From Antechinus flavipes (Eukaryota): a DNA stretch of 64,000 bases. Below, piece by piece: positions 1 through 64,000 of this stretch. Numbering within the stretch: position 1 is the first letter of the stretch; each line of letters opens with the position of its first letter. The notes under the pieces are model-generated. The model made no database searches and was not told the origin of the DNA. It worked only from the letters and a program-made list of their open reading frames with translations. Location of the stretch: assembly GCF_016432865.1 (NCBI RefSeq), contig NC_067401.1, positions 474,486,001 to 474,550,000 on the forward strand, in the 5' to 3' direction. The position numbers and the translations under genes are program-made.

Positions 1-163
1 TCAACGGCTTCTGCCATCGCCGTGGCAGCCACAGCAGAATCTGGGCTCTCCCCCGATCCCCGGCCTCCCCTGCCTGAACCCGATCCTACTTGGGAAGATG
101 GCACCCAGACACCAGCGGTCCAACGGTTTTCACGGGCGCACAGCTCTGTAAGGATGCCAGCTA

Positions 164-471
164 ATCACCTGTGCCCAAAGAGGGGGGCCGTGGGGACCGA
201 GTGTGGATCACAACATAAGATTTTCACTCTTTTTGTTGCCATTTGCTTACATTTTGTTTTCTCATTTCTTTTTCCTTTTTGATCTGATTTTTCTTGTGCA
301 ATGTGAAATATGTATAGAATTGCATATGTTTAACATATACTGGATTATTTGCTGTCCAGGGGAGGATGATGGGAGAATAAAAATTTGGAACATAAAAGTT
401 TTACAAGGGTGAATGTTGAAAACTATCTCTGCATGTATTTTGAGAATAAAAAGCTTAAAAAAAAAAAAAAA
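164..471 (+). mobile_element. L1 3'-UTR fragment with poly(A) tail and 14-bp TSD (150-163 / 472-485, one mismatch)
   Basis: Marsupial L1 3'UTR-like text (gagtgtggatcacaacata...gtgaatgttgaaaacta), AATAAA then A-run; flanked by aaggatgccagcta and aagaatgccagcta. Confidence 0.8.
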
Positions 472-942
472 AAGAATGCCAGCTATTTCCATTGCCAATG
501 CAAGCAGCCAGCACAGCTTCCAAAGACCATCTCTGGCGTGGAGTTCAGTATGTGAAATCTGGGGCTGTGTGTGTCTCAGTGAAGTTTTTTAGGACAACAC
601 ATCAAAGAAAGCTTCATTTTTCCTTTTTAAACCTCAATGACTGGGTTTTATTGGTACAGATGGATACTTTTGCTGTAGACAGACAGACATCTCCTCCAAG
701 GCTGAAAAGAAATCTCATCGGTTAGCAGATAGTTCCAACCTTCACCATGTTAGGCCTCTGAACTCAAGACAACCAACGCAGACATTACTGGGCTCGGGGG
801 AAGCACACTTTAGTGGGGCCAAACAGTGCATCCCCAGTGCGCGGAAGAAGCAGAGGAAGCCACAGGGAGGCCAATCCTTGGCAGTGCCCGGCCGAGCCGT
901 CAGGAGTCAAACCCACCAACCACACTGAAGGAAGAAACTCAC

Positions 943-1002
943 CTGGCACATCATCATCCTCTTCATCAATGTCTTCGGGCTTGGGTGCTTTGCTATCCAA
1001 CA
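943..1002 (-). CDS. BTF3L4: BTF3L4 coding exon (gene exon 5), VLDSKAPKPEDIDEEDDDVP; final exon lies left of the window
   Basis: Translation matches recalled BTF3L4; ttttcag acceptor and GTGAGT donor; 60 nt, phase 1-1. Confidence 0.97.
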
Positions 1003-1629
1003 CTGAAAAGAATTTAAAAACATTGAAGCCACTGAGTATGTGCTTAAAAAACTCAAAACTCTCTCTTCCATCGTCCCGATTCCATATCTAAATGAATCTC
1101 AACATTTACAGGAAAAGAAGTGTCAAGGCGCTGACTGCCCATTGGAGGCTCAACATGAGAGCTTCCACCCAAAATAGGACAGAGACCAGTTCAAACGCTG
1201 TCTCCGTTTCCTCGTCTGTCAAATAAGGGAGCTGGACTAGAAAGGTCATTTCCAGCTCCAAGTCGATGACTTTGAGACCAGTGACAGCTCTATAACAGAG
1301 CCCCAAACTGAATCAACCAGGTGAGGTCAGAGGACATGAACTTCTGATTGCAGAACAATCCACGAGGCTGTACCACTATGGGGCTGAGAGGAAAAGCTCT
1401 CCTCTGGGCTGGCTTTACAAACAAAACGGGAGGGCCAGGATCCTTGCTCCACAACTTTTAAGTGACCCCTGCTTTCTCTGAGACAGTTACTCCCAGGCAA
1501 TAAAACTCATCTGCTCTCTGCATGCTATAACATCAATAAACCCTTCCTAATTGACTGAGATGCTTTCCATAAAGGCACAAGTAAAATTACTCTAATCGGA
1601 GGGCTGGGGGTACAGCAGAAGGCACCTAC

Positions 1630-1831
1630 CTTGTCGTGGGAACTGTTCGGCTAACTTCCTAAGACTCGTTAAGCTGTCAGCACCAAGCTGGCTTAATATT
1701 CCAGGAAGCATTTCTGTGATTGGCTTTGCTTCTGCGTGGCCAGTGATTGCAAAGGTATTGGCAGAGAGGGAAGCCTGGACTTTGGGGTTGTTGAAATGAA
1801 TAACAGTTCCATCATCTTTAATCATGTTCAC
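1630..1831 (-). CDS. BTF3L4: BTF3L4 exon 4, [67 protein letters not shown] (NAC domain)
   Basis: Matches recalled NAC-beta-like BTF3L4; CAG acceptor, GTAGGT donor; 202 nt. Confidence 0.98.
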
Positions 1832-4800
1832 CTGCCGGAACACAAGACACACAGAAGGTTCACAAGCGTCTCACCCCCTTGTTCCCAAGCAATTCAACTG
1901 AACAGCACCTGGCTTGAAGGCTCCTAAAGCTGCACCTCTTTCCATCCTTCAAAGGGGACCGGCACCACTCACCACATGGGGAAGAAGGCTGGTGACCTCA
2001 ACCCAGAGCAGCAAAATTGCAGTTTCCCCGCAGTCCTGGCCCTGTTTCTGCACGAATGCTTCACCAACTGCCCAGTGGGCATTCCTCCCAAGCCCTATCT
2101 AGTCGTGGGCACCAAGCTCCCCAACTCAGTCAATCTCTGCTCCTCGTGTCCAACCAGGTGGTAGCTTCTCTCCCCTTCTCGCCACTCTTCCCCTCCCCCC
2201 CAGCCCCCACATTACATGCCCTGGTTTCTTTCAAAGCCCATTCAAATGTCGTGCTCTATGAAAATCCTTTTCCTTGTTCTGTTGTCTTTACCCAAAAACC
2301 CCTCAGCCTGATTTTGTACATCCTCAGATGTATCTATAGAATGTAAATCCATCTGGTAAATCTTTGGATGATTTAATTCATTTTTGTCTTGGTACCCCTG
2401 TACCTGGCCCAATGATTGGTACACCAGCTGGTGCTTAATAACAAATCGCTGACAGATGAGGACAGTCATCCTTTCATGCCCTTCATTGCGGCTGTGTGCT
2501 CCCCCCATCAAGAGCTGGCAGTCCACAAAGTCCACCAGGTTTTTCTACTGATGGCCACAGCCAGGCCTCTTCAACCCTCAAAGATCACAGAATCTCACTC
2601 ACTGAATTAGAAAACCCTAATCTGTCAATACCACCATTGCAGATGTCAGAAACTGGAGGCTGAGGGCCTCCAAAGCCCACGTCCCATAGGGTATTTGCCA
2701 ACGTTGGCATCTGCCACAAGTTACTCATCACTGCAGCTCAGCCACGACAGCACCTACTTCCCACACCCAAAATACGGCCAACCAGCAATTTAGAGCTGGA
2801 AGGGCCCCTGGTGGTCATCAAGTCCAACATTCGTTTTGGATGGGAAAATGTGACTCGCCTGGGGTCACACGGCTAGTGAGGGTTGGGGGCTCTTGTCAGC
2901 TCAGCTTCTCCTCTCCCTGTACCCTAATATAAGTATCAGCTTCCCGACTCCAAGCAGCCAGAAGGAAATTAAGAATCTGATGCAAAGGAAAACACGTGGA
3001 GGGACTTAAACCTCAGGATGCTGCCCAGGGGAGGTCCCCATCTCCGGGGCGTTTTAGGCTGCACCCCCCCAACTACCATGACACTCTTCAGAGTGTCCCC
3101 CCCTTCTGCTGTCCTTTTTGTAGAGCAAAGTGACCAGACTAAATAGTCAATCCTCCCAGGGTGCCGTGTGGCATCTGTACCTGCTCTCACTGACGCTGAT
3201 TCTGAATGGTCACATGTGCACACGAGTGGGATTCTCTAAGTTCATGATCTGACTTAACAGACACTAGCAGTGGGCATCTCTGCTTGGGAACCCCTTCTCT
3301 CTGGTGCCCCCCACCCCAGCTATCCCCGTCCCACACTTCTCATCTTGTCCCGTGCCAGCACTTGTGGAGGTTGGGGAGGGGGGAAGATGCTTTAGGAGCT
3401 TCCTCTCCCTGTCTCAAGTCTCAGCCAGGCCCCACTAGACCTGCTGAGACAGATCCTGGCCCAGGCCAGGAGAGCACCTGCCAGGCACTTACACTGGGAT
3501 GCTGAGCTGCCACCACGAGTAATTTTTTTCCCCCGAGACTGGATATAGCCAAAGCCCAGAGAGCTCTAACAACACACTGGGCCAAGCACTCCTTCACTTC
3601 TGTAATCCCGTGGAGTCCTTCAAGGCAGAAACGTCAGCCCTCCCACAAGGAAGAGCACCCTCCTCCCCCCCACAGCTCAGCAGATGGTCCTGGATGCAGT
3701 CAGCTGAAAAAGCCTCCCCTCCGAGGCCAATCTGGTGACAGGCTTTTTGGGGCACTAGGCCTAATCCCCGCCCCTGAGTCCAGGTCTGAAACCCCTCCCA
3801 GGGTGGCAGAGGCGGCCAGAGTTTGGGATCTTCTGCAGAAGTTCTTGTGATCCTGGGGTCCTTGTCACAGCAAGATGAGGCACACGGGAGGCCCTCGGAA
3901 AGACACAAGGAGCCCACACGATGGGCCACACTGGAATTTAGGTTGGCCTAGGGATTTCCATTAATTTATACACTGTTTCTAGGAGGAAACCCACTAAATT
4001 CCAAATAAGTGATTTTTAATCCAACAAATAACTGCTCAGAACTTACTGGAGTCCAGGGTTAAGTCCTAGGGTGATATAAAAAGCCCAAGGGGCCACTGCC
4101 CCATGAAGTTTGTGGGTGGGAGAGAGAACAAGATAGATTGTTAAAACACATAAGATAGGAGACGAGCAGGAGAGAGACAGGACACAAAGTCCAGAAGGGG
4201 ACGGCCCCTGCTGACCAGCAGCTTCTGACAAAACTCCTCAGAGAATCACCACCAGCCAGGAGGGTTTGCTCCAGGACGTTGGCCTGGAAGTTTACAAGCA
4301 CAGTCACTGGACAGCAGGAGCAAAGCCCAGTCTGCACTCTGTCTCACTGCCTTCTTCTAACCCTCCCACATCTGTGTATCTGGGAGCATTCTAACCCAGT
4401 CCAGGAAGACCTGCAAAGTGGTCCGCTGGAGAGAGAAACACCATCTAGTCAAGAAGACTCGAGTTCAAATCCTGCCTCTGAAACTTCCCGGTGCTGTGAA
4501 CCAGGACAACTCCCTCTGACACTAACTGTCAGCAGGTGCTGTGAAAGTCCAATGAGAGCCCCTCTGGAAAGTGCTCAGTGGGGTGTCTGCATGTAGTAGG
4601 TGCTTGATAAAACACTTGCTCCCTGCCTTTCCTCACTACCCGCAGAACCTCAGTTTGCCACCAGTTTCGAAGATGAAGAAAGCAAACCTGACAGCAGAGT
4701 CTGTCTCGTCTGTTCTCATGAGGGTAAGAGGGCTTTTCTCTCAATTCTTCAAACAGGAAAACACAAATGCCCACACGCCAGGGGAGGACGCTGCATGGTC

Positions 4801-5456
4801 TTGGGAACGTGTGGCTGGTTCCTCCCCTGGCCACCACCGCTAACACTCCATCATCTAATGCAGAACCCAGAAAACGCTCTCCCATTCTTTGTTCCACACC
4901 CAACTGAAAGTTTCTGCCACTCCCAAGTTTATCCCTGGCAAAAACTACTGAAATGCTTGGTCCCTGATTGGCCAGTCCCACGGCTCCTGTTGGAACCCCT
5001 TCCAAAGTCTGACTGATAGGGACTGCAAGAGGTGGCCGCAGCCTATCCCTCCGCAGAGGCCGGCCAGCCCATGAGCACCTTTGGGCTGGAGAGGTCCAGC
5101 GGGCCTGGCTTGGGAAAGCCTTCACCGTGGCCACAAGAAAGGGTCTGAAGAAAGCATCTATCAAGTGAAAGGCAGGTTATTTTCTCTAGGTCCTAGGAAG
5201 GTACAGATGTGGCAAGGACTGGCAGGTTAGGGTATCCCTACGTGGGACCATCCGCTTTCAAATTAGCAAGAGCATTGGTGACTCTGGAAATGTGCAGAGA
5301 AGCAAATCAAGACTGCTGTTTATGGCCAACACGCTGGTCAACTCAAGACCAACTGAGGTCTATGAATAAAACTTCTCAAAGTGGAATCTCTTATGGTATA
5401 CACATGTGCACACAGATGAGCAGGGATTTGTGAAGGGCTAAAGAAAACCCCGCCTG

Positions 5457-5793
5457 AATGCCAACAGACTTGTGATACAAAGTGCCATCTGTGTCCAGAG
5501 AGAGAATTATGGAGAATGAACATGGATCAAAGCATAGTCTTTTCACCTTTTTGTTGTTGGTTGTTTGCTTGTTTTCCCCCCCTTTGATCTGATTTTTCTT
5601 GCTCAGCATGATAAATATGGAAATATGTTTAAAAGAACTGTACATATTTAACTTAGATTGGATTTTTGCTGTCTTGGGAATGGGAGAGGGAGAGAAAAAT
5701 CTGGAACACAACGTTTTGCAAAGGTGAATGTTAAAAACTGCCTTTGCATGTATTTAGAAAATTTAGAAAAATAAAATACTATTTTAAAAAACC
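5457..5793 (+). mobile_element. L1 3'-UTR fragment with probable 12-bp TSD (5445-5456 / 5794-5805)
   Basis: L1 3'UTR-like text (ccatctgtgtccagagagagaattatgg...gtgaatgttaaaaactg), A-rich end; aaaccccgcctg vs aaaccctgcctg. Confidence 0.72.
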
Positions 5794-6121
5794 AAACCCT
5801 GCCTGCCATTGAATCAAACTCTTCTCTTCACGAAGGGAAAGGAAAAGGCAGCAATTTGTAATTTGGGACAATCTCCCATTGTCCTTATCCATGCATTCAT
5901 ATTTTCACCAAGTACATGAGTTATCTGCGATAGTGCCATTTTTACCAATGGTTTAAATTCACACTGGAGTGCCCTTCAGAAGTCTGCTGTGACCAGATGT
6001 ACCTGCACCAATGACAGTTAAACAAATAATGACTTCACACACAGCAGTTCCAAGTCCTTGGAAAAGGCCACGGACTCTGAAAAGTCAAACCACCTTGGCT
6101 ATTGCAGCCCCACGACCTTAC

Positions 6122-6235
6122 CTCTTCAATACCAGCAATATTATTCACAGCCAACTTTTTGAGAGAACTCTGAAGTTTCTTGTCATCTGCTGTGGCCGTT
6201 CTGTGTACGACCTTCTTCTTTCTACGCGCCGTGCC
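6122..6235 (-). CDS. BTF3L4: BTF3L4 exon 3, [38 protein letters not shown]
   Basis: Matches recalled BTF3L4; cttag acceptor, GTAAGG donor; 114 nt, phase 0-0. Confidence 0.98.
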
Positions 6236-7924
6236 CTAAGAGAACCAGACAAAGGGAAAAGCCTCAGTCAGCAGAGCCACGACCCAGTGGCCACAGTCCC
6301 AGATGCTCACACCGTCTCACTGCTCCCAGGAAGGAAGCCGGCGACTCTCCCTCTCAGCTCTCGGGGGCCCATTTTCTACAGTTCAGATATGAACCATCTT
6401 ACCCAATTGCCAAATGGGATCATTTCAATGTTGTTTTTAAAAACACGTGCCTCCCGGATAACTCAGCAACTTGGCAACCTTGCAAGTAACGTCTGTTCCA
6501 ACTCCAATGCCGTCTTGAATTAGGTTAGCCGGTTCTAGAAGCCAGATGACTCAAAGGTCACTGCTCGAATGGCTTTTTGATCTCACCGAGGTGGGTAATT
6601 CTTCCAATAGTAGAGATTAACACCCATCCAAGCCATGAAGACAGATTCCTAGATTGCTCCCCACTTATTTAAATGTCTTCTTTCCCCTACATTACTGTCC
6701 CATAAGTACCTACCTTACTTATGTGAAGGGTAAAACCTTTCTAAACTATAATAGAGTTTTAGAAATTGGGAGCTAGTGCAGACGATCTTAAAAGTCATTA
6801 TACGTCAGTGCCATCATTAAAAATGGATGCCTGTTAAATGCCGATGTAAAATAAACTGGAGTATAAATAAATAAAAAATGAAACGCCTACATTTTACTGG
6901 GTCACATTAAAAAGGGGATTATCATTAAACAGCTCCCAACTTAAAAGAATGAGCTGCAACCACAGATTGCAAGGTCCCTCCTGGAACGATGATGTAGTTC
7001 AGCTCAACCACAATAGTCGACTTCCCAATAATGTAACTCAAACCCAACTAACAGCAGTCCAAGCCCAGGGCTTTTACTTAATTAAGCTCTTAAATAGCAA
7101 AAAGGCAGAGGCCTGAGCACCTGCAGGCATCTTGAGGTTACTGTATGTAAGCTGAGGCCGGTCCCTCACAGGCCTAACATCCCATGTGGAGCAGAAACTG
7201 CTCCACACGTGATGGTCTCAGAGAGTTGTTAGAAGGCTCCCGCTTCAGCAGCTTTTACAGATGAACAAATTGAGGTAAACGGGGTTAAGTGACTGACTTC
7301 AAATCTGATTTAAAGAGAAGGAGTCTTTCTGACTCCAGACCTGGAACTCTAGCCACTGGACCTGAGCTGCCCCTGACAAGTGGCCGGCCATATTACCTTC
7401 CTGCCTTTCCGATGAAGGGCTCCCTGTCAGTGATGTGCCAGTAAAGATTTAACCCCCAGTAATATACTTTTCAGTTTCCCATGCCATTACTATTGACATT
7501 TTCTTCCTCACTTTCTTAAGTTCAGATAATTTACAAGACAACAAACCTAGCCCCGATTTGTAGCCTCTGTTCATTTCTGAGGAGTAAATGTTCACACTGA
7601 AAATTTAACCACCAGCTCTCCAGTTTGAGGGGGGATCCTGGCTTCCTCCCATGGAATCTGTCATCTGCACCATACCATTTCAATTATGAATCAACTATAG
7701 ATTGCCTTTTGGTATTATAATATTACAAGGAATATACCTTAGCCATTAGATAAGGAAGGAAGTTCAAGAAAAGAACATCCTAATATGGAGGGTCCGAGAA
7801 GGCCTTTAGAAAAAAAGGAAGGAAAAACCAACAGCTGGCAGAGCAGACTGGGAAAAGGTTCTCCCTCCTCCCCCCGCCCCAGTAACTGTACTAGATGTTT
7901 TCACATAATTGTTTTTTGATGGAA

Positions 7925-8330
7925 TCATCACTTAATAAGCATTTATTAAGCTCTACTATTTCCCAGGCCCTATGCGAGGGGATGCAAGCACAAGAAGGTG
8001 AAAGACACCATATGCACAAGAAACAAGGACTTTTATAAATATATTCAGCATAAAGTGGAGATATACAAATAGGTATGAGGCAGTTGGGGGTTCAGGAAAG
8101 GTTTGGTGCTGAAGTTAAGTGGGAGGGCAGCCTAGGAAGTGGGGGACAGCCAGTCAAGGCCCAGGGTGTCCTGGGGGAGGAACAGAGGCGGCCAGCTTGG
8201 CTGGATGCCAGAGTAGAGGGAGCAGTAATGTCCGTGGAGACTGACGCCAGCTTGGAAAGGACTCTGAAGTTCAGACTGGAGTCCGGAGACAATAGAGACC
8301 TGACTGAGGCGAAGGATCCCATGGCCTTGC
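7925..8330 (-). mobile_element. L2 LINE 3' remnant
   Basis: Reverse L2 tail signature aataagcatttattaag followed by purine-rich L2-like body. Confidence 0.65.
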
Positions 8331-9715
8331 TTTGCCTTTGCCTGCCGAAAGGCATGGTGCCCCCACATAGGGCAGCTGCTTGAGACAAGTTCATTCTGTC
8401 TGTCTCTGGGGCTTGGCACAAAGTAGGCCCTTGATAAATGCTAGCGGCTGAAAGGATCAGACTTTAGCTTGGACCCTTCTTCCTGGCTCTCACCTGTCCC
8501 CTCTCCCTTTATCATTATTAGCAATAGTAGCATGTACCCATTCCTGATTTCTCTCTTCCTACATCCTGCCAGGGGACAGATGAGCAGACAAGCACAGTCC
8601 CTGAGGGGCTCAGGCCTGCCACACTTTCTCTCCCAACCCAAACTCCAGCTTCCTTCCGCTCGCCCCCAGAGCTGCCGGCACCTTCCTCCTCCTCCTCTGG
8701 ACACAGCTGGGCACGTTGTCTCCCCGTGGGTCAGAGCCGGGAAGGCAGAAAGTCTCCTGCTTTCTCTGAAGCCCCGTGATAATGGTGAACGCCGGCTGCT
8801 GCTCAGGCTGGCAAGAGGCTTTCCATGGCTAAGGCGCACTCGCTTCCTTGCCTGTCAGGACCCGGGGATTCCCCGCCCAGACCTGGCATCCGGCAGGCGA
8901 ACTTCCTCCTTCCCCATCTCCCAGCACCAGGATTCCCTCAGTAAGTGCCCCCTGTGTGCCCAGCAGCGTGCTGAGCCTAAGGCTACGAGGGCTGAAGTGA
9001 AAAGCCTCTGCTCTTGTTACCTGGGGGGAGGCAACAGCAGACACCTGGCGCACAGAGTGACCAACAGGAGCATGATGTAGTCTGGGTGGGAGAACAGAAG
9101 CCGCCATGGGGGAGGCTTCACACGGAAGCTGCTGCACGGGCGGAACTCTGCCCAAAGGCAGAGGTGAGAGGTGAAAGGCGAGGAGACGATGAGCCAGGGC
9201 AAAAGCACAGAGATGGGAGATGGGCCTTTTGGTGTGAGAAACAGGAGCAAAGGAACCATTTGGGAAGAGCTTTAAGATCAAAAGGGAAGCTTCCACCGAA
9301 TCCCTTTGTTTACTTCTAGGTTCCCAGGTGGCTCTGAACAGGTGATTTCTAGAAGTGAGATGTCACAACACGAGTCCTATTGAGACAACTGTTCCTTGTC
9401 CCTGAGGAGTCAGTCCCAGAGGCCCCAAGAGGGAGAGGCTAGGAAACTCAACCAGAGGCTCCTTCCCAGGCCCGTGAGGAGTCCTGTCTGTCCACAGCAC
9501 CTGGCAGTTGTGGGCCTCTGGCTTAATGGGAATGACCGGTCAGTAGCCCCCCCCCACTGTTGCCCGGAACACGGGTTCAAATTCTGGCCTTGCCCTTTAA
9601 CCCTGCACTAAGGGACAAACCCCTTCACCTGTGGAGCTCAGCCTCCTCGTAAGGATAACGAGGTGTCAGCTGGAAGCGCCTTCCTCCTCCATCATTTACG
9701 GCCTCGGGTACTCAC

Positions 9716-9769
9716 CTTGCCTCCTATCCGGACCTGAGCCTGAAGCTTGGCTAGCTTCTCCTGATTCAT
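9716..9769 (-). CDS. BTF3L4: BTF3L4 first coding exon (exon 2, 9716-9782), MNQEKLAKLQAQVRIGGK
   Basis: ATG at 9769-9767, 13-nt UTR part after ctcttccag acceptor, GTGAGT donor. Confidence 0.98.
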
Positions 9770-11149
9770 GCTGTCAGCAGATCTGGAAGAGAAGCAGACG
9801 TTTCAAGTCTCTGGCAAGGGTCAGAGCAAACCCGCCCCCAGCCCACGGGCCCCGCTCCAACAGGTGCGACCCCAAGCTGCTCAGGCTGACTGGAGGCTGG
9901 ATGCCCGAGAACTGGCTAGGGTGAAGTGAGGAGAGGCTTCAGGAAGGAGCCCACTTGCCGACCAACCGACTGCAGCCATTCACGACACCATCTACCAGGG
10001 GACAGGAGCCAGGGGCCCCAGTGGCCAAAGGAAGACCTTCAAAACTAACCTCCTGACCATTTAATCTCTGATTAAATGATCCTGAAAAGGAGTTCTAGAG
10101 GCAGCAAAGAGCCAGAATGGCCAGGAAAGTCACCAATTCTGAGGCACCTCCACAAAAAACCATTTCCTTCTCTGGCTTCAATGATGAAATAAATTGTTTT
10201 AATAGAGCTAGCCATATAAATAGTTAGCTGCTGGTGGTGTTTAAGCAAGGACTTTTTAAACAGAGCTGACATCTATGGCAGAATACATTGATAAAGGAAA
10301 ATCTAAAAACAGACCACACTCTCAAACTCTTTCCAACTCCATTTCAAAAGGACCGTCCATGGAAACACAAAAGGCAGCTGGGCCGAGATCCGATGCAATG
10401 AATGGCTAGATCTTCAAGCGTTCAAAGATGTGAACCCAAAATAAGGACATCTTTGTCCAAGATGAGATGATGAAGTATCAATGAGAAGGCGAGGGAGGCC
10501 CAAAGCCTCCAGAAAGCCACAAAGTTCTCTCAATGCCTCCTCCACAGGCTCATTAATTTCTGGTGTCCACAGCACTTTCTCCCACAATATCTTCTTTGAT
10601 CCTATCTCCACATTACTGGTAGACGATGGAGGAACACGCTGTCACTACAAAAGTACGTGTCATTCTCTACTGGCTCTCAGCCCTTTTTGTAACCTTTTCA
10701 GGCACAAAAGGAGGCAGCCAACCAGCCGCCCCACTGGCTCACCCACAAAGATGCGAATCCCCCAGTTATTGGGGTTCTCCTCCTTTCTCACACACGCTTG
10801 GATCGAGCAGAACATCCAAGACCAGCGTTAGCTTCATCCCTGGGTCCCAGCCGCCTATTACAGGGTTCTGCATATGATCAACACCGAGACACCAGGAAGA
10901 GAGATAAAATTGAAATTGTTTCTGCCCTAGCTAGCTTACATCCTCTCAAGGAAGCCATAATGTATGCAGCCAGATAGCCACAAAAACCGCAAGATGGGGG
11001 GGAGGGGAGGGGGAACGCAGGAAAGTGGGTTTTCTATGCCAGGCGCTGGCACAGACCAGGGACACAGCCCGCCGGGTGGGTGCCCGATCTGGCAACAGGT
11101 AAAGTGTGTATGTCAGCAGGGCAGGTGAGGTCTCCTTTAAGGCTAAGCC

Positions 11150-12520
11150 GAGCAGTTCTGACTTTACTGAGTACAGGAGACCCGATCAGACCTGTGCCAG
11201 GTGGGATGGTGAGGGCTGGGGCACAGGAGGGAAAGGTCAAGAGGTAGAAATGACAAGACCTGGCAAATATGGGAATGAGAGCAGACTCTGGAAGATATGG
11301 CCTGGTCCCGGGAGGGTGGTGGGGCTGCTGGGAGAATAGGGAAATTTGGAAAAGAGGTAGCTTTGGAGGGGAAAAACCAAATGGAGGCTGAGACGTCAAT
11401 GGGACACCCAGTTGGTGCTATGGGCCTGGAGGAGATCCGGAAGGGATCCTGAGATTTTGGAGACACGTGCAGATAGACCAACGCTGACATGGTCCCCAAG
11501 GGAGAGAAGATGTAGAAAGAGGCTCCAGGACAGAACTTTGGTGGGAATGATATGGAGGAGGACTAGCAAAGGAGGGGAAGGAACCAAGGGAGAGGAGAGT
11601 CCCCCATCTGGCCATTTGTGCCCTGGGGAGAGAGGAGCCAAGTGTGAAATGCTGAGGAGCCTGAGCTTGTCACTGACCCCTGGTGCCTTTGGAGAGAACC
11701 TTCAGCTGAATGATGAAGTAAGAAGCCAGATGCAAGGGGGCAAGGAGTGATCCGTCACAGGGAGCCTGCAAGTGTAGACAGCTCTTCTGTAGAGTCTGGC
11801 TAGGAAAGGGATGGATACAGGAGGGAATCACAAGGTCTGATGACAGTATGCTAAGTCTGGGGGAGACTCGGATGCATTTGTAAGTAACAAGGAAGGACTT
11901 AGAGAGGCAGAAACGGTGATTAAGAAGAAAAGGGGATGATCATTTTAAAAAAGCACGCCCTCTTCATCAATACCTGAAGTAAAAAATGGAGGATGAGATC
12001 CAGGGGATTCTGGGATGCAGAGAAAAGACGCTATGAGCTCTACTTGTTCAATAAAGCCTGGTTTCCTTAGTTGGGAGAGTAAGCTTGGAAGGGAGTTTAG
12101 AACAGCCTCTGTGGGGAGTAAAAGGACTGCCTTGTGGCAGAGGGCCCAGGTGAGGGCAGTGCTTGGTGAGAAGGAGAGTTAAGTAGTTACAAAGTCCCAG
12201 GAACTAAGCTAATAGTTAGACACAAAGGAAAAGCAAAAACAGTCGGAGGGAGACAACAGTAAATGTCTGGACCCAATGCAGTACAGATACAGAGGAAAGT
12301 GTGTGAGAGCCCCAAAAGGCCTCTCGTACAAGATGAGATTTTAGCTGATTCTTGAAGAAGGCCAGAGAAGCCGGCAAGTACAGCTGCCACAAGAGGAGGG
12401 GGCACTGTGTTTCAGGAATGGGGCCCTTAGAGCAAAAGTGGGAGATGGAGACGTGCTGTTGTCCTGGCAGCCCCAGTGGGCTCGGTGGGTGCTTTGCTTC
12501 AGCTCCATTCAGCAGAATGT
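11150..12520 (-). mobile_element. Degenerate L2 LINE fragments
   Basis: Purine-rich plus-strand text typical of antisense L2 ORF2/3' region. Confidence 0.6.
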
Positions 12521-15289
12521 GAGTAGGAGGGGAGGAGGTGGATAAGGGGAATAAGCGAGGCATTTAAGAAAATATTTATTAAATGAATATTTCTACTCAA
12601 CTTCATGTTTTTTAAGTTTATAAGATATCGTTATATTATCTTTTACCTAAACACATAAAATTCAATTGTTTAAAAGTCACCTGTCCTTTTGATTCTGGAC
12701 ACAGTATAATAATAAGGGGAAGGGAAGGGTCATAATTAATGCTCATTTACATTTAGCTTCAAGCTTTCAGGACTAGTCCTTCATAACCCCAGCCTGAAAA
12801 AAGGAAAATGACCCAGGATTTGCAACTAGCTGCCATGTGTCTGAGTCCCAGCAGTTCTGTGTGGCTTTAGTTAAGCTGTGCGACTCTGGTTCAGTCACTT
12901 CCACTCTCTCCTTAAAATACGGTAGGCAAGATAATAACACAAGTGCATACACTGCTTTACATTTTGCTACATATTTACACACATTATCTCGTGAGGCTCT
13001 CTTCGGCATCATCACTGTCCCCACTTTGCAGATGAGGAAAGTGAGACTGAAGCACGGGAAGCAGAATGGAACCCCGCTTCTCAGGTCAGCAGGAGGAGGG
13101 TTCCTCACGTGCTTCCTGATGATTTCCAGAGCCCCTTTAACAACCAGAGCCCTTCTGAGAACACAAGAGAAGGCTGGGTGCGTCCCCTCACTCACGCTCG
13201 CCCTGGCCAGCTCCAACTGCAGCCTAAAGGTGTTGACCCAGTGCTCCTGGAGAAGCAGCCGCTGCCAATCCCAGCCCTGTCCCGTCCCTTCCCCGGGCTC
13301 CCCCCAGGGAGCGTCTTCCCTTTCCAAGCATGCTCCCAAGGCTTCCAGACCATCTCCACCCACACCGGGTGACCACCTCACTCTGGCTCCAAAGCCTTCA
13401 GGAGTCAGGGACACCCCCCAGAGGCCTCTGCCCTGCACCTGAGGGCTGCCTGGCCCCACGGCCACACCGGGATAAGCCCTTCTGCTGATCCCACTTTTCC
13501 ATTCTGTCCCCTCGGGTGCGAGCGCCCCCACATAGACGGGGGCTTCAGTCTTAGCATTAGGACGGTCCTCTTCCCCCCGCCTCTCCTCCCCTGGCCTGCT
13601 TCCTGCTTGCTTTGCTCCATCGTCTCCAACAGAGTTCAGGCTCCATGAGAGCAGGACCTGTGCGTGACCCTGCTGCCCAGCAGTAGGCGCCCACTGTTTG
13701 CTGAACCGAACGGACGATTTTTACCCAGAGACATTTCTCTGAGGAAGAGGAGGGCGCCCGGCACGAGATGCTGAGTAGGCTGAGCCGGGCCGGCCCTGGG
13801 CCCGCTGGCTGTCCGGCTGCAGCCGCCGACACTTCTCGGGGTCTGGTTCCTCCATCTCGGAGCTGAATGGCTCTGGGGTCGGGGCAGCGTTAGAGAGGAT
13901 GCCAGCCAGTCTCAGTACGGAGGAAGAGGGGTTAGAGGGGCATCCTGCTTTGTTGCAGACAAAAGCTCCCACAAGCAAAAAACCTCTGGAACCAAACTCC
14001 AGGGTCCATCCCAGAGCCGGCCTCCGGCGAGGAAGCAGCATGGAGGAAAGAGGCAGGGCACAGTGGGCAGGGGCCTGGAACCGGGCAGGAGAGCGGGGGC
14101 CCTGAGATCAGGGCCTGGAGCGGGGCAGGGAGTCTGACCCCCGAATGTCCCAGGACAACAAAGGCCTTCCATCCCGCCCAGAAACCGACTGTTTCGGGTG
14201 TGTACAGGGCTGGGACCTCACCTGGGTGAGCCTCCCCGAGGCTCCGAGCCCAAGGCAGCCCCTCAGTGCCTCCCGACCACATCAGCCCTCTTCCTCCTGT
14301 CAGCACCAGCCCTCCAAGGACAGGGCCTGAAGTCGCCAGGCCCCCATCCTGCGGCCAGGGGATGCCCACTGAGGCCCTGCAAGGGCAGGCTGCTTGGAGG
14401 CAGTGCCCCCCGCGGCACTGGCAGGGTGGGAGCTGACACTGGCAACCTCTGAGGGCCCCCAAGTGGGGGGGGGGGCGCGGGGGCATGTGCTCGAGGAAGG
14501 CACACTGACAAAGCTGGGGTTCAGAGCTCGGGGCGTCACCTCTGAGCCTGCTCCTCTGCAGCGGGGGGCATCAGGCGCCCTCAGACCACCCGGCCCGGCC
14601 CCGGGCATTCCCTGCCACGAGGCGCTCCAGGGGCAGCGGCCTGGCAAGTGACCCCCCAAGGGTTTGCCGGGTGGACCTTCAGGGGGCTCGCCCTCTGACC
14701 CTGTCACCTGACGCATCCAGCTTTGCCCCCTGGTCCCAGGCTTGGACCAACTTAGTGGCTGCACTCAGGAGGCCCCATTCCAGGGGACGGGCACTTCCGG
14801 GACCCCCAAGGTGCTCCGCGGCCCTGCTTCCCCTGCTCAGGGGATGGGGATCAGCAGGCGGGCAGGGAGGCCCAGTTCACAGATGAGGAAATTGGCCCCA
14901 GAGGACCACAACTCCCAAACGGACACAGGAGCTCCGCATGGTCTGCCCGGTGCTCTCCCTGAGCCACAGGGGAAATGGACACCAGCCAGGGCCAGGAGAT
15001 CTCAGTCTGCTGGGGGCTAAAGGGGACCTGGGAGGCCAGCCCTCACATGGGGAAACTGAGGCCGGGGAGAGCTCATTCTGTCTGGGGCCATAAGGGACTT
15101 GAGCGGCCAGTCCCTCGCTTTACAGACGGGGAAACTGAGGCCCGGAAAAAGAGCCCGGGATTCCAGCTCTGTAACTGGGAAGATCCTCCGGGCCGCTGGG
15201 TCCTAGGCTCTGAGTCCCAGGGAGGCCCTCCTTTGGCAGGAGAAACTGGGGTGACCCTCCAGGACGGGGAGTCCTGCTCTGACTGAAAT

Positions 15290-16480
15290 AGACTGATCGC
15301 GACCTCGGAGTCCACAGAGTCCTAGGCCCTCATTTGACAGAAAAGGAAACTGAGGCCCAGGATGGCCCCGGGATCCCAGTTCTCCGAGTCGGCGGAAACC
15401 CAAGCCTCCTTTGGCAGAGAAGGAGCCCGAGGCTCAGAGAGGACCCGGGGAGGGCCTGCCTCAGTCTCCCCCTCCCCCTAACGGCCGGGCTCCGGAGTCG
15501 GGCCCGGCCCACCCCCGCTCCGCCTGAGCCACTTAGGCCACTGCGATCTGCAGGGCTCGCTCACCGGAGGCGCCGAGACCGAGGCTCCGGCAGCAGCCGC
15601 TTTACCTGGAGCCGAGGCGGGGGCTTCCTCCGACGGCAACACGCGGCGGCAGCAAGATGGCGGTCGCGGCGGAGGCAGAGAAAGGAGGCGGCGGCCGCGG
15701 GAGCGCGAACACGTGACACCGTCCGGCCCACCTCCCGGTCCCCCGAGCAGCCAATCGCCGTATGCGCCCGCTGGCTGGGGGGGTCCGAACCCTTGAGTCC
15801 AATCGCGAGGCGGCGGATTCGGGGGGCTCGCCGTGTATGCTGGGACCTGTAGTCCCCGGCGGAGTACATTGTGTCCCTCGCTAAGGCGTCTGGGAGCGGG
15901 CAGAGAGCGAGTTTTTGTTTGGCAGCCTGGCCCTTCCTGGGGCATTGTCACGGGACTGGGGAGCAGCCTCCGGCTTGCGCGTGGGAAACGGCGGGCTACG
16001 GCTACACGCGTCCTTGTGCAATCCGGGGGAAGGCATCTGGAGAGGGAGGAGCGGGGGAAAAGCAAGATATTTCGCTTTAGGCGACCTTGAAATAAACTCA
16101 AGAAGGGTTATCGGGCACCTGCTTCTAGGCAGCCCCCATCCAACGCAGGTCGCAGCTTCCCAACTCAAGCAGAACTTTATTAAATGCCTCGTCCGACGTG
16201 CAGACACTGCTGAGAGCTGGGGCAGAAACGGCGCCTGCCCCCAAGGAGCTTCCACTGCAGGAAGCGAGCGGGGCAGTAGGTGGCGGTGCATAGGTAACGG
16301 TTCAGATTGACAAGGGAACCCTGAAATCTAGACCTCATCCCTATCAGCAGACCCCCGCCTCTCTGCAGGGAAGAGCAGACGTCCACTATCCCACTATCGT
16401 CTTAAGGAGCAAACTTTGTTTTGTCCTTTTCGGTCGCGTCAGACTAAAATCGCTTCTTTTACCGGAAGCCTTTCCGAACT
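15290..16480. promoter_or_regulatory. BTF3L4: CpG-island promoter of BTF3L4
   Basis: CpG-dense; YY1 motif AAGATGGCGG 15654-15663, CACGTGAC E-box ~15710, two CCAAT boxes ~15751 and ~15799, ETS CCGGAAG ~16462. Confidence 0.88.
15606..15730 (-). other. BTF3L4: BTF3L4 non-coding exon 1 (5' end approximate); alternative donor after 15565
   Basis: CAG|GTAAAG donor at 15605 and CCG|GTGAGC donor at 15564 inside the island, upstream of exon 2. Confidence 0.7.
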
Positions 16481-16896
16481 CCTCGTAATTCTAGTGTTTT
16501 CTCTATTAATTATCTCATTTCTTTTCAGTGAAGTTGTATCTTTATGCACATAGATGCCTTCTGTATATAGCTTGCTTTGTTTTTTGCCTTTCCCTCTAGA
16601 TTGTGAGCTCCTCGAGGGCAGAGGTTCTTTTGTCAATCAATTGACTTCACCCTGCATCCGTTCCTAAGTTTTCTCTTGTTCCTCTGAATTTCTCAGCTTA
16701 GTCTTTTTTTAGAGTGCGGTCACAGTCCATTACATTCTCGTACCACAATTTGGCCATTTTGCAAGCGACAACAATCCCTTCATTTTATAGAGGAAGAAAA
16801 TGTCACCTGAAAATCTTAAGATCTAGCGTCGGGAAAACTGAATTATCTCAAAAGCTCCAGGTCATTAAAAGCCTGGCTTTCCGGTGATGTATTTGA

Positions 16897-16898
<2 letters not shown>

Positions 16899-16929
<31 letters not shown>
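16899..16929. repeat. (AAAAC)n microsatellite
   Basis: Direct reading. Confidence 0.9.
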
Positions 16930-18039
16930 AACTGGTTAGTAGAGAGTAGTGAGTGATTCTTGCATCTGAAAGGCTGAACTCTTGGCTTTCATTTTCTGTG
17001 ATGTGATTGCTGACCTTACAAAATCATCCTTTTAGGAAGTATTCCTTCCCCAAGAATGGGAAAAACAGACTGGAGAGTCCGATCACCTGTTCACTTCTAA
17101 CAAGTGATTTATAACTTGTTTTATATATATAATCTTTAACAAGTCGCCCAGATAGCCCAAGTCATCCCCCAATTCCAGAATCCAGGTCAGTTAAATTCAA
17201 CAAATACCTAGTTTACAGAAAAGAAAGCCCAAGATTTTTTTTTTTTTGGGGGAGGGGGAAGAGTAAGGAAAATGATTCTCCCAAAAGAGAAATTTAGGAA
17301 GTAGTGGAAATGGAATGAGAACTCTGATTAAGTCCTTGGGCTTTCCATTACCCAGGGGGCTTGTCTTCTTATCTCTTAGGCTTGTTGGGAGGGAAGGCAC
17401 TTTGTAAACAGAGGAATGGGAGTTGCCATGAGTATTATTATCATCCGTCCTCCCAGGCAGGCTCGAGATGTCCTTGTTGACGTCTGTGGAGGTGTGTGGG
17501 GAGGCGGGAGTACCCAAGAATGGGAACAACAGAATAAAGACTCCAGTTTAGATTGGAATGCCGGGAAGAGAAGAGGGGAGACAGATTTTCACAGCCCCAG
17601 CCCAGGGAGAAGGCTCATTCCTATTGGGGGAAGGAGAATGATTGCCCCCAAACCAGTTCGTCTAGTCTCATTTGGTGACTCTAGTAGTTGATCAAAAGCA
17701 AGTTTGCAAGGGAAGGGAGGGTGAAGGGCAGTGTGGGAGAGGACAGCATTCCAAAGCAAGATCACTGGAGCAAATGTATGTTAAAGCACTGTGTCAACAA
17801 GAAGCCCACCTCCCTATGACTCAGTTTCCTCATCTGCAAAATGAGAATTATAACCATTAAAAGTCAAATGAGAAATTCTATAAAGTGCATTGCAAACCTT
17901 CAGTTTTGTTGGGATTTTTTTTTTGTGTGGTAATTGTTCAGTTGTTTCAGTCATGTTTAACTCTCCATAATCCCGGTTAGTGTTTTCTGGGCAAAGATCC
18001 TGAAGGAGTTTGTTATTTCCTTCTCCAGCTTATTTGACA

Positions 18040-18190
18040 GAGGAAGAACTGACGCAGACAGGGTGAAGTGACTTGTTCAGAGTCACATGGCTAGGAAATG
18101 TCTGAAGCTGGATTTGAACTCAGGGAGATGAAACTTTTGGAGCCCAATCCCTGCACTCTGTGCAGTACGGCACCCCCTAGCTGCCCCGAT
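18040..18190 (-). mobile_element. CORE/MAR1-type tRNA-derived SINE
   Basis: aagtgacttgttcagagtcaca...ggatttgaactcagg...ctagctgcccc, reverse of the marsupial SINE head. Confidence 0.75.
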
Positions 18191-19239
18191 CCTACCCAGG
18201 GCCTTCCTTGTGCCAATTTGCTTCTGGACAGAGTCCCTCATCCCAGTAATAAGTTATCCCTTCCAGATTTCAGAAGTTTAAGTTGTATGGGGGTGATCAG
18301 AGGAGCCCCAGAGGGGGGAAAAAAAAAAAAACAGAGGCTGGGGCTTAATGGAGACAATGGAAAGTAGCCTTGGACTCAGGAGAAGCTGGACTCAAGAACA
18401 GCCTCTGAACCATCTAGGCCAGACTCTGGTCAGGGACTTTACCTTGTCAGTGCCCAAGACTGTAAATTATAGGGGACTGGAAGTGGTCCAGCATTGCTGA
18501 AGGGACTAAGATCCACTGTTTCCTTTCCTTGGACCTCAGCTTCCCCCTCTGCACAGGAGCCCATGAGTGCCCCCCAGAAGGCACCAAGCGGCTGGCTAGC
18601 CCAGCCTCTTCGTCGGATGCCTGGAGAGTGGAAGGGACTTGCTGAATGTCCCAGAGCAGGGCAGGAGCTGGTCCTCTGACTCCAGAGCCCCGGAGGCCTT
18701 GCCTTGGCAGGGTGGTTGCCTGGAATTTTGCACCCCTCCCCAAGTGTTGAATTACTCCTTATTTTATTGTTTGTCGTGTCTACAATAAAATAATTGCACA
18801 TATTTGTGTGTACATTGTCTCCTCCATTATCTCATAGGCTCCTTGAGGCAGGGGCTTGTATCCCTGTTACTTAGAACAGTATCTGGCAAATAGTAGGTGC
18901 TTTATGTCATTTTTGGAATTAGTTTGTCATTTTACAGATGAGGCAACTGAGGCAGAGTTAAGTGACTTGTCCAGGGTCACACAGCTAGGGAAGTGTCTGA
19001 GGCCAGATTTGATCTCAGGAAGCTGCCTGAGTTCAAGCATCCTATGCACTGTCATCCCAGCAGGAGCTTCATAAGTCCAACGGACAACAAAGAGGATAAA
19101 AGAACGAAAAGTCTCAAAAGACAGAGGAGTTTCTTTTTTCTCTTTGCACGCACACTCCTGGCACTCAATAGGTGCTTGTGGGGAAAATATGGAGCAAAAT
19201 GCGACCTACAGACCACTGGCCACCCTGGAGCAGGACTGA

Positions 19240-19760
19240 AGGCACGTGTCAACCGCCCCGCCCAGGCCCCGCCCCCAGACGAGACCGCGCCTCCGGATCA
19301 GGCCCCGCCCCATAAGGCCACAGCCCCGCCTTCATAACCAGCCCCGCCTCCGGACATGGGCGGACCAGATCCCGCCCCTCAAGGCCCCAGCCCCGCCTTC
19401 AGGCCAGCTCCGTTTTCGGGCCAGGCCCCGCCCCTTAAGGCCCCAGTCCCGCCTCCGGGCCAGGCCCTGCCCCCAGGCTGCCCCGCGAGGCCGCGGCTTT
19501 CTGTGCCTTTAAGCCGCGAGGCCGCAGGCTCCGCCCATATCCGTCAGGCTTCACTTCCTTCGCTGTGAAGAAGCGGGGAGACTGCGAGGAGGGTACGAAG
19601 CCGAGGAGGCTGCCCGCTCGCCCGCGCTCCAGCCATGGGCCCTCCGCTAGCGCTCCTGGGCTGCTGCTGCTGCTGCCTGCTGCTCCTCGTCGCCTCCGCC
19701 TCGGCATCGGAAGGGCTCGGAAAGGGTCAGACTGCCCGTCCCCCAAAGCTGCTCCCCCTG
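19240..19760 (+). promoter_or_regulatory. TXNDC12: CpG-island promoter of TXNDC12 with a GC-box array
   Basis: Ten CCGCC cores in 19253-19455, CpG-dense, directly upstream of ATG 19635. Confidence 0.88.
19635..19725 (+). CDS. TXNDC12: TXNDC12 exon 1, signal peptide MGPPLALLGCCCCCLLLLVASASASEGLGK(G)
   Basis: gccATGG Kozak, hydrophobic signal peptide, GLGKG motif as in recalled ERp18, G|GTCAGA donor in phase 1 matching exon 2. Confidence 0.92.
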
Positions 19761-20778
19761 CGCCCCAACCCTGCCGGGGCCCCTCCCCTGCACCCCTCTA
19801 CCTGAGCCCTCGGCACCACTCTTTTCTGGGCCCCCTGAGCCCCCCATCCTGCTGAAACCTCCCTGGACCCCTCCCCCACCCTACTGAAGCCCCTGCACCT
19901 CCTTCTGGGGCCCTGGACCCCCAGACACATCTAGAACACCCCTCTCCTCAGGTTCTGGTCTCCCTGTACCACTTCCTGTGGTCTTGGACCCTCCTCTCAA
20001 TTTCCAGGCCTTCTCCTTTGCTGCTAGACTCCTCTTGTACCTTCTTCCAGTCCCAGGAGCTGGTGTCTTCTTCCCAAATTCCCAGATCCCCCCTCTCCTC
20101 ATTTCCCTCTCTCAGTCCCCTCTGCACCTCCAGACCCCCGCAACGCCCCACCCCCCCAGCTTCAGGGTAGCCCCCGAGGAAGGCCGGACTAAGTGGCCTC
20201 AGTTACTCTGCCATAGCATTCACTGGACACTCTCTAGGGCTGTGGATTGCAGAGAAGGTAGCCACCTGCATGGGTGGGGGGACTTTCCTGAGGCTGGAGC
20301 TCCCTACCCTGGTTCAAGCACAGCCCCAGTTCCTTTTGCCTTTCTTTGTAGCCTTGTGCTTGGCATACAGTAAGCACTTAATAAATGCTTGTTGATTGAT
20401 TGATACCGCCCCCCCCCATCCATTGATTAGGTTTGCCTCCTAACTGCCCAGAGGTGTAATTGTTAACCCTACCTTATAGACGAGGAAACAGACTAACAAC
20501 TTGAGCTAACGGATGTTTGAATAGGATTGAATCCAGTCTTATTCTGAGTCTGGCCCGAGATGGCCAGGAGGAGTGAACCCCTCCCATCTGCTGGAGTTCA
20601 CCATCCTTCTAAACTCAGCTTCAGCCACTCACTGTGTGATCCTGGGCAAGTTACTGCCTCGGTTTCATTAGCTGTAAAATGGAGATAATATTTGTCCCCA
20701 AACTTCTATAGGCGGCTAGCTATTATGGCTATTATTATTGCGAAGGTAAATCTTCAAGTATTTTTGGCACAAATCCCG

Positions 20779-20800
20779 CCCCCCCCCCCCCCCCCCCCCC
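20779..20800. repeat. Poly-C tract (C22)
   Basis: Direct reading. Confidence 0.9.
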
Positions 20801-21871
20801 GCGCTTCACCTTCAAAACAGAATGTAGGAATCCTTGCCATCTTGACCTGGATGGCATTTGGTGAAGTCTCTGAGGACATAGGATCCTTTAGGGCACTTTG
20901 CCAGTGACCTCAGTTGGGTAACCTCTGGGCAGCAGGCTTCTCTGCAGGTTAAAGATGGGCATGAAATGGCATAGGATCTCAGCAGCTGGGAAAACACTGC
21001 TTCCGCCTAGGGCTGGACAAGCCCAGGAAAGAAACGAGCAGAACCGACAGCCCGACTGGGGCCTGGCTGGGGCTGCCACGTGAAAGGGGGAGAGGGTCTG
21101 ATCTTTTAGAGCTTGAAGAGACCTTGGAAGTCATCCGTGTAACTCTGGGGGAGAGAGGCCAGTAGCTTTAATTGAGGTTTTTCTCAGGGTCAGGAAGGAT
21201 CAAAAGAGATAGAATAATTATGTATAAGTTACTCTTAAAAATAAAAGGAATAACATATTTATGGTGAGGACATGATGGAAGTTTTACTTTCCTCATTTTA
21301 ATAATAGCTGACTTTCATATGGGTACCCCAAAGCCTTAGTTTGAAACCAGTTTTAATCTTGGTTTTAAAGTTTAATGACAGAGAAAACTCAATCAATACC
21401 CATTTCATAAAGTACCTGCTGTGTGCCAGGTACTGAGATTATACAGACAGAAGGGAAACAATCCTACTTGACCAGCCATCCTGGGGACCACCGTGGGTGA
21501 CTCAGAGAAGATTGCTGTGTGTGAGCCTGCTCTGCTCGTATCCCTAAGGGAATCTTCAGCATGAAAGCAGAAAGGGACCAGCTGGGCACAGTCATAAGAT
21601 CTCTGAGCAGGCCTCTAGTCCATCTTGTCCCTGAATAAGTTTCCTCTACAAGTGGGCATTCATCCCTTTTCAAGACCTCCAGGAGCGGGGAGTCCGTTCC
21701 AGTCTGGGAGAGCTGTGAGCCCTTATCTAATATCCTTGTCTATGAAGGGACAACACAATCTGCCTACTTGAAGACAATAGGGAATCACGTGGCACTTTAT
21801 GATTGTGTTATCAGCCTCCTGCTGGCTTTTCATGATAGAAAAACTTATTTTAGGTCTTTGTTTTTTTTCAG

Positions 21872-21932
21872 GTTTTGGGGATCACATTCACTGGAGAACA
21901 CTAGAAGATGGAAAGAAAGAGGCAGCTGCCAG
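21872..21932 (+). CDS. TXNDC12: TXNDC12 exon 2, (G)FGDHIHWRTLEDGKKEAAA(S)
   Basis: Matches ERp18; ttttcag / GTAGGG; 61 nt. Confidence 0.98.
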
Positions 21933-23179
21933 GTAGGGGGAGTCACTGTAGGTGATAATATCGACCCACCTTGACGGGAGAAGGGGGAGATGGAGGATGT
22001 GTGGGGTGGTGGAAGGGACCCTGGTTTGAGTTTGAGAATCTGGGTTCCAATTCTGTGAATGATGCTTACTGCCTACATGACTTTGATCACATCCCTGGAA
22101 ACGAGCAGAATTGACTGGGCCCAAGTGGGCCCTGGCTGGGGCCACCATATGAAAGGGGGAGAGCATCCGATGGAGCTGCTTTTAGAGCTTGAAGGGACCT
22201 TGGAAGTCATCCGTGTAACTCTGGTGTGTAAGATGAAGGCTTTGTGAGACCTAAGAGGGGCTGGGTGGCTCCAGATTAATGATCCCTCTGACCCAGATCT
22301 TAGCAAAAGGCATCCACGGCCCCACTAGAAAGTAAGGAATGGAGCTGAATGATTGCCTAGGACTTCTAAGCTGCACCAGATTGGCTACTTCAGGCCTTCC
22401 AGGAGTCAGGAAGGGGCAACCACAGGAAGATCAGGAACAGGGGGAGGCTCTGTGTCATCTTCAGCATTTCAGGTACACCAAAAAATGGCTAGGATCAGTT
22501 TATTAGTTAGGAGAGCAGTAAACAGTGCTTCTCAATGGCCAGAGATCCAAGGGGTGCTCACCAGCCTTCTTATGGTTTTGGAGAGTGGATCACATAATTG
22601 ATTAAGGATAAACACCCTGAGTGTGGGGGTAAGGACCATCCCTCTCTGACAGACAAGAACCACTGATTTTTTTTTTTTTGGCCTAGTTAGTGTACTACAG
22701 TTAGCAACATCTTGGTGCCCAGAGTATTTGTACGGAGGTAAAATCCTCCCCGATTGTACAAGGACAGGCAAGAACAGACAATAGACTTTTTGGAGATAAC
22801 AAAATTAACTTGTAACTTTAACTCAGAGGAAAAGCTGACTCATTTACAAAATTAATACAGCATAAAATGAGTTAAACTCCTACAGTAAAACTAGAGTACT
22901 ATTTTGATATTTTTATCTGTGGTGGGCAGACTTTCAGTTTAGAGGCAGCTAGGTGGTACAATCGATGAAGCTCTGGGCCTAGAAGGAAGGCTTGCATTTA
23001 AATCTGGCCTCGGACACATGTCTGCCTCAGTTTCCCTAACTGTTAAATGGGGATAATAGCAGTACCTATCTTTTAGGTAGCTGTGAAAATCAAGTCAGAT
23101 CATATTTGTAAAGCACTTAGCATAGTGCTGGGCATTTAAGAGGTGCCATAAAAATGCTATTATTTTGTTATTTTGACCA

Positions 23180-23720
23180 ACTTATATCGCAGATCAAGTT
23201 GGTGGGCTGCAGCCTTGGTATAAGGAAGCCCTGAGACATCTGGGCCAACAAATCAAAGGCCATCCTGGACCACTTTGAGAGAAGCTCAGTGTCCAGGACT
23301 AGGAAGGGTGTGGTCCTACTGTGCTGTGCCTTGTCCAACCCAGCCAGAGCTTTGTGTTGGTTTCTGGATGCCAGCCTTTAGGAAGGACATTAGCAATCTG
23401 GGGAGCACTCAGAAAACAAAGTGATGAGGATGGGGAGGAGCCATAAGTCTAAGGAACTGGAGCAGACTTATGGGGACCAGGGGAGCTTTCTTCAGGTCTA
23501 AGAAGGGCTGTTTAGTCCCATGCAACATAGCTGGGGAAAGGAGAGAGGGAGGAATTGCAGTGAAGCAAATTAAGGGAAATTCTTCTGACATCCATTAAAT
23601 GGATGTAGGGCCCTAACCTCTGGAGGAAGGGGCTGCCTTGGAAAGTGATGAACTACTGGCTGAACATTGCTGGAGAGACTGGGTATTTATAGGAGGTTGT
23701 AGCAGGGATTCTTGATTACA
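23180..23720 (+). mobile_element. CR1/L3 LINE 3' remnant
   Basis: Degenerate RT C-terminal text (aaaggccatcctgga...ggtcctactgtgctgtgccttgtcc...tttctggatgccagcctttaggaaggacatt). Confidence 0.7.
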
Positions 23721-25129
23721 AAGGCCCCTTCCTACTCTGGCCTTCTGTGAGTCTGTAATCCTTTGTAAAGAAGTTGTTGTGAAGATAACTTCTTAATGGG
23801 GTTGCACTCCTTTTGTTAAGAATCTCCCAGGATCCATTTTTATCTCTTATCTGCCGAAGAATGGAGAACTGATACAGGAAGTTTTGTTCATCCCTCCCCT
23901 AGAGCTGGGGTTGGGGAGCCTCTGGAAATCCTGGTCTAGAAAAGAATGTAATTGGAGCCAGACCCTGCTAAAACCCTTATATTTAGGCTTCTGGGAACAG
24001 CCAAGGGATTGGAACTGGATTCTGAAGGCTCTGTGTTTTATTCCTTGTTTGGGAATTAAATCCTTCCCCTATTTTAGGTCCTGAGAAGGTATCCCCAGAA
24101 TTAGAGACCTTGTCTTCCCTAGGGTCTTTGAAACCCGACCTGTGACTCCTTTAAAACATCATCACCCAGGTCTTGGCCCTAAAGGAAGAAAGTGTGGTGG
24201 CTTGTTAATGCCATGAACCTCATAAATGAGTGGAAAGGCACTTGCTGAGCACTTACTGTATGCAAAGAGCTGAATATACAGAGGGAAAAGCAAGCCAGTG
24301 CCCTGCTCTCAAGGAACTCCTCTCTAATGGAGGACACAGCAAGTACAGGGTTCAGCTGCACCTCAGATGGTCCTGCCCGTCTTTGATGTCATTCCCACTG
24401 ATAACATCATATCGGTTACTGCCGATGGTGCGCCCAAGGCCTGGGTTTACTGGCACATACAACCCCAAAGTCACAGCAGGGGCAGAAAAGGGGTTCTATT
24501 AACTGGCCCCTGGCTGGGAGCTACCTTCCCCCACCTTCTGGGGGACATCTCATCAGGGGAGGGGGACAGAAGGCAATCAGTCAGTCAGCTGAGTGCTGGA
24601 GAGAGGAAGAAATGCAAACAGACCCTCCCAAGGCCTTAGAGTCCAGAGGAGAGACTTGGAGGTGGGAGACTTGGGTTCTCATGTCATCATTATTCTCCCC
24701 ATCCTGAAGCTCTGGGGCAGCGGGCCAAGTGCCAGGGCTTGGAGGACTGGAACCCCGGCTTTGGACTCTGATCCTAGGCTCTCCTTCTCTAATGGGCCCG
24801 TTAAGAGAATCGGCTGTTGGGGGAGGGGGCAGCAGCATATTTCCCCAGAGGTGGGCAGGCTGACCCTCCCCCCAGGCTGGGGATGGCCCAGGGCTCCCTC
24901 CTAGTTCTTTGGTTTTGGTAGTGGGAGGGAAGGGGTGCAGACTGTGTGGCTCCAAGCTCATCTGTAAAAGGGGCCCAGAGGCCTCTGGGTGGGGGAGCAT
25001 GGGCTCTGTACTCCACCTCCTTAAGGAGAGGGCAGCTTAAAGGGGGGCCCAGATGTTTTAGCCCTCCCCCCCCCAATCCCCAAGAATGAGTGGTTTGGGG
25101 GACAGATCTCCAGATCGTGGTGAGGACAG

Positions 25130-25414
25130 AGTGGGTTTACAGACACCGAGGCGTGGGCTCCCTAAATTGTAGCCTCCTCGTCAGGCGGAATGGAGTCCCC
25201 TTTTGATCTGCCCGCTTTTGTGCCCTCCTGACCCCTTTTTGCTCACGTGAGAGGCACGTGACTATCTTGTCCGCTCCCCCTCCTGCTACCATAGCAACCG
25301 GGTCTTGGCCAGTTTCCTGTCTTTCTTCCGCCCGTCCTCCTGAGTTGTGCGCTGATTGGCTGGGGGTATAGGACGGAAGTGTAAGTCCGCCCCGGAAGTG
25401 GTTCTCGGATAATC
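25130..25414 (+). promoter_or_regulatory. KTI12: KTI12 internal CpG-island promoter
   Basis: CACGTG at 25244 and 25255, X-box-like GCTACCATAGCAAC 25285-25298, reverse CCAAT (gattggc) ~25354, ETS CGGAAGT at 25374 and 25393. Confidence 0.85.
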
Positions 25415-26476
25415 ATGCCGCTGGTGGTGCTGTGTGGGCTGCCGGATAGCGGCCGGAGTCAGCGAGCCGACGAGCTCCGGAGGGCGTTAGAGGCTGAGGG
25501 TCGGCCCGTGACTGTCGTGCGCGATGCCGACGTGCTTGGGCCCGGCGGGCCGGAGGCTCTGTGCGGGGCCTACTCGGACCCGGCCCGCGAGAAGGCACTG
25601 CGCGCGGCTCTCAAAGCCTTGGTGGAGCGCGACCTGGGCCGCCGGGCTGTGGTCCTCCTCGACTCGCCCAATTACATCAAAGGCTTCCGCTACGAGCTCT
25701 ACTGCCTGGCCCGGGCGGCGCGCACCCCGCTCTGCCTGCTGTACTGCCTGAAGCCCCGGCCGCGGGCGCCGGGCGACGGGGAAGACTGCCTGCCGAAGGC
25801 CGGGGCTGTAGCCAGCAGCTGGAGACCGAAGGCCGCGACCTCGGAGCCGGAGCAGGGTCTGCCAGCGGGAGACGCCCCTGAGGATCACGACCCTCAGTGG
25901 AGAGGTTTGGAGGAAGATCCCGAATCAAGACTAGAGGGAGCCCCGAGTTCAAGGGAACAAAACATTGGGAGTCCGGGGGACGAAGCGGCAGGGGAGCTAG
26001 AGCCAGAGCCGGACCTCGGCTTCCCCCCGGAGCTCCTGGACGCCCTGGCCCAGCGCTTCGAGGCCCCGGATTCCCGCAATCGCTGGGACCGGCCCCTGTT
26101 CACGGTGTTGGGGCTCGAGGAGCCTCTGCCCCTGGCCCAGATCCGGGCGGCCCTCTTCGAGAGCCAGGTGCTCGCCCCGCATCAGGCCACGCAGTCCCAG
26201 CCGCTGGCTTCCACCAACTTCCTGCACCAGCTGGATCAGGTCACCAGCCAGGTCCTGACAGCACTGATGGAGGCCCAGAAGAGCGCCGTCCCCGGGGACC
26301 TGCTGTCGCTGCCCGGGACCACGGAGCGGCTGCGCTTCAGCCGCCCGCTGTCCATGGCCGAGCTGAGCCGGCTCCGGCGCCAGTTCATCTCCTACACCAA
26401 GCTGCACCCCAGCCAGGAGAACCTGCCGCAGCTGGCCAACATGTTCCTGCAGTACCTGGGCCAGAGCTTGCACTGA
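25415..26476 (+). CDS. KTI12: KTI12 homolog, Elongator-associated PSTK-like P-loop protein, intronless, 353 aa, nested in TXNDC12 intron 2
   Basis: MPLVVLCGLP start, LDSPNYIKGFRYELYCLARAARTPLCL, FEAPDSRNRWDRPLF and ELSRLRRQFISYTK...NMFLQYLGQSLH motifs; same nesting as recalled for human. Confidence 0.98.
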   Translation: MPLVVLCGLPDSGRSQRADELRRALEAEGRPVTVVRDADVLGPGGPEALCGAYSDPAREKALRAALKALVERDLGRRAVVLLDSPNYIKGFRYELYCLARAARTPLCLLYCLKPRPRAPGDGEDCLPKAGAVASSWRPKAATSEPEQGLPAGDAPEDHDPQWRGLEEDPESRLEGAPSSREQNIGSPGDEAAGELEPEPDLGFPPELLDALAQRFEAPDSRNRWDRPLFTVLGLEEPLPLAQIRAALFESQVLAPHQATQSQPLASTNFLHQLDQVTSQVLTALMEAQKSAVPGDLLSLPGTTERLRFSRPLSMAELSRLRRQFISYTKLHPSQENLPQLANMFLQYLGQSLH

Positions 26477-26694
26477 GGCTCCCCCCACCTCTGTCCTCAC
26501 TCCAGGTGCGGGCCAGTTTGGCTCTGGGACAAGTTCTGGGATGCATGTTCTTTCAGAGGGAGCACTTGTCTTTTTGGAAGTGGTGAGATTTGTGGACCCT
26601 GAACTCCCCTTCTCAGGCTGGAGGCAGAAGGAAAACCCAAAACCAACAAGAACCTGTGAAACAACAGAATTGTGTTTTCCAGTCTATGTGCTGC

Positions 26695-26700
26695 AATAAA
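26695..26700 (+). terminator. KTI12: KTI12 polyadenylation signal AATAAA
   Basis: 218 nt after the stop, followed by a G/U- and U-rich tract. Confidence 0.8.
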
Positions 26701-27049
26701 GGGTTTTTGCTTTTTTTTTTTTTTTAATTGGAGTCATTCTTTGCTAGTAAAACTCAAAGAGAGCTAGAGGCCTTTGAACTAAAAAAAAGAAAAGTTTCTC
26801 AGACATAAGAACCTAGGCAATATTCACTGTATTCTGTGCTTGAGGGTTTGGTTTCTAGCAAGTAATTAGTCTTGACATCTGTATCCACTGGGGCCTTAAG
26901 AAAGATAAACTGGAATTTTTTCAGACCCGAGTGGGTGGCCTAGTGGAAAGGACACTGAAGTAGGAGACATCAGTCCTGTGGCAGTCACTCAGAGCCTTGT
27001 GGTCTTGAGCTGGTCACTTGCCTTTTCTGGACCTTAATGTACCCAAAGA

Positions 27050-27212
27050 TGGGTTTTACTTGTAACTTGGATGGGGAAAAACAAATTATTTTGATATTTG
27101 AGTCCCCTTGTAATTTTACTATTTTATGCATTTTAAAATATTCTGAGGAGGTTTCATAGGCTTCAACAAACAGCCTCAGGAATCCAGGGCAAAACAGGTT
27201 AGGAATCCCTGG
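27050..27212. mobile_element. Ancient hAT/Charlie (MER5-like) remnant
   Basis: tattctgaggaggtttcataggcttca...aggttaggaatccctg resembles the MER5-type end. Confidence 0.45.
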
Positions 27213-29253
27213 ATTAAAGGATCACTGAGAGTTCCTTCCATCTGATTTTCATTTCTGATAGTATTCTGGCTTCTGTGTTTTAACATTAAAATCCTAAAAG
27301 TTGATGCCAGCTTGATTAAATGCCAGAACCAAAAAGTGCCAAGCACATCCTTGTGTTACCTCTCTCCTACTGATGAGGAAATTGAAGACCAAAGATAGGA
27401 TTGATTTTCCTATTGTCTTGGCGGTGACCTTGTGGCAGAACCAGTCCAGACACAGCCAGGTCTTCTGACCCCGGGGATCCAGTGGAAGCCCCAGGAAGCT
27501 TCTGAGGGGGAGAAGTTGAGACCGAGGGTTTGTAGCTCTACTTGGAATTAGAAGTGACCTCTGCAGTCAGTCAGGTGATGAGCATTTATTAAGTGCTTTC
27601 TATATGCTCAGCACTGGGAAACAATCCCAATTGTTAAGGAGCTTTTAGGGGAAACCACATGCAGTTTGCACCTGTTAAAGTACTGGTTCTGCTGTTGGAC
27701 CCTGAAGACCACCAGGCTATTCCATTTGACACATAGCTCAACCCTAGCAAGGGTGGGAGCTCTCTGAGTAGAAAGACTGGCTTTTTTCTGTTTCCAGCAC
27801 TTAGCATAAGGCTGATACATATATAGTAAATTAAACAAACAAACAAAAAAAACCCTTTTCCTTCATCCTCTCATAAGGCCTGATAAGTGGACCTCCATCC
27901 TTGGCTGACTACCTCCAAATAAAGGGAAAAGTCCACCTCACAGCTGTACTGATTAGGACTTTATATTGGAACTGAAATCAGTTCTACTTCTAATTCTTCT
28001 CTTGGGGGCCAGTCAGAGCAAGTCACAGAAAGGGAAATTGACTTGTTTCATTTGTCTTAAAGTGGCAAAATTAAGGCTGGATCAGACTTTATCTGAGTTT
28101 CCAAATAGTTTAAGTAGCCTAGGTAGTGGGGTAAGAAATAGTATGATTTCCTCTTCAAGATGCTTTTCTGAGGCAGAAGGTGTCTGGAGGCAGGTAGATG
28201 GTTCAGTGGTTTGCGCTCTAGACCTGGGGTCAGGAAGATCTTGAGTTCAAATCCAGGCTGATGTGCACTAGTTGTAAGATCCTTCATATGTCATTAAGCT
28301 TTGCCTTAGTTTTTTCATCTCTAAAATATAGATTGTAGCAGCATCTAATTCCTAGGGTTTTTGTGAAGAATAAATGAGGTTATTTGTAAAGTGCCTGGCA
28401 TACATTAGGTAAACTATATTTACATAGTAATCAAATTATTTTTAAAAAATTAATGGATCTTACGTTAAGAATCCCTGCTTTTTAAAAAATAAATATAAAG
28501 TTCAGTTTTATATAGTCCTCTTTTTTTGTTCTTTATGTATCAGGAAGTTTACATTTATTGATTGTTAAATTTGTAATTAAAAAAAGAAAATTGTTCTTTA
28601 AAAGAATTGTTTCCCTAGACTAGACTTCATGGAACATGATGGATGGAGGGAATGGGTCATTTTGGGAGAAACAAACCTTGAAGTTTGTGGGGTTTTGAGA
28701 TGAGATCAGCTGTACACTATTAGTGATCTTGAGTGTACCAGTCTTTTGGTTCACATGTCAACATTCCCTCTGACAACAATCTTTATCAGGAGTTGCTTTA
28801 GCCAAAAAAAATTCCTAATGACTAATATTCTGGTGGTGAGAGGTTAGTTAGGCTGGTCTTCGGGACAGAAATAGAGTTTGTCCACTTTGGCAGGACCTTT
28901 TCTTGAGTCTGTATTCCTCCTGGTGTGGTCTTTTCAAGCCCAGCATTATCTAGATGTGAGTGAAAAGATGTCTCTGGAAAATTTGTTTAAAATGTGTTGA
29001 TGCTTTAGAAAAAATACTCATCGTTTCCCAATTCTAATAGAATCCTCTTGCACAGTCAGGAAGTCCAGTTATGTCAAACAAATGGACACTTTGGCTCCCT
29101 CCCCTTGTCCTTCACCTTGAGTGTGAGGAGGGAGCTTTGTCCTGTCCTCATTTCCAAGAGGAAATTTCCAAGATGGCAGCAATGGGAGAGCAGTGGGTGG
29201 GATCCACCATCTCCCCTGAACTTTCTGACTGACGGCTTGTTTTGTTTCCTAAG

Positions 29254-29306
29254 TGGGCTGCCCCTGATGGTCATCATCCACAAGTCCTGGTGTGGAGCCT
29301 GCAAAG
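29254..29306 (+). CDS. TXNDC12: TXNDC12 exon 3, (S)GLPLMVIIHKSWCGACK(A), CxxC active site
   Basis: WCGAC motif; AG / GTACGT; 53 nt. Confidence 0.98.
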
Positions 29307-31078
29307 GTACGTAGATCCCCGGGGTTCCAGCGGCCCTGCAGGAGGCTGCCTCCCTTCGTTTAAAAGCTGGCCAGCTCCTTAAAAGGAGCCAGACACAGTG
29401 ATCTCCATCTCCTCTTCTTGACTCATCCTTTCCTTCCCTCATGCTTCCGATCATGCTGTATTCCCTTCACCCTCACCCCCAGATCTTCCTGTTCAAGTCC
29501 TTTCCTTCCAACTTGGCCCAGGTCAGGTGAGCCTTTTGGATGAAGCCTTTCTGACTCCTTCCCCTTCAGATTTCTCCTCTGTACTGATCACATTCTGCCT
29601 CATATTCTTTTTTTTTTTTTAAGCTGTTATTCTCAAAATTTAAGCAAAGAGCTTTCAACATTTACCCTTGTAAAGCCTTGTGTTCCACATTTTTCTCCCT
29701 CCATCCCCTCCTCTACATTATCCAATATATGTGCAATTCTTCTATACATATTTCCACATTTATCATGCTGCACAAAAAAATCAGATCAAAAAGGAAAAGA
29801 AAATGAAAAAGAAACCAAAAAGCAAGCAAACAACAAGAACAAAGGTGAAAATTCTTGCTGTGATCCACACTTGATCTCCCTGGTCCTCTTCTTTCTGAAT
29901 GCAGGCAGCTCTTTCCATCCCAAGTCTGTTGGAATTCTGCCTCATAGTCCAAGTTTTGTCCATGTATGATGTATGATGTCTTGTGCCCCTGGCTAGACTG
30001 TAATGAGGCCAGGGCCTGTCCCTTCTTCCACCTTTGCGTACCTTTGTACTTGTACCCAGTAAGTGTTTAATAAATGCTTTCATGGACTAGAGGCTGCCCA
30101 GTAGTGCCCCTTGTGGATGTGTGGCCGTGCTCCAATAGACTCAGTTTGCCCAGATCAGGGTAGGTGCAGAGGGCAACAAGGTTTCATGGCAGGAAGGGCT
30201 GGGGAGGCAGAGAGGTGGGAGGGGACCTTCAGAAAGAGCCCGGGGAGAGCGTCAGGAATGAGCAGCGTCCTTTAGCTCCACGGAGTCCCGGGGGATGTAC
30301 CGAGGCTCAGAGAGTCACCCATGTAGTTCCATGTGGCCAAAGGGGAGCTTGAGTCTAGAACCTCTGGCCAGTCACAGCCACTGTGGCCTCCCCACTTAGG
30401 ATCCCAGATTTAGAACTGGCAGGGAGCTTTCAGGCATCGAGTCCAATCCTCTCATTTGCTGATGAGGAAACAGACCTAGCTCACACATGTAGGGAATGTC
30501 TGAAGCAGGATCCAAACTCGGGGCTCTTCACTGAATCCCTTCATTGCTCAAAGGAAAGGACACATTATTTTGGGAAATGATGTAGCACGAAGACTGGCAT
30601 CCTGGCTCGTCTCCTTACTCTGGGAATTGGGCTGTAATCTCTAAAGACCTTTTGGTTCTAGAGGGAGGGGCTTCATGTTGAGAACCAGCATAGGTCCAGT
30701 CAGGATCAAGCTGGGCTGGAATTCGTCCTCGGCACTTTTCCCTTGGGTGATGTTGGGTAAGCCCCTCTCCCTTCTCTGAACTTCAGTCTTCTCATCGGTA
30801 AAATGGGGTGGTCATCATCATCATCATCAGAGCTAGCTCTTCTATAGTGTTTTAAGGTTTACAAAGACCTAACAAATATTTTGTATTTACATAATAATTG
30901 CTCAGGTTTGTTTGTTGCAAGGAGAGTGCCTTTGTAACTCCCAAAGCTATTAGAATTGGGTGAAATTAGAATTAAGAAACCCTCTCGTGTCAGGCACGGG
31001 GTTTAGATTAGGTGAAGATAGATCTTCTTTCCAATCATTTTGTCCTTTTTTTTTCTTTTTCCTTTTTTTAAAAATCAG

Positions 31079-31152
31079 CTTTAAAGCCCTTGTTTGCGGA
31101 GTCCAAGGAGATCTCAGAACTTGCCCACAATTTTATTATGGTCAATCTTGAG
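31079..31152 (+). CDS. TXNDC12: TXNDC12 exon 4, (A)[24 protein letters not shown]
   Basis: Matches ERp18; CAG / GTAAGG; 74 nt. Confidence 0.97.
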
Positions 31153-32199
31153 GTAAGGTTGGAAGAGGTTCCATGTCTGTTGGGAGTAAAGGGGCTAAGG
31201 CAGAGCTTAGCATGTCTGTATTGATAGAGTTCCCCCCTTGAGTTGCTCTAAATCAAAGAGTATCAGAGTTGGTGCTGGGTATATTGCCTGTACACAGTAA
31301 GTGCCTTATAAATCCTTTTTCATTCATTGGAAGAGCTCTCGAAAGCCAGTTTGTGGCCCAGCTTGGGTGCCCAGGGATGGATATTTGTCATAGTCCCATG
31401 TGGGACTCACTCATCCCCTCAGGAAAAATGTTAACTGCATATAACTTGTTTTTAGAACTATAGGTGGGTTCTAACTATTGTCATTTTTTAATTGATATTT
31501 TTTCCCATCACCCACATTGCCCATTATAGCACTTTCCCTTCTCCCTCCCAGAAACCCATACTTTATAATGAACTATAAGAAAGAGAGAGGAGAGTTTTTT
31601 TTAATTGACCAAGATATCTAGAGTCTGACGGAATACAATGTTTATTTATCTTGTTTTCCTTATCTTTAAATAATACCTTTTCCTTTTCCAAATCCGTGCA
31701 AAGATAGTTTTCAACATCCACCCTTACAAATCCTTGTGTTCCAAATTTTTTCCTCCTTCCCTTCCCCCATCCCTTCCTCTAGACAGCAAGTAATCCAATA
31801 TATGTTAAACATAATGCAGTTTTTCTATACGTATTTACACAGTCATCCTTCATGATCTTGTTTTAACAAAAATCTATTTTTTCTCCCTCCTCTCTCCATT
31901 GAAAGAAAAAAAGGAAAGAAAAAATTTTAACAAGTGTGCATAATCAAAAAAAATTTTCTCTCAGTGGCCATGTCCAAAAACTATATTTCCATTCATGAGT
32001 CCTCTGAGTCCCCCTTCCCCTCTCTGTCAGGAGGTGGGCAGCATGCTATATATTAGTTAGTAATTTATCTATTAACCCCAATTAGGCAATTGGGGAAGTG
32101 TTAAGTGTCTGAGGTCACATTTGAACTCGGGTCCTTGTGACTTCAAGGCTGGTGCTCTATCCACTGCTCCACCTAGCTGCCCCCATTTTCCTCTTTATT

Positions 32200-33570
32200 T
32201 GATCTCATTGGAGCTTGGTATCTCTGGGTCAAAGGGGAAGCATGATTTAGTACTTTTTGGGACATGGTTTCCGTTGTTTTCCAGTATGATTGCCTTTACG
32301 TGTAGCCGCTGTCCACAGAGCTCTGGGTGTTACCTTCCTTCTTCACGAGTTAATGTTTTACTCACAGTCTTTCTCTCCTTGGCTCTTGCCCTCATATTAG
32401 GCAATTTCACCGTACAGATCACTGCTCCCTCCAGTGTGCTCCTCCACTTCGCCTCTGTTCCCAGAGACGGTCTTACCTTAGGTCTCACCATTCCCCACTC
32501 CATGTTCAGTTTCCATGTGTGTGAACTCTGAAATTGATTGAACTCATCCCAACCTATTGACTTTCCACCTCTTCCTGTGTCTTGCCAACTCCAACCCTGT
32601 TCTTCATCCTTGCTCCAATCTCTTGTCCCCTCATCTATTTCTCTCCCACATCATCACCACTGTAGTCTCCATATTTTCTCTCCATCTTGACCCCACCCCC
32701 AACCATTTCAACTCTACCTGTCCTCTTCTCTTGAGTTTCTTTCCTCATTTTTCTCCCGTATTCTTTTTTATTCTATCATTGTTTTGTTTTTTTTAAACTG
32801 GGACAGTTAACTCTTTCGTTTCATGTAGTTTTCATTTGTGATTCTTTGAGGAAAATCAAGTTTTGTCAAAGCCCAACATGGTATAAGTAGAGCTATCCGA
32901 CCATGCCTCCGAACCCAAATCACTCTGACTCACTGATTGGCCAATAGTAGGTTGCAGCCCAGTCCTCACTTGTTGTTTGATGGCTCAGAGTGAGTCTAAA
33001 TAGCAATTATTTCTGTTCTGGCCAGAAACTCTGAGGCTCTTCCTCTCAGATTGATTCGTTTGTGAAGGCAAACTCAGCCATTCTTTATCTCTGATCTAAC
33101 AAAAAATTAGCTGTAATCAATGAATGGCTGTAGCCTTGGTCCATCTGAGACCGTTGAAGATCTGAGCGTAAAAGGCCAAGGTCTCCCACTGCATCTGGGC
33201 CCATCTCTAATCCCGATCTGGGTCTTGTCACTCGACCCACGTGGTACCTGACAAGAAAGTGAGACAGGTGACTTTGCACAGCCTTCCCTCCCTCCAATCC
33301 AATTCGCTTGCTTGATGTCACATTACCTCCCTGATGTCTTGGCCCTCTTAGAACATGAAGGATGATCAACAAAGCTTCCCTCTATAAGAAGCCTTTCCCA
33401 ACTGCCCTTGATCCTGGTTCTTTCCCTTTGTTCATATTTATTGTTATATTGTCTGTATCTTGTTTGTACACAGTAGTTTGCTTGTTCTTCCCCTTAGTAC
33501 ACTGTGAACTGCTGGAAGGCTGGGGACATTTTTGCCTAGTACGCAGTGTCTGGCACCTAGTAGGTGCTTA
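32200..33570 (+). mobile_element. L2 remnants interrupted by a marsupial-specific interspersed repeat (~32790-33080)
   Basis: Pyrimidine-rich L2-like body ending in cctagtaggtgctta; inner tract taaatagcaattatttctgttctggccagaaactctgagg recalled as a common marsupial repeat. Confidence 0.55.
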
Positions 33571-34379
33571 AAAATGTCTTTTTGATGACCAACAGCAGTC
33601 CCCCCAAGTGATCACTGTGGCTTCTCATCACTCTCCTGGGGTCAAAACTCTGTCATTCAGCTCTCTGGGCTGCTCTTCCCATTCGCACATTGTTCTCTTG
33701 GTTCTACCCTTTTCCTTTTGTATCAGTTCATAAAAGTCTTCCCCTGCTTCTCCCACATCTTTTTCATGGTTTCTTACAGCATTCCTCCCATATAGCCATC
33801 CAAACTTTGTTCACTCCTTCCCCAGTTTCACTTTGCTTCCCCTAAAAGTGCTGCTATAATAACTGGGGTGTATATAGCAGTTCATGCTTTTTCAGATCAA
33901 CTCAGCCAAAATTTATGAGGCATCGCCTGGGTGCTTGTAATAGGAAGGACAAAAATGAACTTATTCTGCCTTCAACATATTTTTGTTCTGCTGAGCACTA
34001 GAGGCAGCTGTCGTGGGAATAGTACCGGTTTTGTTTTCAGGAGTCTTAGATTCAAATCCTGGTGCTGTTATTATCTATATGACCTTTAAACTTTTGGGCC
34101 TCCCAAGGTGGGGATAGAGGCAGCGATTTGAGCCCAGGTTTTCTGGGTGCCATACTGATCCATACTTGAGCAAGGGGAACTGTTGTCAGGTAGTTCAGAG
34201 ACCTCAAAGGCATACAATAAGGGGCCCGGGTCAGGTGCTCTGAGGGGCAAACTAAGAGCTCACTGGGGTCAAGGACAAGAGCGTTCCTGAAGACGGCATG
34301 GAGAAAGACGCCTGTAGACTTGTCCTTGGGGGTGAGTGGGTTTCAGGGAGGAGAATGATCCTGCCTTGGTTGTCCACAG

Positions 34380-34449
34380 GATGAAGAAGAACCCAAGGAT
34401 GAAGCCTTTAGCCCTGATGGCGGTTATATTCCCAGAATCCTTTTCCTGG
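34380..34449 (+). CDS. TXNDC12: TXNDC12 exon 5, [23 protein letters not shown](D)
   Basis: GGYIPRILF motif; cacag / GTAAGT; 70 nt. Confidence 0.98.
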
Positions 34450-35809
34450 GTAAGTTCAGGCTTTGTGTTCTGCATGTTGGATAAATGTATGCTGGAAGGA
34501 AAAGGGAAGAGAAAGGAAGAAGCGTTCACGAAGCACCTACTGTGATCCAGACACTGTGCTAATTGCTGTGTGCACTTATCTCATTTGATCCTCACAAGAA
34601 CCCTGGGAAGCTGAGGTAGACAAAGGTTAAGTTATGTCTTCAGGGTAACACAATTAAGTATCTGAGGCTGGATTTGAATTCAAGTCTTCCTGACTCCAGC
34701 CCAGTACTCATTGTAATCAATTTGTCCCAGATTGGGCACAGTGCCTGGCACAGGGAGGTGTTACTGACTGGTAACACATTGGCTGGCCACGTGACCTTGG
34801 ACAAGCCATGTTCCTTCTATTTACACATCTATAAAGTAGGGGTAATTAGCCTCTTCTGCCCACTTATCAAACAGCTGTTAAGAAAGGGCTTCACAACCTC
34901 GGAGAGGAACAGAACTGAGCATGATCTTCACTGTGCCACCATTTGCTAACTGAAGAACCTGCAGTTTGAGTTTCTGTGATTCGGGGGTCTATGCTGCTAC
35001 CAGGTGGGCAATGGTCTGGCACTGTGGGGGTCTACATAGCAGCTAAGAGCAGGGAGCACTATGTGATCTTGGGTAAGTCATTTCACCCACCTGCCTCAGT
35101 TTCCTCGATTGTAAAATTGGGATAACAATAGCAACTACACCCCAGGTTTCCTGTGAGGATCAAATGAAATTCTGGGACAATTTGATGGTAATGGGACATC
35201 TGGGTTGGTTCTGGAAGTGATGGGAGTGTTTTTGTTGGGGGGGGGGGGTAGACCTGAGTTTTAGGAAAATCACGTTAGTGCCCCCATGAAGGGACACTGG
35301 AATGGAGAGACTCGGGTGGGCTGTGGTACTGGCGCTCTGTGAACCTTAGGAGGGTGAACGGCATTCCCACCTTGCTGTTGGTGTGCCTTGTGCCCTCTGC
35401 CAGACTGAGGGTTCGCTGGGGCCAGGCCAGCGTGCTGAGCAGAATCCTTGTGAACTGTTGGGCAGGAATAGAATGAGCTCTGTCAGCCCAGCATAGCCTC
35501 AAGAAGGCTTCAAGACTTACCACTGACCCATTAGTGGCTGCTGGTCTCAGTCGGGGAACGGAGGCCTTATGCCCGATTTTATTGGAGGACAAATGGGGCT
35601 AGAATCAGCAGGTCTGGGGTTGGAATCCTGATGGTCAATCTCAGTTTCCTCATCTGTAAAATGGGGATGATTTGATGCCTAACTCTGTAACAGTTTTGCA
35701 AGAATCAGATGAGATCCATGTAGAGTGCTTTGGGAATCTTGAGGCACTCTTAGGAAGACTTGAGTTATTGTTGTGACATATTTGAACACTTTTCTCCCCT
35801 GTATCTTAG

Positions 35810-35893
35810 ATCCCAGCGGTCAGGTGCGCCCCGACATCATCAACGAGAAAGGAAATCCCAGCTACAAGTACTTCTACATCAGCGCTGATCAGG
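35810..35893 (+). CDS. TXNDC12: TXNDC12 exon 6, (D)[27 protein letters not shown](V)
   Basis: GNPSYKYFY motif; cttag / GTGCGT; 84 nt. Confidence 0.98.
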
Positions 35894-36911
35894 GTGCGTG
35901 GGGGCAGGGTGGACTGGAGGGGGGAGCTACAGCTCCCCAGCTTGGCTAGGAAGTAGCAGATTCAGGATCTGTACGAGAAAGTCAGATGAAGAAGTCTTTT
36001 ATAAAGAACCTACTGTGTGCTACCTGGGCCCACGTGTGGTACAGGAAGGAAAGTACAGGGAGGTGTAAACTCTGCGTGCTTTTATGATCCAAATCTGAAA
36101 CTAGTTAATCTCTGCCATGACCAGAACAGAGAGTCAAAAAGGCCTTCACTGGAAGCCTTTAAGGCAGACTGTCACTAGGACTTCCAAGAGCTGGCAGCAA
36201 AAGCACAGGCCCTTGTGTTTGTCAGGTACATTTAAGGGAAAGCCTTGTGGTATAATTGGAGACCCCTAAGGGGGTGTGCAGCAGGAGATAGGCGAAGAGA
36301 GAAGGGTAGTGTGAGGGCAGCCCTTGGTCCTGGATTCTTTTCCCAGAAGGCTCCTTCGCTCCCTTGTTTTCTGTGTTTCCAAACACTTTTTCTTGTTTAT
36401 TGCAAACTTGAACATTAACTCCACACCCATCATCCCCTAGCATTGTCCCAACTCCTTGCTTTTGTGCTGGCTGCCCCCCATGGCTGGAGCTCTCCCGCCT
36501 CCCTGACCAGGACTCCTCTCATATCCCGCCTCCTATGAAAGGCGTCCCAGTCCTTCCTTCCCCAGAGACCACCTCCCAGCCACTGCCTGCATTCTGTGCA
36601 GACCTGGTCATGTGCATGCTGTCCCTCCGTGGGAACGTGAAACCCCTGAAGTTGAGAGCCACTTTTGCCTTTCTTTGTGCCTGGCAGGGAGCCTGGCATT
36701 GTGCCCAGTCAGCGGGCATAGGGACAGGTGCCACAAATACCGGCATTTGATACAAAGAGCAGGTAGGGGAAGAAATCCAAGATCCGGGTTCCTCCTGGGT
36801 CCAGCATCAATGCCAAGTGGCACGGCTGCCCTGTCACCCCTCCTGGCTTTTTTTTCTTCCCCTTTGGGTGACGTCTCCTTGTTTTTCCCTGGGTTTTTTT
36901 TTTTTTTCCAG

Positions 36912-36991
36912 TGGTTGAAGGGATGAAGGAAGCCCAGGAAAAGCTGACGGGCGACGCCTTCCGAAAAAGCCACCTGCAAGATGAGCTGTGA
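36912..36991 (+). CDS. TXNDC12: TXNDC12 exon 7 coding part, (V)VEGMKEAQEKLTGDAFRKSHLQDEL*
   Basis: ttttccag acceptor; KDEL-like QDEL then TGA; seven exons sum to 513 nt = 170 aa + stop. Confidence 0.98.
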
Positions 36992-37575
36992 TGGAGCCAG
37001 GAGCGTCTTCCCCGAGTAAGAGTGAGCGCAAGAATCTTCTCCTGGAAAGGCCCCGAGATGGGCCTCGCACTGGAAGGCAGGACCTGCCCTTCTGGGAGCG
37101 GGAGCTCCCCTCTGGAGAAGACCCAGCCTTCCCATCCCGGCGCACGCTCTGGGATCCTCTCCCCTTTCCTCTGCCACCTACCCGTGAACGGGCCTCGGAT
37201 GAGCCCTCGCCACTCGTGCTCGGCTTCTCATTGTTTCTTCCCCGTCCTCCGTGCCCTGCTCACAAGGGCACTGAGAACGTGGGCAAGAACCTCGACCTTG
37301 AGCAAACCAGCCCGTCACTTTCCTTTTCCAAAGGGAAACCGGAAGGTTGATCAGTGGCTCCGGCCCACAAGGAAACCAGGGAATGTTAGCTCCTTGCCCT
37401 TGACCTTCCTCCCATCTCTTTCATTTTCCCTGTTTGTTCCAGAAATTAAGTGAACTCTGAATCAGCGCCCCACCGTCCCCTCCCCTGAGCAATGCCTCAC
37501 CTCCTATAGATCCATTCTAGTAATTTCATCACACTGTATTTTTGTACTAGGGTTTGGAAAATGACTTGTAGTTTA

Positions 37576-37581
37576 ATTAAA
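37576..37581 (+). terminator. TXNDC12: Probable TXNDC12 polyadenylation signal ATTAAA
   Basis: AT-rich end of the GC-rich 3'UTR followed by GU-rich tgcttgtttggggttggtctggtgtc. Confidence 0.55.
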
Positions 37582-38439
37582 CTTTTAAATAATGCTTTAA
37601 AGGAAACTGCTGCTTGTTTGGGGTTGGTCTGGTGTCTGGGGGGTAGATGGGGAGGGACAAAGCCCACGTTGGAACTGTCCCAAAGTGGGGTGAGTTGCCA
37701 CAAAAGGCAGTGAAATGTCTTCTTCCCTGAAGGATCTTCATGTGGAGACTGGATGACCACTTGCTAGGAATATTCCAAGGGTGTCCCTGTTCACTCTGGG
37801 GTTGGACAGAATGATAAAACACTGAATTTGAGGCTTGAAGGTTCAAGACCCAGCTCGTGCCTTAGCTTTGTGACCCAAGTCATAAGGTTTCTCAGGGCTT
37901 CAGCTGGTCTCCCTATTGGTCTCTGTTCTCTAGGGACCCCTCGGGTTTCATTGCTTGATCCTAGGAAGCCGAGGCCCCAAATTCTGTGAGGGTAATGACT
38001 GACTCACCTTCCCAGAACTGAAAGACCCTGCTCTGGCCCTGGGAGGGCTCAGAAAGGTGGAGGTGGCAGGAGGTGCTATCCGAGCCGAGCCCCAGTGATT
38101 CCAGGAAGTGGAGGGGAAGGAGGGCGTGTATTCGAGCTATGAGACGGTTGATATAAAGGCAGGGAGGTGGGAGAGGGAATGTTTTCTCTCTGGAACAGCA
38201 ACTAAAGTCTGGGAAGGTAGATCAAGCCAGCTGATGAGGGGAGCTGCTCCAAGTCAGCAGATTGGAAAAACAATTCTCAAAGTACTATTAATCATTGATT
38301 ACAAACGATTAATCATATGAAGGATGCTCTATATCACTAATAAGAAAAATTGAGATCAAATCAACCCTGAGGTTTTAGCTTATATCCAGCAAACTGACAA
38401 AAAGGAATAGTCGGTGTCAGAGAGGTCCTGGAAAGGGAG

Positions 38440-38690
38440 ATAAACTTGTTTGTCCTTTGCTCTCAAAGAGGACCAATGACATTACAGGGGCGAGTCTTGA
38501 CTCTCAGACTAACTGGATTTAAGTGAGGCAGAATGGAATAAAGTCTCCAGCCTCACTTCTCCAGTCATCCAAGTCCAGTGGCAGGACAAAAGTCAAGACG
38601 GCTGGTAATGGCCCAGGATGCAGTGGGTGGCCTTGCCCTTTCTACATTAAAGTCTTTCCCTGGTCTCAGCTTGTCTGAAGCAATGCCCAT
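38440..38690. mobile_element. Marsupial SINE-like repeat (WALLSI/Mar-type, family uncertain)
   Basis: tttgtcctttgctctcaaagaggaccaatgac...ggatttaagtgaggcag...ggcccaggatgcagtgg. Confidence 0.55.
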
Positions 38691-38729
38691 TCAATGATTG
38701 AGGGCTAAGTAATAATTTGAGAAAAAAAG

Positions 38730-39300
38730 CTTCGTTTATCATCACAGAAATAACTGGGAAGGGAAACCTCGAGATTTCTGGCCAGGACAAAGACCAAATG
38801 GCTATTTACACATTCTAAGCCTTCAAAATCCGAAGACCCATGAAAGCATCATTGGTAGAACTACAAATCAGCACCACCATTTAAAAAAGCAATTTAGAAA
38901 GCTACAAATAAAGTGGCTAAAATGTCTCCACCCTTTGACCTGGAAGATTCACCGCCAGGCATGTAGACCAACAAAAAAGGGCCTTTTAGCAGCATTAGTT
39001 GGGGTAGCCAAGGGCCAGGGGCGCAGCAGATACCCTAGCACTGGGTAATGTGAATGTCATCGACTTGTGTGTCGCAAGGAACAGCAGATATGATGAATAC
39101 AGAGAAACTTGGAAGAACTTCGTGAACGGATGCAAACTGACGTAAGCAGAACTAAGGAGACTGTGCAGGAGGATGACTACGATGTACATGGGAGAAAGTC
39201 ACCATGAAAATCAAAATTACAAAGGATATGATATGACAAGACGTCTCCATCCTCTCGCACAGATGGGGATCCCCAGGTGAGGGATGTTGCATGTATTGTC
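38730..39300 (+). mobile_element. Old degenerate L1 ORF2 3' end
   Basis: ccctttgacctgg...gatgaatacagagaaacttggaagaac...gtaagcagaactaagg. Confidence 0.65.
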
Positions 39301-39624
39301 AGACTTGGGAGGGATGGGGAAGGGGGAAGGGAAAGAAGGAAACATTAAGTGGCCACTGCATCCCAGGCACGGAGCTAAGCGCTTTACAAATGTTTGATCT
39401 TCACAACCCCAGAAGGTAGCTGCTGTTATTAGTTGTATTTTAGAGTGGAGGGAACTGAGACAAATGAATTTGAAGTAACTTGCCTAGACTTACAGTGAGG
39501 CTGGAGTTAAACTTGGGTCTTCCTGGCTTTAGACCCAACATTCCATCCACATCATCACTTCTAATTAGCGATCATTTTCTTCTTTCTCTCTTTAAAAAAA
39601 AAAAATTATTATTATTATTATTAT

Positions 39625-39745
39625 TTTGTGAGGCAATTGGGGTTCAGGGACTTGCCCAGAGTCACACAGCTAAGAGGTGTTAAGTGTCTGAGGCAGATTT
39701 GAACTCAGGTCGTCCTGATTTCAGGGCCACCCAGCTGCCCCTCCC
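39625..39745 (-). mobile_element. Marsupial CORE SINE (WSINE1-like)
   Basis: tgaggcaattggggttcagggacttgcccagagtcacacagct...tttgaactcaggtcgtcctga...cagctgccc. Confidence 0.8.
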
Positions 39746-40010
39746 CCCCTTCTTATAGCGAAGCGGTCACCAGCCCATTAAGTAACTGGCCCAAGGTCTC
39801 CCAGGTCAAATCAGTGGATCGGCCCCATGTCCTCCTGTACAAATTCTGCCCCTTTCATGGCGCCCTGCTTCTCTCCTTCTCCCTCATCCTCGGGCTCTGT
39901 TTCTTTCCCTTCTTCCCTTTGCCTTCCCTCCCAGCCGGCTCCTCTTCCCAAATTTAGCCACTTTATTAAAGGGGCCTTGGACAGCGACGGGTAGGCCGCA
40001 GCTTCCTTGT

Positions 40011-40030
40011 TGGACACTAGAGGGCAGCAT
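40011..40030 (+). promoter_or_regulatory. CTCF-binding motif TGGACACTAGAGGGCAGCAT
   Basis: Close match to the CTCF core (CCAC[C/T]AG[A/G][G/T]GGCAG) in unique, locally CpG-retaining sequence. Confidence 0.6.
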
Positions 40031-40759
40031 CTGCTTGCCGCTGGCTGGCTCTGCTCTGGCTGGCCAATCCCCAGCAGTCAGTAATCTGCAGATAATTAGG
40101 CAGAGAATCCGATGGATTACCTTGATGAGCGCCAGGGGTCTCAGGATCTCCAGACTCCATTTGCTATCACTTATCCCCAATCCCACCTCCAGCCTCCTGA
40201 GGCCGAGGCCCCCACATGGGGAAAAGCCTTGACCAAAGTGCCACAGCAAGTGTGTTCCACATGCACCATGGGAGGAAATGCTAAATTTCAGGGCGTAAGT
40301 GGAGGTCAAACCATACTTGGCTTTTTCTTTCTTATTTTTGAGCATCCGTGTTTTCATTCACAACTGACATGACTAACATGGAAACATGTTTTGCATTTAT
40401 GCAAATAATCATTTGTTTTCTCCTCGTGGAGGAGGGAAGGGAGAGAATTTGGAACTCAGCTTTTTTAAAGGCTAAAGATGCTTTTGAAAGAAATTGGGGG
40501 AAATAAAATATTAAATTGTTTTTTTTAAAAAATAAGTTAATGGAAATAAAGATGTCACCTTTTTTTCAAGAGTTCTCCCTCCCCCACTAAAATTTGCCTA
40601 CGGACCCCTAAGGGTTTGAGACACACAGAGGAAAGCTTCCTGATCCAGTCTAATCTTTTCCTTATATGAGTGAGGAAACAGATTCAAAGAGGGAAAGGGA
40701 CTTCTTATCCCAAATCGGGCTGCAATTAGACACAGCCCCGCGTCTCACACAATCTAGCA

Positions 40760-41660
40760 AGATGAAGTCAAAATGGTTATATGGTTTAGCTATAAAAGGC
40801 AATATAAGCAAATTGGGGAAGTATAAAAAAAATTCTTAGAGCTATGGATAAGAATTTATGATTAATCGAGAGAGGATCATGGGAAGTAAAATAGATAATC
40901 TTGATTACATTAAATTTAAAAGATCTTGCAAAATTAGAAGGAAAGCAGGAAACTGGGAATGTACAGTGAGTTTCTCTGATAAAGGTTTCATTTCTCAACT
41001 CTAAGGAGAACAGAGCCAAATATCTAAAAATTAAAAGTCATTTCTTAATTGATCAATGGTCGCAGGATATGAACAAGCAGTATTCAGAAGAAATTAAGTC
41101 ATATAAAATGCTTTAAATTTTTAATAATGAGAGAAATGATTAAAACAACTCTGAAGTACCACCTCACACCTATCAGATGGGTTAACATGACAGAAAAGGA
41201 AAATGATGTTAGATGCTAATATATTCTTGGTAGAATTGTGAATTGATCCATCTTTCTAGAGAACAATTTGGAAAAAGCCCAAAGGGCTATAAAACTGTGC
41301 ATATCCTTTGATCAGTAAAGTCCCTAGTAAGTCTGTATCCCAGAGAGATCAAAGAAAAAGAAAAAAGACCCAAAGTTAAAAAAAGAAAAATGAAAAAAGA
41401 CCTAAAGTAAATACAAAAGTATTTATAGCAGCTCTTTTTGTGATGGCAGAGAATTGGAAATTGATGGGATACCCGTTAACTGGGGAATGGCTTAGACAAG
41501 GTATGGTATATGATGGTCGTGGAATACTATTGTGCTTAAGAAGTAATACAGGGAATTGTTTCAGAAAAAAACAACTGGGAAGACATATATAAATTGTTAG
41601 AAAATGAAGTGAACAGAACCAGGAAAATATGGTATACAGTTACAAAGTAAATATTTAAAA
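40760..41660 (+). mobile_element. Old frameshifted L1 ORF2 3' end
   Basis: Degenerate version of the same ORF2 segment as the adjacent young copy (aaaacaactctgaagtaccacctcacacctatcaga, gcagctctttttgtgatggcagagaattggaaa). Confidence 0.8.
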
Positions 41661-41733
41661 ACTCTTAAAACCAGATAATTTAATGACATTTGAATCAAAG
41701 TAAAAAGATTTGATTTACAAAAGGCTTTGATTA

Positions 41734-43413
41734 AGTCGAGAATCTCAAGGGAATTAATGAAAAAAAAATCAAATGAAGGTGGTCTAGCTGTACCTGATCT
41801 AAAATTATATTATAAAGCAGCAGTCACCAAAACCATTTGGTATTGGCTAAGAAATAGATTAGTTGATCAGTGGAAAAGGTTAGGTTCACAAGACAGAATA
41901 GTCAACTATAGCAATCTAGTGTTTGACAAACCCAAAGATTCTAAATTTTGGGATAAGATTTCATTATTTGATAAAAACTGCTGGGATAACTGGAAATTAG
42001 TATGGCAGAAATTAGGCAAGGACCCACACTTAACACCACATACCAAGATAAGATCAAAATGGGTCCATGACCTAGGCATAAAGAACGAGATTATAAATAA
42101 ATTAGAGGAACATAGGATAGTTTATCTCTCAGACTTGTGGAGGAGAAAGAAATTTGTGACCAAAGATGAACTAGAGACCATTATCGATCACAAAATAGAA
42201 AATTTTGATTATATCAAATTAAAAAGCCTTTGTACAAACAGAACAAATGCAAACAAGATTAGTAGGGAAGCAACAAACTGGGAAAACATCTTTACAATTA
42301 AAGGTTCTGATAAAGGCCTCATTTCCAAAATATATAGAGAACTGACTCAAATTTATAAGAAATCAAGCCATTCTCCAATTGATAAATGGTCAAAGGATAT
42401 GAACAGACAATTTTCAGATGAAGAAATTGAAACTATTACCACTCACATGAAAGAGTGTTCCAAATCACTATTGATCAGAGAAATGCAAATTAAGACAACT
42501 CTGAGATATCACTACACACCTGTCAGATTGGCTAAGATGACAGGAAAAAATAATGATGAATGTTGGAGGGGATGCGGGAAAACTGGGACACTGATGCATT
42601 GTTGGTGGAGTTGTGAACGAATCCAGCCATTCTGGAGAGCAATCTGGAATTATGCCCAAAAAGTTATCAAACTGTGCATACCCTTTGATCCAGCAGTGTT
42701 TCTATTGGGCTTATACCCCAAAGAGATACTAAAAAAGGGAAAGGGACCTCTATGTGCCAAAATGTTTGTGGCAGCTCTGTTTGTAGTGGCTAGAAACTGG
42801 AAAATGAATGGATGCCCATCCATTGGAGAATGGCTGGGTAAATTGTGGTATATGAATGTTATGGAATATTATTGCTCTGTAAGGAATGACCAGCAGGATG
42901 AATACAGAGAGGCTTGGAGAGACCTACATGGACTGATGCTAAGTGAGATGAGCAGAACCAGGAGATCACTTTATACTTCGACAATGATATTGTATGAGGA
43001 TGTATTCTGATGGAAGTGGATTTCTATGACAAAGAGACTTAACTGAGTTTCATTGGATAAATGATGGACAGAAACAGCTACACCCAAAGAAGGAATACTG
43101 GGAAATGAATGTGAACTATTTGCATTTTTGATTTTTTTCCCGAGTTATTTTTACCTTCTGAATCCAATTCTCCCTGTGCAGCGGGAGAACTGTTCGGTTC
43201 TGCAAATATGTATTGTATCTAGGATATACTGCAACATATTTAACATGTATAGGACTGCTTGCCATCTTGGGGGGGGTGGAAGGAGGGAGGGGAAAAAACG
43301 AAGCATAAGCGATTGCAAGGGATAATGTTGTATAAAAATTATCCTGGCATGGATTCTGTCAATGCAAAGTTATTATTAAATAAAATGAAATTTAAATAAA
43401 TAAATATTTTTTA
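41734..43413 (+). mobile_element. Young 5'-truncated L1: stop-free ORF2 C-terminus (to 43010), 3'UTR, A-rich tail, perfect 15-bp TSD
   Basis: 427-codon ORF with CWRGCGKTGTLMHCWWSC knuckle; AAAAGGCTTTGATTA at 41719-41733 and 43414-43428. Confidence 0.96.
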
Positions 43414-44185
43414 AAAAGGCTTTGATTATTATCAACTTTTAAAGAATATATTTATTGTATAAAGCAAAGAAAAAAAGATAAATCTCCATCTATGCTTTCA
43501 TCTAAATCATCAGTAAAGCAAAAGGTCAAGCATAGATCCCTGTGGCCCTCCATTAGAAACTATTTTCCAAACTGACATTGACCCATTAACATCAACTCTT
43601 TGAATTTGACTGTTCGGTGAGTTCCAAATCCATCTGTCAACTAGCCCAGGTTTTTTAATTTATTTTTTTTCAATGATCAGAAACTTATTTTTGTCTCTTC
43701 TACTCCACCTCCCTTTAAAAAAGAAAAAAGAAAATCAAAACCTTTGTAGGAAATATGTATAGTCAAACAAAACAAATTCCGACGCAGAACATGTCCAAAA
43801 AGTAAAAAATAAACACCCAGTCATTTTGCACCACGTTGATCCCTTTTCCATGCGGTAAGAGCAGGCTTTATCAAGTGTCCTCTAGAATTGTGGGTGAATG
43901 CAGCATTGATCAGTGTTTTCAAGTCTTTCAAAGTTGCTTCATGTTACAATAATGTCATTATTATAGAAATATAGATATGTCTCTGTTTTGCTCATTTTGC
44001 TTTACATCATTTCATTTAAGTCTTTCCAGATCTCTAAAAACAACTGTCAAACATTTCTTCTAGGACAATCATATCTATGTACCACAATTTATTTGACTAT
44101 TCTCCGATTGATGGATACATCATTAGTTTCTAGTTTTCTGTTACCACAAAAAGAGTTGCTATACATTTTCTTGCATCATTTTTCT

Positions 44186-47100
44186 CTTTCTTTGATTTGC
44201 CTCTTCAGAGGTAACTAGATGGTACAATGGATAAGGGGAGTCAAGAGGACCTGAGTTTAAATTTGTGTTACCCTGGGCAAGTCACTTAATCCAAAATTGT
44301 CTCCCAAATAAATCTTTACCAAAGGCAGAATTGGCTTCAGAAAGGAAAGACCTCCTTTCTTGCTTAGGGAGAAGACAAATATGGTTCTAGATCTTCTTCA
44401 GAGATAGATCTGTGGTGAGAGAGAAAAGATTTGGGGAAGTGGCAAATGTGGAGAGAAGCCATTAGCTTACCATGTCCTTGGCTGACAGCTTAGAGACTGT
44501 AGGGAACTTCCTCTTGGATGAAACTGGAGACTCTCTCCATTGAATCTCACCAAGTTTGGAATCTCCAACTGGAATGAAAAGAATAAAGAAGTTGTCCAAG
44601 TTCTGAAGCCCATTTGTCAGAGGCTGGATAGTCCTCAAAGGACTTTCTCTAAAGAACTTTTTCTTTAAAGGGCACCAAGAGAAAAAAGAGTAAAGAGTTA
44701 CCGATTTCTCCCAAACTTGAATAAAGCAAAGACTTTGACTGAGGCTAGTTCAGGCCTTAGAAAAACACTACTTATTTCATCTATGACATGAATCAGTCAT
44801 GATGTTAAGGTGTCCCCAAGGCCCTTTTCTTTTAGGCCATGGTAATTCCCCTGGAAGCCAATGCTCTATCATCCTCTCCTTTGAAAGGTTTCATAATTTG
44901 AGCAAACTGATGGGTGGTGTTTTACTTTTATTTTTACATTTTAATATTTTATTTTCCTTTTTTATTTTATGTATCTTATTGTATGCGAAATAAAATATAT
45001 AGGAATACGGAGGAAACTGATAATAAAATGGACAGGTAAGTGATATAGCGCATAGAATGCTGGGCCTGGAGTTAGGAGAGCCTTTACTGGACAAGTCACT
45101 TAATGCTATTTGCTTCAGTTTCCTCATCTGGGTAAATTGCTTAACCTTTCTTCATTAGTAAAATGGGAGATAATAATAGTATTTATTTCCCAGAGTCATT
45201 GGGAGGATCAAATAAGATCATATTTCTAAAACACTTTGCAGTGTTTTAAAGCACTATAGAAATGCTTTTTTGTTTGTTCTTTAATTTTCTTTTCCCCAAT
45301 TACATGTGAGAACAATTTTAACATTCATTTTTAAACTCTGAGCTCCAAATTCTCTCCCTTTCTCCCTCTCCACTCCCCACTGAGAAAGCAAGCAATTTAA
45401 TATAAGTTATAAGTGTGTAGTCGTGCAAAACATAGTTCCATAATAGTTATGTTGTGAAAGAAAACATGGACCCCCCCAAAAAAAAACTCAATAAAAATAG
45501 AGAAAATAAACAAATAGTCATATCCAACTCTTCTTGGTCCATTTGGGGTTTTCTGAAACAGTTTGCCATTTCTTTCTCCATCTATTTTATAGATGAGGAA
45601 ACTGAGGCAGAGAGGGTAAAGTGACTTGCCCAGGGACACACAATTAGTAAATATCTGAGGCTGTCTTTGAATTCAGAGAGCTGTCTTCCTGACTCCAGGT
45701 CCAGCGCCCTCTAATAGTTAGTAGCTATTTTATTATTTGGGCTACTACCAACCTCACAAAGCTTCTTTGCTTCTGCCATCTAGACTTCCATAATACTAGT
45801 GCCTTCTCTCCATTGATTAACTTCAGCTTATTCTATCCATGTCCTGTTTGTACTAATTATTTGCACGTCATCCCCACTCCCACCCCTTTAGATGCTGCAA
45901 TCCTTCAGGGAAGGAACTGGGGTATTTTTTTTTCTTTCTTTGATTTGCCTCTTCAGAGGTAACTAGATGGTACAATGGATAAGGGGAGTCAAGAGGACCT
46001 GAGTTTAAATTTGTGTTACCCTGGGCAAGTCACTTAATCCAAAATTGTCTCCCAAATAAATCTTTACCAAAGGCAGAATTGGCTTCAGAAAGGAAAGACC
46101 TCCTTTCTTGCTTAGGGAGAAGACAAATATGGTTCTAGATCTTCTTCAGAGATAGATCTGTGGTGAGAGAGAAAAGATTTGGGGAAGTGGCAAATGTGGA
46201 GAGAAGCCATTAGCTTACCATGTCCTTGGCTGACAGCTTAGAGACTGTAGGGAACTTCCTCTTGGATGAAACTGGAGACTCTCTCCATTGAATCTCACCA
46301 AGTTTGGAATCTCCAACTGGAATGAAAAGAATAAAGAAGTTGTCCAAGTTCTGAAGCCCATTTGTCAGAGGCTGGATAGTATTCAAAGGACTTTCTCTAA
46401 AGAACTTTTTCTTTAAAGGGCACCAAGAGAAAAAAGAGTTACCAATTTCTCCCAAACTTGAATAAAGCAAAGACTTTGACTGAGGCTAGTTCAGGCCTTA
46501 GAAAAACACTACTTATTTCATCTATGACATGAATCAGTCATGATGTTAAGGTGCCCCCAAGGCCCTTTTCTTTTAGGCCATGGTAATTCCCCTGGAAGCC
46601 AATGCTCTATCATCCTCTCCTTGGAAAGGTTTCATAATCTGAGCAAACTGATGGGTGGTGTTTTACTTTGATTTTTACATTTTAATATTTTATTTTCCTT
46701 TTTTATTTTATGTATCTCATTGTATGCGAAATAAAATATATAGGAATACGGAGGAAACTGATAATAAAATGGACAGGTAAGTGATATAGCGCATAGAATG
46801 CTGGGCCTGGAGTTAGGAGAGCCTTTACTGGATAAGTCACTTAATGCTATTTGCTTCAGTTTCCTCATCTGGGTAAATTGCTTAACCTTTCTTCATTAGT
46901 AAAATGGGAGATAATAATAGTATTTATTTCCCAGAGTCATTGGGAGGATCAAATAAGATCATATTTCTAAAACACTTTGCAGTGTTTTAAAGCACTATAG
47001 AAATGCTTTTTTGTTTGTTCTTTAATTTTCTTTTCCTCAATTACATGTGAGAACAATTTTAACATTCATTTTTAAACTCTGAGCTCCAAATTCTCTCCCT

Positions 47101-47683
47101 TTCTCCCTCTCCACTCCCCACTGAGAAAGCAAGCAATTTAATATAAGTTATAAGTGTGTAGTCGTGCAAAACATAGTTCCATAATAGTTATGTTGTGAAA
47201 GAAAACATGGACCCCCCCAAAAAAAAACTCAATAAAAATAGAGAAAATAAACAAATAGTCATATCCAACTCTTCTTGGTCCATTTGGGGTTTTCTGAAAC
47301 AGTTTGCCATTTCTTTCTCCATCTATTTTATAGATGAGGAAACTGAGGCAGAGAGGGTAAAGTGACTTGCCCAGGGACACACAATTAGTAAATATCTGAG
47401 GCTGTCTTTGAATTCAGAGAGCTGTCTTCCTGACTCCAGGTCCAGCGCCCTCTAATAGTTAGTAGCTATTTTATTATTTGGGCTACTACCAACCTCACAA
47501 AGCTTCTTTGCTTCTGCCATCTAGACTTCCATAATACTAGTGCCTTCTCTCCATTGATTAACTTCAGCTTATTCTATCCATGTCCTGTTTGTACTAATTA
47601 TTTGCACGTCATCCCCACTCCCACCCCTTTAGATGCTGCAATCCTTCAGGGAAGGAACTGGGGTATTTTTTTTTCTTTCTTTG
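44186..47683. repeat. Tandem duplication: unit 1 44186-45933 (1748 bp), unit 2 45934-47674 (1741 bp)
   Basis: Near-identical units read side by side; about ten substitutions and one 7-bp indel; TCTTTCTTTG at all three boundaries. Confidence 0.95.
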
Positions 47684-48224
47684 TATCCCTAGCCCTTAGC
47701 ACAAGGTCTTGAACACAGTCAGCAAGCATTAATAATGCCATATTGCAAATTTAAGGTGATTATTTTTTATCTTTGATTTTAATATTTTATTTTCCCCAAT
47801 TACATGGAAAACTTTTTTATAATTTTTAATATTTATTTTTAAACTCGAGTTCCAAATGCTTTCCAGTCTTCATTCTCTACCTCCCTCATTGAGAAGGGAA
47901 GCAGTTTAATATAAGTTAGACATGTGTAGTCATGCAAAACATGTTTCCATAATAGTTATGTTATGGAAGAAAACAAAGACAAACAAACTCAAGAAAGATA
48001 AAGAAAAATAAAAAAGTATGCTTCAATTTGTATTCAGACACCAAACATTCTCTAGCAGTTTTTTTTTTTAAAGAGTTGCCTTTTTCAGCACCCAGTGATA
48101 ATTTAGCTGAGCCTTATAAAAGATATGAATGAAGAGTTTTGACACAGGGAATGAAAAATAGCCCTACTATGTGTCAAATGTATGCGGCTGCTACTTTGTC
48201 TACTGCACCAAATAGCTGCTCCTT

Positions 48225-48340
48225 GAGGCAACTGGGGTTAAGTGACTTGCCCAAAGTCACACAGCTAGATGTGTTAAGTGTCTGAGTTCAGGTTTGAACT
48301 CAGGTCCTCCTGACTTCAGGGCTGCTGCTCTAGGCCATTG
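48225..48340 (-). mobile_element. Marsupial CORE SINE (WSINE1-like)
   Basis: tgaggcaactggggttaagtgacttgcccaaagtcacacagct...tttgaactcaggtcctcctgacttcagg. Confidence 0.8.
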
Positions 48341-49391
48341 AGCAGGAGATGGAAGTCCAGGCTGAAGAGTTCCCATAGTTTCCATTTGTTCATTTACTTC
48401 CTCCGTTTCTTCAATTTTTCATTATAAGTCCATCAGAGTTGCCTCGGATCATTGTAGTGCTGAGAATAACTAAATCATTCCCAGCCGATCACTTTAGAAT
48501 ATTGCTGTTACGTTGTACATAGTACTTTTCACTTTGCATCAGCTCATGGAAGTTTAAGGCAATTATTTTTATCACTAATATTATTTCATCCCATTCCCTC
48601 ATTTTGTATACCAAAGTTCTGGAAAAGGTTCAAGTTAATTCCACAGTCACATAGGGAATAAATGATAGAGCCGGGAGTTTGGCCCCAGTGCTCTGATTCC
48701 TAATCCATCCCAGTTTTTATGGTTCCACTAGAAATTCGAGTCTTTATAATTCTTTCGTCTTTAAGAACCAGAGCACCAGTCAAAGTGAGCGGCTCAGGTC
48801 TCTACTAGACTTTTCTGCAGGATGGGATGGAATCTCACTCCTCAGAGAAGGCCGTGCCCTTGGGAGCCTGGCCCAACAACTGTTGCAGACCCCTTTCCCC
48901 CTGACACCAGCTTCTGCTCTCTGCCTCAGTTGTCAAGGGGTGTTGCTAAGGCTGGATCCTCATGAGATCTCCTTCCCTTGGTATTGTCAAGGATGTTTTT
49001 CTTCTTTTGGGAGAAGCAAATGTTTTTCTCTGGTGATCTTATTTGGGAATATAATGTCCACCCTTCAATAATTTAATACAATAAGTACTTTTAAAAAGCA
49101 TCTCCTGTGTAACTAGGGCAGCTAGGTGGTACAGTGGTTAGAGTGCCCGGCCTGTACTCTGAAAGACTCATATTCCTGAACTCAAATCTAGTTTCAGACA
49201 TTTACTACCTGGGCAAATCACTTAACCTTGTTTGCCTCAGTTTCTTGAACTAGAAGAGGAAGTGGCAAACCATTTCTGACTTTGGCAAGAAATGCTTCTG
49301 AGGTTAAACCTGAACTCAGATCCTCCCGCCTCCAGGCCCAGAGCCCCATGCACTATGGCATCGTCTAGTTACCCTAATGATAATACACATG

Positions 49392-49722
49392 ATCTTTAGT
49401 ATATAAACAAAAATACCCCAAATGTAGGAAACAATCTTTAGTGTATAAGCAAAAATACCCCAAATGTAGACAACAATCTCAAGGGGTCCTCAAACTACGG
49501 CCAATGGGCCAGATGCTGCAGCTGAGGATGATTATCCCCCTCACCCAGGGCTATGAAGTTTCTTTATTTAAAGTCCCACAAAACAAAGGTTTTGTTTTTA
49601 TTAGAGTCCGGCCCTCCAACAGTCTGAGGGACAGTGAATTGGCCCCCTATTTAAAAAGTTTGAGGACCCCTGAATTTTATACTATAAACAAAAATGCCCA
49701 GAATGTAGGCAACAAGCAGGAA
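49392..49722. repeat. 42-bp tandem repeat (3 copies), third copy split by the MITE
   Basis: atctttagtatataaacaaaaataccccaaatgtaggaaaca at 49392 and 49434, resuming after 49672. Confidence 0.75.
49480..49672. mobile_element. Non-autonomous hAT MITE, OposCharlie1 (OC1)-like
   Basis: Perfect 15-bp TIR AGGGGTCCTCAAACT (49482-49496) / AGTTTGAGGACCCCT (49657-49671)G; ~192 bp; 8-bp TSD not cleanly readable. Confidence 0.8.
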
Positions 49723-50389
49723 CTTGGGGGTCTTAATTTCAGATGGCAAATTTGATTGGTGAGAATATCAGCTCACTGCTAGTGGGAATAATTTTATTCT
49801 TTTTATTTGTATCTTCAGTATCTAGCACTGGTATGACTTAAAATATATATTTAATAAAATGATTATTGAGACTTGGAACGAACTCCAAGACTCTGACTCT
49901 GGATCAAACTATCTTATTTTTTAAGGGAATTTAATTTTCCTCAATTCCATGTAAGACAATTTTTTAACATTCATCAAAAAAAAAATTGAGTTCCAAATTT
50001 TCTCCCTTCCCCCTTCCTACGATGATAAGCGATCTGATATAGGTTACATATGTGCAATCATGTAAAACATTTCTATATATAAAATATTTCTATATTAGTC
50101 ATGTTGTGAAAGAAAAAACATGCCAAAATGAAAAAAAAACTCACACAAAAAAGAAAGTGAAAATATATGCTTTGATCTGCATTCAGCCGCCATCAGTTCA
50201 TCACGACTCTTTTGGAATTGTTTTGGGTCATCGTATTGCCGAGAAGAGCTAAATCATTCATGGTTGATCATCGTACAATGTTGCTGTTACTGTGTACAAT
50301 CAATACACTTTGCTAAGAAAAAATAAGATTGGAGAGGGGTAACATTGTATATTAAAAAGATATAAGAAGATATACTTAAATGAACAAAT

Positions 50390-51540
50390 CTAGGTACCAG
50401 GATGAGGAAGCATATTGGACAAAGGGACAAAAGGGATTATGTGATCAGAATAGACTAGAGATCACCTGGACAGAAGGGTGAATAAATGAGATCACCAGCC
50501 TGATATAGTATAGATATAGCCAACAGTATAGTATTGATAAAGTATAGATAGTGATTGGAGTGATTGGAGACTTTCAATATCTTTCAATATCTCCTTCTTG
50601 TCTAAAAGATAACCTTATTTTTTTTCTCCAAAATATGGAGGAACCAACAAAGAGCAATTCTATTCTGGATCTGATTCTCCCTAAGGAGGAGGAACTATTT
50701 GTCAAGAGATTATGGGAATCCTGGATATAAGCGACCATTCCCTCCTAGAGTTTATAATAGAGAAGAAAGAAATCAGGATTCCTCTGATGAGCATTCTGGA
50801 TTCAACAGAAAGGATTAAAATTCTAGTGGGGGGAATCAGCCAGAAACATTAGGAAACTCACAAGACTGAAACTCTCAAGACACAAAGTGAAGCAATTTCA
50901 AGGAGGAAGAAAAAAATCTGATGAGATTAATGTGGATTCATAGGGAGCTCTCCAAATGACTTTTTTTTTTTTTTTTTGGAGAATTGAACAGAAGGCAGAA
51001 GACAGGGCAAGAAACAAAGTAATCTATAAAAATAGTGTTTGGAGAATTAAAATTGAGAAAGCCAGGGCTGCTAAGAGAAATTAAGGACATTTTTAGAGTC
51101 ATTTTGGGAGAAAAGGAAACTATAAAACATTGTGCATGAATTGATGGAAAGTAAAACTACTAAATTATCATTTAGTACCAAATACTCAATGGGCTTCCAT
51201 TTGTTTGTTTTTTGTTTGTTTTTCTTTGTCAGGGAGAATGATTTTTGCACTGGGAAGGACAGGACCAAAGTGGTCAAGAGGAATTTGAGATCCAAGATTG
51301 TAAGAAAGCACCCAATGATATTCTTATTGATTTCTAGTCAACTCTGTCCTGAGGAGCTGCTGGCAGCTGTAATTGCTGAATCCCTGCCTGTGTTATTTGC
51401 AAGATTGTGCAGAAGCGTGCAAAAGGGTTGGGGTCCTTCTATTCATGAGAAGAGAGAGAATTGAATCTGAATACAGATGAGCAAGCTTGACTTTGATTCC
51501 TGGGAGAATTTTAAAATGGAACATTAAAGAGGTGTGTAAG
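50390..51540 (+). mobile_element. CR1/L3 LINE ORF2 remnant (endonuclease end to RT start)
   Basis: Degenerate GDFN, EEPT...ILDLIL, SDH..LEF and LA.VIAE.L.V.F motifs (ggagactttcaatatc; gaggaaccaacaaagagcaattctattctggatctgattctc; gtaattgctgaatccctgcctgtgttattt). Confidence 0.78.
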
Positions 51541-52419
51541 AGCAGTCAGGTGGGCACAGTGGCTACAGCACTGACTCTGATTCAGGTGGAAATGAGTTCA
51601 AATCTGATTTCACACATCTACTTGCTTTGTAACCCTAGGCAAGTCACTTAACCCCAAATGCCTCCAAAAAAGAAAAAAGAAAAGGAGAGGAAGAGAGGGA
51701 AAGAGGCAGAGACAGGGATGTGTGTAGCACAGTCTCTGATCTCACTCTCCCCAAAACCACCCTCTGATTAGCTACTCAGAGTCTTAGAGCAAGATTATTT
51801 CTCCTCTCTGGGAGAGGCAGCTCTCAGGGTGGGAGGTTTCTTTCCACTATTATCGTTCACTGACTCTTGTCTAATATCTTCCCTCAATATCATTGCCAAT
51901 TCATTTCTGACCAGCGATTACTTCCATGGCCAATTAACATTAAATTAGCTTTCTCAGAGGGAAGTTTACTGAGAAAGTATAACAAAGACGGAAGTATAAA
52001 AATCTTCTTTCTTTCCTCCCTCTCTTTATTAAATCTCTGCTTTACACTCCCATGGATCCCTGGAAAACTCAAAAGTTCAAATGCCCTAAAGCATCCCCCC
52101 CTCTCCCAAGTTTACTTCTGACTCTAGCATTGGTTCTGGAACCATTAGCAAACTTGTAAGACAGGGTGTCTTGACAAGTGAATGGACTTATTACTGGGTA
52201 AGGCAGAGTGTTCCTCAGGGTTGGCTCCTTGCCACTGACTGTGTCTACCAACAGTTCCACTATGGATGTTTGAGGCTGGACCACTGGTGGTGGTGTTTTA
52301 TTTTTTTGAAGCACAGAAACAGACACAGCAGTAACAAGAGGAACAGAGGTGGCTATGGGTATGTGGCCACATGGCAGCCTGGAGGAAGAAATGAGGCAGA
52401 TAAGGGGATTGCACTTTCC

Positions 52420-52527
52420 CCCTCTCCCCTCTACTCCCTCCCTCCCTCCCTCCTTCTCTCCTTTGTCTGTCTCTCCTTTCTCTGTCTCCCTCTGTCTCTG
52501 TCTCTCTGTCTCTATCTCTGTCTGTCT

Positions 52528-52575
<48 letters not shown>
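52420..52575. repeat. CT-rich low-complexity tract with (TC)n at 52533-52567
   Basis: Direct reading. Confidence 0.9.
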
Positions 52576-53674
52576 TCAGGATCGCAACTAGTCTTGGCTC
52601 ATTTGGCACTGAGGCTTTTGTCTGTTGGAGCCACTGGAATACATTCTGTTCTAGCAGAGCATCCAGGTAAAAAACATTTCCTTGCCACATAAGTGAAAAG
52701 AGCCAGTAAGAGAATACTTCTGTGTGTGCTCAAGTGTGTCAATGAATGTCTGCCTATATTTCGCTCCCCAAGCCCCCAGTTAAGCTGGCGGCAGGCAGAA
52801 TAGACCACTTCTGTTCCCAGCCTGAGCCCTCACTGGCTGGGCCTCATACATCGAATCGGCAAACAGCAATGATCACAGAAGCCAAATTGGTTTCATCGTG
52901 AACAGGTTGTCATATCAGAGGCAGCCAAGTGGGACAAGTGATACGGCATCAGCTCTGGAGTCAGGAGGATGTGAGTTCAAATCCCGCTTTGGACACTTGA
53001 AGTGTAGTAGCTGTGGGACCTGACAAGTCACTTAACTCCCAACAGACCCCAAAAATCAAGTCCAAAAGCCTATGATTCGATTAAGACTGTCCTGCCAAAC
53101 ATCTAGACATTTTAGTGGATTTCACGCTCAGTGGGCGGCCAGGCACTTATTGCTGTCCTTTGAGGTCAGTCTGCTCCCATACACAGTGGTTGAGTAGATT
53201 GAATGGGAGGAGGGATATTGCCAAAGATCAGTGTCCCCTGGCTACCTCTTCCCCCACTGGTGAGACCTGCAAATCACTGCTGTTTTATAAACTTTTAGAG
53301 CCACAAAAGGGAACCTGAAGTCCATTTTTAAAGATAAAATCAGCTGGGGGAAATAGAAGAAAACCAGGAGTAGAGAGGGCCCAGGCAAAACAGAGTTTGG
53401 CTGGGAAAGAGCTCACCTGGAGAGCAGCTGCAAGGAATAATACGCTGGCCGATAGCTTTTTGTTTTTACTGTTTTTGCCGATTAGGACAGCTGTTTAACC
53501 CCAAATGGGGTCATAAGAAGTTGGAATGACTAAAACGATTCAACCACAACAAAATTCTAAATTTTATTGCTCTTGGACATAACTCCAATTGCCTTGCCCT
53601 AGTTTTGTCTGCGTCAATAGTCTACCTTAGCAAAAACTTCCAGCATCCTTTATAGTTACCCATTTGTGAGCACA

Positions 53675-53678
<4 letters not shown>

Positions 53679-53708
<30 letters not shown>
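53679..53708. repeat. (CA)n microsatellite
   Basis: Direct reading. Confidence 0.92.
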
Positions 53709-53711
<3 letters not shown>

Positions 53712-53939
53712 TCAATCAATCAGCAAACATTTATTTAAGTGCTCTGGATGTATCAGGCTTTGTGCTTTTGCCTTACAAACCTTCAGAGAAGGAGACCTGA
53801 CTAGATGTCCTACCTACTAAATAAAGACAAAAACCGAGACACAGAGATGGGAAGTGACTTTTTCAAGGATATGGGGGCGTGAGGTCACAGATCTGGGATT
53901 TGAACTTCTAGGACTTCAAATTGTCCAAATTAGAGACCT

Positions 53940-54165
53940 TAGGTAGCTAGAGGGCTCCAGAGTGCATTATACCTGGAGTTAGAAAGACCTGATTCAAACG
54001 TGCCCTCAGACACTTCCTAGCTGTGTGACCTTGGGCAAGTCACGCTATCCTGTGCCTCAGTTTCCTCACCTGTCAAGTGAGCTGGAGAAGGAAATGGCCA
54101 AATCCTCTAGAATCTCTACCAAAAAAAGCCCAACTGGGGTCATAGAGAGCTGGCATGGCTAATTG
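53940..54165 (+). mobile_element. MAR1-type SINE with RTE-like tail
   Basis: tagaaagacctgattcaaacgtgccctcagacacttcctagctgtgtgacc...gagctggagaaggaaatggc...ggggtcatagagagctgg. Confidence 0.72.
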
Positions 54166-55184
54166 ACTAAAATCAACCTAAAGCAGCAGTCGTAGGGGGA
54201 AGGAGTCACTTCTCTGGGCTTCGGTTCTGCTAAGAACCCTTCCAGTTCGAAGGTTCTATAACTACTCGAGCTCTTCTCTCTGATCTCAGGGCCCAAGTAT
54301 ATATGAGTTGGGAGCATTGGCAGTTTGGAAATTACTTAGGATATTCTCTCAGAGGGTGGGCAGACTGACTTCCTACCAGACCAGCCAACTCTTCTTGGAA
54401 ATAATTCCCGGTCTCTATCTCTATCTCTTTGTCTCTCTGTCTCTCAATCTTTCTGTGTGTTTCTATCTCTTTCTGACTCTGTGTCTTTCTGTTTTTTTTT
54501 TTTTTCTGTCTGTCTGTCTCTTTTATCTTCCAGGTAAAATTTATAGCTCAGCCAAGTCTGCTTTGACAACCCGGAGAAGTGGGGGAGGAAGGACAGAGGT
54601 TGGCAGCTGGAAACTGGCCCATATCTGATGCCTTTAAATCTCTCTGACCAATCACCACTATCTGACCCAAGGCAGATAGATCTGCCAGGACTTCCCTGTC
54701 CCCATTACTCACATCAGTTTTATAGTAAAAGGAGCCTTGAAGATTCAGCTTAGAGTCTTGGCTCAGCCACTTACACTCTGGGTAACTCTGGGCAGCGTGT
54801 CCCAGCAGGTGGGATCTTCAGTCAATGAGCTGAACTTCAATCCAAAGGGGTGGCTGTGGATGAGTCTCTACATGGTCTGGGGCTCAAGTTTCTTCTCTCA
54901 GTGTAGCGATTGATTAGGTGGTCATTAAGACCCGATCCAGCAGTGAATCCTACTGGCAGTACATAAGTGCTCACCTTTCTGCCTAGGGTAAAACAGCAGG
55001 CCCCGAGGGACTAGAATGCCCTGGCCTTCCTCTAGGCCCTCAGACTTGCCCTCTTGGGTCTGCATTTTTCCAGGATGGGTCCCAGGAGCTGCCTCAGCAA
55101 CTTGTAAGTCAATAAGCATTTATTAAGTACCTGCTGTGTCCCAGGCAATGTTCTTAGCGATGGAGATACAAAGAAAGTTCTAGA

Positions 55185-55415
55185 CAAAGAGAAAGAGAGA
55201 GACAAAAACAGACAGAGATAGAGGCAGAGGCAGAGGGGAGAGAGAGAGGAGAGAGAAAAGAGAAGAGACAGAGACAGAGACTGAAAGAGAGTCAGAGACA
55301 GAGAGACAGAGAAAGATAGAGAGAAAATGAGAGACAGAGACAGAAATGGAGAGAGGGAGGGAGGAGAAAGAGGGAAAGAGAAAGGAAGAGAGAGAGAAAA
55401 GAAGAAGAAGAAGAG
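55185..55415. repeat. GA-rich low-complexity tract
   Basis: Direct reading (gagacagaga units). Confidence 0.88.
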
Positions 55416-55689
55416 AAGATATCAGTCCTTTTTCTCACAGCTTAAGTGGGGATGACTCAGTGCAAACTAAAGCAAGTATAATTATTGAATAGACAAGCAA
55501 TATTCAAGTTCGAAGGAACTTGGAAATTAACGCACTTAACCCTCTTCATTTGTAGCAGAGGAAACTGAGGCCGGAGAGAAACGACTCATTCAAAGTCCGC
55601 TAGCCAGAGGATGGCTCCAAAGTGAGATTTGAATCCAAGCCTCTGACTCTCTAATTCTCCTTTTCCGGGATCCCAGGCTAAAACTTTAA

Positions 55690-57200
55690 GCAGCGGCTCA
55701 GAGCGGTCCCCTGGGGCCACGGAGGCCCAGGGCGGCCCCCATCTGTCACCGGGAGCCGCCGAAGCGTCGGGTTAGTTAACCCTCCGCGGCCCTCCTGGGG
55801 CTGAGCACCTGGCAGACACTGAGGGGCGGGGGGCGCCGAGACCTTAGAGGAGGGGAGCCCGCGGGCTGCTGGGGCCCAAGGCTGAGGGCGGAGAGTTAGG
55901 GAAGGGGGATGAGGGTAGGAGGGGGGGGCATAGCCTGGCCTAAGCGGGGTTAGGGTCTGAGTGACAAAGTCTAGGGCGCGGATGTTGGGAGAATTGACAG
56001 AAAGGGGTTGGGGGGCTGAGGGGCGGGGCCTGAGAGGACTGACAGACTGGGGGTCTAGGTCTGCAGAGAGGAGGAGAGGGGGCTGGAGGGTGGGGGGACT
56101 TGAAGGGCTGGCCGAAGGGGCGGTGCGTGCGGAGAGGGGCGTGGCTGGGTGTGGCTCCGCCCCGGGGCGGGCCCAAGCGCTCAGCGGCTGACCAGTCCCG
56201 GGCGCAGCCCCAGCCCCTTTTCCCGGAGCCGGTCCGGAGAGCCGGAGCTGGGCGCTCGCAGTCCGCCGCAGATCGAGCCGCGGCCAGAGCCGGAGAGTTC
56301 TGCCGGAGGCTAAGCGGGGTCTTCCGAGCCCCGTCCCAAGCCGCCGGACTGCGGCCACAGCTTTGTTGTCCTCTGCCCTGCACTGCCCTGCGCTGCCAGT
56401 TGGTCCAGCCCCGGGGCTGTGCTGCCCCTTCAGGTGCCGGCTCCGCGCTCCCAGACCACCCGGAGGCTCGACCTCGAGAGCAGCGTCACGAGCCCCCCTC
56501 CCCAAGTTCCCAGAGCCCCCCAGCCGAGGTAGGGGGCGCACCGGGGCAGAGAGATCTGGGTACGGGGAGGGGGCGTTAGGGAATGAGCAGGAGGGTCGGG
56601 GGGCAAGGGAGTCTGGAGGGGCGGGGGCAACGGGGTTGGGGAAGGAGGTCGAGGTACAGGGGGCCGGAGCAGGGCCAGGGGGCGTTGGGGGAGAGGGACG
56701 CTGGCTACCGAGAAAATTGGGGGGGGGCGAATGCTGGCAGCACGCAGGCCAGGGCTGATTGTTCGGGGCGGGGGGTGGGGGGACACTGCTGCAGCCGAAG
56801 GGTCTCCAGACCAGGGTAACCTGAAGGAGAGGCCATGTGTGGAGGATCCAAGGCTGAAGCAGCGGGAGGGTCTGAGAGCAGGTGCTGGAACCTTGGGCTG
56901 AGGAGGGGGGTGGGGGGTCAAGCCTGGTCTCAGTGTGCGGTGGGTGGGGCAGGTTGGAGCTGGGCACTGAGACCTGGATGGGCGGGGGGAAGGTCCTAGT
57001 TCTGAGCAGGGGGCCCCTAATCTGGGGAGGGACGAGAAGAGCCAGCGAGACCCATCGGGCGCCAGAGGGTAGAAGGGCAGCTCGGCTCCCTCCCCCTTTG
57101 CCTTGGTCTTGGGAGTGGCCCCTGGGGGAGTGGGGGGGCGGGGCTGCCTCCCGGCGGAGACCTCCTTCTCCCGTGGGTTGAGGAGGCTGTGGGCTAGACT
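55690..57200 (+). promoter_or_regulatory. RAB3B: CpG-island promoter, probably RAB3B; non-coding exon 1 ~56150-56528
   Basis: CpG-dense, GC boxes at ~56020 and ~56155, GAG|GTAGGG donor at 56529 followed by G-rich intron start. RAB3B is the gene expected after TXNDC12 by mammalian synteny; no coding exon in the window. Confidence 0.6.
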
Positions 57201-58565
57201 TCTTTGCAAAGAGAAGGGGAATTAGCCAGGCCAGAGGAGGGGAAATGCAGATAAGGCAGCAATCATTCTCAGGATTCTCTGGGTATTATTGCTTAATTGT
57301 ATGTGACCCTGTGGTTGTGTGTGTAGATTTATAAGCGTGGAGGGGAGTGGGGGAGGAGGTGAATGAATTTCCCAATATGCAGAGGACTGAGCCTCCTTGC
57401 CGGGAGGATGGGCAGAAGCAGATCTAGTGGGATGGGAGGTCTCGTGAGCCCCTCAAACACTGCGCATCTTCCAGATAGATCACCATTTGTTTGGCCAAGA
57501 GCTCTGAAGTCCCTTCCAGCGCTGAGATTCTGGAGCCCTGTCACTTCTCTCTGAAACTCAGTTTCCTCATTTGTCAGAAGCCTTAATATGACTTCTCCTG
57601 CCTTCCTTGTTGCTCTCCATTTCAGTGCTTTTTGGGGAGGATTTATCAGATATGGAACAAAGCACCAGAAGAGCCATTCAGGGATTAGCTAGTATGGCCT
57701 GTCAGCAAACATTTATTAAGCACTTACATGGGCCAGACACAGAACTGTGTTGAAGAAATAAAGACAAAAAAAAGTCCCCACTTCTAAAAGCTTGACATTC
57801 AATGGAGAAGCTTCCCTAGACTTTCATGCTTCCCCAAAAGAGGGAGACTGAGGGCTGGAGGCAAGGAAAGTGCCTTATCTAAGATCTCCCGGTTTGCACA
57901 TGGCAGAACTGGGACCTTCGATTTCGGAGCCTGCCTTCTTTCTATAGTTCTCTGCTTTGGGTGGGGTAGGAGTGAGTGCCACCAGGAACCAGGGAAGGTC
58001 ATGGCTGCCCTTTCACGCCAAGCACAGGTCACGGCTGTACTGGTCTCAGTTTCTTCTAATAGCTCCTTGTGGGTCTCCACTCAGGAATCCCACTGGATCT
58101 TTTTTTAGAGAAAAGGCCATAATGGCTCAATTACCCACAGGTCACTTATCTGGCAACCTTAATTCATCCATCAGTTTCGCCGGAGCTTTTTGATCCGTAG
58201 ATATTTTTAGCCTGTATTACATCTCAGGGCCGGACTCATCTATTAGAAGGTAGACTTGCCTATCTGGTTTGGGTCTTTTCTTTTTTAAAACTCAGCCTGA
58301 TTTCTTTGCCAAGTTCATGGACTTGAGGTAGAATCACAATGTCATCTTGCGAGTTAATAGCAATCAACTAACAAAGCAGAAATTGAGAGATATTTAAATA
58401 TGAAAAAACAAATGGATGTATGAGGGAGGCATGGGATCCAGGGAGAAAAGGGAATAGGTTTTTGCAAGATCCAAGAGGAAAAAAGATGTCCTTCCTACAA
58501 ATAGGATTGTGAAGCATTTATTAATGCTAATTATTAATTAATAATTGCCACATGCTGAGCCAGCT

Positions 58566-58992
58566 ATACAAAGAGAGATTGTCTGTTCTGATGGATCTTA
58601 CATTCTATTGGGAAACCATTAACTGATAATCATTTATTAAGCACTTACTATATACAAAGAGAGATTGTCTGTTCTGATGGATCTTACATTCTATTGGGAA
58701 ACCATTAACTGATAATCATTTATTAAGCACTTACTATATACAAAGAGAGATTGTCTCTGTCCTGATAGAGCTTACATTCTATTGGGAAACCATTAACTGA
58801 TAATCATTTATTAAGCACTTACTATATACAAAGAGAGATTGTCTCTGTTCTGATGGAGCTTACATTCTATTGGGAAACCATTAACTGATAATCATTTATT
58901 AAGTACTTACTATATACAAAGAGAGATTGTCTCAGTTCTGATGGAGCTTGCATTCTATTGGGAAACCATCAACCAATAATCATTTATTAAGC
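58566..58992. repeat. Minisatellite, five 86-88 bp units derived from an L2 3' tail
   Basis: atacaaagagagattgtc starts at 58566, 58652, 58738, 58826, 58914; each unit contains ataatcatttattaagcacttactat. Confidence 0.93.
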
Positions 58993-59189
58993 TCTAGAAC
59001 CCAGCAGCATTCTGGCACCCATTAGGCACTCAGTAGATGTTTGAAGGAAAGAATTCTTGCTAGTGGTTCTAGGGTCCTGGATAGAGCATTGAATTGGATT
59101 CAGGGTTGGGGCCCAAGGCATCCACTGAGTTGCTACATAATCTCACAGCAGTTATGTTCCCTGTTTAGGCAGCAGTTTTCTTTTTCTTT

Positions 59190-59810
59190 CCTTTTTTAAA
59201 TTAAAGCTTTTTATTTTTCAAAACATATGCATGGACAATTCTTCAACATTAGCCCTTGCAAAACCCTGTGTTCCAATTTCCCCTCTTCTCCCACGTCCTT
59301 TCCTAGATGGGAGTAGTCTAATATATGTTAAATATGGTAGAAATATATGTTAAATCTAATGTATGCATACATATTTATACAAAAAAATCAAATCAAACTA
59401 GTAAAAAAAAAAGCAAAATAAAATGCAAGCAAACAACAACAAAAAGAGTGAGAATGCTATGTTGTGGTCCACACTCAATTCCCACAATCCTCTTTCTGGG
59501 TGTAGATGATTCTCTTCATCACTGAACCATTGGCACCCATGAGGTTTGAATCATCTCACTGTTGAAGAGAGTCACGTACATCACAGTTGATTATTGTGTA
59601 ATCTTGTAGAATGATCTCCTAATTCTTCTCACTTCACTCAGCATCAGCTCATATAGGTCTTTCCAGCTCTCTCTGAAATCATCCTGCTGGTCGTTTCTTA
59701 CAGAACGATAATATTCCATAACATTCATATCCCATAATTTATTCAGCCATTCTCCCATTGCTGGGCATCCCCTCAGTTTCCAGTTTCTGGCCACTATAAA
59801 AAGGACTTAG
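59190..59810 (-). mobile_element. L1 ORF2 end and 3'UTR
   Basis: Minus-strand ARNWKLRGCPAMGEWLNKLWDMNVMEYY...DDFRESWKDLYELMLSEV. Confidence 0.88.
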
Positions 59811-61639
59811 GCAGCAGTTTTCTAACCTTCACAATGAGGGGATTGGATAAGTTGGCTGCTAAGGTACTGTCTCTTTTAAATATTTCATGGGGTATGTTCA
59901 CATTAAGTAAACTGGCAGTGAAGTCACTGGTGGATGACCAAGTGGTAAGGAGAGTGCCTCCTGGGCCACATTCATTGGAACCCAATATTCTTAGAATCAT
60001 GGCACATGAGAACTGGAAAGAACCTTAGAACCCAAAATATCAGAGTTAAAAGGAACCTTGGAAAACATCATGTCTAGTCTCCTACTTTCATTCACTCCAT
60101 TCACTCCATTCATCTATTCGTTCCTACATTCAACAAATGTTTATTAAACATCTTCTAGATACAGAATCTTGAGCAAGGCAGTAGGAGAGAGATAAAGTTT
60201 GAAAATAAATCGGTTCCTCAAAGAGCTTATATTTTAAGAGGGGGCACAAACAGAGAAGCATAATATACAGCATTACATATTTAGTGCACACAAGAGGTAC
60301 AAAACTGGTTTTGAGATTTCAGGGCTGAAGTGTGTTCATTTGAGGGATCATCGGCCTGGGAATTTGGAAAGGTGCCTTTTGAAGTGAGCTTTAAAGGATG
60401 ATTATTGGGAATTCCAGGAGTAAAAAGGAAAATCAGAATGCTCCAGATAGAAAGAACAGTTTTGAGAAAAGGTGGGATGAGGTCCAGAAGTGACATTTTT
60501 TGCTCCAGGTCACAAAATGAATGGTAAAGCTTAAATGAAGCAGAGAAAAGACTTGAGCTAGTTTTTTTTACCCTTTCTTCATTGTTTTCTAGTCCCTCAT
60601 GTCCCTAAAGCCCAGAAAGATCCATTAAATTAGAAATTCTGCATCTTTTTCTTTTTGGCAGTCAGTCTGGTGAATGGTGTTTTTCAGAATGCTTTTAAAT
60701 GAATAATATAAAATATGTAGAATTACAGAGGATTCTGTATTGAATTCATATCAAAATATGAAAAAGAATACGCTCATAGACTCCTCTACGTGAGTCATTT
60801 GCCTCTCTGCTTAGAATTTTGCTTACAGTGTCTTTCTTTTTATGAAGAACTTGCTTCTGACAATTATCTGGCAAAAGGAGAGAGGGAAAAAAATGGAGAC
60901 AGGGAACTTTCAAAATACCTTTAGTCTCATGAACTGGGCCAGGTCCTGCTTAGAAGAGAAATGGGAATTCTGGAGGGGCCTCTAGACTAGCGGATACTGA
61001 TGCCTGGAGGATCTGGAGATGAAAAGAACTTAGGTGCATCAAGTTCAAACTGTCTTTTAGCCAAGAAGGAAACTCAGGCTCAAGGAGGGAATGTGACATG
61101 TCCAGTATGTTCATTCAATCACTCATTCATAGATATTCATTCTTTCATCCTTTTATCCAACATTTATTAATCATCTTGTCTGTGGCCAGCACCATCTTAG
61201 ACACAGTGGGGGATTCACTTTAAGATTAAGAAAGTCTAAATACCCTGAAGCAATCTATAGTGTGATTATAGAAATAAATACAACACAGTATAGAAGGATG
61301 AACCAGATCGAACATAAACTAAACATTGCCTGCTTCCAAAAAAAAAATCAACCTCACGAATATATGTAATGAGATGACTGAAAATTTTGAGGGTCTAAGA
61401 GGACTGCAAGCTCATAGGAGTCCGCAGAAATCTTCTGTGACCTTGGACTGCTTTAAGCAGCGTGCCATTCGGGATTTGGGGAGTTTGTCTCACTAAGGGT
61501 TCTTTTCATTCTGGGTGAGTCAGTGATGGGAGGTGATTGTCCTGTTTTTGAGGGGTCTCCTCTGGAGCCTATGAGTTCCACAAATTAGAAAGGATTTTGA
61601 TAAGTCAGAGCGGTGACAAAGGAGAGAACAAGTAGAGAC

Positions 61640-62035
61640 TGGAGAAGACCCCTTGCTATATGAGGGTGGGTTAAACCATTGTGCCTGTTTAATTTGGAAA
61701 AGGGAGGACTGAAGGACAAGACTTTATAAGTGCCTTCATATAGAAGAAAAAATCTGAAAGAAAAAGAAGTCTGTTGGACTCCAGGATCATAGGCAGGAGC
61801 AGTGTGGACAGAAGGAAGCATTAAATTTAATCTTGATGAGTGGAAAAAAATTTCCAACTGAGAGAGAATGACATGAGTCGCCCTGGAAGTAATGTGGACA
61901 TAGTGAGGACTGTGGGCTTCAAGCAAAGTTGGGATAGTCATTTGTAGGGTCTGTTTCTGAGAGGATGCCTAATTACATGTGGTGGGCCGAATTAGATGGC
62001 CTTGAAGATCCCTTCTAGGGATGAGATTCTATGAC
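61640..62035 (+). mobile_element. CR1/L3 3' remnant
   Basis: tttaatttggaaaagggaggactgaagga...ttagatggccttgaagatcccttc...gagattctatga. Confidence 0.65.
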
Positions 62036-64000
62036 TTTGTTTAAGCAGAATGAATGAGATTATCAGTCATTTGGTTATAAATTTATTTCTTTTTTCCCCA
62101 ATAATATTTTTATTTTTCCAAATACTTGTAAAGAGAGTTTTCAATATTCATTTCTGTAAGACTTTCTGCTCCAAATTTTTCTTCCTCTCTCTTTTACCTT
62201 CTTCCTCCTTCAAAACAGCAAACAATCTGATATAAGTTAAATATGTGCATTCCTTTTAAATATATTTCCATACGATTATAAATTTATCAAGTGCCCACTG
62301 TGCTCCAGGCTCTGGACTAAGCCGGAGTCTACAAAGAAGGGGCAAAGACAGATCTTGTTCTAGAGGAGCCAGTTGTCTAATGTGGAGGTAACATGTGAAC
62401 AATCATGGACTAGCAAACTGTTTATGGGATAGGATGGGAATAACAGGGAAGGGGTCAGAATTAAGAGCAACTGGGAATGACTTCCGGTAGGATTTTAGCT
62501 GAAGAAAGCCAGGAGACAGGATGGAAATAATTCAGGCATTGGGGCAGGGGTAGGAGGATGTATATGTGGAGGGTGGGGGAAGACTGCCAATGTCAATGCC
62601 CAAGTCTATAGATAGAGGAAACCTGTGGATCACAAGAGTATGTTGACAGAGAGGGGACTTCCTGGAGAGAAGTGACCCCTCTGCCTTAGAACTGGTCCCT
62701 TCCAGCAGAAATTCTTCTGTCATTAATATGCTAACTTTTCAAAGACAGCATCCAGTGCTCGAGTCCCCTCCCCTCCCCTATGGGATGGTCTTGCCACCCT
62801 CACCCACCCAGGGTTTCATCTACATTAATGCCAGTGAGATGTAACTACCAGCCTCCTTATGGGACTAAAAAGAACAAGCCATGTTTCCCTTAGCACACTG
62901 GCTTCCAAATTCACAGCTGGGCAGTGCCCTGTCTGTTCTAATGTTTCCTAGCCTGGGCAGCCCCAGAGGTGCCCGCTTTCTCAGCTATCTCTGAATGCCT
63001 CAGTGACCGCTGTTAAATTGTCCCTGTGTAATAGAGAAGAACCCCTGAGGGACCTGTCCAAATGTGTCCTCCCCATCGCCAGCCATTCTTCCTTTACCTC
63101 TCTTCTCACTATGACAACTGTGTAAGGGCAGGTGTTTGATTCTCTCTCACTTGTATTTAGGATTTTTTTCAAGCCTGGCCCACAGAATCGCAGAGCTGGA
63201 AGGAATGTGTAGGTGTAGGGGATGTTGGGAGTGGAGAGTGGTATCTGGTCTAACTGGCACCTGATCACCCTCACCCTTCTCTTTCTACAGCATCCATTCC
63301 TTGATCCACTCTAGTCATACACTTTGCTGCTTCCTCATTCCTACTTTTTTCATTATTTCCCTCGAGAATCCTAGACCTTTTGTTCTTTTAAATAAATTTT
63401 GTTATTTGGTCTAGTTCCATAATTGATATAGGACTGAATTTGTACATTTAATTTAAGCAGTGTCATCATTTGTATTCTATTGGCAAGATCCAGTCGCAAA
63501 CACTACCTCAAGTTATTTAAAAAGTAGGTTTTATTAATACCTTTTATTTTTACATAACTACACTTCCCACTTTATCCCTTTCTCAGTTACATCTCTTATT
63601 TTAAACAAAGAAAAGAATAATAAAAAAAAACATTCAGCAAAACCAGTTTTAAAAAGGCCAGATGTTATGTGGAGTATTCCATATCTGTGGACCCCACTTT
63701 CTGCAAAGGAGTCTGGAGGGTGATGTCTTCTTATATCTCTTTGGGGCCATACTTGGTCTTTATAATTTCACAAAATTAAATTTCAGTTGTTTTGTTGTGG
63801 TTGTTCTTTCCATTTGCAGAGGCCTCTGAGTTTCCTCTGAGACTAACTCTAATTTATTCTGTGTATATATGTATATACAATTATATCTAGAAATATCTAT
63901 GATAGATGTTTATCTATATGTACATAGCTATTTGTAGGCTATGTTGTTTTTCCCATCAGGATGTGAGCAAAGATTTTTGCCTTTCCTTGTCCCCAGCACA

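What the first reader, a model, noticed from the sequence alone, without database searches (positions are those of the whole stretch)
25436..25459. KTI12 Walker-A lysine is replaced by arginine (GLPDSGRS, K14R)
Seen: the P-loop reads G-L-P-D-S-G-R-S and residue 14 is CGG (25454-25456) in an otherwise intact 353-aa ORF with promoter and polyA signal. Known: KTI12 is a PSTK-like tRNA-dependent ATPase needed for Elongator wobble-uridine modification. Human and yeast have GKS/GKT here, and K14 is reported to matter for function. Walker-A K-to-R changes in other ATPases often keep nucleotide binding but cripple hydrolysis. CGG is two substitutions from AAA/AAG, so a single base-call error cannot explain it, and a later synonymous AGG>CGG step would suggest Arg has been tolerated for some time. 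Inference: this lineage may have a hydrolysis-poor or scaffold-type KTI12, or compensating changes in Elongator.
Basis: partly seen in the sequence, partly recalled or inferred. Interest (0 to 1): 0.72.

Follow-up and report, generated by a model that had tools for sequence, protein, structure and literature searches.

The report
Marsupial KTI12 has arginine Walker-A
The KTI12 gene here really has arginine where the ATP-binding lysine normally sits, but the change is shared by every marsupial sampled, recurs in several placental mammals, and sits in a gene still under purifying selection, so it looks like an old, tolerated variant rather than a defect of this one species.

Summary
Observation confirmed. 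The ORF at 25415-26476 (+) is a full-length KTI12. Its P-loop reads GLPDSGRS and codon 14 is CGG.

It is not specific to this lineage. All 12 marsupial KTI12 entries found (10 genera, American and Australasian) read GLPDSGRS. Arg14 also arose at least 6 more times in placentals, with codon AGG in Otolemur and a squirrel-like contig and CGG in a bat-like contig and Sorex. In contrast, 121 of 121 fish, shark, lungfish, coelacanth and amphibian KTI12 keep Lys14.

The gene lies at its ancestral place inside TXNDC12. dN/dS is about 0.14 in both domains. Residues 1-41 are 96% identical across marsupial genera.

Mammalian KTI12 is very GC-rich (GC3 0.85-0.90 in marsupials), has replaced about half its lysines with arginine, and carries a disordered linker about 75 aa longer than in other vertebrates.

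Most likely reading: a functional KTI12 with a deviant Walker A, fixed in the marsupial stem, probably with help from GC-biased substitution. Published work shows fungal Kti12 with K14L still functions at 1 mM ATP. A hydrolysis-poor KTI12 is not excluded; only biochemistry can tell.

The window species also has a unique L85P in the DSLN motif.

The parts
25415..26476 (+). Intronless KTI12 ORF, 353 aa plus stop
   Evidence: Pfam PF08433 E 5.8e-82; 93% identical to Sarcophilus KTI12
25436..25459 (+). Walker-A / P-loop, GLPDSGRS (residues 8-15)
   Evidence: aligned to GLPSSGKT of 6QP0 and GLPGVGKS of PSTK
25454..25456 (+). Codon 14, CGG = Arg in place of the Walker-A Lys
   Evidence: the same CGG in Sarcophilus and Dromiciops
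25445..25447 (+). Codon 11, GAT = Asp. Marsupial-wide; Cys in 117/118 non-amniotes; Tyr/Ser/Cys/Gly in placentals; Asp elsewhere only in Otolemur, also together with Arg14
25520..25531 (+). Codons 36-39, R-D-A-D. The conserved Asp37 (Asp in 105 of 118 non-amniotes, Glu in the other 13; Asp in 90 of 91 placentals; PSTK D41 / Kti12 D45 equivalent, inferred) is flanked by marsupial-only Arg36 and Asp39
   Evidence: PSTK alignment; end of strand beta2 in the model
25661..25672 (+). Walker-B-like D-S-P-N (the DxTN motif, DSLN in other KTI12). Asp83 and Asn86 are kept. Codon 85 (25667-25669) is CCC = Pro in this window only
   Evidence: 1 of 116 proteins; CTC in Sarcophilus and Dromiciops
25751..26020 (+). 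Long linker (about residues 113-202), fast-evolving, predicted disordered. It holds the conserved Trp of 'SWRP'
   Evidence: pLDDT below 50 for 116-197 of the Dromiciops model
26021..26473 (+). C-terminal PSTK-like tRNA-binding domain with the invariant RFEAPDSRNRWDRPLF block
26695..26700 (+). AATAAA polyadenylation signal
   Evidence: Read; function not tested
25244..25400 (+). CpG-rich, TATA-less promoter-like stretch (two CACGTG, one ATTGG, two GGAAGTG sites)
   Evidence: Read; motif level only
21871..21930 (+). TXNDC12 exon (20 of 20 aa identical to the TXNDC12 part of P0109). It shows that KTI12 lies inside TXNDC12, as in other mammals
   Evidence: the same nesting at orthologous loci

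Best explanation
This is the orthologous, expressed-type KTI12 gene of a dasyurid marsupial. KTI12 is the PSTK-like, tRNA-dependent ATPase that supports Elongator's wobble-uridine modification. Its Walker-A lysine was replaced by arginine (AAG > AGG > CGG) in the marsupial stem lineage, together with Asp11, Arg36 and Asp39 around the ATP site, and the change has been kept ever since under purifying selection. Arg14 keeps the long aliphatic chain and the positive charge that contact the beta/gamma phosphates. I therefore infer that the protein still binds and hydrolyses ATP at cellular ATP levels, perhaps with lower affinity or rate. Fixation was probably helped by GC-biased substitution in an extremely GC-rich gene. 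It may also have been helped by a constraint on Lys14 that is weaker in long-linker mammalian KTI12 than in other vertebrates. Shown: the sequence state, its distribution, the selection signal and the synteny. Inferred: retained activity, the GC-bias mechanism and any role for the linker.
For: Identity and fold: Pfam KTI12 E 5.8e-82. PDB sequence hits are CtKti12 and PSTK. An AlphaFold model of the Dromiciops orthologue has a confident NTD and CTD, and its best fold matches are 6QP0 and PSTK.

Distribution: 12/12 marsupial entries read GLPDSGRS, and the marsupials form one clade with support 100. At least 7 K/R changes are needed on the tree. Codon 14 is CGG in three marsupials, a bat-like contig and Sorex; AGG in Otolemur and a squirrel-like contig; AAG in Nycticebus. 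All 121 non-amniote vertebrates keep Lys14.

Selection: dN/dS between the window and Dromiciops is 0.14 for the NTD and 0.14 for the CTD. Residues 1-41 are 95.6% identical among 10 marsupial genera, against 88% among 12 placental orders. G8, P10, G13, S15, D37, D83 and N86 are kept.

Orthology: a TXNDC12 exon lies upstream on the same strand, with the same nesting in other mammals.

GC pressure: GC3 is 0.85-0.90 in marsupials. K/(K+R) is 0.21 in mammals against 0.49 in amphibians and fish. Of 7 marsupial-derived replacements at conserved sites, 5 are of AT-to-GC type. All 5 Otolemur differences in codons 1-33 are AT-to-GC.

Precedent: natural K14L/I Kti12 in Eurotiomycetes, which also have long linkers, hydrolyse ATP at 1 mM and rescue yeast kti12 deletion (PMC7363723).
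Against: No activity was measured. In many P-loop ATPases a Walker-A K-to-R change keeps binding but abolishes hydrolysis (PMC6254361, citing Rad3 K48R). K14A kills CtKti12 ATPase and yeast function (PMC6511879).

Strict conservation of Lys14 in 121 non-amniotes shows the residue is not generally replaceable. Purifying selection on the NTD would also be expected for an ATP-binding-only protein.

The GC-bias argument is circumstantial. The squirrel-like contig with Arg14 has GC3 of only 0.60, and the overall Otolemur/Nycticebus differences are balanced (27 AT-to-GC against 21 GC-to-AT).

Didelphid codons could not be fetched, so sharing of CGG is shown only within Australidelphia.
Confidence: 0.65

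Rival explanations
1. Hydrolysis-poor or ATP-binding-only KTI12. Arg14 lets marsupial KTI12 bind ATP and tRNA but hydrolyse slowly or not at all. The protein would then act as a nucleotide-bound scaffold or switch for Elongator, with compensation elsewhere.
For: Walker-A K-to-R often gives mutants that bind but do not hydrolyse (PMC6254361). K14A abolishes Kti12 ATPase. Pfam's generic AAA_33 model falls below its cut-off on the window protein (24.5 bits against a cut-off of 27), and the precomputed Pfam hits list AAA_33 for none of the other marsupial proteins but for most placental ones.
Against: K14L and K14V Kti12 keep wild-type rates at 1 mM ATP, and Arg is chemically closer to Lys than Leu is. 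All other ATP-site residues remain conserved and the region is under strong constraint. Arg14 arose 7 times, which fits a mild effect better than a loss of catalysis in an enzyme whose ATPase is required in yeast.
Confidence: 0.2
2. Co-adapted, re-wired ATP site. Asp11, Arg14, Arg36 and Asp39 form a marsupial-specific charge network that resets ATP affinity or regulation. On this view the change is adaptive rather than nearly neutral.
For: All four residues are fixed in 10 of 10 marsupial genera and absent as a set elsewhere. Asp11 was seen only with Arg14, in two independent lineages (marsupials and Otolemur), and in none of about 200 Lys14 sequences. In the model, residue 36 ends strand beta2 next to the conserved Asp37. 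In CtKti12, K14A is partly rescued by D129A, which shows that charge coupling exists in this site.
Against: Five other Arg14 lineages lack Asp11, Arg36 and Asp39. Positions 11, 36 and 39 are variable in placentals. Distances could not be measured because the tools give no coordinates. Y11D and K14R are both AT-to-GC changes, so GC bias alone could explain why they occur together.
Confidence: 0.12
3. Artefact or dead copy: an assembly or base-call error, a pseudogene, or a processed retrocopy, with the real Lys-bearing gene lying elsewhere.
For: KTI12 is intronless, so a retrocopy would look the same. The Sarcophilus assembly has a frameshift pair in this gene.
Against: Ten marsupial genera from independent assemblies share Arg14, and three share CGG. 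The ORF is intact with dN/dS 0.14-0.25. It lies at the ancestral TXNDC12-nested locus. Runs X1-X4 hold 87-100% of sampled words. No Lys-bearing marsupial protein was among the best 120 of 790 hits; the nearest candidate, P0013, is placental (84% identical to Saimiri).
Confidence: 0.03

Closest known systems
Canonical KTI12 / Kti12 (human, S. cerevisiae, Chaetomium thermophilum; PDB 6QP0)
   Same: Full-length Pfam KTI12 match. The same N-terminal P-loop kinase fold and C-terminal PSTK-like domain. Conserved G8, P10, G13, S15, D37, D83, N86 and the RFEAPDSRNRWDRPLF block. The same genomic nesting in TXNDC12 as in placentals.
   Different: The Walker-A Lys14 is Arg, and Asp11, Arg36 and Asp39 are marsupial-specific. 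Mammalian proteins carry about 75 more linker residues than fish or amphibian KTI12. The window species also has Pro85 in the DSLN motif.
Eurotiomycetes Kti12 with K14L/I and an elongated linker (Krutyholowa et al. 2020, PMC7363723)
   Same: Natural, clade-wide loss of the Walker-A lysine in an otherwise conserved Kti12, occurring together with a long linker, while Elongator genes remain.
   Different: The replacement is Arg (charged) rather than Leu/Ile. In mammals the long linker is universal, while Arg14 is fixed only in marsupials and is scattered among placentals. Activity has been measured for the fungal variant but not here.
[quoted passage not shown]
   Same: The same two-domain architecture and the same P-loop layout GxPxxGK(S/T). 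Sequence and fold matches appear.
   Different: PSTK is a paralogous family that transfers phosphate to Ser-tRNASec. K17A is inactive in PSTK (PMC2275090), and no Arg variant is described there.
Engineered Walker-A K-to-R mutants (e.g. yeast Rad3 K48R, Msh2/Msh6 K-to-R)
   Same: The same residue change at the same motif position.
   Different: Those are laboratory mutants, usually hydrolysis-defective. Here the change is natural, tens of millions of years old, and kept under purifying selection.

Membership tests
KTI12 (Pfam PF08433) | Full-length match to the KTI12 profile above the curated cut-off | tested here: met
   275.7 bits against a cut-off of 22; residues 1-348 on profile positions 1-270 of 271
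KTI12 (Pfam PF08433) | N-terminal P-loop kinase fold like CtKti12/PSTK, plus a C-terminal PSTK-like domain | tested here: met
   Sequence hits to 6QP0 and PSTK. The model of the Dromiciops orthologue matches 6QP0 (TM 0.72 by target) and PSTK best. The window protein itself was not folded.
KTI12 (Pfam PF08433) | Canonical Walker A, GxxxxGK[ST] | tested here: not met
   GLPDSGRS: Arg14, codon CGG. The glycines and Ser15 are kept.
KTI12 (Pfam PF08433) | Walker-B-like Asp in the D-S-L-N (DxTN) motif, and the conserved Asp after strand beta2 | tested here: met
   D83, N86 and D37 are present. The middle residue is Pro85 in the window only (1 of 116).
KTI12 (Pfam PF08433) | Orthologous locus (nested in TXNDC12 in mammals) | tested here: met
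   TXNDC12 exon at 21871-21930 (+). A Thioredoxin_7 gene spans the KTI12 loci of Sarcophilus, Dromiciops, Otolemur, Nycticebus and Sorex.
KTI12 (Pfam PF08433) | tRNA-dependent ATPase activity needed for Elongator U34 modification | not testable with these tools
   Needs biochemistry or genetics. Only purifying selection speaks for retained function.
Deviant-Walker-A Kti12 of Eurotiomycetes (PMC7363723) | Leu or Ile at position 14 | tested here: not met
   Arg14
Deviant-Walker-A Kti12 of Eurotiomycetes (PMC7363723) | Elongated flexible linker between the ATPase and tRNA-binding domains | tested here: met
   The NYIKG-to-RFExP segment has a median of 119 aa in mammals against 44 in non-amniotes. 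pLDDT is below 50 for residues 116-197.
Deviant-Walker-A Kti12 of Eurotiomycetes (PMC7363723) | Fungal (Eurotiomycetes) descent | tested here: not met
   Mammalian orthologue. Any likeness is convergent.

The most novel reading that the evidence does not exclude
Once KTI12 acquired its long disordered linker in the mammalian (or amniote) stem, the Walker-A lysine stopped being indispensable. This would parallel the long-linker K14L Kti12 of Eurotiomycetes. Marsupials then fixed a re-wired ATP site (Asp11, Arg14, Arg36, Asp39) with altered ATP affinity. That would make Elongator-dependent wobble-uridine modification respond differently to cellular ATP across a whole mammalian infraclass.
Probability: 0.2. 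Interest if true: 0.65.

Novelty: new variant of a known kind. Interest (0 to 1): 0.45.

Why it matters
KTI12's ATPase is held to be essential for Elongator's tRNA wobble-uridine modification, and its Walker-A lysine was called invariable until a Leu variant was found in one fungal class. This finding adds a second natural class of deviant site: Arg14 fixed in all marsupials sampled and arising repeatedly in placentals, against strict Lys conservation in 121 other vertebrates.

The deviant site comes with ready-made natural controls, for example Otolemur against Nycticebus, and marsupial against placental. It allows a direct test of whether Kti12 needs fast ATP hydrolysis or mainly nucleotide binding. 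It is also a clean example of how GC-biased substitution may push a catalytic residue across a nearly neutral boundary. For annotation, marsupial KTI12 should not be flagged as defective on this residue alone.

Tried and rejected
Read laying. Alignments A1 and A3, the PDB profile search, the structure job and the fold search leave out the window protein. The local tblastn used only the flanks 1-25400 and 26500-64000. DNA alignment used 25990-26180. The whole ORF was used only inside local scripts for codon counts and trees.

Orthologue DNA. No DNA came back for Monodelphis, Vombatus, Petaurus, Gracilinanus or Trichosurus ('file too large'). Didelphid codons are therefore unknown and no clade-wide codon model was run.

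A Lys-bearing marsupial paralogue. P0013, the best non-marsupial hit with Lys14, turned out to be placental (84% identical to Saimiri). P0108 groups with rodents.

Tree artefact. The tree's joining of Sorex and P0024 to marsupials is taken as a composition artefact, because all of these are very GC- and GARP-rich. It is not taken as kinship.

Sauropsids and monotremes. None appeared in the best 120 of either word search. I did not use the big representative search.

Side-chain geometry. Distances among Asp11, Arg14, Arg36 and Asp39 cannot be measured because the model's coordinates are not given.

Papers and earlier notes. No paper holds both KTI12 and K14R, or KTI12 with bird gene loss. Earlier-findings look-ups by place and by 'KTI12' gave nothing.

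Possible human or ape sequences. Some Logan-derived proteins next to Saimiri in the tree (e.g. P0048, P0076) may be human or ape. I fetched no contig for them and searched no further for them.

Full report
**What is in the window.** One search shows ATG at 25415. Codons 8-15 (25436-25459) read GGG CTG CCG GAT AGC GGC CGG AGT, that is G-L-P-D-S-G-R-S, with codon 14 = CGG at 25454-25456. One search lists one uninterrupted ORF at 25415-26476 (+), 353 aa. Pfam's KTI12 model covers residues 1-348 (E 5.8e-82, 275.7 bits against a cut-off of 22). The only solved relatives by sequence are Chaetomium thermophilum Kti12 (6QP0) and archaeal PSTK. Their P-loops, GLPSSGKT and GLPGVGKS, align column for column with GLPDSGRS. 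An AATAAA lies at 26695-26700. The upstream region carries motif-level signs of a CpG-island promoter, which were not tested.

**It is the orthologue, not a retrocopy.** KTI12 has no introns, so a processed copy had to be excluded. A TXNDC12 exon (20 of 20 residues identical to the TXNDC12 part of the fused entry P0109) lies at 21871-21930 on the same strand. At the KTI12 loci of Sarcophilus, Dromiciops, Otolemur, Nycticebus and Sorex, a Thioredoxin_7 gene spans KTI12 in the same way.

**Distribution of Arg14.**
- The word search found 790 relatives, and I read the P-loop of the best 120.
- All 12 marsupial entries read GLPDSGRS. They are the window, Sarcophilus, Vombatus x2, Trichosurus, Petaurus, Dromiciops, Notamacropus, Monodelphis x2, Gracilinanus and Macrotis. 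That covers American didelphids as well as four Australasian orders and Microbiotheria.
- In a tree of 111 proteins the marsupials form one clade (support 100), all with Arg. The fewest K/R changes on the tree is 7.
- The other six changes are in placentals: Otolemur, Choloepus, Sorex fumeus, Vulpes, a squirrel-like Logan contig (P0033) and a bat-like Logan contig (P0087, a cluster of 18 sequences).
- A second search from a caecilian query gave 121 non-amniote vertebrate KTI12 (sharks, rays, chimaera, ray-finned fishes, coelacanth, lungfish, amphibians). All 121 have Lys14.
- Lys is therefore ancestral and strictly kept outside mammals. Arg14 was fixed once before the marsupial radiation and has arisen repeatedly in placentals.
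- By general knowledge of mammalian dates, that puts the marsupial change at roughly 80-160 million years ago.

**Codons.** Codon 14 differs by lineage:

| Codon 14 | Lineages |
|---|---|
| CGG | window, Sarcophilus, Dromiciops, bat-like contig, Sorex |
| AGG | Otolemur, squirrel-like contig |
| AAG | Nycticebus (sister of Otolemur) |

The second step to CGG happened at least three times.

**Is the gene still under selection?**
- Nei-Gojobori dN/dS between the window and Dromiciops is 0.14 for the ATPase domain (residues 1-115), 0.14 for the C-terminal domain and 0.25 for the linker. Otolemur against Nycticebus gives 0.13 and 0.11 for the two domains.
- Residues 1-41, which hold the deviant P-loop, are 95.6% identical among 10 marsupial genera, against 88% among 12 Lys-bearing placental orders.
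- G8, P10, G13, S15, D37, D83, N86 and the RFEAPDSRNRWDRPLF block are kept.
- An AlphaFold model of the Dromiciops orthologue was built from an alignment that leaves out the window protein. It has a confident NTD (strand 3-7, P-loop, helix from residue 14, strands 32-36, 79-83 and 106-111) and a confident CTD. Residues 116-197 have pLDDT below 50.
- Its best fold matches are 6QP0 and PSTK.

**Context of the change.**
- Mammalian KTI12 is unusual among vertebrates. Non-amniote proteins are about 275 aa and 70-80% identical from caecilian to shark. Mammalian proteins are about 350 aa and only about 41% identical to the caecilian, on a stem branch of 1.76 changes per column.
- The extra length is two insertions around a conserved Trp ('SWRP') in the linker.
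- Composition has shifted strongly. K/(K+R) is 0.21 in mammals against 0.49 in amphibians and fish. The GARP residue fraction is 0.34-0.38 against 0.21. GC3 of the marsupial genes is 0.85-0.90.
- AAG > AGG > CGG are both AT-to-GC steps.
- Marsupials have seven derived replacements at sites conserved in both the outgroup and placentals: K14R, V48A, S56P, I81L, A252V, P254A and S258A. Five of the seven are of AT-to-GC type. Placentals have one such replacement.
- In Otolemur all five nucleotide differences from Nycticebus in codons 1-33 (F6V, Y11D, K14R, Y33C) are AT-to-GC, although the gene-wide counts are balanced at 27 against 21.
- This fits GC-biased substitution (biased gene conversion or mutation pressure) carrying a mildly deleterious or neutral K-to-R change to fixation. 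It is circumstantial: the squirrel-like Arg14 contig has GC3 of only 0.60.

**Other marsupial-specific residues near the site.** Asp11 replaces Cys in 117 of 118 non-amniotes and Tyr/Ser/Cys/Gly in placentals. Arg36 and Asp39 flank the conserved Asp37 (VVRDADV against VVDDAAV). All three are fixed in 10 of 10 marsupial genera. Asp11 was otherwise seen only in Otolemur, again together with Arg14. A coupled charge network is possible but could not be measured, and five Arg14 lineages lack these partners.

**What the literature says.**
- In CtKti12, K14, T15, T16, D129 and R171 contact the alpha and beta phosphates. K14A abolishes ATPase, and in yeast it abolishes U34 modification (PMC6511879).
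- In PSTK, K17A is inactive (PMC2275090).
- The same group later found a natural K14L/I in Eurotiomycetes, always together with an elongated linker. K14L lowers MANT-ATP affinity from 1.5 to 25 uM, but K14L and K14V hydrolyse ATP like wild type at 1 mM, and K14L rescues kti12-deleted yeast. They argue that the aliphatic chain seals the pocket (PMC7363723).
- That paper calls the lysine 'previously thought to be invariable' and does not mention Arg or marsupials. No paper in the library holds both KTI12 and K14R.
- Engineered K-to-R changes in other Walker-A ATPases often bind but do not hydrolyse ATP (PMC6254361).

**Reading.** The most likely account (0.65) is a functional KTI12 with a tolerated deviant Walker A, old and marsupial-wide, reached by GC-biased substitution where the constraint on Lys14 is weaker than in other vertebrates. 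A hydrolysis-poor, binding-only KTI12 (0.2) cannot be excluded without an assay. A co-adapted site (0.12) is the more novel variant. Artefact or dead copy (0.03) is nearly excluded. The parallel between long linkers and loss of the lysine in fungi and mammals is a correlation from two clades only.

**Limits.**
I kept those letters away from all search tools afterwards and worked beside them.
- Support from runs is indirect. X1-X4 of 'organism A' hold 87-100% of 141 sampled words of 25300-26700, and runs on record as RNA from a relative hold part of it.
- DNA of five marsupials could not be fetched.
- Monotremes and sauropsids were not seen.

**Earlier scan note.** Note s1-184844 (unchecked) reports that ELP5 was replaced by a retrogene in this genome. 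It adds context on Elongator genes but did not change my reading.

Noticed in passing
window 25667-25669 (codon 85): The window species alone has Pro (CCC) in the middle of the Walker-B-like DSLN (DxTN) motif. 115 other KTI12 have Leu, Val, Met or Ile there, and Sarcophilus and Dromiciops have CTC. It may be a real species-specific change next to Asp83, a polymorphism or an error. It is also an AT-to-GC change.
   Followed up: partly
L001:1585-1790 (Sarcophilus, GCA_048593225.1): The devil's KTI12 has a 1-base deletion in a C run and a 1-base insertion in a G run 122 nt later. This throws about 40 codons of the invariant RFEAPDSRNRWDRPLF block out of frame, and NCBI flags the protein as LOW QUALITY. 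It looks like homopolymer assembly error rather than a real lesion.
   Followed up: partly
Word searches: No bird, reptile or monotreme KTI12 appeared among the best 120 hits of either a marsupial or a caecilian query, although fishes and sharks are 70-77% identical to the caecilian. Sauropsid KTI12 may be very divergent, unannotated or missing from GC-rich regions of assemblies.
   Followed up: no
Tree: Sorex fumeus and the shrew-like P0024 are drawn as sisters of marsupials with high support, against mammalian phylogeny. All of these are very GC- and GARP-rich, so this is probably convergent composition.
   Followed up: no
P0011 (Macrotis), alignment A3 columns 120-150: The bilby KTI12 entry (312 aa) lacks the linker segment that holds the otherwise nearly invariant Trp of 'SWRP'. 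It is either a real deletion or an annotation gap.
   Followed up: no
window 19689-19727 and 21871-21930 (+): TXNDC12 exons lie upstream of KTI12: the second is a 20/20 aa match and the first is a weak match. KTI12 sits in a TXNDC12 intron on the same strand.
   Followed up: partly
L003 against L004, codons 1-33: Otolemur differs from Nycticebus by F6V, Y11D, K14R and Y33C within 100 bp, all AT-to-GC. It ends with the same GLPDSGRS P-loop as marsupials, a striking convergence.
   Followed up: partly
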